A stretch of 64,000 nucleotides of DNA from Polymyxa betae A26-41 (lineage: Eukaryota; Protista; Endomyxa: Phytomyxea). Each line of letters starts with the position of its first letter. Position 1 is the first letter of the stretch. The notes below the pieces were generated by a model. It was not told where the DNA came from, made no database searches, and saw nothing but the letters and a program-made list of their open reading frames with translations. The stretch is taken from NCBI GenBank assembly GCA_003693705.1, contig RBZT01000527.1:1-64000 (forward strand), in the 5' to 3' direction. Shown here piece after piece: positions 1 to 64,000 of the stretch. The position numbers were made by a program, and so were the translations under genes.

Positions 1-161
1 TTAAGATTGCCGCAACTGTACTGTATTTTAAAAAAGATGCCAAGGAATCTTTTTGGTGCATTTTAACTTTAGCAAATCATACGTTATGAATTTGGTAAGT
101 TCTATAAATAGATCCGCAGAAAATAAAGTCCGAAGGTATTTTCTTGAAAACTAATGTATCT

Positions 162-246
162 TTCTGTTTAGTTGCGGACAGCTCTCGATGTTAAGTCTCT
201 GGACCTCGGGTCGTGGGTTCGAGTCTCGCCAAGGGAACGTTTTTTT
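162..246 (+). other. Degenerate tRNA-like sequence (tRNA pseudogene or tRNA-derived SINE head)
   Basis: T-arm GTGGG-TTCGAGT-CTCGC (213-229), imperfect acceptor pairing TTCTGTT/AAGGGAA, short D-like stem GTTG/CAGC and a T7 run at 240-246. No convincing anticodon arm. Confidence 0.3.
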
Positions 247-723
247 CTGACAACTTTCCAATGCGTATCACACAGCACGATACGAAAACGAGACATCACG
301 TTCGGTGAAGAAAGACACTGAGTGGAAGAGTGTTTACGGTGGTGCAACTTCCCCCGAACGGATTGGATCAGTGACTACCCCTTAATACTCCCTCATTGGA
401 TAAAACCGGTCAAGGGCTTAACTGCCTTTGAAGGCAATTGGATAGGCAACGCCTTCATGAAAGCGGACGCGATGGGCGACGTTCTGAAGGACCTGAGTCT
501 CAGGGCACTTTTCCGGCAAGTAAAGGCACCGCGCCGCCACGGTGATCTGATCTCACCTAATCCATCGCTGTTGACCCCTTTGATAGGACGGAACAGATTT
601 CCACCGTTCAGCATCGTTCCTGCTTGATTGACGGTGATAATGGGATTTCACGCACAGAATCTCTCAATCAAGATGAGTGAAGATTATGCCAATACGCATC
701 CTGAGTCTATTCGCAACCTTTTA

Positions 724-2245
724 TCATTGATTGCATTTTACTGGCGGGCTTGTAGGACTGCTGATGTCGAACGAATGCTGTCTGTGATGTGTAGTAGCTG
801 CCGTTGCACTATCAACGGTACTTATAAGAGCGGCGTCGGCCTTACGCAGTCGTACAACCCGCAGAATCTGGGGACAGATCACCGATCGTATAGCGCTGGT
901 CACATATATTGCTGAGAATGATAGAGACCAGGTGTCCGGATAGAGCCACCAGCCTATCACACCCATAAATACAGCCGCCACCTTGATCAGTAACAGGACG
1001 CCGTGAATGGCCACGTTCACGCAGATGCGATTCAGGAACTCCTGCTGGCTGTTGTCCGAGATCTGTAGCTTGCGGAATGGAGCGAACAGCTGCCGGTACA
1101 GCCAGATCGCCGAATAGATCAGATAGGTGCCGGTGATCAGCTCCAGAAGGAAGAAGATGGCCGCGTTCACAACATCGATTCTCGGGATGAAACGTTCGAT
1201 ATGGAATGCGGATCCGGTGATAACCGCGGCGTCCAGCATGACCGGAACGATCACGATGAACTTGTAGAAGATCCTGCTGATTCGTTTCCCAGATGGAAAG
1301 ACGACCGCCTTCGCTCCCTGTTGTGAGAGAATCTGGCTCCAGATCCGTGCTGAGACCATGGTGGCCAGATAGAACGGCCCGGACAGATTCGTGCCGAACG
1401 CTCGCGCGACGGTCGATGGGATGTTGGAGGCCGCCCAGAACCCGTTCAGAGCGCAGATCGCACTCATCGTCCCCGATGCGCAGCCTTCAATCATCAGAGC
1501 GACCATCGGTTCCCGGAACTGCTTCGCGATCGATCGTATCCTCTCCACGATCGCGAATAGCGCGGATTCAGGATGATTCGGCGCTGATCGAGATCGCGAA
1601 CGTAATGATAGAGATAGGAGAAGGAGAACAGCATCCCGATTAAGTAGAAGACGGCCGGAATCCATCGTGTACCGAACTGATACAGGCGCGATTCGAACAT
1701 CGTGATCCAGAGGTTGGGGTCCAGCGCGACCGTGATGCGGTCCCGGGACGGACCCAGTCCGGCGGCAGGTCCGGACTGAACACCTTCATATAGATCAGAT
1801 TGTTCCAGTCCGGAGATCTCCGCCGCGATGTGAACTGCAGGTTGGCGGACAGCCCGGGCCAGAACCTCGACGCACCTATGTTACAGAGCTAAGTCCGCGT
1901 CCGTCGTACCGACCCAGCGAAAAACGGCCTACGGAAGACGACCAGGGCGCCGGCCTCCTGGAACTGTTCGTAGATGATCTCGTCCAGACAGGTGCCGACC
2001 GTGGCCAGGAACACGGCCTTGCCACGGACCTCGGCGGCGTCCTGAACGCTGCACGGGTCGGACCGGAGGACGACGAGCGAGGCCGTGACGGCCGGCGAAT
2101 GGTCGGGCCCGTGTTGCGGACCCAAAAACCGGGTCGTGGCCGAGCAGTAGATCGACTGATTATTGGAATGGAACAGGACCCGGGCCTGGCCCTGCTCGAG
2201 AGCCAGTACGGCGTAGATCAGGACGCAGCCCCGCCAGTGTAACAT
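724..2245 (-). CDS. Signal peptide + PA (protease-associated)-like ectodomain + multi-pass (~7TM) membrane receptor; contains an apparent frameshift
   Basis: N-terminus MLHWRGCVLIYAVLALEQGQA; PA-like segment SDPCSVQDAAEVRGKAVFL...FQEAGALVVF; probable short intron near 1877-1910. TM1 (WIPAVFYLIGMLFSFSYLY) is in the 1494-1700 frame and the remaining TM helices are in the 724-1665 frame, switching near 1540. Confidence 0.6.
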
Positions 2246-3212
2246 GGGCTGGCGGCCTCGTGTACCGAATTGGGGCTATGAGACCGATCATCATTGTCGT
2301 CGTCATACTGTACGTCGGTGGCCGCGCTCCAGTACGTTAGCGACAGGGGTTTCGATGTCCACAGTTGGATCCGTACGTGCCGACAGAGAGCTTGCTGTCG
2401 GGCATCCGTACCCGGATCGATAAAAACGAATGTAATGAAGCTTATAGTGCGGGGAAGTTTCAATGCTGAAAAGTCTTGTAGCAGCCAACTCCGCCAACTG
2501 GTAGTAGTGGGCGCAACCCTGCCAGTGTCGCAGCCTGAACCATCTCGAACGGCGAACCATCGAACGAGGCTAGGGCTGGCGGCTCTGGGTTCGCAAACCC
2601 TCAGTCTATGGCCTCTTGGGCAACTGGTCAAGACTTTGACTCATGCAGATGCGAGATCTCTTTCTGTCCAAATCCGTGAAGGAGCTTTCAAAAAGATCCA
2701 TTGAATAAAGCATTTGAGGGAATGAATCCAAACGTTATCGTCGTGTAGTGAGCCCCGCGACAAATGACAGCTTGATCAATTGGTCGTTCGCATAACGCTT
2801 CATTCGTCAGCATCCTCGCGTGCGCTAGCCGACCATCGCCACCGTTTAAGCTGCGGATCCTGTCTTTCACATGCAGTGTCTGCTTTAACCTATAGTGCTA
2901 CAGTACTGCTACAAAAAGTCACAATTGAATGAATGATCGGCATGAGGCATCTTTATAGAGAAATCAGACTTTTGGCTTGCCGAGACGACAATCTTGCTAC
3001 ACGAAAAAGACCTGGAGTTAGATATCTAAATGCTATAGTGTTCTCAAGAAAGGTAAACATCAACTGTACCGGTGCACCTTGTACCCAACATCCATCTATT
3101 AACGACGGCGTACTGTCGATCATCTGCTGCTAAGGACATCTCCCGCTGATTTCAAATGATCAGAAGTTCGCTCCAGGAGAGTTTCCTCAGATTGGATCCG
3201 AAACGTACCGAT

Positions 3213-3341
3213 CCCGCTTGATCCGTACTGACAGCGAAAGCGCGGTCATTCAACTGCGATTACGCCGATCCGATCCGGAGAACGTGGCGTACTGGCCCCG
3301 CTTGATCCGTACCGAAAGCGAAAGCGCGGTCATTCAACTGC
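3213..3341. repeat. 45-bp direct repeat, two copies (3213-3257, 3297-3341)
   Basis: CCCGCTTGATCCGTAC(T/C)GA(C/A)AGCGAAAGCGCGGTCATTCAACTGC, 2 mismatches between copies. Confidence 0.9.
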
Positions 3342-3343
3342 AG

Positions 3344-3417
3344 TCACGTGATCACCAATTAATTGGTTCACATTGATCATTCTTAATCACGTGATCATCT
3401 AATAAATGGCTCACGTG
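3344..3417. promoter_or_regulatory. Three clustered CACGTG E-box motifs just upstream of the FAAL megaenzyme start
   Basis: CACGTG at 3345, 3388 and 3412, each preceded by T (two as TCACGTGATCA), plus the palindrome ACCAATTAATTGGT between them. Confidence 0.4.
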
Positions 3418-3437
3418 GATCATCCATAATCAGTGAC

Positions 3438-6400
3438 ATGCTCCAGGCAAGCCAAGAACGCGCCAGCAATGGCGACGCCGACCTCGAAGTTTTCGCGTTC
3501 GTCGACCATCGCGGAGCGGTCAGCGAATCGTTAACGAATGCCACCTTGTGGCGACAATCCGGTGCGATGGCCGCAGCACTACTAAAGCAGGTCCATCGCG
3601 GCGACAAAGTACTGATGGTATACACGCCCGGGATCGACTTCGTCGTCGCCTTCCTGGCCTGTTTACGAGCAGAGCTGGTGGCCGTTCCGATTCCGCCTCC
3701 AGACCTGACGCAGAACGGATCCAAAGCCCAGGAAGAATCGCGCAAATTCATCGCGATCGCCAAAGATTCAGGCGCCGTAGCAGTCCTAACCAATAAGGAG
3801 TACAACCAGGCCAAGAACATGAAAGCAGCGATGAAATGGATCCAATCTTGGGTCTGGAGCGACAGCAGCAATGTGACCTGGCCGGACCTGCTCTGGATCG
3901 TGACCAATGATCTTCGTTTCGGCTCAGAGACGCTACCGCCGCAGGACGTTGATCCACCGCTGGATCGTGTCGCCTTCCTGCAATACACATCGGGATCGAC
4001 ATCACAGCCGAAAGGCGTTAGGTCAGTACCTGTCTGCCATCGGAAACCATCGCTGAAACGCCAGCAGGATCACGTTTGGGAACATGAAGCATCAATTAGA
4101 AGCCAACGCCGACATCTTGAACATAAAGAGCACCAGCTGCAATGTCTGTTGGATGCCCCATTTTCACGATTTCGCTTTAATCTCGCATATTGCCAGTATC
4201 TTCTCCGGCAATGGTCGCCTCATCATGTTATCGCCGCTCACATTCCTCGCGAAACCGATCTTATGGTTGGAGCTGGTCGGGCGCTATAGTGCGACCCATC
4301 TTGCCTGTCCTCCATTCGCCCTCTCCATGCTGGTCAGAAAGACGACACCGCAACAGCGCGCAGCTCTTCAGCTGCATTCCATCACGTCGCTGCTTGTGGC
4401 GGCCGATACCATCAAAGGCGCGGCGATCAAAGAGTTCTGTGATGCGTTTTCCGAGTCCGGGTTTCGTCCGAGCATGATTCAGACGGCGTATGGTCTTGCT
4501 GAGCACTGCGTTGGCATCACGATGACAACAGCCCAGAAGCCGGTTACTGAGCTCCCCGTAGACAGCGACATTCTATTCAGCGAACGTCGCATTGAGATCG
4601 TACCATCCAGCCCTTATAGCATCGTATCGTGTGGCGCCCCGATGCCAGGAGTCGCCGTTCGTATCGTCGATCAGGACCAGGTCCAGCCCGAAGGGTACAT
4701 CGGCGAAGTCTGGGCCGACTCCGACAGCAAAGCCGATGGCTACGACGGCCAGCCTGAACTGAGCCGGGCGACGTTCCAGGCCCGCCTCGAGGGCGACACC
4801 GAGCTTGCTTATCTGAGGACCGGCGATCTCGGCTTCCTATGGAAGGGACAGCTATACATCACTGGGCGTCTTAAAGAGATCATCAAACTGTATGGGAGGA
4901 CCCTCCATCCAGTCGATATAGAGCTGTGCGCAACCCAGGCGCACAGCCTCCTCCGTCCTGGCTCTGTCTGTGCCATTGCTGTTTCACATCCTCAAGATGG
5001 CAGTGATCGTCTCGTCATTGTCGCGGAAGTCCAGAAGGGTCGGGAGCCCGACCACGGTACAATCAATGCGATTGTCGATGCTGTTCGCCAGGCAATCCTG
5101 GAGACGTTCTCGGTGTCGTGCCATGCTGTGATTCTGGGTCGTCCTGGGCAGCTGGTGCGAAAAACGACCAGCGGAAAGATTCAAAGGGCGCTGCTGCGAA
5201 CATGGTATCTCGAAGGTCGTCTCGCTCGTCCAACGGAGACGTCGCTGCGGTCGCCAATTTCGAATGCCCTTCTGTACGCTCCATCGCCGCTCGCATCCGG
5301 CCGCCGTCTTCTTCCTCCATCTCCGACCATGGCTGTGCAAATGGGTCAGAAAACAGTATCAAGTCGCTCGTTCTCATTCCAAATGACTGCTCTCGGCCAT
5401 ACTCATGATGATCGCATGCGCCGCCTCTGCGCTGCTGTGCATGATGCCGGCTTCGCCGCCGAAATCCGCCAGCTGGTTGAATTGAATACGGCAGTCAGCT
5501 CACAGCGGAATCAATTGCAGCGGAAGTGTCCATATCAGAAACGCGCTTTCCACGCGGAAGGCGTCGGAGCACGAGGCGATATCCAAATGTCGTTGATTGG
5601 GAATGATCTGTTTTCCCTGGAAGAAAAGCGCGGGCTGAAGGCGGCGGTACGCTTCTCCAATGTTCTCTTTTCCGATGATCGTCATCCACAAATTCGAGGC
5701 GCTGCTTTGAGGATCTACGCGGGAGACGATATCGACAGGCCGTTGATGGATTTCATTTTCCAGAGCGGCGATGGGCGTGACCTCTTTCCTAGCACTCGTC
5801 TGGCGCTGGAAATCTTTAAAGACAACGAATATGTGATGGGGCTGCCGCCATCCCACCCCCTGCGAGACGCTCATCGGTCTGCTATCCGTCAGGTCCCGGG
5901 TTCGTACGCCGACCTGCATTATTTCGGCGTGCATACGTATTCGTGGCATTCAACGCACTGGGCCCGGTTCCGATTCCGTCATCGAGATTGTCATGAAACC
6001 CTTCCTCCTTATTCGAACGATCAGAACTGTGATCTCCTTGATCTGCGGCCTGCACCCGAAGACAATCGCGCTCACGATTTTCTGCGAACATCTTTCTTGA
6101 ACGAAAGCCTTTCGGGCGGCGGCGAACGTTACGTGGTTGAAGTACAGATTCGTCCGAAATCCAAAGACGACGCTGTCGATTTCAAGATGCAAGACGGCCT
6201 GGTCTTATGGGATGACACGCCGTGGCAGCTGTTTGCTGAGGTCGCTCTCGACGATCCGCTTCCCGATGATGTTACGGAAAGCCTCAGATTCAACATTTGC
6301 AATTCTCCCATCGATATTGAGATTGTTGCTGGTTCCGATGCTGATCATCCGGCGTCGTCTGGCCAATGCCGGGCCATCACCTACGCCATTGCATCCAGCA

Positions 6401-8924
6401 TTCGCCGCGGCGTCGCACTCCCCGACTATCTAGCTAGTTTTGTTCAAATGAAGCCCTCTCCTGCCATGTTGCTCACAACTGGGTCCGATATGGCATCTGC
6501 GCAGTGCTCATCGGTGGTCGTTATTGGTGCGGGCTCCTCCGGTTTGGCAGTGGCAATGGCTCTGGAACGTCGTGGGTATCAGGTGACCGTGCTGGAGGCG
6601 GCTGCCAACGTCGGCGGCAAAGCATCGTCCATCTATTACGACCAGAAAGTGTTCGACTGGGGTGGACATCTCTGCAATAATTCGTATTATAACGTTCGTG
6701 CTCTTGTTAATCGTTTCGAATTGGAAATCGAGCCCGCTGCTCCTCCCCATTTGTTTAACTGCAAGGAGCGCCGATCGACGATCTGCAACATTTTCCAAAA
6801 TGGTGACGAGACTGATTTTTTCCAGCGCGCCATTCGTTCCATGACCGAAGATTTCGGTGTTCGCGATCGCGTCTCGACGCCGCTGTCTATATGGGCCGGT
6901 GCAATGAAAGTTCCTTGGCGTAAATGGATCGAAGCGGATTCTGCACGGAAGAAGCAGCTTTGGCCGGTCATCTTGCAAATGAATAGCTGTGGTTACGGGT
7001 TCTCCCTCGACCATCAGATTCCTCTGGCGTTTCTCGCCAAACTCGTCGCTGTCTCTGACGAGTTCCGTTCGGTGGGATGGACGTTGAAGGCTGGCATGCA
7101 ATCGCTCTATGACGCTATGGCTGACAACCTGAACGACATTCGCCTCAATTCTCCTGTCGCCGGGATCGAGCGGCGTGATGGTTCTGTCCAGGTTCGTCTC
7201 TCCAGTGGCGAGGTTTTTGCTGCCGATTACGTTGTGTCTTCGCTGTCACTACCACACACGATCGCTTTGCTTGACTCTCCTTCAGAGACAGAGCTTTCTG
7301 TTGCCGGTGCCGTCCGTACGTTCTGCTATTATACAACGATCGCTAGGTGTCGTGGCTTAGAGCAATTCGCCATTGGATTCCACGTTATGGACGTATTTAA
7401 CGAACCCGACCAAGCTGCAGGCAGCATCGGCCATGTCGTAGCTTGGCACAAACGCTACACCGATTGCAACATTTACCTGTTCTATTCGTTTGCACCCGAT
7501 CTGCAATCCGGCGATGCTGTACAGCGCTTGCTGCAGAAAGATGTTAAAGAGATACTGGATGGCGATGTCATCGAGATCTTGAACCAGCGTGCTTTCGATT
7601 TCTTCCCGTACGCAACTGAACCGGATCATTTCTATCCCAAATTGGCTGAAATTCAGGGTCATGAACGTCTCTGGCATGTTGGCAGCATTTGCAATATCGA
7701 GTCAGTGATATATGTGGTTTTTTCGTTTAAATTTTGGCCTCATTTTCTTAAGTGCTCTGTTGAATATTCTTTGTTGGTAAAAGGTTTTCCATTGTCGAGG
7801 TTCTTGTCTCCGCTCTGTACCATTTTGTTTGTTGCTTTCACTAATCTTGTCGTTTTAGATTGATGGAAGGAAATTTGAGTTTTGGTCAGCGTCTAGTTCG
7901 AGAAAACTTCCCACCTGTTGAACCCAGTTGCTTTCTATCGCCTTCTCCCAGCTCCATGCCCGTTATGCACCGAGAGTTAACTACTACTGAACGCTTTATC
8001 GTCGATTCGATTTTTGCCGAATGCCCAGAGATCGATATCGGCCCGGGAGCGGTTGCCCCAACAGATAAAATCGCCTCTCTTGGAATCACGTCAATTTCTC
8101 TACCGGCTCTGGCCAACACCTTCAGCAAATATACCGGCACCCGAGTTCGTCTCATCGACTGCGCGATTTATCCGACGGTTCAAGCGCTGGGCGCCTTCCT
8201 GGACCGAGTTCGCGATCAGACCCAGCTTCAGACATTCCAATTCATCAAGCATATACGCTCAATCAGCGAAGAAGGTGGCGAAGGCTCCAACTCGATCCTG
8301 TTCATGGTCCACGATGGGCTGGGTCGTACTCATCAATATGTTAACAGCTCTCATTATCCGCTGTCCTTGATCCAGCCGTATTGGGAAGCCCACAACGCCA
8401 CTCTCCTGACGTCACTGGACGAAGTCGCCGCCTTATATGTCGGACAGATCCGGGCTGCACGGCCCCAAGGGCCTTGGCGCTTGGGCGGGTATTCCCTGGG
8501 CGCCATGCTGGCCTGGCGCATGGCCCAGATGCTCGGTGTCGTGGATCGGTTAATATTGATCGACTGCCCGTGCATCCCGCCCTTATTGCATGAAGCTGTT
8601 GCTGATGCCAACGTCATCCGGCTGCTTCAGTCACAGTTCTCGGATATGGAACATTTCGAGTACAGTCGCGCGCTAACTGATCAGATTCCCAAGAATCCGG
8701 TGCTGCCTGGACAGCGATCAGGACCGACCTTGGTGATTGTTGGCTCCAAAGGTGTCGTCCAGGATATGAAACTGGCTAATACTGATGAGTTGAAGCAAAG
8801 CTGGGGGCGGGCCATTGGCTCTGAGCTTAGCTTTGTCAACATCGAGGGAGCCAATCACACCAACATTATGTTGGCACCGTATGCCGATCAAGTACATTCT
8901 GCAATCGAGCAATTCTTGCATTGA
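3438..8924 (+). CDS. Multidomain FAAL - catalase-like heme (AOS/HPL-type) - FAD oxidoreductase - ACP - thioesterase, ~1760 aa; exons 3438-4021, 4068-7700, 7859-8924
   Basis: FAAL: AFLQYTSGSTSQPKGV, WMPHFHDFALI, AYGLAE plus insertion, YLRTGDLGF, ITGRLKEII, KTTSGKIQR. Catalase-like: KRAFHAEG, VRFSN, IRGAALRI, RAITY. FAD domain: VVVIGAGSSGL...VLEAAANVGGK...FDWGGH. ACP: LGITSI. TE: VHDGLG, GPWRLGGYSLG, LILID, GANH. Introns 4022-4067 and 7701-7858 (both GTCAGT...AG) join the three ORFs in frame: 5283 nt = 1761 codons. Confidence 0.9.
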
Positions 8925-9259
8925 CCAGATTCAACACTCTTTGAAATAAATCTTTGTTTTTTAGTTGTGACGGATGAAGAGTTATGTAGTTCATGGTTCT
9001 CTCACTGGTCAATGCACTGGACAGAATCTATTTCCTGTTTATTCATACCGCAATTCAGAGGCGTCCATCGTTTCCCTTTCTAAACCTGCTTTTTTACTGA
9101 TGTATGCACAATCAGGAAAGCAAATCTTTTAGTTCGGATGAAGATGATTCCTAAGCAGAACATGATTTCGGGTGAATGGCTAAACGATGGTCATCGAATA
9201 ATGCAAAATTAACAAGAAGAGACCACCACATCCTACAAAATATCTTGACAAATATCTCG

Positions 9260-11163
9260 ATGGGAAATCAGCTCGCCTGCGTAGATGACGACAGTCCTGT
9301 CCATCACTATCATTCATATGAAGATTGTAAGCTCGGTCAGAGCCGATCCATTCCCGGTCATGATCGGACTTGTACAGTGACATTGGAAGCGATTCGAGAG
9401 GCGGCGTCGAACTGGACCGATTTGTACGGCCATGGTCACACCGATCTGGATCGCGACCAATTCGAGCTCGTTAGCGATGGGATCTCTTTCCCCGACATCA
9501 GCGATGCCTAACGCCAACCGATAGGTGTTCGGGGCGGCTCTCGGCGATACCGACCCAGATTGGGCCCGATGGACGTCGTCATCCGGCAACGAACAGGTCG
9601 TGGCAGCCCCCGATGTATTCGTCGCCATGGCCCTGCATAGCCAAGAGCCGCTCCCGCACCGATTGGCGTTCGTGTACGACCTGTTCGTGCACGACGACAC
9701 GGTGACCAGCGCCGACCTGATTCGGACCTGCGTCGGCGTCTTGACCCGAATCGGCGGCGGCGGCGGCGACGACGAGCAGGCGCCACCCCAACCGGAGCCC
9801 ACGGGCCCCGATTCCATGGATCGCGACGCGTTCGTGGCCTGGGCCAGTACGGACCTGGCCCTGGGACGGTACCTGCACCGGCACACGCGGTACGTCGACG
9901 TCCGCGTCGGCCGCGTCGAGGCGCGGCTCGCGTTCCTGGACGCCCTGGACCGGTACGACCGGGCCGCCAGCCGCCTGGATCGGACCGTGCCTCTGGATCA
10001 CGCTCTGTATCTGATGGGGTGGATGGCCGCCCCCGATGGGCTCACCGACGCCGAGATCGGCCTGGTGACGGACGCCCTGGACCAGCAGGGCCGCGTGGAC
10101 CGGACGGCGTTCGAATCGATGGCGCAGGCCGTGACCCTGTTCGGTGTGGCATCGAAGCGGACCGGACAGGCGCTGCCGAGACCGCAGGCCGAGGCCGTGA
10201 TCCGGATGCAGCACAGATTCGATCCGACCGATCATCGCGTCCGAGCCGAACTCGAGTCGCTCGGCTACGACGGTGACGACACGCACGCGGCCGCCACCTG
10301 GGTCCTGACGCGGCCGCGATGGCTCCAGTCGAAGTGCCCCGGGTCCCTGTTCGAAATCGAACTGTATTCGGAGTTTGAGGTTCGGCTGTCTGTTTCACGT
10401 TACCCGGAACTTGGCGTTACCTTGATCGTTCACGTTACTGACTGTCCGATTCTGTGTTCAGAAATACGATGCGGACCAGAGCGGGAAGTTATCATCTGTT
10501 GAGGTCGCCGATATGATCTACAGCAATATGGTTCGTGATCATATCGGGGATCGCGTCATTCAAGCATCGCATCACTCTCAGGACTTGATGCGATCTATGG
10601 TGGAGGCGTTGGCTCTCGAGATCGTACAAGAAGCTGATCAAGACGCCGACCTCCATATCACCTGGTAAGCCAGCCAACAGAATCGCGTCATGTTCCTTCT
10701 AATCGCATCCAGGCCGGAGCTACGCCTTCGTGCCGCCTTCATCAAGCAGCGCTGCAAGCAGCTCGCTCAATGGTTCCTCGATTATCATCTGTCGTTCCTG
10801 GCGCGCTACTTCGCATTCGACGTCGACCTGAACGCCACGCTGGACGTGGGCGAGATCGAGGCGGCTCTGCTGCAGCGATTGCGGCCGCTGGTCGTGGACC
10901 AGATCCTGTCCGTGGCGGAATCGACGCAGCTGGCTCGGGACACGACCCGCGAGATCTTCGCCGCCACGGACCAGGACGGGAACGGCGTCGTCTCGGCCGG
11001 CGAATTCAACAGCTGCATGCATCGGATCGCGGCCCTCGAGAAGCAAATGCTACAGACGGCCCTGCAGGTCCGTACGCATCGATCGAACGCCGCCCGCTCC
11101 TACGCCAAAGCTTTACCCAAGGCGAAGCTGACGACCTTGGCCTCGTTACGACCTGCCAGATGA
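9260..11163 (+). CDS. Putative N-myristoylated EF-hand calcium-binding protein (calcineurin B/NCS-like), multi-exon
   Basis: Start MGNQLAC (Gly2 with a nearby Cys); RLAFVYDLF segment; C-terminal EF-hand loops DVDLNATLDVGE and DQDGNGVVSAGE; short introns such as 9327-9377. Confidence 0.7.
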
Positions 11164-11216
11164 ATAAACGCAGCCGCTATTTAACAAACGTCTTTTATTT
11201 GGGATTTTTGGTGCGA

Positions 11217-13208
11217 TCACGCTTTCGGGACCGCGCTGGCCCATGATCGGGACGATATGTCTTGCTGAGGGCCCCAAATCGATGTTGTCGCCGACCAGAT
11301 GTTGCCAAGAGGGAGGGAGGGTGTCGGACGGGGCTTCGCGATCGCTCCGACTTGCCGCTGCGATCGAACGATCTCGTCGCCGGCGTCCCGGATGGACGGC
11401 GCCGGCGACGACCACAGGCGCGGCGCCGGCAGCAGTTTCGTGATCGAATCGGCATTCGCCGAGGTCGCCTCGTCATCGATGATGGTGGCAGCGATGGCGG
11501 CGGTGACGGATGCCACCGATGACACCTTCCATCTCTCCTGAACGCTCACCCATTGCTTCAGCTTATTCGCCATCTTCATGCTGGTCGGATCGCGTTGCCT
11601 CTCCTCCAGCTGCAGCATCTTGATATCGGCGGCGACCTCGTCCCAGAACGTCATATGCAGAGTCCGGCTCGACGCCGACGACAGGTTCCAGATGCGCGTC
11701 AGCGGAATGAACGTGAACGTCGACTTCTCGGCGTTCGGCGTCATGGCGTACACCTTGCGGATCTTATCCATGTGCGTCTCCAGATCGATCGCATACGACG
11801 CCGCCTTCAATACCGCTGACGTATGATACCCTGTAAGACGGAAGGCGAGCTGATCGACCATGGCCGTGAACCATCGCCAGCAAACATCGAACTGTCGGGC
11901 GTGCGACGCCAGATGCAGAGCCAGACCGCACGGATATCGGTTCAGGAACATCAGGTGACGTTCGATGCACCAGCGCACGCGGTCGTACCAGCCCTGGCGG
12001 GCGGCGCGCCCGGTCTCGGCGAAGTACGCGAGGCTGCACATGTGGACGGCCTCGCTGAAGACCTGCTTGGAGACGGCGGGCGTCGTCAATGCGATCGCCC
12101 AGCCGAACGCGAAGCGGCCGATCTCGGCGCAGCGGCGCAGGACGATGCAGGCCAGATGGCAGGCCGGCGACGACCCCGAACGGAGCAGGTCCAGGACAAA
12201 GCGCAGATCATCCGGCGAGGGCGCCTCGACGCCCGGTGACGTGAGACGCGCCAGGCGGACGGCGCGGGCGTCGCCGTACCGGCCCTGATAGAGGAGATCG
12301 GGGCCGAATACGACGTCCAGAGCGATCTTGTCGAGATCGGTCAGGTTCGACGAGAGCATCGTGGCGTACAGCTGAGCAGAGGTTCAGAATCGAGAAGAGG
12401 ACAAAGGCGAGAGAGGAAACTTTACCTGATCGAGGCGCCCTTCATCGGCAGCAAGACGAAGTAGGGTGTTATAGGCGACGTATTCCCATTGTTCAGGGCT
12501 TGAGACGAGCGTCATCGTGTCCAGAGCCGTCTGTAGCGTGCAGGATGGCAACGCCGCCACCAGACGATGAACGCTGCGACTGCCGACGAGTTCGGCGAGG
12601 CGTTCGGGGGAGCAGGTCGCCGATAGCGCCTGCAGGAGACGAAGACAATCGGCGGGATTCGATGCCGTCAGCTTCAGGAACAGCGACGACGCCGGCTGCA
12701 GATTCGACAGCGTGTCGGTGAGGACGCGGAGGGCGTCGGCGGCGTCGACGTCGCCGCGAACCAGAGCGCGTCGTGTGAGGAAGCTGTCGAGCTGCTCGAG
12801 GGTGATGTAGGCGTCGTCCGCTGGGAGGAACGCGGCCGCACGGCGGAAGGCGGCGGCGTCGAAGGCCGCCGACGACGCGTACACGAACAGCATCGTGAAA
12901 CAGCAGCGCATCGGCGACCCCGACGACACCGAAAACTCGCCGGCTTTGGCGACGGCGTCGATCGCGCCACGGCCGAGATCGCCGCCGACCAGCGCCTCCT
13001 CAAAGGTCGTCAGATGGCGACGGGCGTCGCCGGCCAGCAGGCATTTGGCGCGGACGACGAACGCCTGAGGGTGTCGGCTGACGTATTCACTCCAGTCCAG
13101 CGATTGGCGCGGAATACTGGCCCAGGACTGGGTGGCGTCGTGGCGTGTGAATCCCAGTGCGATTTGATAGGAAGATTGGGTAGAAGATTCGAAATCGGTG
13201 CTCGACAT
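11217..13208 (-). CDS. Hypothetical helical protein, at least two exons
   Basis: Two long same-strand ORFs (12384-13208 and 11217-12359) separated by a short GT-AG interval near 12375-12425; GC-rich coding-like sequence; no family recognised. Confidence 0.6.
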
Positions 13209-13235
13209 GGTTGATGGACAGATTCAGAGGTGTAT

Positions 13236-13298
13236 GGATGGGGTGATGTGGTGATGTGGTGATGGGGTGATGGGGTGATGGGGTGTATTTGGGGTTGG
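13236..13298. repeat. (GGTGATG[G/T])n 8-bp microsatellite with G-quadruplex potential
   Basis: About five to six tandem 8-mers; four GGGG runs within ~13264-13294. Confidence 0.7.
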
Positions 13299-14479
13299 TC
13301 TCGGTCGAAACGATCGTCGTAGATGGAGAATTTGGAGGGACTGAGTCTGGCGAGCGACCTATTAACTGAGATTGAAAATTTCGAATGGATTCGGGAGCCA
13401 TCGTGGCGATCGCTGCGTTTCCATTGGAGCGCCGACGGAACCTGTATCTGGGGAAGCAGGTGTCAATTCCGGTTCGTTGACTCACTCCTTCCTGATTTAA
13501 GAGATTCCGATGGTTTGCGCAGCGTTTTGAAGCTTGTTTAAGGAAAGGCTGCTTACGCATTTATGTTCATTTTAAGTTCGCAAAAATGTGTTTTCGGCGC
13601 AATGCTGCTCATATCGAATTCAAATTATCAGATTAGCTGTGGGCAGGCTTTTTTAAAGGAGATCGAGATTGCTGCCCAGCAGAGGATTCCGGAATATACG
13701 AGATTTCTCGTTTAGAAACTGTTGTTTGGGTTGAAGATTTGTAGAGGCTACATCGACTTTGAAATTTACCCAAAGCTTTTCCAGCAGCCTCCCGATCGAT
13801 AGGTACTAAAATGAGTATTGCATTCTAATCTTCAATACTTTTGCCTTCTTGCTACACCATTGTATGGCTATTCTTTCTAATTCGGCGAACGAGACGATCT
13901 CGTCGGCAATTGTGATATCAATTGTTACAGAGCATTTTATGCTCAGAGCATCGGCTTAAACGGCCACCCCAAGGGTGATTATGCTTGTAAGAAGGTTTCA
14001 TCTCAAGTTCAACGTTCAAGCGTTGTCTTTAGGTCAACGTCATTCTCCATTTCCAATCGGATACCCGATGATTGACGTTTCTAAATCGCATCAGTCCCAG
14101 ACTATCTATCGTTGATACCCTCAATGTGCTAATGACGGATTCACATTGTCAATTTCTCGTCTTCGATATGAGTTACGCTGCTTAAGAACTTGTTTACATC
14201 AAGAGCAGCAAGACAACCTGCCTTAATCAACATCGGAGGATGTTAAGCGTTTAGTTATGATTTAACGTCAAACTTTCGTATCCCAATCAATCATTACAAT
14301 GATGAGAATTGATGGTTCGCTTCTCTAATCTGGGCCAGTATTGCGAAGACGCTCTTGAAAGGTCCTGGCTGGCCAAGGCCCAGATATCGCTTTCCTCCAT
14401 TCGCCACGTTTGCGAGTCGCTCGTGCCCAGCATATATCAGACTCGGTCGCAGGCGTATCCGGGTTGTCAACTAACGAAT

Positions 14480-15300
14480 GGTTCCTGCCGTGGACATACA
14501 CATGGCTGACGATTTTGTCGAGAGAAACGTGCTAGTTTAGAGACGCGCTGAATGAGAGAACTCCTCTCCATGAAATAGCAAGTCCAATGAGCGAATGGTA
14601 TGGGATGATATATAGGGAGCGAATAAAAACCCAGCACCGATGAACGGAGACTCCTGCAGCTGCCCTTCATGGTCATGGATCTAATATCTGCCTGAAACAG
14701 GGGAGATTAGGCCTTTCATCTAATCGTCAAATCTCGAGTAGTTAACTAATAGAAAGGCGTTACCTGGAATCTCCAGGTCGCCAGCGTCGCGACCGGATAA
14801 TGAGAGATGACGAATATGGCGTTCGGTACTCGCGGCACCATATCCAGTAATCGACGATCCCATTCCGAGATAAAGTTCAGATGAGAGTCGATCTGAAGCA
14901 AAAATATTATTCGCCACGACATCGCCGAGATGTTAAATAGCGGGCGAATGTCCGCCCCGAGCCTGGTGAAAATCGAGTCGAATCGTGTGGATCTGCGACT
15001 GGAATCGGAGGCGACGTTCAGGCGGCAGTTAACACGGCGGGTCGTCGTCGGAAACCTGGTCGACCAGATACGAAGGCGTTCGCAATAGCGACATTTCGTG
15101 AAGATCTGCGTCGATGTTTGAATGCAGTTTTCGTCGCGATATGAAGAGATCGAAATGAAGAAGTCGGGGCGAATTGCGACCTTCCTCAGGCGCTCGCGTT
15201 CTTCAGGGACGGTTTCATTGATGAGCGGTGCCGATTCTATTGTATACAACTCGGGTTCATCGTCCAAGTCTCCAGCAGGCACTTCTGTAATGCCCTTTTG
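14480..15300 (-). pseudogene. GT60-family (Skp1/Gnt1-like polypeptide GlcNAc-transferase) pseudogene
   Basis: Motifs FFISISSYRDENC, QARG/TFARYL, GE*YF/LQIDSH, VISHYP, SPFIGAGFLF and FHGEEFSHSARL* lie in different frames, with at least three frameshifts and several stops. Confidence 0.75.
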
Positions 15301-15814
15301 ACGTCCCAGACTCATCTCTTGCCCGAATTTGAATTCTTCGAAATCGGGTAGCAGGAACGGCAGCATGGAGGCAGTAAAGCAGGCCGGCCATGAGCAGTAG
15401 ACGTCAACATCATCGCTTAAGGCGACTGAAAAGAGAGCAGGCGTCAAACCGAACGGCTGAGCGAGCATCTCTTAAATCTTCTCTTGTCACAAGCGTCATA
15501 CCAGAGATATCTGAAGATGGACCGAGAGGTCATCGCCGCCGTCTCGCAGGGGTTGGTATAACGCCATGCATGCAGAATAGGAATCCTTCAATGACCTCCA
15601 TCTCGTCTAGAGCCAGATCTTACTATACCAAGAGCCAGATCGTTGTTTCAGATTAAAATCCCCAGGATGGCACTCCTTCTCGTATAGAGCCTGACTGGGA
15701 GATCATCAAACGATCACATGGGCTAACGTGAGACTTACGTACCATGATATATCGGAAGGGTACCTCGGTCCATCACTAACCTAGTTGGTCGAGACTTAGC
15801 AACAATTACGACCA

Positions 15815-17453
15815 ATGGGCAGCCTAGAATGGCTTTACGTCATTAATGTTTTGTATACAGCCTACATGCCTTACCAACTCTATCGCTATTATCTCTATTT
15901 CGATAAATATCCCATCAGGTCAGTCAGGGACCAAATTTCGACCTCAATCATTCACGTTCGCACAGAATGTGGAATAGCCTGCTGATGCTAATCTGTGGCC
16001 TGTCCATATTCTTGCACCAGATCTTCATCTTGTTAGCACAGCTGATTCCCACACTGAACGTCTGGATCGCAGCCGTTCCTCTGGTCATCACCGACTCCAT
16101 CCTGACCGACTCCTTCATTTTGCAAGCACTCATCGTCTACTTCAAATTCGAGATCGTCAACGTCCAGGTACAACCTACAAACACGCGCTTACTGATTCGC
16201 TGAACAGTTTCACCAGGAGAAGTGCGACACTCAAGATCGGGCGAAACTCGACGAGCTCGATCGGCTTCTTCGCCGCGCGCGATGGGTCGTTTCGAAGAGA
16301 TTCGGTGCCATGTTCATGTGCGGCGATGTCGCTCTAATCACGGTGCTGGTGATGGGATACACCTCCCTACATCCAGATGTCGGAAGGGTGGCCGCCAACC
16401 GATGCAGAGACGGCAGGAATCCCGATTGCGAGACGCTGTAAGAAACGAAAGGGTTTTAGGGTTTCTCAGCTTGATCATTCCTCTTGCAGAGTGAAAATCT
16501 GTATGATGAAAGTAGCTCTGTCCTGGGCCATTGGCTTAGTCATAGCCTTCAAGCTCAAGACGATGGTCGACTCGATCGGGATCAAGAAGAATCTCCAACG
16601 AATCGCCCTCACCTATCTTGTGACAAACTTGGCGTTCACGTTAGTCGCTCAAATGGTCCCGATCATCGACGGCTACATGTTCAGTACGACCCAACTCATG
16701 TTCGGGTACCACCTGATGTTCTATTTCGGGATCGAGAAACAAATCCGTCTAGCTGAGCGCGTCGTGGTTGTCAGCGACGACAACAAGAGCTTGCTGCATC
16801 TGTTCTTGCAAAACCCCCATTATTTCGCCATCATCTTGAAGCACGCCAAATCCGAGTTCAACGCTGAGAATCTGCTGTTCTGGAAGGATGTTCAGGCCGT
16901 CATCAGTGGCGAGAAAACGCGAAGATCTGTGACGCTATCGGCTTCCAGGCGCTTTTTGCTGAAAGCGACAGATAGCGAGGCAGGTGCCCGAACCGATTAC
17001 CAGAAGGACGCTGTTCTCTCCATCTACAATAAGTATATTGCTGATGGAGCCATGTTCCAAGTGAGATCGTCAAATGGTGACCTTCGTTGGTTTTAAACGG
17101 TTCGGCAGATTAACCTGCCGAGCCGCATCATTCATCAGATTCAAAAAGACATCGCGATTGTGCAAATGGATAGCCCAGAGAAACCAGCAGATCCATCAAA
17201 AATCTATCTAGCCGCCTTGAAAACCATTGAAACGCTCATGAACGATGGTAGGGTATCGCCGTGCCGAGACGGTTTGCTGAAAACAGTCTCAGATATGCTA
17301 CCGCGATTCCAGAAAACGGCTGCTGGAAAGAAGGCCTGGGCAGAGTTCGAAATGAATCTGAAAGAAGCGACCCCGAGAGCAGATGTCTCTCTTGATATCG
17401 AAAAGGGATCTAGCACGATTTTAGCAATGGCTTCGAGTCATGTGATTTCATAG
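15815..17453 (+). CDS. 7TM-RGS protein (membrane receptor fused to a regulator of G-protein signalling domain), multi-exon
   Basis: Hydrophobic helices from MGSLEWLYVINVLYTAY...YPIR|SRS, then RGS motifs KHAKSEFNAENLLFWKDV, IYNKYIADGAMFQ|INLP and LMND|DMLPRF. Confidence 0.85.
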
Positions 17454-17975
17454 TGTAAAGACGAGGGAAGAGATCATGATAACTCAGCTCCGAGCAAACT
17501 GGGATCTTCTGACCCAAGGCACAATGGCAAAGCCTCAGCCATCCCAGGCATGGGTTCAGCGGAACCGGATCGAGGACTTCGTGCAGTTCTGAAAGACGGT
17601 CGTATTGAAAATGTGCGCAGTTCGAAAAAATCGCAAACCATTCCTGAAAAGTGCGTCATTTTCCTGTCTGATAACAAACAGAAAACCAAAAAGCTGCAAT
17701 TCGATACTGCAGCTAAACTGACTAGAGCTGGATGATTTGAGAATGAGATGCGATCTGCTTCAAATTCTGTGACAATGGCTGCGACGAAAACCGAATGAAT
17801 AAATCATCCGGGAGTAATTCGATTTCCAGCAACATTCCCCAATACCCGTACGGAAATTTTGTTGCTTTTTTTGTGTAACATTACAATTGGATTAGAAAGG
17901 GCTCTCTTCAGTGTATTGGTATAGCAGCCGCTAAGTAGCGATTGCCTACAGGGACCATTGGGCTAACAAGCGGTC

Positions 17976-20537
17976 ATGTCCACGATCCGTGATTTAGCAT
18001 CGTCTGGCGAATGTGGACAACGTTCTGCGTTAGGCTCCCTGGCCCAGCATGTGACTCAGACCGGGCAGAGCGCCCTGCAGGAGGTTCGCAGCGCCGCTTT
18101 CGGCCCCGTTTATCACGTTCCCGGCAAGAAACTGCTCGGGCTCGACGATCTCCTCCACGACCATGCTAGACCCGAGCTTAATGAGACCCAGCAAGCTTTT
18201 GAGTTCGGTAATAATTACTGCTAATTTCTTTCGATTTGCTCTAATTCATGGCGATTTATTTTCTTCTATTTGAACCTTTTAACGTTTTTATCGATATTTT
18301 TACAGTGATCAGCATTAGTGTCTATCGATTCTCTACTTCAGTAAATGTCCCGTTTCGTTAGAGAATTTTGTCGCTTTCTATTGATTTTTTGCGACAGAGC
18401 AGATGTTTCAAGGCGAATCAAAACTGGTGCCATTTTCGCCGGTCGATGCGCTGGTGGAGCAGTTCCAAAATTTCTCCATTCCCGATGCAAGACAGAACCA
18501 GATGATGCCATTCCACTTGCAGCCGCAGACCATGCCAAATCCATGGGCTGACCATTTCCTTTTATCACATCCGCAAGTCAGCTCAGGTCAGCGATCCCGA
18601 AATCTTCCGTCCCAGTAATGATAATCGTTTGCTCGCAGCTGATGCAGAATGGGTACAGCAATTTGAACAGCAATCGGGATCGCAGCAGACTTGGGCAGAC
18701 GAATTCCAATCGCAATCGACTGATGATGTGTCGTCGGGCGTTGATTCATCGATGCTTCAAAGGTTGCAGAACTGCTCGAATGAGAAAGTTCGCAATTCGA
18801 AGTTTGTGCAGTTTCTAGCCAGGGTTCGCTCTCTGTATTTGCTTTGATGATGTCGCCTGTCCTGAATCTTTTGACAGCTTGAAAAAGGCGAAATCGCTTT
18901 GGACGAACAGAACAACACCATCAAAGAAATTGTCCCACTAGAGCAGTCGAAAGTCCATTTAAACCTGTAAGCCGTTTCTGTAATATTTCATTCAGTTATA
19001 TTGCGCTCTGCGACTCGTCTGCAAACTCTTTTTTATCTAATTGATTCTAAAAACAACGCGCTCAATTGCATGGTAGCGATAATGGATGGTCGCAAGAATT
19101 CCAAGCCGTTAATGATGCTGATTGGGCAGCCGAATTCCCCGACGTTGTTGAAGGCGACCAGAACGATTGGGTTGAGCAGTTCCAAGGTCCTACGTCTGCT
19201 GTCAACGATCTAGTCCACGAATCTCAAAACGAGGCCTCAGAGGACATCTCTGAATGGCTTGACGAATTCGAAAATTTCGACTGGAAAGAATACGTGGCCG
19301 CCATGCATCGGGAATCCGATCAGGTGTCGAAGCATGCAACCGGCTTCGAATATTTATTCGCTAATGACAACCCATACCTGGAATCTGCAGATCCAATGGC
19401 TGAGGGAATACGGCTTATGGACCAGGGCAACCTTTCCAACGCCATTTTGGCCTTTGAGGCCGAAGTGCAGCATTCCCGCGACAATCTGGTAGACACACTC
19501 CTCGCACATGCTTCTCTTTGGTCACATTTGCTGAGTGTGTTCTGCTTGTAGAATGCGTGGCGGTTATTGGGCCAGTGCAACGCCGATAACGAAAGCGATA
19601 CTCAATGCATAGCGGCCCTGTCCACGGCACTGGATTTAGATCCATATAGTCTGGAATCTTTGTTGATGCTCGGCGTTAGTCACGCAAACGATCTCGATCA
19701 GGTTTACTGTTTTTTGATTTCGCTGTTCCAATCGCTAATTTTACAAGGCGAGGGCGTTGCATGCTTTGAAGACCTGGATTGAAAACAATCCCGATTTTCA
19801 GTTTTTAAGTAAATCGAATGACAGTCAGTTTCAAGAATTTGAAGATTTATATGGCGAACTTCAAAGCCGATCATCGCTCTGCGCTCAGGTCGGTTCAATC
19901 CGTCGTCGCTGCTGCTTTTCTATAACCGTCTCAGGTCATTGATATGTACACAAAAGCTGCCATGAGGAGGCCGAACGACGTCAATATTCATACGGTCCTG
20001 GGCGTGCTGTACAATATCACAGGCGATTATGAACGCGCCACCGAATGTCTAATGCGAGCGATTCAATTGAAGCCGGACGACCCGCGTCTCTGGAACAAGC
20101 TTGGAGCAACACAGGCGAACGGATCTCATAGTCTAGCCGCTGTCCAGTCCTACAAAAGGTTTAATGTTTTATTGAGGCTTTTCCTTTCCAAATCATCGTT
20201 CTTTCATTTAAATGAGATACTTCTCGCACCCGCTCACTTAAATTTATAGGGCGCTGGAGCTTAAGCCAAATTACGTTCGAGCCCTAGCAAACCTAGGCAT
20301 CAGTTTCGCCAATCAAGGTAGATGCCCGAATTGTTTTTTGCTCTGCTAACAAGGTCAGTAGGGATGCACACGGAAGCTGCACAAGCATATCTGGCTACCC
20401 TCGCTCGGAACCCGAATGCTGAGCATGTCTGGAGCTATTTGTGCATCACGTTAGCATCGGCCAACTGCCCACCTGAGGTCTGCGCCTTGACCGATCGGAA
20501 GGATGTCGACTCATTCCGACCCTATTTCGATTTCTGA
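17976..20537 (+). CDS. PEX5: Peroxisomal targeting signal 1 receptor, multi-exon
   Basis: N-terminal conserved Cys (SGECG); repeated WxxxF motifs (WADHF, WVQQF, WADEF, WSQEF, WAAEF, WVEQF, WLDEF); YLFANDNPY; TPRs with AILAFEAEV, LGVLYN, LWNKLGATQANG, ALELKPNYVRA. Confidence 0.95.
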
Positions 20538-22063
20538 TTGCCGCCACCTATAATTCTGTAATATAACCTGTCTTTATTTAATTGCATTCATGTCTTCACA
20601 GACTTCCACTTCAAACAGGAATTTTGACGAACATTGTTCCAAAGAGCATGTCTGTGAACACGTATATAAGAGAATTCTTACAAGATCATGAAGTCAAAGC
20701 AACTCTCTTCTGGTCTTGACTGAAGTCCATTGAAGGCCTATAATGTACTGACACCCACAACGTTCAAACGCTACAGAAAACCCACAGTCTTGTTTCCCGA
20801 TCTTTCTTTGTCGAATCCCTTTTCATTTCCGCGCTTGAACTTGCGTACTGGCTTGCTTGGGAAACACAAGTTTCCGAGACAGATGGAACTGAGTAGATAT
20901 GATATGCACGTAATGGGTCTGTTCCATCTCGTTCCACAAGATTAGAACGACTCGTTGTCATCGCTCTGTAGCTGTTTGTTGCAGAGCGTTTTGCTGGCGC
21001 GGTGCCCATGTTGTGCAGTTATGGGATTAGGGGATCCCTTGGAAAAACCAAGTTGTGGAGACGGCCAGATAATCAACAAACGCTCGGAGACATATCGTCA
21101 AACTAGTTTTATCTGTTTGCTTTTTTTACTCATTTTGTAAAGGTTTCTCTCGTGTCTGGGATTGGATTCGACAAGTTCGTTAATCTTTGGTCAACAGGTG
21201 GCGCTATTTCCAAAACGCATGGCTGGAAATTTGGGCGAATTGCCCAAATAGATTCCAGAGCCCCTACTAACGATTTCGGGGCTTTACAGTATTTCACCCG
21301 TTTCGATAATTGTTGAATCGTAGGCGGCCCTATCAGCAGGACCTAAGAGAGCCTCGATAAGGTAAGGTAGGCACCCGCCCAATCGTACAGGGACTCGAAC
21401 CCATGTACCCTATCCGTTCTACTACTCCCCTTCTGGTTTCCCAGCTTTCACCATGCGTCGCTAAATGTAACAGCCGTGACACTATGCTGTAGCTAGAAAC
21501 TTTGCCATGAGTTTGGCGTGTGTATACAGCAGGCATCTTTAATTCTGGTATTTACCAGATTTAATAAAATAAGCTAATTTTGGTACATTATTTATCATAC
21601 AGTTCGTCGTTATAGTGTAAATAGGATCGAGCTCGAGCGTGCTCTGTTCGTAATCTGTTTAGTTTGCAAATCCGCTTGGTTTCACCTTTTTCTCTAACTA
21701 TCTATGTAGTTTTCGTCTTTCTAACTGTTTATACGTTAACCGTGTTCAATTAAGTGTCCATCTATTGCAGCCTGATTTGCTAGTTTGTCTATCGCATCAC
21801 TTTATGCAATCTGTTTAGTGTGACTACCTAGCTCAACCTCTGTTTGCGTGCGACGATGGTCACTGTTTAACTAGAGACGCAACTGATTTCTTACTGTACG
21901 ATGGTCAGCATACGATATAAAGAGCTATTTATTGATTATACAATACCCATCATACGCATTCGGAATAATATAATGAATCTACATAATTACGAGGTTCGGA
22001 CGAGCCATCGTACGCTTTCTGGACATTACTACATATTGCATATTTTACTTGAAACATCACAAT

Positions 22064-22326
22064 TGAGACTTTTCGGACGCACTTTTCCGTTCGGTTTAGA
22101 GTTCCACATCGCAGTCGCGCTAACTGAACAGAATAGTTGCGGAAACAGTGTTTCGCATATCCTTGTTATGTTTTCTATTCTGTTTCATCTGCACGCAATA
22201 TAATCTGAATGGAAAACACTGTTCCGTTAGAGAGGGGGGATTACGGAATAGATTTTTCCTTTCCGTTTGTGCTCACACTGTAACAGAACGGAAAAGGGAA
22301 CGGAAAAGTGCGTCCGAAAAGTCTCT
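22064..22326. mobile_element. 263-bp MITE with 28-bp perfect TIRs and AAT target-site duplication (PIF/Harbinger-related, tentative)
   Basis: GAGACTTTTCGGACGCACTTTTCCGTTC (22065-22092) is the exact reverse complement of 22298-22325; AAT at 22061-22063 and 22327-22329. Confidence 0.8.
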
Positions 22327-22379
22327 AATACAACGGAAGATTCCTTCCAAACACGGAAAAGGCGCCACGAAGGGAGGAG

Positions 22380-22545
22380 CTAGATTGTGTACACAGTCTA
22401 AATTAAGTTCCACGGAATGCCGACGTTGGCAACTAGATAGTGTACACAGTCTAGATTAAGTCCCTCGGCATGCCGACGAAGCGAGGAGCGGATAGTTACA
22501 TAGTCTAGAACTAGATTAAGTCCCACGGAATGCCGACGAAGCACG
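22380..22545. repeat. ~53-bp degenerate tandem repeat (3 copies) with a palindromic core
   Basis: CTAGAT(T/A)GTGTACACAGTCTA(A/G)ATTAAGT..C.CGG.ATGCCGACG at 22380 and 22433, with a rearranged third copy near 22490-22540. Confidence 0.8.
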
Positions 22546-22570
22546 ATAAGATTCACGGAATCCCGGGAAT

Positions 22571-22776
22571 CTTCTCATTCTTCAAAATGGATGTCAACAA
22601 ATTCCAACAGATGCTTGTTCACTTGTCGCGAGCAATACAAGTTAATGCACTAATGGCCGCCAAAATGACGGTCATTCTCATTTCTCAAATGGATGTTAAC
22701 GACTTCCAACAGAAGCTGGATCACTTGTCGTGAGCAATACAAGTTAATGCACGAATGGCCGCCAAAATGACGGTCA
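22571..22776. repeat. ~102-bp tandem duplication
   Basis: TTCTCATT...ATGGATGT.AAC...TTCCAACAGA...CACTTGTCG.GAGCAATACAAGTTAATGCAC.AATGGCCGCCAAAATGACGGTCA occurs twice. Confidence 0.85.
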
Positions 22777-34900: not shown

Positions 34901-37173
34901 CGTCTTCACGATTGGTGATGATGTGTCTGCGAATGATCGGATCCGGGCTGCGTGATGCCCAAGTAAATGCCCAGCAGTTTCCGGTTGAGGACTTTATCAG
35001 GAACATTACGTTCCGGTTCAACTCAGATATGAGCGTGTTCGAGATTTTATGCTGCTTTATTCGCGATGTATGGGGTTTATCTCTGCCGATATGATGGTAT
35101 CTGATCAAAATCAGGATGTAGAAAAGGCTCGTCCTCACGTCGATTATATTCGACTGCTAATTGACGGAATCAGCTCATTGTCAGCAGATTGTCGCACCAT
35201 CGCTCAGTGTTTATTGTCTGCGGAATTTACAGCTCAGCAGCAACAAGGCGTGGCCTTGAAAGCGGAAGAACGCCGGCGTCGTCGAGACGCTGCTCGCGCT
35301 GCTGCTCTCGGCGCTATTCGAACACAGATCGAACAGTTCTCGAGTGCCAACAATGACTCTTTACAAGAAGTCGCCTCGATTGATGATGCTAACAATGGCG
35401 CTCTTCATGTTTGCATTTGTACGTTTGTCGAGTCTTCAACTGTTCGCTTTCTATCATGCTGTTCTGTTTCTTACTTGTTTCGCAACGATTACTTATTTTG
35501 ATTTAGTGTGCCGGTCAAACGAATCCCAGAATGATATGGGTCTTTTAACATGGATGGGGAGGTATAATTTGAGTGATTTATTGCAGCCTTCGGATAAGCG
35601 CTGTCGGCATCGCCGTCACGATTTCGGAATGTTCAATTACACGCGCGATTGTGGTCACGCTATTCATGTCGAATGCTATACTGGTTATATGCAGTCGCTT
35701 ACCGTGAAACAAGCTGCCCGGGAACATTATGAAGGACAGTACGTCATTGATCTGTCGAAAGGAGAATTTTGCTGCCCGTATGTGCTGGGCCTGCAATTGT
35801 ATCAAACTTTTAACATTTTCTACAGTTTGTGTAAATCACATGCGAACACACTGTTGCCGATCATACAGCCAACTGTTTCGTTTTCAACGGCTCCGGGCAA
35901 TAACAACATCGACACGTTATCCTGGATCGGGATATCGCTGCCAGAGATTTGCCAGCGGGTGGTTGAAGCCGCCCGTGTTCCTCCGAACCTAGAGCCAATT
36001 AATAACTGCTTGAGTATGTTCTCGGAACGTCTTGGAGACTTTATACCGAGTGGCAATTACGCTGTGCTATTGGCCCATAACATTACTATGATCGAAATTC
36101 AGCTCCGGGACGGCAGCACTATTTCTGATCGACAAATGATGCATCTACGGTTTCTGATTTCATCTGCTTTACAGTATGCTGTTCTCTCAGTGGAAAGGCC
36201 CTGCGACGATCTGAGTGCTTTCTGCAGGAACTTGTTCCGCGATCGGGCAGCAGCGCTGACCTATTCTTTGGTTCCGCTGAACATTCCGGTGACTACTTCT
36301 CTGCAGTTTGTGGTTGAGTTCTGCTTATCCTTGTTGTTGATTGGGGAATCACTTGAATCTTTATTGCGGTTGGTTCGCATTGGGTTCGCAGCATTGTCTG
36401 CGCATGCTGATCGTGGCGAATGCAATGAAGATCAGTATGGTCATGCGGCCTCTTTAAATGTCAATGCCTCGCTTCTTGAACTTTTCACAATTCCTTACTT
36501 GCGTCAAGTTGCCATTCTAATTTCTGCAGTGTCGACCAACTCTCAATTTCCAGATCTAAACTCGTATTCTGCTCTTGTACAATATCTGGACCTCACGAAG
36601 CCCGAACCAGGTCTTGATGAATTTGTCCAGGAGGCAGACATCACTCTGCCGCTGGCCTATGTGAGGCCAACACTGGCCATTCTACCAAAGAGTTTCATGG
36701 CGTTATTCGATGCAGCGACTCGCGTCCCTTGCTCAAATTGTGGCAAAAGCCCTACCCGCCCTGCCGTCTGCTTAATCTGCAGTGACATTATGTGTTCATC
36801 GAAAGACTGCGGCAACGGTACTGGTGCACTGACATTGCATACATCCAGTTGTCTTGGTGATCAGGGCCTGTATCTTTCCATCAATCAGGTAACATTGACT
36901 TTATGAGTTTTGGTATTACGGGCTCATACTAATTATGTTTTCACCCAGGGTTCTGTTTTCCTGATATGTAATGGATTCTCGTGCGAGTTTTCTTCTCCGT
37001 ATCTTGACGAACACGGTGAAGAAGATATAGGGCTTCATCGTGGACATCCGTTGTTCTTGGATGATGATCGGTATGAAAAATTACGCCAGCTCGTCGTTCG
37101 TTTAGAAATCGGATCTTATGTATCAAGGAAAAGATCATATCAGTCATCGCTTTTGCCAAGAAATGCGATCTGA
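31922..37173 (+). CDS. UBR1: N-end rule E3 ubiquitin ligase (UBR1/2-type N-recognin), multi-exon
   Basis: UBR box VCAYSFRPGEPAYQCSTCGVDPTCIQCASCF..DHTGH|GGGICDCGD..W...GFC..H; ClpS-like LLYNDNVHSF; RQTGVHVDYE; LRREIVHWL; RING CGHAIHVEC...GEFCCP|LCK..ANTLLP; C-terminal SPYLDEHGEEDIGLHRGHPLFL. Exact start uncertain. Confidence 0.92.
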
Positions 37174-37289
37174 GATGTTAACTCGTCAATACAATCTATA
37201 TGATCGAGATAATGTGTTTACTGCTTATTCAGTTGCGAACGAATTAGAGACAACCGGAAAGGCAAAGAAATTGATGATGTATTTGACTT

Positions 37290-39348
37290 TCAACGTCGCT
37301 TTTTGCCCTTCTTTTTACTGCTGGTGGGATTCGCGGCAACAGAGGCAGTAGTGTGAGCCTTCTGTCTTTGGTTATCCAAGAAATTTTTGTCTTCAGTGAC
37401 GCGGTGGGCGCGCGATCGGCCTGATCCCTGGTTACCATTTGTTGGAAGCGCACCTTGAGGGCCTTTCATTGACACCTGATTGCGGCGACGGCCCTTGGTT
37501 CTTTCATGTCGAGGTAGCCAACGTTCAGGATCCGGTGGAGGACCGGGATTGGCAGGGTCGAATCCTTTAGGATAACGAATCTTCTTCTTCTTCTTCTTTG
37601 TTTTGGTAACAGCAGAATCTGACACTGCCTCGCTCTTTTTCTTTGAATGTTTGGAAGTCGTAACGGCAGCGTGTTCATAGGCTGTTATCTGCTCAGCAGA
37701 TAGCGAAGGCGCAGGTGGTAGGCGAGACATTATATCGGAAGGGACCTCGCGACCAGCAGAGAAATAGGCCATAATCAGGCTTTTCAGCAACCTCAAATCA
37801 TTAGGAGAAGCCTTTATAGCATCAGACAGGATACTCACGGCCTGCTCGGGCTAAAAGACATGTTAACGGGATTTTCATACAATTGTTGCATTTACCTTCC
37901 CAAGACGTTGCAAATAAAAGCCAGCATGGCCTGCTAGCGATGAATTCTTGGAGACCGCATCCAATAGAGTCTTCGCCGCCGAATCGTTATCTTGTAGAGA
38001 AACAATTAGTGAAACAAATGCGGACTTAAGACGAAGTTCGTTCAAAATCGGATCTTTCAGTGCATCCAGAGCCGCACTAATTTGTTTTTTCTCAATGAGC
38101 ATTTGTACCAGGGCAAGCTGAGTATCCATAGAATGTTGTTTTCGGAGCACTTCAAAGGCCTCCTCGCTTTTGTTTGAGCGTGACAAAGCGCAAGCTAATA
38201 CAAGAGAAACGAAGCTATCTGTAGGGTCGTGAGCAATCAGCTCTTTACAGCGTCGAATACATCCATCAAATTGTTTTTCGAATAACATCAAGAGCACCTG
38301 AAGCCATTATGATTGATACTTGATTAGGTTAGTAAGCCTAGAGGAATATATACCTGGTTTTTCCCGATAGCAGCAATCTGGAAATCGGTCAACTTCTTAG
38401 CATCAACCTTCAGAGCACGGGCTAGGCGCTTTGCTGAGTCGAAATGCTTTTCATCACCATGCCGAAGCGACATCAAATTCAAAGAGGCAACTGCAACTGC
38501 TGGAGTATGGGTACCAGATGGGACCATTTCTAGAACAGATTGATAAAGTTCCTTCGCCTCATTCAGGAAGCCTTGCATCTATAAGGAGATACCGTTAGTA
38601 CAGTAAAATCAAAAAAGCAGAAGAATCGAATAGAGGAACAAGAGACAAAGCTGACAAAAAAGGATATAACCTGCCGGGTGTAGGCCAGCTGGACTTGAAT
38701 GGGAGAAAGTTCTTCGACAAGTTCATCGTTAGACAGATCGGATTTCCGACACAGCTCCATCGCCTCACGAAGCATCTCTTCGGCGCCAGCGAAGTCTTTC
38801 TTGGCGATTTTACTGCAGGCTCCATTATATAACATTGTGAATGTTATCTGTTTAGAGGCGACATCCTGCAGGACTGCCTCTGCCTCCGACGAAGAGCAGA
38901 CCGCCAAAAAATTCGACAGCAACTCGGCCCGATAAGTTTCATCATCGTCCTGCTCGAATTGTTCCAGGAACTTTTTATAAATATTTGCAGCGTCCTGATT
39001 GCGCCCTAAACGAGCCGCTAATAATGCCCTTAGCTGCAAAGTTCGCTCCTCATCATTTGCCAAGGTATCCAACAAATCCATCGCATCCTGAAAACGTCGT
39101 TGACGATAGAGAAGATAGGCGCGGTCGAATTGAGTTTCTGGTAGCAGCGCTGGGTGCTGGTCTAAAACCTTCTGGGCCTCATCAAGGTCATTCAGCTGAA
39201 GCGATGCCACCAATAGACAGTGAGCAGCCAGGTCGTCGCCAGGATCTGCTGCCAATAAAACACGAGCGTTTTTCGCAACATTTTCGTGCTCCTCATCATG
39301 GATGGCGGCACTGAGCCCCGACCATGTTGGAGATGCCGTCTCGGCCAT
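37290..39348 (-). CDS. SRP72: Signal recognition particle subunit SRP72, multi-exon
   Basis: N-terminal TPRs (FDRAYLLYR, LYNGAC, EELSPIQVQLAY); C-terminal KKKKIRYPKGFDPANPGPPPDPERWLPRHER and GPQG. Confidence 0.95.
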
Positions 39349-39691
39349 CAAACCGATTAATGTGTAATGGAGCACCGAGCAGGGCCCCGACGCAGATAAA
39401 AAACTCGAAAACTTCTTGCGAACTCGAAGGTTCCGAGTTGGAATGTTGCGCGACTGGGATACAGTCGACAAAAATCAAAATGGAAGACGAGACAGAAGGC
39501 TTTGGTAGACGCAGCGAATTTCAGGTTTGCCGTTGAGAATTGAGATTAACCAACGAAATTTTCTTCTTCAAGCAGAAAATTACTTATGCAGTGTTTTGCA
39601 TGCCCTTATATGATTAGAAAAGAACTAATGGCCTGTAGCCGGAACGAATCTGTTCGACGGCTTCCATTTAACACTTCCTAAATATATATTA

Positions 39692-40295
39692 CGAGTAATT
39701 CACAAAATACCCCAAATTTGAATCTTTATTCACGAAATACCCCGAATCCGCAGTTTTAAAAATTGCAGTGGCGCACTTTTGACTGGGCGCACGATTCTCA
39801 AATACGATATAGATTTCGATTAAAGCTTGAGACTGGGGCAGAGCACACCAAGGAATCTTTACAGAATGGATGGTGAATGTTGCAGATTGAGAACTTTCGC
39901 CTTAACAGAGCCGTCTCTCTGCCTAACCCGGAATTAACATACGCCCGGAAGTTTACGTTCTTGAACAGATAAACTGATTACTGAACGACAAAGAGCTATA
40001 AATTTGGTCTGTTCACTTTTGTGGACGATATAATCGCAGTTCATCCTAACGCATGTCAATCGTAACTTCTGTCGGAAAGCTGTAATGCTCCCGAAGGGGG
40101 ACTGCAGCTCTTGGAAAAGCTCACAGCTCGGGGCAACTTCAAATGAAGCCATTACGTCTCTAAAGACAAAGATCCGCTAAAATAATCGAAAATCGTGCGT
40201 CCAGTCGGAAGTGCGCCACTGTAAGTTTTAAAACTGCGGTTTTGGGGTATTTCGTGAATAAAGATTCAGATTTGGGGTATTTTGTGAATTACGCG
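39692..40295. mobile_element. Non-autonomous Mutator-like element (MULE), 604 bp
   Basis: ~110-bp imperfect TIRs; 9-bp TSD TATATATTA at 39683-39691 and 40296-40304; internal minus-strand MuDR DNA-binding-domain-like fragment FGSITAFRQKLRLTCVRMNCDYIVHKSEQTKFIALC. Confidence 0.9.
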
Positions 40296-40353
40296 TATAT
40301 ATTATTAAAGGTTGTTGAAAGTTGCTTTTCGAACAACATTATTGGTGGCCGTG

Positions 40354-41336
40354 TTATCTGTCATGAAAAGCGACCATTCGGTATGACGCATGCAGCGGCT
40401 CGTGCTCGTGCTCGGACGGCGATACTGCAACCGGATCTGCCCGCCTAGAACGGCAGAAAGATATTGGATGCCAATACAGGAACGTGGCGATGACAATCAT
40501 AAGGCAGAATAGTGATAGCCCAAACACTAGGATCGCCACTTTGTACTTAGCAAAAAGCAAAAACGCCTCCTAAACAGAAGTCAAGCTTGGAAGGCGATAA
40601 TGTTAAAAAGCGATTACGTGGCCGTATTCTCTCCCAATCCAACCGATGAACAGAAACCGAAGCATTCTCCCAACGAACATGGTTGGTGCGAATACGTGCA
40701 GGCTAACTTGGGCGCAACCGGCAATCACAACCATGGCCTTTTTCGGGGTTGGCGGTGGCCCTGGAAACCACAATCAACGAAGACCACGTTTTAGAAATCG
40801 GGCCGACCTAATGCGGCCAGCAAGACGAAAATCCAGGCGCCATCCTTCAGCCAGCGCGAGATGTGCTCGTACCGGGCAGTCGAGACGCCAATCTTCTGCA
40901 GCGCCCACTGGCCGCGAAACCGCCCGGCATGGTACAGGATTAACGAGCCCAGCATCGAGCATAACGCACAGATGGCGGCAATGAGCAGAATACTGACCTG
41001 GGACTCATAGCCCATAATCAGGACAGCAGCATCTGGTCCTCCCTTCAGATAACGACAGCATTAGCGTCACAAAACCAAAGCGAAAAGCAAAGCAAAGATG
41101 AAAAGTGCAGAAAGTCCACGAAAGAGCGAAACCATCAAGGCGCGAATGGGACATTCGAGAAAAAAGCACACCATGGTTGGTAGACCGGCGGCATCGATGC
41201 CGGTGATAGAGGCGGCTCCCAACAAGCCATATTCATTAAGGAGGGCGGCCAGCGGCAGGACAGCGACCGCCGCTGTCTGCGACAGCGGCTCTTCGAATGT
41301 GGCGGCCTCCAGAGTAGACGACGTCCCTGTTACCAC
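40354..41336 (-). CDS. DedA/VTT (SNARE_assoc) family membrane protein, multi-exon; 5' end uncertain
   Basis: YGLLGAASITGIDAAGLP, GPDAAVL, SMLGSLILYHAGRFRG, PPPTPKK..V.AG, GRMLRF and a terminal TM helix. Confidence 0.75.
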
Positions 41337-41622
41337 TACAACTAGACTATAGTGGTAGGGAACCCCCTAAACCAGAAACATTACAGACGATTTCCGCTTC
41401 AGGCCGTCATAGACGATTACCAAGGGCGTCGGCACAATTCGAACTCAGCGCCGCCGACGATCAAGATCGGGGTTGCCGAACATGGCAGATCAATCCGCCA
41501 GCGGATTTCTGGCATTTTTTTTCTGGCTCTCGAACTTTTCAGAAGCTGCCAAAGATAACCTATACGAGAATTAAATTAGCAATTATAAATGCTATTTCAG
41601 TGATTTTATTTCACGTCTTCAC

Positions 41623-42282
41623 TTAATAATGGGCGTTGTCCCAGCCGTAAGTTTTTTGAGACATTTCGCTGGTCACGTCGGTCTCAGGTGATGAGCTGTT
41701 GGACGCTTTTTGGCTTTCGTAGACTTGCTCCCATCCGGTTAGACGGGGTATTGACCAAGTTAGCAGCTGTGTTAACAAGCTGAACTCGCCGACCGACAAA
41801 GTCACCTCCAGAACCTTCTTATTATTCAAAGGATCTAACTTCTCGAGCTGGATCGTGCAGCGCCCATCGGGCGACGGAAAGAATCGGAGCTCGCGTGGCG
41901 GTTTTTCAACTTCGTCCAGCGTATTGGTGGCTGCTGGGCGTTCCGATCGTGTGATGCAGAAGGGCTTGTTCATTGAGATCACTGTAGCGACTTCAACGGG
42001 GACCAAAGCTATCCGCTCTTTGACATTCCAATCAAACTTGCCGCTTGAATCACGAGCGACAAACTGGAACAAAATGGTGCCTGGATATTGTAAATTCAAA
42101 TAGGTCGGGCGACGCTGGAATTTCGGAGCCGAAAGGCTGACACTCATGCAGACCGACGGCGAGTAGAACGACGTCGAAGCAAACGTTCGCGAAATCGACT
42201 GAGAGGCATCCGACAGGAATCTAATCGACCTCAGACCCGAACCCATCCATACGAAGCGCTGCGAGAGCATCTTGAAAGACAT
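41623..42282 (-). CDS. Whirly-domain single-stranded nucleic-acid-binding protein, probably mitochondrial
   Basis: Arg/Ser-rich presequence MLSQRFVWMGSGLRSIRFLS; SLSAPKF...GTILFQF...FDWNVKERIALVPVEV and LSVGEFSLLTQLLTWSIPRLTGW match the Whirly pattern. Confidence 0.8.
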   Translation of the reverse strand: MSFKMLSQRFVWMGSGLRSIRFLSDASQSISRTFASTSFYSPSVCMSVSLSAPKFQRRPTYLNLQYPGTILFQFVARDSSGKFDWNVKERIALVPVEVATVISMNKPFCITRSERPAATNTLDEVEKPPRELRFFPSPDGRCTIQLEKLDPLNNKKVLEVTLSVGEFSLLTQLLTWSIPRLTGWEQVYESQKASNSSSPETDVTSEMSQKTYGWDNAHY

Positions 42283-43340
42283 CTCAACGACGAAGATGCA
42301 GACGGGGTAGTTCTGGTCGGTTCCTCCGGTGCGCAACACGCAGTCGATTGCGCCATGAGAATGAGCCATGAGGTGGTCCCATTCATCACAATCAGAACCC
42401 GACAAACTGAAAGCTTGCTTTCGATGAGATCCATTAATCTTAAACCAACAAAACTACGAACGGGGTTGATGCATCCTGCCGGATTCTGCGGCGGCGGTTC
42501 TTATCGTCATTAGCATTCGTCACGAAAGGACTTCTGCTAACCTGACTTTTGTTGTTGGAGAAGTTTCGCCATCAAACATCCTCATATGAGGATAGACGAA
42601 CTTAAGCTGATGACTATTTTAACATAACTGGAAAAAGCAGTTTTAACCATGAGTAATTCGCAGTTTGTCTGCTCTCAATAGCTCTCGTCATCGATACCAT
42701 ATGAGAGCTTTTCCATGGTGTAACCTGTATAATCACCGAATTTCAAGCATTCGTGTGATCTAAACAACTGACATTGCCTTGCTACACATCAACGCAGAAG
42801 ATCAGGATCTAGTCATAATATAATGGTCTTCAGAATGACTTTCACAAAATTGTCTTTCATTTTACTGACTGAACTTACATGAAGCGGATGAATTCGTTCG
42901 CAAGGTGTCTATTACAGTCCAATTGCAGTATGGTTTGATCGGTCATGCCTGTTAGTGGCTATGCTGCACATGAGAAGCGTGGAACGAGGCTTGAGAAGCG
43001 TGGAACGAGGCTGGCGAAGCCCGTCTCGAATAGTTCGGGGTCTGGGTAGTCAACGATCCACAATCAGGTGCCCTCCGAGCCGAGTGTATTCCGGTATTAC
43101 TCAGGCCACCTCAAGTCTAGCTTACAGTCGGCGGCCTGGCCCTTCCTGTCATTGTGTGACGGCTGACGCTATACCGGGCCCGTTTCATCACCCCAGCAAC
43201 CCTTGTCGTTTGATATAGCTGGCTTAGGCCATTGACGTCAAGGCCGACTGCGTGGAAGCGTCTCTTGAGCTCGCCATTATTTGTACTTATCATATGACAT
43301 AATAGCGCTGGTGCTCGACGACGCCAAGTGTCCCGAGAGT

Positions 43341-44664
43341 ATGGCGTTGGGAGGAGGCGCCAACCAGGACGCCGACCCGTTAGCGTCGGCCTTGTTCAGG
43401 CGTTGGTATCGACTTCGGGATCGCTGTTGCGGCCAGCTACCGCAGGCCACCGACCCCGAATCGCTGTATCGTCTGAGGAAGAAGCTGGATAAGCTGGAGA
43501 AAGACATCATTTGCTACGAGCAAAAGCAGGATACAGAAAGCGACCCATTCTGGCTTGGCAAGAGTGCCTTTAAATTGCTGCTTGACGTTCGCGAAACCAT
43601 TGCAAGCTTTCGTGATCAGCTGGAAAACATGACATCCTGCATCGAGCCTGAGCCTCTAACTGGGTCGTTTGAAGATTCTTCTCCGATTATTGATGTATTA
43701 GAGGAAGACGAGTTTCTGCTGACATACGAATCCGCTGATGAACTGAATTCTGAAGTCAGCAGTCCCACTTCCCGTTTTCACTCAACAAGAATATTGAGAA
43801 ACACCTTGCAAGGCAGCATTATGTTTGGAATTGATGGTGACACTGACGAATATGTCGCTCTCAAACTATCCTCAAAAGATGCCGTTTTCAAGCAGCAATC
43901 TCTGAATGGAGAAAAGATTCTTGAGGACCCTATCAACGAAGTTCGTCTGCTTGAACAGCTGAACATTCCTGGTCATCGAAATGTTATTCGCCTAATCGAC
44001 TCGTTGGAAGACAAAGAAAATTACTGGTTAGTAGATCTACATTTGCTACTATGAAGAATGATGTAATCTTTAATTCAGGATAATATTGGAATATTGCTCT
44101 GGCGGGGAACTCTTTGATCTTGTGTCTGAATCTGGTCGTCTGGAAGAAAACGCTGCCGCTCAATATTTTTGGCAGTTAACGCGAGCGCTTGAGTATATCC
44201 ATTCACAGGGTGTCTGTCATCTTGATCTATCCCTTGAGAATATTATCTTCACCGAAGCTGGCGAGCTAAAGCTTACAGATTTCGGTCTTGCTCGACAGTT
44301 CGAAAAGACGGCTTTGTTTTCTGGATGTCACATTACGAAACCTGGCAAGATTGGCTATATGAGTCCGGAAGTATTTGCTGGGCAAGATTTTAATGGCGGT
44401 CAGGCTGATATGTACAGTGCTGGCGTTGTTCTTTTCGTTATGCTATTCGGTTGCCCACCGTATGAAATTCCCTCACCATCCGACCGAAGGTTCAGACTGA
44501 TATTCTACGGCGAGATCCGTGAGTTGCTTCAGAAATGGCAAATATCAACATCTCCATTAGCGCTGGATTTGCTATCTGGCCTTCTATGTGCCGCTGATGA
44601 GCGCTTAACTGCCAAGGATGTCCTCGAGCACCCTTGGCTGTCTCATTGTGACATCAGCTGCTAG
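43341..44664 (+). CDS. Ser/Thr protein kinase (CAMK-like, HxDxSLEN type), two exons
   Basis: VALK, EDPINEV, HRNVIRL, EYCSGGELF, HLDLSLEN, DFG, GKIGYMSPE, DMYSAGVVLF; intron near 44027-44079. Confidence 0.92.
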
Positions 44665-44805
44665 TGAATATATCAAACTGTATATATGTGTAGACAATAT
44701 TTATGTATATTTTATTTCTGTTTCAATAAATTAATTTCTCTATTGCAGTTCCAATTTACCGGTTCGATATAGTCATATAGCGAATGTCAATATCGAGCCT
44801 TTTGT

Positions 44806-46866
44806 TCATATCCACGCCCAAAGAAACTGGCTCGCCAGTTCAACAGTATTTTGAGGAACAGTGTCCTCAAAGCAGAAGTAGATCTCGTGATGCGGAGGAA
44901 CCAGTCTCCTGTAGGTCATTCAGCGTCACAAGCACACGAATTGCGAACAAGTATTACCCTACCACCACGATTCCCAATTCCTGAAAGGCATTAGTTCTTT
45001 CGTCTTGGAAAACGGATCTGATGCGGAAATGAAGAGCAGATTCGACAGTGCCAGTTCCGATTGCATGCTGCTCAAAGTTTCGATAACGCTGTTGGTTGAT
45101 AGCTGCGTTAGTTTCGTGTTTGTTCTTGATCTCCACGATTGGCTTGATTGCTTCAGATGTCTTCTCGTTGCCTTTGGTGCATGCAGCACCTAGGGAGAAT
45201 GCAGTCAGTCTCCGTTTGATGACAAGAATTGCTCTTCGAAATGCATCCGTTATGCGAGTGTCCAGCGGATCTTGACTGACATGAAGAGATTCCGTAACGA
45301 ACCGGTTGAGACCATCAACAACTCGGAAACGCAAGATACAGTTATCATTACCGGCTATGTTTCTGCATAAAATCATAATTCTCAGTCAACACAATGGCAA
45401 GACAGCGCCTTACAGTCTTTTGTTTTCCAATTTTTTGACACGATTAGGGCTGTTTTCAAGAGTTTTGCGTCGAATCGTAGGACTCGAAGGACCGGAAGTT
45501 GGTTTAGGTGGAACGACAGCGGTTTGATAGACGCCTTCCTTGTTTAATTGTTGGCTAACCAGCCTTGAAGGTAAACTATTGCATAATGTGGTTAGCGAAG
45601 CAAGACCCTCAATGTCATGATCGATCTGATCCAGCAGCTCCGCATCCATATTGAGGAGCAATGATTTGATGTCAGTTAAGCAAAACGGATCGATATGCCT
45701 ATGGACAAGTTGAAAAAGCGCATTGAGATTTCACTAATACATGCATTCCAAAAGATTCGCCACGCGTGCAGTGGAACAGCATGCAGATTGCAGATTGGCC
45801 CATCGTAACAACTGATAACATCCGCTGTTCAAAGGCATCAGAAAAGACTTGTCTGCAGAAGACCGACGATCCATCATCTTAGCATCAATGAGCGAGCCAG
45901 TCTTTATTGAACGATGCCCAATCGCATACGTCTAGTTTTTGAAAGCACATTATTAACCAGACAAAACCGAGCAACGTCCACGAGATCTGAAGCAACCAAA
46001 TTTGAATGAATACATAGACCTTTTCTGAAAAAGCATGATCCAATAGGAAATGCAAATCTTGGAAGTAGCTAAGGATGTTTGTTCAGCCAATGCAGCATGA
46101 CAGCGGAAAATCAACATTCACATACAGTTAACGCAGCATCATTAGAAGCCTCTGCAATTTGAAGGCTGGAAGTAAGTGATAAAAGACGTTTGGCAACCCC
46201 TAGACTTGGTCGAATTCCAGCAACCAGATTATCGAACAATAGAGAATGATGGCTAGGATGCATGATTGATTGAGAACCTGTTTAAACACCTTCGGTTAGA
46301 TGCAAACACCTCAACCTGATTGATATATACCTAGCATAGAGCTAAATTGCTGTAAGCAGTCTTTTACACGATCCAAATTTGATCGAATGTCATGAGCTAA
46401 ACAGACTTCATTTACTAAAGTAGGAAGCATGGTGCTTTGGCCTTTACCCGAGAGTTGACCAAAGCGATATCGTAAGCTTTCCATAATACTCTTTGCCAAA
46501 TTCCTACACTTTGAGCCATCCACATTCGGTAAAGCGACACCGATACTAAAACCGTCAACGTTCTTCGCTTTAGAAATTGCTATATCCCTGGGTCTGAGTT
46601 CTCGACCTAGCTCCAGAAATGCTGAAGCAATCTATCGAAACAACTTCAAATCAACATCTAATCTAAGTCATGGCATGGTGTAGAACGACCTTAGTCCCAT
46701 TGACTGTTTCAGACACATCATCAAGAGCAACAATAACAGCTCTAATTTTATACAGCGCACTAAGCATAGGGTCATCTTCGGCCGGCTCAGGAACCATGGC
46801 GACAACGTTCTCTTGCCCTTCCTCGACGGTGTCGTCAATGAGGAAAACTGCCCCATGGAATGACAT
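44806..46866 (-). CDS. Hypothetical multi-exon protein
   Basis: Chain of short same-strand ORFs (46663-46866, 46311-46523, 45410-45661, 44954-45376) separated by intron-sized gaps; boundaries approximate; no family recognised. Confidence 0.5.
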
Positions 46867-47248
46867 GATCTGAAGATCCGACCAACACTGACTCCAAGAC
46901 TAAGCGAGAAGTGACTCCGCTATGTCATTATACAAATTCAAGTGCAATGGGAGGCCGTTCCAGCTCCTAAACATTCCACGATGCTTGTCGTAAGGCTTAA
47001 TAGGCGTCCTACAATCGCAGACCCTCGACCACCTCAGGTCTTTGTACCTCAATTCTATGGGGGAAGGTTGGCCTGCCGGAAGCGGAACGAGATAAGACGT
47101 CATCAAGGTGCCTTCCCCGTCGGAACCGTGACTCATCGATGACGAATACCTCGACGTTGGCAGCGACGTCCTAGTTCATTCGAAAAATCGGCTTCAAACC
47201 CGAACACTCCTCGAACGATCCATCCAAAGCAACTCCCAGCACTAAATC

Positions 47249-47725
47249 ATGAAAATTCCAACTACTGCTTTTGTTCTGATGGCGCTGGCGTCGGCGGCAG
47301 CTGCCTTTCCTGCTGGTCAAGCTTCCTTTAGTGGTTCTCAATCATACAATAATGAGTGCAAGCAACTGCCTACTCCACCAAAAGTGGTTCGTCCACCGCC
47401 ACCTCCTCCGACTACATGCCCGCCCCCGGCCCCGCCACCTAAACCAGTTCAAGAATGTAAAAATCCCCCGGCACCCCCTAAGCCTTTGTACGTTCCTCCT
47501 GTTCGTACTAAGACTACCACCTACACAGCTCCAAAGCCGTCACCGCAGATTTACAAGGCTCCGACGCCTGTAACCAAGAAATCGACTTATTCTGCGCCAG
47601 CTCCTAAAGCCAGCAAATCATCAGGATCTTATTCAGGGGGCAAAAACGTAGTAAGCAGCGCTTCTGGATCTAGAATTTCCATGGTGGTTGTGGCCCTGGC
47701 AGCCACATTGGCGTACCTGATGTGA
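47249..47725 (+). CDS. Secreted Pro/Lys/Thr-rich surface protein with probable GPI-anchor signal
   Basis: Signal peptide MKIPTTAFVLMALASAAAA; poly-Pro extensin-like body; small residues SSASG followed by the hydrophobic C-terminus MVVVALAATLAYLM. Confidence 0.8.
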   Translation: MKIPTTAFVLMALASAAAAFPAGQASFSGSQSYNNECKQLPTPPKVVRPPPPPPTTCPPPAPPPKPVQECKNPPAPPKPLYVPPVRTKTTTYTAPKPSPQIYKAPTPVTKKSTYSAPAPKASKSSGSYSGGKNVVSSASGSRISMVVVALAATLAYLM

Positions 47726-49856
47726 GGAACTGAACAGTAAATAGTCTATCTGAAATCTGGGAACAGAAATACATCGATTCATTATATATCTTTGTCTAGC
47801 ATGCAGTGTACTCTCGGAATTCGTAGAATTTTCTCCTTGTTGACTGTGAGAGCTCTGGCGAAATTGTTGTGAGATTCAAGCTAGCTCCAAGCAACCTCGC
47901 AAAAACAAAAGAGCCGTTATGTCATCCTGATTCAATGTGCATCTTGTGTAACATAAGCTATCAGAGTTATTTCTGCTTATGGACTGGTTTCAGGTTGGAG
48001 AGATCGAGGGCATTTCTGCGCGGCATCGGGTTGTCCTGTAAGCGTACCTGGATCGCTTCATATCAGTCAGATGCTGACGGGGATCGCTTGGGCGATCTGG
48101 CTTGCCATGGGGAGTACCGGGATCACTTGACACCTTGTACTGTTTGGGCGATCTGGCTTGTCTTCGTCTTATCGCACAACCCATTTTCGATTCCTTTCGG
48201 GGTCTGAGATGACATCAGCCGCTAGGTATTCCCGACCGGATGTCCCTTGCTGAAGTCGCAGGTACCGGATTCGATTTGGCCAAGTTGCTGCCGTTGCTTA
48301 CCCTCGATGGACGTTGTGGCTGCCATATCTATAAGAGGAACGTGTCTCTGCATCTTATTCGATGCTTATCTCATGCTGGCTCTGTCGCTGTATTTTGTTC
48401 TAAAAAAACTCAAGCGCAGCTAAAACTGTAATCATCTGGATTCGATGGAAGCCACAGCCATGAATATCATCAGAAAAAAATCATTTTCTATTGACAGATC
48501 AATCCACTTTTATTCATGTGGCTTTGAACCTTCATATCTACAACCTAGCCATCTTCACGTATGCAATCTTCGGCTGCCCGGATAGCTTTCCGCTTTCATT
48601 TGACGTCGCCTTCAGCCAACACTAATTTCTCTATCTTAAAGGAGTCTCAACCGACAGCCAACTGAGATTAGCAGATCTCAATCATCCCTTTGAGGCAATC
48701 ATACCGACCGTTATCATCAATAACGTTCTCGTTGCGCAATAGTTCACCTCTTGACGAGTTTTGAGCACTTTAGATGGGTATGCAGAATCAAGGATTCAGA
48801 GTAGCAGGCTTTTTTGTACTTTCTATCTTGTAATAGTATTGGATCAGGCAGTATCTCGGTAAAGAATTCGAATTCGAGACTATTCTTTTCCGCACGATGC
48901 CGATGCGTTCAAGAACGACTTCGCTACCAGCGACAGCAACTTTGAGAAAGCTGTCAAGATTACCTAAATAAGGACAAGTCTCTTCCCGTCTTGATAACAG
49001 CAACCTGCGCCATTATCGCAACACCTTTTCAACGGTCGATTGTCGGCGTTATTCCATCGTGACCAATGCCAGATAGATTTAATTTCATGGCCATGTTCGC
49101 GAGAACTGATAGTCTGTCCAGCTATCGCGGTGCAGCACGTCACGTTCGAAGGGCCAACACTAACAACCACACCAGAGAATCTCAGTCAAGTCTTGTTTGA
49201 TACCGCATTGAATCAGCTGTTGAAAGCTGATGCAGCCGGATTCGCTTCCAAGGTTCCTTGTCAGCCCGGATAATCATCGCCTCTGGATGATTACCTGGCT
49301 GGCATTAAAGAGCAGGCGGTCCATGACTGGACCCGAACCGAGCGATCCAAATGCCAACTATCTTTTCGGGCTTTCAAACTACCTAACCACCTGTGATATG
49401 TGATTGGTCGCAAATTGCAATGAGGTGTTTCTCCTCGTATCATTCTTGCTTTGACCATGCCCTAAACACTTGAAGTTTTGTTGATGCTTGCATTAACTAA
49501 TATGTGGACAAGAACCGTTTTCAAAGATTAAACGACGTGCAACTACCAGATTGTCCAAGAACTTTTGTATTTCCGATTTAGACCAGCGAGTTGCGATGAG
49601 ATCGTCCGATTAGAGAATCTAGCATGGCAGGCTCAAGGCAATTCGCGCCTGTGCCCACATGATTGGGATTACCCCCTACGAGCTTCATGACGCTTCATTA
49701 ACCCGTCGTCATACCTTATGCGTCTGTTATAGTGATCACAGCAGAGGGCTGCATTCAGTACTGTACCTGTAAATCAGTGCTATCAGGAGAGGGTTGCATT
49801 CGTTGCAGTGCTATTTAAATTTTTGAAGTGTTCCTATTCCTTCCTCAATTTGACAC

Positions 49857-50548
49857 ATGGATGATGATGATCCACCTCCTCTTGAAGATATGTCACCGTT
49901 CGTGAAGCCTGTCGTACATCAGCTTCAGGCTCAGCATAATAGGAGGTTATATCAGCAGCAAAGTCCTGGACAGGAGAATCAGGCCAGATCGATCTCTGGA
50001 GAGCAGGCCAAAGGCAATACCATGTTTTCAGGGTTACAGTCAGGGTTTTTCTCTAAGGTTGGTGAGAAAGGGAAAGCGATTGCTTTTTGACATCTTCGTT
50101 TGAAGAATAAGCACAAAGTTAAATCAAATGCAACACCAATCACCACAGATAAATCAGCTCTGGTGATTCCTGAAGTACAAGATGCCATGAGAAACGATAA
50201 TCAAGGTTGGTTTGTCTCTACATGTCAGGGTAGTGTTGATTTGCTCACGCCGGTTAGAGTGGCTAACAGACGATTTGCTTCGTAACTTTGTGACCAATCC
50301 TATGTTACTCGAAGGAACAAAAAATCCTAAAATAATGCAGGCCATGGAATTAATGCAGAAAAATCCCAAGGTGCAAGCCAGTTTGGATCTTTTCTTTTTA
50401 ATTTACTAATAGCGCATCTTAGGAAGCTTGTGACAAATTCAGGAACGATAGCGAAGTTAACTCTTTCATCAAAAGTTTTGCAACTCTCATGAGCAGTCAT
50501 TATTCAGGACTGGCCACACAGGGTGCCAATTCAAATCGAAAAGTTTGA
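49857..50548 (+). CDS. STI1-domain small protein, multi-exon
   Basis: MDDDDPPPLEDMS, FSGLQSGF, and EWLTDDLL...NPMLLEG.KNPKIMQAMELMQKNP|...KFRND.EV..F typical of STI1/DP repeats. Confidence 0.7.
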
Positions 50549-50695
50549 TAAATACGTAAATTATACTTCGTGAAAAGGTTGTACATGTTAATCGAAGAAC
50601 TGAGCATCATTCAATCGGATGATGATTCATGGTGAAACCTGAAATTTGTATTCGACAACTTTGTTTCCAATCCCGTTTTCTCTTGTCATTAAACA

Positions 50696-53600
50696 ATGGA
50701 CCAGAGCCAGAATGAGCCCCCTCGCTCACTGAGTGAAATTCAACGTCTGCCCCAGCGAGAGCCTCGTATTCGGCGAATCAGCAGCAGTGTTGAAGTCGGA
50801 GTGGTTACATCTATAACTGATCGGTTATTCCCGAATTTTTCTTCCACTGAAACGAAATCGAACTCTGGCGATATAACGCCTGCTGATCAACTTCCTGTGA
50901 AACGCGACCGATCTCTCAACAAAAATGATTTCAACAATCAACAGCAACTCGAAGCAAATGCGTCTAGTGAAAACCCAGTCGAAACAAATTCAGATGTGGA
51001 TCCTAACGACAATTTGGCCCAAACCAAACAGGAAGAGCGAATGTCCTCAGCATTAGATGAGGAGCCTGCCAACAATCGGGATCAAAAGCTGTCTCCAGAA
51101 CAATATCCGCAGGAATTGCCGGTATCTGAGAATTCTCCAGTTGAAGGTAGGTTCGACCGGGAACTCATTCATTCCTTGGAAGTAATATTGTTGCAGCACG
51201 CACCACTACCAGTAATAGTGATGGAGAACAGCAAGAAGCAAACTTATCCTCAGCTGGTATGAACGAATTGCACTCTTGAATTCTCCATTCTGACATTGGA
51301 CTAGGTGTTCCTGCTAAAAAGACTGATTCAACAAAACGACCTTCTGCAATTGGTATGCGGTCTCTTTTGCTTTAGTACTGTTTTCTCATAACAAAAAATT
51401 CAGAAGAGGCTGGAGCCAATGCACCTCCAAATGATGGAAGAGAAGAGGCGCCCATTGATTCAGATTTACCAGACGGTTCTGCAACAGCAGGCCCGATTGC
51501 CGGTTCTTTTGACAAGGCTTACGATCCCCGAAATGAGGAAACGTCGAGACTGGAATCTGAAAAACCGAAGAGCCGCAAGAATTCTCAGCAGCGTGGACCT
51601 GGTCTTTCTGATGCGCGTCCTGTGTCACCGTCTGCCGATCCTCAAAGACAACCGCCAGCTCAACCTGATTTTGAATCGGCTCAAGACTTATCAAGAGATG
51701 CCAGCGGCAAGAATCCACCAGCTCCTACAAATGTGTCATTATCCGATGACCCTTCAAAATCTGGAGATCGCTCAATTTCACCAGATTCAGATTTGAATTC
51801 GAAGCCCTCGGTGCCTCTCCCGCTATCAATGACTGCAGAATCTCGTGATGATGGCTTGCCCTCAACAGGTATCACCGAAAACAGAACTCTTTTAACTTCA
51901 AAGCCGAGCTAACGTTTGTTTGCCTCAGGTTCTGCCAGTGATGGATCACAACCGAATCGTTCTAAACCTGGTTTGTTGTTGTTTTTTGTTTCAAAGTATG
52001 GTGTTTCTTATCGCTTCTCAGAGGTGGCTGAATCCGACGGACGTTCCGATGATGAGATAAAAGAAGCGGTCGGTAACACTTCCATACCTGAGGACAATGG
52101 GCAAGCTGGACCAATGACAAATTCTGAGGAGTTGGCTGGTGACCGCCAAAATAACGAAATCGACAAACCAGATTCAAAACAGTCGGAAGACCGTCCAGGA
52201 CGTTCAGATGATGAGGTAAAAGAAGCTGTCGGTAGCACTTCCCTACCTGAGGACGATGGGAATGTGGCTGGTGACCGCCAAAATAACGAAATCGACAAAC
52301 CAGATTCAAAAGAACCGGAAGACCGTCCGAATTGGTTTCAACGTGGACTTGGCCTTTTTGGTTCAAGTTCTCCATTATCGTCTGAAGACCCAACTGCTCC
52401 AAAGCAACCACTGGCCCCTACACCATCTTCTGACATTCCGACTGCTCAAAAGCAATCGCCAGCCTCTGCATCATCGCCTGGCGACCCGGCTGCTCAAAAA
52501 CAGTCACCGGTCCAGCCTGATGTTGAATCGACTGACATTGACGAGAACTCTTCAGTTTCTACTAATTCAGAAATGGCCAAAGATCCCGCAAAATCTGATG
52601 ATCGTCCAAGCTCTCCAGCTTTAGACTCAAACCTGGACCCCTCGGCGGTTCGCCCGCAGTCAATGCCAACAGAACATGATGTTGCAAATAGGCAAGAAAA
52701 AAAATCACCCTCATCTGGTACAAACCAAGGACATTGCTTGATTTCTCGTGTCGATCTAATTTTGTCTTCAGATCCCATCAAGGCTGAAACTCCACAAGAT
52801 CGTTCTGCACCAGGTATGCAATTTTGTTCCAAAGTACGGTAGTTCTTACAGAGTCTCAGAGGCGACTGGATCCGATGCGCCTTCAGAAAGCAAGAACACT
52901 GAATCGGTTAATCCTTCTGCTTTACCTGAGGCTACTAAGCCTGCAGTCACGGCCGCTGGGCCTGATGTGGCGAAGAACAGTCCCCCAAATGACGAAGCAG
53001 TCAAACCAGAATCGAAAGGATCGAAGAGCCCCCCTAATTGGTCTCAGCGTGGACTTGGACAATCTGACCCAAGCCAAGCGTCATCCTCTAACGATCCTTC
53101 TGCTCAAATACAGAATCAAGCTCAGCCCGATTCACCAGCTGAACGTTCATCAAGAAATGATAATGACAACAAGACAACAGCCCCTGCAAACCCAAACTTG
53201 CAAGGAGACCCCTCAACAAGCGAAGATCGTTCGCAGCCTGCGCCTCGTGAATATCCAAGTCCTGCAGGACAAGAGACTACTTCACAATCAGCAGGTATAT
53301 ACAAAGAACACAGCTTGAAGTTTGGAATCAATTTAATCTTTGATTTAGCCTCAGATCTTACCAAAAATCAAGCACGACAACAAAGCCCCAAAGCTGGTAT
53401 GTCACACTTTTGTTCAAAGTATAGTATTCTTACATCGGATCAGAGAAAGCTAAATTTCATGCACCTTTGAATTCTACACGAGATTCGCCCAATGAATCAG
53501 CTTCATCAGACGGCGCTGCTGCAGCAAACCCGACTTCTAGTTCAGACGAGGTGGCTGACGATCGCCGAAGTGACACAGCAGACAGACCAGAATCTAAAGA

Positions 53601-56192
53601 TCCGAAGAGTCGTCAAAATTGGTTTCAACGTGGACTTGGCTTTTCTGGCTCACGTCCTGCATCAGCTTCCAACAACCCGGCTGATACGAATTCAGACTTG
53701 CCCAAAGGCGTCCCAAAATCTGACGCTCCTAAAATTTCTCCAGATTTGGGCTCAGATTCGATGCAGTCGGCGCCACGTCCACAGCCAGTGCCTGCTCAAA
53801 ATGCAGCTGCCAATAGTTTACAATCATCAGGTACAAACGAAGAGCAGAGCTCGAGCTTTCGGATCGATATAACACTTGTTTATTCTCAGATCCTGACAGA
53901 GCCGAAACTCCACAGCGTCGCTCTATTCCTGGTAGTATTATCGTTTTAAAGTATAAAATTTCTTACAGTGCTGCAGGGCCGGCTGAACTCGATAATCCTT
54001 CAGATGACATTAGAAAAAAAACTGCTGGCGATTATACTTCACCAGATGATACGGCACCAGCAGGCCCGCTTTCTGGTTCTGATGAAAGGGATGGCGACGG
54101 CCAAATTAACCAAGATACCAAATTGGATTCCAAAGAGCCGAGGAACCGTCCGAATTGGTTTCAGCGTAATCGTGGCCGTCCTGGTTCACGGCCAGCATCA
54201 TCGCCTGACGATCCGGCTGCTACAAGGCAATCGCCGACTCAGTCTGGACCGGCTCAGGACATACCAACTAACGACAGTGGCAAGGCTCCATCAGTTGCTT
54301 CAAATTCAGATTTGCCCAAAGACTACTCGGAATCAGACGCTTCTAAGAACTCTCCAGATTTGATGCCGTCGGCGCCTCGTCCGCAGGCAACGCGTGCTCA
54401 TAACAATTCAAATCCTGACACGGCTGAAACCCAACAACCTGACTCTGCACCTGGTATTGTGTTTCCACCTTTGAAATGATCCTATCTCTTATACTGCTTC
54501 AGGGCCCGCTGGATCCGATACAACTTCAGATGATAAGAGAAGAGAAGTGGACAGCCCTACAGCTTTACCAAATGTTACGGCACCATCAAGACCGATTGCT
54601 GATTCTGGTAATGTGGCTGGGGATCGCCTTGCTGACGAAATCGGCAAATCAGAACCCGAAGAGCCAACCAACCGTCAGAATTGGTTTCAGCGTGGGTTTG
54701 GCCGTCCTGGTTCACGTCCTGCATCATCGCCTGACGACCCGGCTGGTCAAAGACAATCGCCGATCCAGCCTGATATTGTACCGGATCGAGAAAGCGACAG
54801 TGACAAAAATTCATCAGCTCCTACGAACTTGGACTTGCCAAAAGGCTCAAAACCTGAAACCCGTTCAGTTTCGCCAGATTTCGATGTGAATACGGCGCCC
54901 TCGCCGCCTCGCCCACAGTCAAAGACTGCAGGAAATGATGAAACAGGAACGCCTGAGAATAGTTTTCCCTCAGCAGGTATAATCGAGGAGCGTTTCCGAG
55001 TTCTTGAGTCGGTCTAACATGTCGTTAGCTTCAGATCCTGTCAAAGCTGAAGCACCACAGAGTCGCTTTACACCTGGTCTGGTAACTGTTTGCAACAAAA
55101 AATTGCATATCTCAAAATTTCTCAGAGGCGACTGGCTTTGATGCACCTTCCGATGATAACAGAAAAGAAGTGCCAAAGAACACTACAAGAGCAGAACCGA
55201 TTGCTGGTTCTGATGACGTCGCTAGTGCCCGCCAAAACAACGAAGCTGCCAAATCAGAATCAAAAGAACCAACCAACCGTCAGAATTGGTTTCAGCGTGG
55301 GTTTGGGCGCCCTGGTTCACGTCCAGCAACATCATCCAACGACCCAGCTACGCAAAGGCAAACGCCCTCTCAGCCTGAATCGGCTCGCAACACATCAAGT
55401 AATGACAATAGCGAGATGTCATCAGCTCCTACGAGTCCAGATTTGCCACAAGATTCGAAATCTGAAGCTCGTTCATTTTCTCCAGATCTGGGCTCAAATT
55501 CGATGGCCACAGCGGCTTCCCCGCCGCCAAAGACTGCAAGATACGATGGTGCAGAGGCGCATGAGAACAGTTTACCGCCAGGTAATAAGAGAGCAATGCT
55601 GAAAATGTTAAAATTGATCTAACAGTCTCCTCCAGTTCCTGACAGTGCTAAAATCCCTCAGCACCAATCTATACCCGGTATGTTATCTTGTTTCAAAATA
55701 TAATGGTATTCCTTATGTTATCCAGAACCGGCTGGATTCGATGCGCCGCCAATTGATAAAAGACAAGAAACGGTCGATGCTGATGCTTTACCAACGGATA
55801 CTGCAATAGACGGATCGATTGCTGCTTCTGATGACGTGTCTGGCGACCGCCAAGATAACAAAGTCGACAATTCAGAATCCCAGGAACCGACGAGCCGTCC
55901 AAATTGGTTTCAACGTGGGCCCAACGTTTCTGGTTCGAATCCTGCATCGTCTTCTCAGAATGAGGCTGCACAAAGACAATCGAATGAAACACGCAACGAT
56001 GCGCAAGCAAATCAGCCGGAAATGCGAGCAGATCAGCCAGAAATGCAAGCAAATCAGCCGGAAATGCGAGCAGATCAGCCAGAAATGCGAGCAGATCAGC
56101 CAGAAACGCAAGCAGATCAGCCGAGAACACGTCGCCAGCGACAGAGACGTGCTCGTCGAAACCGGCCTGGTTATAACCCTAATGCATGGTGA
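50696..56192 (+). CDS. Large low-complexity (S/P/D/E/N/Q-rich) protein built from ~8 duplicated exon modules with an NWFQRG motif
   Basis: NW(F/S)QR(G/N) near 52330, 53036, 53617, 54153, 54679, 55284 and 55902; alternating long exon and ~42-bp micro-exon with phase-1 introns; terminal (QPEMRAD)n and RRQRQRRARR. Confidence 0.75.
56010..56125 (+). repeat. 21-bp coding minisatellite (QPEM[R/Q]A[D/N]), about five units
   Basis: ATCAGCC(G/A)GAAATGC(G/A)AGCA(G/A) repeated in tandem. Confidence 0.9.
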
Positions 56193-56314
56193 TAGAAATC
56201 TGCTTAGTGTATCAATAAAATGATGCCAAAAGGCAGACTGATCCCATACCAGGGTTTATTTGAAAACAAAACAAAGTATAAAAATTGTTGATGCGTGTTG
56301 GAAATGAATGATCG

Positions 56315-57123
56315 TCAATATCTGTAGCTGTCACTTTTCCGTCTGTCAGCCTCTTTATACGATCGAGAATAGTTGTAATAATCGTGGACGTCATAGCTTC
56401 GAAATTGTCGACGGATATCTCTGTGTTCATCTCGGGAATCAGGTGCTTCTGGGCGCGATCTTTTAGTTTCGGAAACCTCATCTGCAGGTCGTTCATGATA
56501 ATACCTGTTTGTATTCTCACAAGGGAGCCGCCGCTGAAAACAAACCCTACCTAGCTCGATTGGACTCGGTTTTTGGCGTCTGCGACGCTTTGAAGAGACG
56601 AACATTCTCCCGAATGATATCATTCTCACGCGGATGAGGACATTCTTTAACGGAATGACCCGATTCACCACAGTTGAAGCATGTCTGCGATTGCAAAGGT
56701 CTGAGCGGCAGGGGGGCTCTATTCACAACATCGTATCGGGCTGGACAACGAATACGCTCATCATTTCCTTTCGTATCGATACAAAAGTCTGGCATATATT
56801 TCACAATCCGAGGCTTAACAGGAGATTGGATCTGAGAGATTGATTGTCTTCGATTGCAAGTGGAAATCAATCTTTCAATCTCAATCTGAAGCCAATCTGG
56901 AACATTGTTATACGTAATCTCTAGCAGAAGGCTCGATTTCGGATCAATATCGGAACCCGAGCCCTCCGGAATATACTCGCCTGATTCTATCCCAGGCGAC
57001 GATGACATCTGACCTATAAATCAAATGAGGCAATTCCGCTTCAAAACACGACATTTACAGCATACAAAACCCGGAGGTCTTCTCAAGACGAACCGGCGAT
57101 TTACAGATCTGACTATCATCCAT
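56315..57123 (-). CDS. ZCCHC8-like zinc-knuckle protein (short form), three exons
   Basis: FCIDTKG (arch-interaction-like motif), CFNCGESGHSVKECPHPR..., then R|YY after an intron; upstream exon MDDSQIC.. splices in frame. Confidence 0.65.
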
Positions 57124-57640
57124 AAATGAAGTTAGCTTGATGGTTACGAGCTTATAATATCTCCATCATGCAATGTCAAGTGTTTCAAGGGTCGCAACCG
57201 TCAACCGGCACCGGGATCGCGCACTATATTGCAATTCACAACTGCTTGAAGAAAATGCGCTGTCAATAAATGTCGGACCATCTCATGGGTGTGTTTTAAT
57301 TACGGTAACAACTTTTTGCAATTGATCCTTGACAACTCGGCTTTCCTGATCTATTTTCCTGCAAACGCTTAAGATTGAAAGCCACCCAGGAGCTGGCATT
57401 CTGCTTCAAATTCCGAGGCCTTCTCGGCAAAATTTCTGATTCCTGATATGTTAAAAAAATGTTCAAGAATTTTAAATATTCAGTAACATTGATGAATGAT
57501 GAAGTTCACTGCAATCGGTAGCTGGCGGCGGAGGGACCCTCTTTACTGTTTAACTGCTTTTGTACGCTGCAGACTGCAGTCAGGTCTCAGTCTCACTGCT
57601 CGACAGTTCGCAACTTTTGTTTATTCCTTCAATTGATTGA

Positions 57641-58811
<1,171 letters not shown>

Positions 58812-59039
58812 ACGCTCATTGTAAATCACTAAACAAGCCTCATGTTGACCTGCGTTGAATCACGACAGTAAAGGAATGTAGTTGGGCATACGTGACTCAT
58901 TCAGTGGCGATGAGTCAAATAGATTGCCCAAGTATCGCTGGGCCTTGCGCTGGTGTTGAATTCATTGTTAAAGCGAATCTCCATCTTAAACAAGCCTTAT
59001 CTCTTAGCAGCTCTATCAGCACTTACTTCTCTACATACA

Positions 59040-59312
59040 ATGTCTTTCATCAAGCGTGCCTTCCTGTTCGGAGCTGTTGCCATCGTCCTGGCCTTCGCCG
59101 TTGCTGATGCCCAGGCACCAGCCCCTGCTCCCATGACCAACGAAGCCGACATGGAGTCGAACGAAATCGACACTGCCGTTGCCCCTACGACTGATGCTGT
59201 AGATGCCGCTGTTGATGGCACTGAAGCCGTTGACGCTGGCGATGCCGCAATTGATGCCGTTGAGGACGATGCCGCTGTTGACACCGCTGACCAAGCTGCT
59301 ACAAAGGCATAA
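59040..59312 (+). CDS. Small secreted Ala/Asp-rich acidic protein (90 aa)
   Basis: Signal peptide MSFIKRAFLFGAVAIVLAFAVADA; DAAVD-type repeats; AATAAA just after the stop. Confidence 0.75.
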   Translation: MSFIKRAFLFGAVAIVLAFAVADAQAPAPAPMTNEADMESNEIDTAVAPTTDAVDAAVDGTEAVDAGDAAIDAVEDDAAVDTADQAATKA

Positions 59313-59436
59313 GTCGCCAATAAACTCTATCAAGAAAATCGACCACGAACAAATTGAAGTACTGTCGATAGGTAGAAGAGATGAATTCAGATAATATTCT
59401 TGAACACCATGGCGAAGGATTATGAAGGTTAAGGAT

Positions 59437-61463
59437 TTATTTTTTTGATTTCTCTGTTTGCATGGCAGCACGGGCCTGTCTCCTCTTGAATCGGGAGTTT
59501 TTCGCTTCCTGCAGCTGCTGCCAACTCCGTTTCAGATTTCGATCTGTACGATAGGGCGCCAGTTGTTTGATCGAGACCCGCTTCTGCAACTCTTTGTCGT
59601 CTGTGTTGAGGATATCCTCGATCGGCATGCCGAATGAATGTTCTGGGACATCTGTGTACCGGAACCTGGTCCTCACATTGCCGTCAGCAATCGTGTCCTC
59701 GAAATCCATGGCGTACAGCTCATCCAGGATCTGGGCGGTCTTCTCCGAGCCCACCTTCGCTCGTTTCTAATTGCAACGAATTAAGTCGAGATTCTGCTAA
59801 ACATATCTAATCAACGGCCACCTTTTTTTTTGGTCTCGATTCCTGATCAATGACGTCTTCGGCGATTTCTTTGTCGTCGTCGATTTCTTTGTCAGCTGTT
59901 TGCGAATCGCTTTTAACTTTGACGAAGAGATCAGTGGCGCCTTCGTCGCCTTCATAGAAGTCGTCGTCGAATACTGACGCCATTTTCTTGTCAAATTCTT
60001 CGGGATCGAAATCGCCATCCATGTCGAGCTGCGATAAAATCGCGGCGCGTTTATCATTGGCGCCGACGTCGACACCACCAAACTCTTTGATCGCCTTCAG
60101 CCGCTCTTCCATCATTTGTTCGCGCATCTCCTGCATTTTCTGCAGCTCATCTTTCTCCGCCTGCAAATCGAATAGTGAGAAAAGCCAGGGTGTTAGGGTT
60201 TTGGGGGGTTACTTGTTCGAGAAGCTCCTTCCTGCGTTGATTCTTGGCCTGTTTCAGTTCTTCGACGGCGCGCTCTTTGGTCGCCTTTTTAGCCGCCTTG
60301 CGCTTCTCTCGTTTCAATGCTCGTCGATCATCAACCCGCCTTGCTGAATCCTCGATATGTCTTGGATGTGTAACCAGCTGAGTACCACCAGGCTCCTCGA
60401 ATCTGAAATTATATTGTGACTCGAAATGATCCTGCGCGTCCAGGAACGCTTCATCAGCGCTGAGATCAGCCTGATCGATCTGTTCAGGTCGCATTGCCTG
60501 AATTAGACCAGGATCTTTATAATCAGCAGGGCGCTGCTCCTTCCACCATTCTCCAGAGATATACTCCTTCAGGAACTGATCCTCGGCAGACAGACCCGAC
60601 TGCTGGGCGTACCGGCCCAGGGTCCGGCTCTCGCTGACCGGAGCCTGTTTCCGTTTGATTTCCTGAGCGGCCACGAACTGATCGTATCCGTCGAGGTCCT
60701 GCCGGGGGCCAGCACGTCACCGAAAACGATATCTGCGAGAGGGCCGACCGGTACGTACCGGCTCGTGACGTTGCTTCGGAATCAGCTCGAGGTCGTCGTC
60801 GGATTCATCGCTGATGTTGGCGGCAATGAACGCCTGCCGGGCTCGAGATTGCTCATTGGCCGGAACGTACTGAGGCTTCTCCTCATCGGCCTGAGAAAAT
60901 CGAATTAAAATCATGCTCCAAAAAATGAATAAAAAAATTCATCGAGTAACAAAATATTATGAAAGCAAATCAAACACAAAGATGAAATAAGCGGCGAATA
61001 CGTCAGGATTGAGGGCTTCTTCGATCATTTGTTCAGCAAGAATCTGCCGAACAGATTTGGCCTTCCTCAGTTTCGGCTCCGGTTCATCATTATTGCCTTC
61101 GTCATCGTCATCTTCGTCATAGAATTTGGCGTCCGGATTGTAGACGGCCGGATCCCGGTTCCGAATCTTCTCGATCGTCTCCATAATCTGCCGGTCGATT
61201 TTCGGCGTCAGCAACAGCCCTTCTGGATCTTCATCTTCGGACGATGATGCATCGGATTCGTTATTAGGAGCTTGCATGACCTGTAGGGCCTCCTTCACCG
61301 ATTCTAATCCACCATGTCAGCGAACTAGACAATGTAATGGGCCGCTGCCCTGATAACGTCATCGAATACTTTTGGACATTTGTTCCTGACGTTTAGATAG
61401 CTCATAGGCGGCTGCATAATTGGCATTGACGTTGAGCTGGTCCAGATTCTCATCGTCCGACAT
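59437..61463 (-). CDS. KRI1: KRI1 40S ribosome biogenesis factor, multi-exon
   Basis: LNVNANYAAAYE, IRNRDPAVYNPDAKFY, FESQYNFRFEEPG, HPRHIEDSARR, GDFDPEEFDKKM, RFRY..V...SFGM...DIL..DDKEL...VSIK.LAPYR. Confidence 0.93.
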
Positions 61464-61829
61464 TGTTGTTCTGTCGATTTCAGAAAATCGATCGCATGAC
61501 CCGGAAAACATCCGCACGGACTTTTCACAGATTTTTTTCAAAACTTTCACGAATTTTCAGAAATCGACTGGACCGCAGAACATATCATTGTAAGAACATC
61601 ATTACAGAATAGTTTGGTCTTCTTGAGAAATCCACAAACATGGGAATCATTTCTTGATAAATTTGAATTAGGGCGAAAGGTACCCCTGAATGCTCTTATT
61701 CAAAATCTAGAGGTGTTATTCACCAGTCTTCTGGAATCTGTGCCCTGTTGCATTCCTTTATTACCCTTCCGGCCCGAGACAGAGTTTGAAACAAGCGGCT
61801 CCCAAAGCGCCATTGCCATCAATCCCATC

Positions 61830-62864
61830 ATGACGCATGCGAATGTTGCTTTGCGATCCCCAGAAACTTCTCACCAAGATATGATCGTCATGCCCGAGCT
61901 CGACAATGTCCTCAACTTTCGTGACGTTAATCGTTGCTGCCCGAAGCTCCGCCCCGGACGGCTGTTCCGCTCCGGGCACACGCTGTTCGCCACCGACAAG
62001 GACGCCGACCTTCTCTTGGGTCAGTTCGGGATCCGAACAGTGATCGATCTGCGTGCCGATGGCGATGCTGAAGTGAAATCGGTGATTGGAGTGCCAGACG
62101 CCACCAACCGGTTTGTGGCTCGCTTGGAGAAGGTACCGCTGGATGCGGCGGCGTCGTCCCGGCTGCGGAAGCCCTCCGTCACGAATGTGCCATTCGGTGG
62201 CGCTCGACAGTTGTTGAGCTATATCTGCCTGAATGGGACCCTCATAGAGATCGTTCTGCTGTTTTTATACAGCTTATTCTGTATGAAGCAAAGAGCGATC
62301 GGCGTCATGTCCCGAGTTTTCGCGCGATTTGGCCTCACCGGCCTCAGTTGTGGTCAGTGGCTAACGTCGTGCAGACCCGTCGTTGATCTGATGTGTTTTT
62401 GTTCGCTAGCGTTGGTGTCGTGCTCGGGTGATCTGGTCGCCGAAGTGTTGAAAGTCGTCGCTGTCAATTCGGAGAATGGTGTCTTGGTTCATTGCAGGTA
62501 GAGAATCTGAGATTGTCGTTGCCGAGCCATGCCTCCAACGAATCGTAGTTTAGGGAAAGATCGAACCGGAGTGATTATCGCCTTGATTCTGATGATATTA
62601 GATTTTGAAGAGGATGAGATAGTAAATGATTATGAAGAAAGTGGTCGTGCTGTGACAGTGGAGACGAGAAAGGCGCTTCTGCCCAAGACGCTTTTTGATA
62701 AAGACCTGTTCGCTGATGCAGATGGAAAAGTGATTCGCAATCTGGTCAAATTCATCGATAAGCGATATGGGTCCCTGAACAATTATTTGGATTCGATTGG
62801 ATTTGATGAGAGCTATCGAAAAATGATGCGAACAAATTTGTTAAAGAGAAAAGCCAGACAATAA
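61830..62864 (+). CDS. PtpB/IphP-like (Y_phosphatase3) tyrosine/lipid phosphatase, multi-exon
   Basis: VLNFRDV, GRLFRSG, GIRTVIDLR, spliced catalytic loop VHCS|LGKDRTG, IVNDYEES, YGSLNNYLDSIG. Confidence 0.88.
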
Positions 62865-62982
62865 ATTGTATATCTGTTAACATTCGTTTATCGCATTGTT
62901 CAATGCATGAAATCTGAACAAAAATAAAAATGCAAGTAAAAACTATTATTGTACATTGGCATATAAAATTAAGGGAAATGAA

Positions 62983-64000
62983 TTATGTTGATGTATGAAG
63001 ACGTTGGGTATTATTGTTCGAAGGTTTAGCCTCATTGATGACGATCTTCATCGCTCCTTCGACTAACGACGATCGCGTCTCTTCTAAATATTTCTGTCGG
63101 GTTATAACATAGTTGTACATGTTCGGACTACCCAGAAAGTTCAAAGTGGCGATTTTTCGGAGCGAAAGCGACTAACCTTCCTGCCCTGCCAACACTAACC
63201 AGATTGAAGTGAAGGTTTTCGTAGAACGTTCGAACAAGGCGATTCGACCGATCGACGCCGCAGAGGATCCGGTGCAGGCGAAGATTATCAAAGCCGTAAT
63301 CGAGAACGGAGAGGTGCAGATCTTGAGCCCAGCCATCATCCCAATATTGCTTATGTATAACCAGATCCAGCTCTCCTGAGCTGGTCATGGGATCCAGACG
63401 ACTGAAACCCATCGATCCAACTAATTCATCACCACGAAATACGAAGAACGCCAATCCTTTCTGAAAGCAGATAAAAATGTTACCTAAACGTTTCCAAGAG
63501 CGAATTTAAACGTTTATTAGCAGCAATGCTTTCCTGCCATTGAGATTATAAAAAAATTCAGAGAAATAGTGTGAAAACAAAATGTTCTTAAACACAGATA
63601 AAGCAGGCAAAATCGAAATGCGAAAGTGTTTCTCTAATAAAGTGATGTCACCTGCTGTGATTGATGAGCAGATTGTGTGCGAACTTTAGCATGGATCTGA
63701 CGAACAGTCTGCTGAGGAATGGGGCGAAACGAGACCAGTTGTTCGGGTTTCATTTGGGTCAGATTGCAGAACAAATCAAGATGCAGGGCGGTCGTCTCAG
63801 CGGCCGTTATTAGGACCAGACCTTGTAATGTTTGCAATCGCAGAGATTCAGGAATATCGAACTGCAAGGAGCGTCGTGAGGCAACACGTTGCTGGGACGA
63901 ATGCCGACTTCCGAAAAGCCTTACCCACCACCTGGGAAGCCTGCGAGTCCAGGCCCAGAGGCCAGCGATGACAAGAACGGCAGCGAGGTAAACCCAGGGG
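62983..64000 (-). CDS. GNAT N-acetyltransferase (RimJ/RimL-like), multi-exon; 5' end may lie at or beyond the window edge
   Basis: ELVGSMGF...GELDLVIHKQYWDDGWAQD...LDYGFDNLRLHRI...N...RTFYE. Confidence 0.75.

What the first reader, a model, noticed from the sequence alone, without database searches (positions are those of the whole stretch)
3438..8924. Five-domain PKS-free fatty-acid tailoring assembly line in one polypeptide: FAAL - catalase-like heme - flavoenzyme - ACP - thioesterase
Seen in sequence: removing introns 4022-4067 and 7701-7858 fuses three ORFs into one 1760-aa frame. The splices restore the P-loop continuation PKGVR|ITFGN and the flavoenzyme C-terminus GSICNIE|LMEGNLSFGQRLV. 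Key catalytic residues are present in every domain. Established knowledge: FAALs load acyl chains onto ACP rather than CoA, catalase-related heme domains convert fatty-acid hydroperoxides, and type-I TEs release ACP-bound products. From memory, plants have an uncharacterised giant protein with the same FAD, FAAL, ACP and catalase-like parts in a different order and without a TE. Inference: this is a complete load-modify-release machine making an oxidised or isomerised fatty acid (oxylipin-like signal or metabolite) on a carrier protein. I do not know this domain order as a characterised system.
Basis: partly seen in the sequence, partly recalled or inferred. Interest (0 to 1): 0.93.

Follow-up and report, generated by a model that had tools for sequence, protein, structure and literature searches.

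The report
Widespread uncharacterised fatty-acid tailoring megaenzyme
A root-parasitic protist (most likely Polymyxa betae) carries two intact copies of a five-domain enzyme that appears to load a polyunsaturated fatty acid on a carrier arm, rearrange and oxygenate it, and release it; related proteins, none with a function I could find, occur in bacteria, fungi, algae and land plants.

Summary
Real, but not unique to this genome. Three exons (3438-4021, 4068-7700, 7859-8924) give 1760 aa: FAAL, catalase-fold heme, flavoenzyme, ACP, thioesterase. A paralog on contig C536 (about 68% identical; the scan noted it before, s1-657953) has both introns at the same codons; dN/dS is 0.08-0.20 in every domain. 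The nearest solved relatives of the two tailoring domains are fatty-acid enzymes: coral allene oxide synthase (cAOS) and the polyunsaturated fatty acid isomerase PAI. The same order occurs in myxobacteria, cyanobacteria, a chytrid and other protists, and split in two in actinobacteria, where 3 of 4 loci flank a PUFA-synthase operon. Plant and arbuscular-mycorrhizal proteins permute the parts. No lipoxygenase flanks the bacterial loci read, and one Streptomyces genome shows none. Best reading: PUFA-ACP is isomerised or oxidised by the flavin, oxygenated at the heme, then released. Corrections: 'key residues in every domain' is overstated (cAOS Thr66 is Phe, Asn137 is Gln). The heme domain is optional across the family and lacks its distal His in the exact five-domain homologues. 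No paper characterising this architecture was found. The splices were not checked against RNA.

The parts
3438..4021 (+). Exon 1: FAAL N-terminal part, with the proline-rich loop (VPIPPP) and the P-loop up to PKGVR
   Evidence: Pfam AMP-binding E 9e-23; NCBIfam FAAL models
4022..4067 (+). Intron 1, 46 nt, GTCAGT..CAG, phase 2
   Evidence: same codon position in the paralog
4068..5226 (+). FAAL remainder: W at 4150 and F at 4171 (EcFAAL W224 and M231 positions), FAAL-specific helix and insertion, A10 Lys at 5176
   Evidence: PDB 7r7f E 1e-53, aligned through the insertion; features per PMC8460268
5400..6440 (+). cAOS-like catalase-fold heme domain: R64 (5542), H67 (5551), R102 (5650), R349 (6370), Y353 (6382) and R360 (6403) kept; T66 is F (5548), K107 is L (5665), N137 is Q (5761)
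6499..7700 (+). PAI-like FAD domain (GxGxxG, conserved GGH motif); PAI F168 position is Cys (6988); no Arg at the PAI R88 position
7701..7858 (+). Intron 2, 158 nt, GTCAGT..TAG, phase 2, 35% GC
7859..7910 (+). C-terminal helix of the FAD domain, carried on exon 3
   Evidence: aligns with intronless homologues
7983..8219 (+). ACP; phosphopantetheine Ser at 8091 in a G-I-T-S motif
8295..8924 (+). Type-I-like thioesterase: Ser 8493 (GYSLG), Asp 8562, His 8856; stop at 8922-8924
3204..3429 (+). Upstream direct repeats: 61 nt x2 (3204, 3288) and 43 nt x2 (3344, 3387). The second copy of the latter holds an out-of-frame ATG (3406) opening a 7-codon uORF
   Evidence: not present upstream of the paralog

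Best explanation
One 1760-aa cytosolic enzyme that tailors a polyunsaturated fatty acid while it is tethered. (1) The FAAL adenylates a C18-C20 PUFA, possibly host-derived, and loads it on the ACP Ser [domain and residues shown; activity inferred]. (2) The PAI-like flavin removes the bis-allylic hydrogen, as PAI does, giving a conjugated acyl chain; in air the reduced flavin or the pentadienyl intermediate also yields peroxide (H2O2 or a fatty-acyl hydroperoxide) [fold shown; chemistry inferred]. (3) The cAOS-like heme uses that peroxide to make an epoxide, allene-oxide/ketol or cleavage product [heme ligands shown; reaction inferred, the weakest step]. (4) The TE releases the acid or closes a lactone [triad shown]. 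The product is an oxylipin-like lipid; its role in the parasite (zoospore or host signalling, spore lipid) is a guess.
For: Profile searches: FAD domain best hit PAI 2b9w E 1e-84 versus next 5e-28; heme domain best hit cAOS E 7e-63 versus next 2e-17. The AlphaFold model (pLDDT 85.5) matches both folds, TM 0.79 and 0.74 by target. Three of four actinobacterial loci flank pfa PUFA-synthase genes, one with a PPTase. The carboxylate-binding Lys107 of cAOS (PMC5617202) is absent in all 36 rows, and no Arg is conserved at PAI Arg88, as expected for a thioester-bound substrate; PAI itself takes only free acids (PMC5442254). The release domain is exchangeable: TE, lysophospholipid acyltransferase, thioester reductase or condensation domain, so the product is an acyl-ACP. 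No lipoxygenase or dioxygenase among called or inspected genes at the bacterial loci; neither family found in Streptomyces G001. dN/dS 0.08-0.20 in all five domains, 0.125 in the heme domain (dS near saturation). PPTase-family genes are present in the genome.
Against: The heme domain is dispensable across the family: FAAL-PAI 22 and PAI-FAAL 37 of the retrieved long proteins. It lacks the distal His in the exact five-domain homologues P0017/P0155 and P0196. Thr66 is Phe, unlike cAOS. G001 shows no PUFA synthase with the query used, so its substrate is unclear. The own genome does encode a lipoxygenase-like gene (C19) and a heme-peroxidase/dioxygenase-family gene (C437) that could supply hydroperoxides. 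No flavin of this family is known to me to make a fatty-acid hydroperoxide. No expression data.
Confidence: 0.5

Rival explanations
1. The flavin does all the chemistry (conjugated or desaturated acyl-ACP, released by the TE); the catalase-fold domain only removes H2O2 or is structural.
For: FAAL + PAI-like + ACP is the family's common core; many members have no heme domain or no distal His; T66 and N137 are substituted.
Against: All heme ligands and the distal His are kept in both Polymyxa copies and most relatives, under purifying selection. The domain is far closer to cAOS than to catalases, and P. homomalla cAOS was described as unable to scavenge H2O2, though C. imbricata cAOS does so to some extent (PMC5617202).
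Confidence: 0.2
2. Classic oxylipin route: a separate lipoxygenase or dioxygenase (the protist's own, or the host's) makes the hydroperoxide, the FAAL loads it, the heme converts it and the flavin acts afterwards.
For: The own genome has a LOX-like gene and a PF03098 gene; 3 of the 6 bacterial genomes tested have a LOX somewhere; the characterised cAOS/cHPL enzymes use LOX products (PMC5617202).
Against: No LOX next to any locus read; G001 has neither LOX nor PF03098; G003 and G296 have no LOX (completeness not given).
Confidence: 0.15
3. The substrate is a saturated or monounsaturated acid, or the end product is a ring (furan or carbocyclic fatty acid): the flavin desaturates, the heme oxygenates.
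For: G001 has no detectable PUFA synthase; the PAI Phe168 position is always a small residue and an invariant His sits by the flavin; many relatives carry a class II terpene-cyclase-like domain or a P450.
Against: pfa co-location at three loci; PAI is by far the nearest structure; the Polymyxa proteins have no cyclase or methyltransferase domain.
Confidence: 0.12
4. Artefact: separate genes, a pseudogene, or a bacterial contig in the assembly.
For: The assembly was binned from a root metagenome (PMC6328671); the gene is intron-poor and GC-rich (54% versus 45% for the genome); no RNA was seen.
Against: Spliceosomal introns shared by two paralogs; eukaryotic neighbours on the contig (UBR-box ligase, Whirly, kinase); a near-identical piece of the paralog in an independent sugar-beet assembly (KMS94374.1); single-ORF homologues in bacteria and in protist transcriptomes.
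Confidence: 0.03

Closest known systems
Plant multidomain FAAL-like protein ('HemY-FAAL-catalase'; Patil et al. 2021, PMC8460268)
   Same: Homologous FAD, FAAL, ACP and catalase-fold domains (P0033 Selaginella, P0037 Eucalyptus cluster); function unknown.
   Different: Order is FAD-FAAL-ACP-...-heme, with hexapeptide repeats and no TE hit; Lys at the cAOS N137 position.
Coral allene oxide synthase-lipoxygenase fusion (cAOS-LOX, PDB 1u5u/3dy5) and cHPL
   Same: Catalase-fold heme domain with R64, H67, R102, Y353 and R360, directly followed by an enzyme expected to attack the bis-allylic carbon.
   Different: Partner is a flavoenzyme, not a LOX; T66, K107 and N137 are changed; substrate is predicted to be ACP-bound; FAAL, ACP and TE are added.
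Propionibacterium acnes polyunsaturated fatty acid isomerase (PAI, PDB 2b9w)
   Same: Full-length fold and best profile and structure hit; GYG and YFPH-type motifs shared.
   Different: 18% identity in the structural alignment; R88 and F168 positions not kept (their roles are from my memory; the papers are not held); PAI is stand-alone and takes free acids only.
KS-free FAAL/ACP/TE tailoring clusters (polyyne cay-type, JamABC, CDA HxcO); from memory, not tested
   Same: Load a fatty acid on an ACP, modify it, release or pass it on.
   Different: Those use di-iron desaturases or acyl-CoA-dehydrogenase-type flavins on separate proteins, not cAOS- and PAI-like domains in one chain.
Maracen cluster of Sorangium (PMC12800573, Table S7)
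   Same: PUFA synthase beside flavin amine-oxidoreductase genes, making an oxygenated PUFA derivative.
   Different: Uses a LOX and a P450; no FAAL, catalase-like or TE gene in the part of the table held (file cut when stored). Homology of its flavoproteins to this family was not tested.

Membership tests
Fatty acyl-AMP ligase (FAAL) | Scores best to FAAL models and structures rather than acyl-CoA ligases or NRPS A domains | tested here: met
   FAAL models E about 1e-57 to 1e-63 for exon 2 versus 1e-22 for a CoA ligase and 3e-19 for A domains; curated whole-protein cut-offs not reached (exon-wise search)
Fatty acyl-AMP ligase (FAAL) | Blocked CoA pocket (W224, M231, F279), FAAL-specific helix and insertion, proline-lined alternative pocket (PMC8460268) | tested here: met
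   W, F and F at these motif positions; helix motif LTFLAKP; insertion aligned to 7r7f; VPIPPP in exon 1. Mapped by motif, not by direct alignment to 3PBK
Fatty acyl-AMP ligase (FAAL) | Loads ACP, forms no acyl-CoA | not testable with these tools
   needs an assay
Catalase-related AOS/HPL (cAOS) | Catalase fold with heme Arg64, Arg102, Arg360, proximal Tyr353 and distal His67 | tested here: met
Catalase-related AOS/HPL (cAOS) | Distal Thr66 and Asn137 | tested here: not met
   Phe and Gln (Phe and Leu in the paralog). Asn137 is reported as non-essential (PMC5617202), but it is not filed as an AOS
Catalase-related AOS/HPL (cAOS) | Fused or adjacent LOX/dioxygenase partner | tested here: not met
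   none fused or in the window; a LOX-like gene lies on another contig
PAI-type PUFA isomerase | Full-length PAI fold with FAD-binding motif | tested here: met
PAI-type PUFA isomerase | Active-site Arg88 and Phe168 (from memory) | tested here: not met
   no conserved Arg; Cys/Ser/Ala/Thr at 168
PAI-type PUFA isomerase | Redox-neutral double-bond isomerisation | not testable with these tools
   needs an assay
Acyl carrier protein | Four-helix bundle with Ser at the start of helix II | tested here: met
   Ser invariant
Acyl carrier protein | Asp/His before the Ser (G-x-D-S) | tested here: not met
   Thr here, in the paralog and in Streptomyces P0028; Ser in L025. Phosphopantetheinylation untested
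Type I thioesterase | GxSxG plus Asp and His after an ACP | tested here: met
Plant HemY-FAAL-catalase protein | Order FAD-FAAL-ACP-heme with hexapeptide repeats | tested here: not met
   same parts, different order, TE added

The most novel reading that the evidence does not exclude
The PAI-like flavin domain replaces lipoxygenase: it removes the bis-allylic hydrogen of an ACP-bound PUFA and delivers O2, so the adjacent cAOS-like heme receives its hydroperoxide inside the same chain. That would be a self-contained, LOX-independent oxylipin pathway on a carrier protein, shared by bacteria, protists, a chytrid and (permuted) land plants, and would give a function to the conserved plant protein of unknown role.
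Probability: 0.2. Interest if true: 0.92.

Novelty: new variant of a known kind. Interest (0 to 1): 0.7.

Why it matters
The characterised catalase-related oxylipin enzymes I know of act on free hydroperoxides from a LOX or dioxygenase, and PAI acts on free acids. Here both folds sit in a FAAL-ACP-TE line, which predicts new chemistry on tethered PUFAs. Assigning the plant protein's 'HemY' and 'catalase' domains to PAI- and cAOS-like lineages, and finding intronless bacterial versions beside PUFA synthases, makes a protein reported as of unknown function (PMC8460268) directly testable with small operons. For the parasite, it points to a lipid metabolite pathway kept in two copies in an obligate root biotroph that vectors a beet virus.

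Tried and rejected
The word-index search on the heme+FAD region found nothing; the full HMMER scan did. The pattern scan of genome contigs gave only ACP/TE-level matches in Aquiflexum and the metagenome scan none. One tree script returned no answer; the FastTree rerun puts both Polymyxa proteins on a long branch with no supported sister, so no donor or transfer is claimed. The maracen cluster was checked and rejected as a characterised example. Three literature searches for this domain combination found no relevant paper; the library lacks most subscription journals. The PAI structure and mechanism papers and the cAOS Asn137 paper are not held. No Plasmodiophora or Spongospora orthologue was recognisable among the hits listed (most are unnamed), so absence is not shown. 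The upstream TCACGTGATCA motif is no more frequent than chance.
Full report
Source. The genome has 27,085,814 bases in 1001 contigs, which matches the Polymyxa betae draft (27,085,946 bp, 1,001 contigs; PMC6328671). The organism is inferred from this match. The contig carries eukaryotic genes (UBR-box ligase, kinase, Whirly, tyrosine phosphatase). Nothing suggests a toxin or secreted effector.

Gene model. Introns 4022-4067 and 7701-7858 are GT..AG, and the exon lengths sum to 1760 codons plus stop with no internal stop. I did not build or search the joined protein; each exon was used by reference. Three independent lines back the junctions. First, a paralog at G000:C536:14201-19577 matches all three exons (72, 68 and 58% identity) and has phase-2 introns at the same codons, 49 and 132 nt long. 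Second, a 56%-identical relative on JGI contig L025 crosses junction 2 without an intron and continues into ACP and TE, with a one-base frame break near the ACP start. Third, the start of exon 3 is the flavoenzyme's last helix in intronless homologues. Between the paralogs dN/dS is 0.18-0.19 (FAAL), 0.125 (heme), 0.08 (FAD), 0.10 (ACP) and 0.20 (TE); dS is 1.0-2.6, so these are rough.

Domains. The FAAL scores far better to FAAL models and structures than to CoA ligases and shows the pocket features of PMC8460268. The heme domain's family profile hits coral AOS at E 7e-63 and the next structure at 2e-17. Arg64, His67, Arg102, Arg349, Tyr353 and Arg360 are kept; Thr66 is Phe, Lys107 Leu and Asn137 Gln. 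PMC5617202 names Lys107 as the likely carboxylate anchor and Asn137 as non-essential. The FAD profile hits PAI end to end at E 1e-84, the next at 5e-28. An AlphaFold model of the two domains (pLDDT 85.5) gives PAI as top Foldseek hit (TM 0.79) and cAOS at TM 0.74. By my indexing, PAI Arg88 has no conserved counterpart and Phe168 is always a small residue. The ACP is weak by Pfam but folds as four helices with the invariant Ser before helix II; the TE has Ser 8493, Asp 8562 and His 8856.

Family. An HMMER scan of 1.84 billion representatives with heme+FAD returned many fusions at about 27-33% identity. FAAL-heme-FAD-ACP-TE occurs exactly in a Polyangiaceae protein (MCU0655709.1, 1726 aa); with a roughly 270-aa insert in Coleofasciculus/Trichocoleus; and with C-terminal additions in Archangium and Spizellomyces punctatus (SPPG_08952). 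The first four domains in the same order occur in Gefionella okellyi; FAAL-heme-FAD also occurs in Flectonema neradi and Myrmecia bisecta. In Streptomyces and Lentzea the FAAL is a separate upstream gene. Land plants permute the parts (FAD-FAAL-ACP..heme), and Glomeromycota have FAD, FAAL, ACP and TE without the heme domain. The release end varies: TE, acyltransferase, thioester reductase, condensation domain. About 15 retrieved proteins add a class II terpene-cyclase-like domain. The family is sparse: 4 of 301 genomes sampled in the Archangium genome's class and 2 of 401 in the Streptomyces genome's family.

Context. Three of four actinobacterial loci adjoin pfa-type PUFA-synthase genes, often with a P450, one with a PPTase. 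No lipoxygenase was seen beside any bacterial locus read. Streptomyces G001 has neither PF00305 nor PF03098, and G003 and G296 have no PF00305, while G002, G101 and G232 do (completeness not given). The own genome has an intron-rich LOX-like gene on C19, a PF03098 gene on C437 and PPTase-family hits.

Mechanism. Shown: one ORF, five folds, catalytic residues as listed, purifying selection, PUFA-synthase neighbours in bacteria. Inferred: PUFA loading on the ACP; bis-allylic hydrogen removal by the flavin; peroxide made inside the protein and used by the heme; release by the TE. The loss of both carboxylate anchors fits a thioester substrate. The weak step is the heme reaction: the domain is missing from many relatives and lacks the distal His in some, including the exact five-domain homologues. 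I put the general load-modify-release reading near 0.85 and this specific route at 0.5. The rivals are flavin-only chemistry (0.2), external LOX supply (0.15), another substrate or a ring product (0.12) and artefact (0.03).

Novelty. Every part is known, and the plant permutation was flagged as of unknown function in PMC8460268. I found no paper on this order or its products (limited library), and the maracen cluster is a different design. It works like a KS-free FAAL/ACP/TE tailoring line crossed with a cAOS-LOX fusion, but fails the residue tests for membership in either AOS or PAI. Verdict: a real, uncharacterised, widespread system; a new variant of a known kind; interest 0.70.

Noticed in passing
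P0010:1745-2280, also P0004, P0005, P0011, P0016, P0018, P0022, P0034: Many homologues carry an extra ~520-aa domain with no Pfam hit whose profile matches class II terpene cyclases (6vpt E 2e-18) and keeps an Asp-x-Asp motif; it suggests cyclisation of a fatty-acyl epoxide or polyene.
   Followed up: partly
P0217 (Rhizophagus irregularis), P0066, P0207, P0211-P0213, P0216, P0223, P0248: Arbuscular mycorrhizal fungi widely encode PAI-like FAD-FAAL-ACP-TE proteins (~1620-1950 aa) without the heme domain; notable because these fungi depend on host fatty acids (from memory).
   Followed up: no
P0019:940-1215, also P0008, P0014, P0024, P0031, P0038: A conserved ~260-aa insert with no Pfam hit sits between the heme and FAD domains in a subfamily whose heme domain is more cAOS-like (Thr or Ala before the His).
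   Followed up: no
P0044, P0070, P0196-P0201, P0017/P0155, second domain of P0003: Subfamilies whose catalase-fold domain has lost the R-x-x-H distal segment (in those aligned the proximal R-x-x-x-Y is kept); P0003 has one intact and one such domain in tandem.
   Followed up: partly
window 3204-3429: Two pairs of direct repeats just upstream of the gene; an out-of-frame ATG at 3406 in strong context opens a 7-codon uORF, and the paralog starts 9 codons earlier than ATG 3438. Could dampen translation or hide an assembly indel.
   Followed up: partly
P0001 (KMS94374.1, BVRB_022050): A protein annotated as Beta vulgaris is essentially identical to the C536 paralog, so that 944-bp contig is probably Polymyxa contamination of the sugar-beet assembly.
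   Followed up: yes
G000:C19:41241-41988 (L015-L017); G000:C437:5645-7156: Intron-rich lipoxygenase-like gene with iron-ligand His motifs, and a heme-peroxidase/dioxygenase-family gene (PF03098 E 8e-90): the protist may have a wider oxylipin toolkit.
   Followed up: partly
G000:C591:37053-40367 (L018): Fungal-type fatty acid synthase C-terminus (KS plus fused PPTase) in a long open frame.
   Followed up: no
L010 8576-9995: Fragmented ketosynthase ORFs directly upstream of the cyanobacterial homologue; possibly a decayed PUFA/PKS gene, though no match to the pfaBC query.
   Followed up: partly
window 41623-42405 (-): Whirly-family ssDNA-binding domain (PF08536 E 2e-10) in a rhizarian.
   Followed up: no
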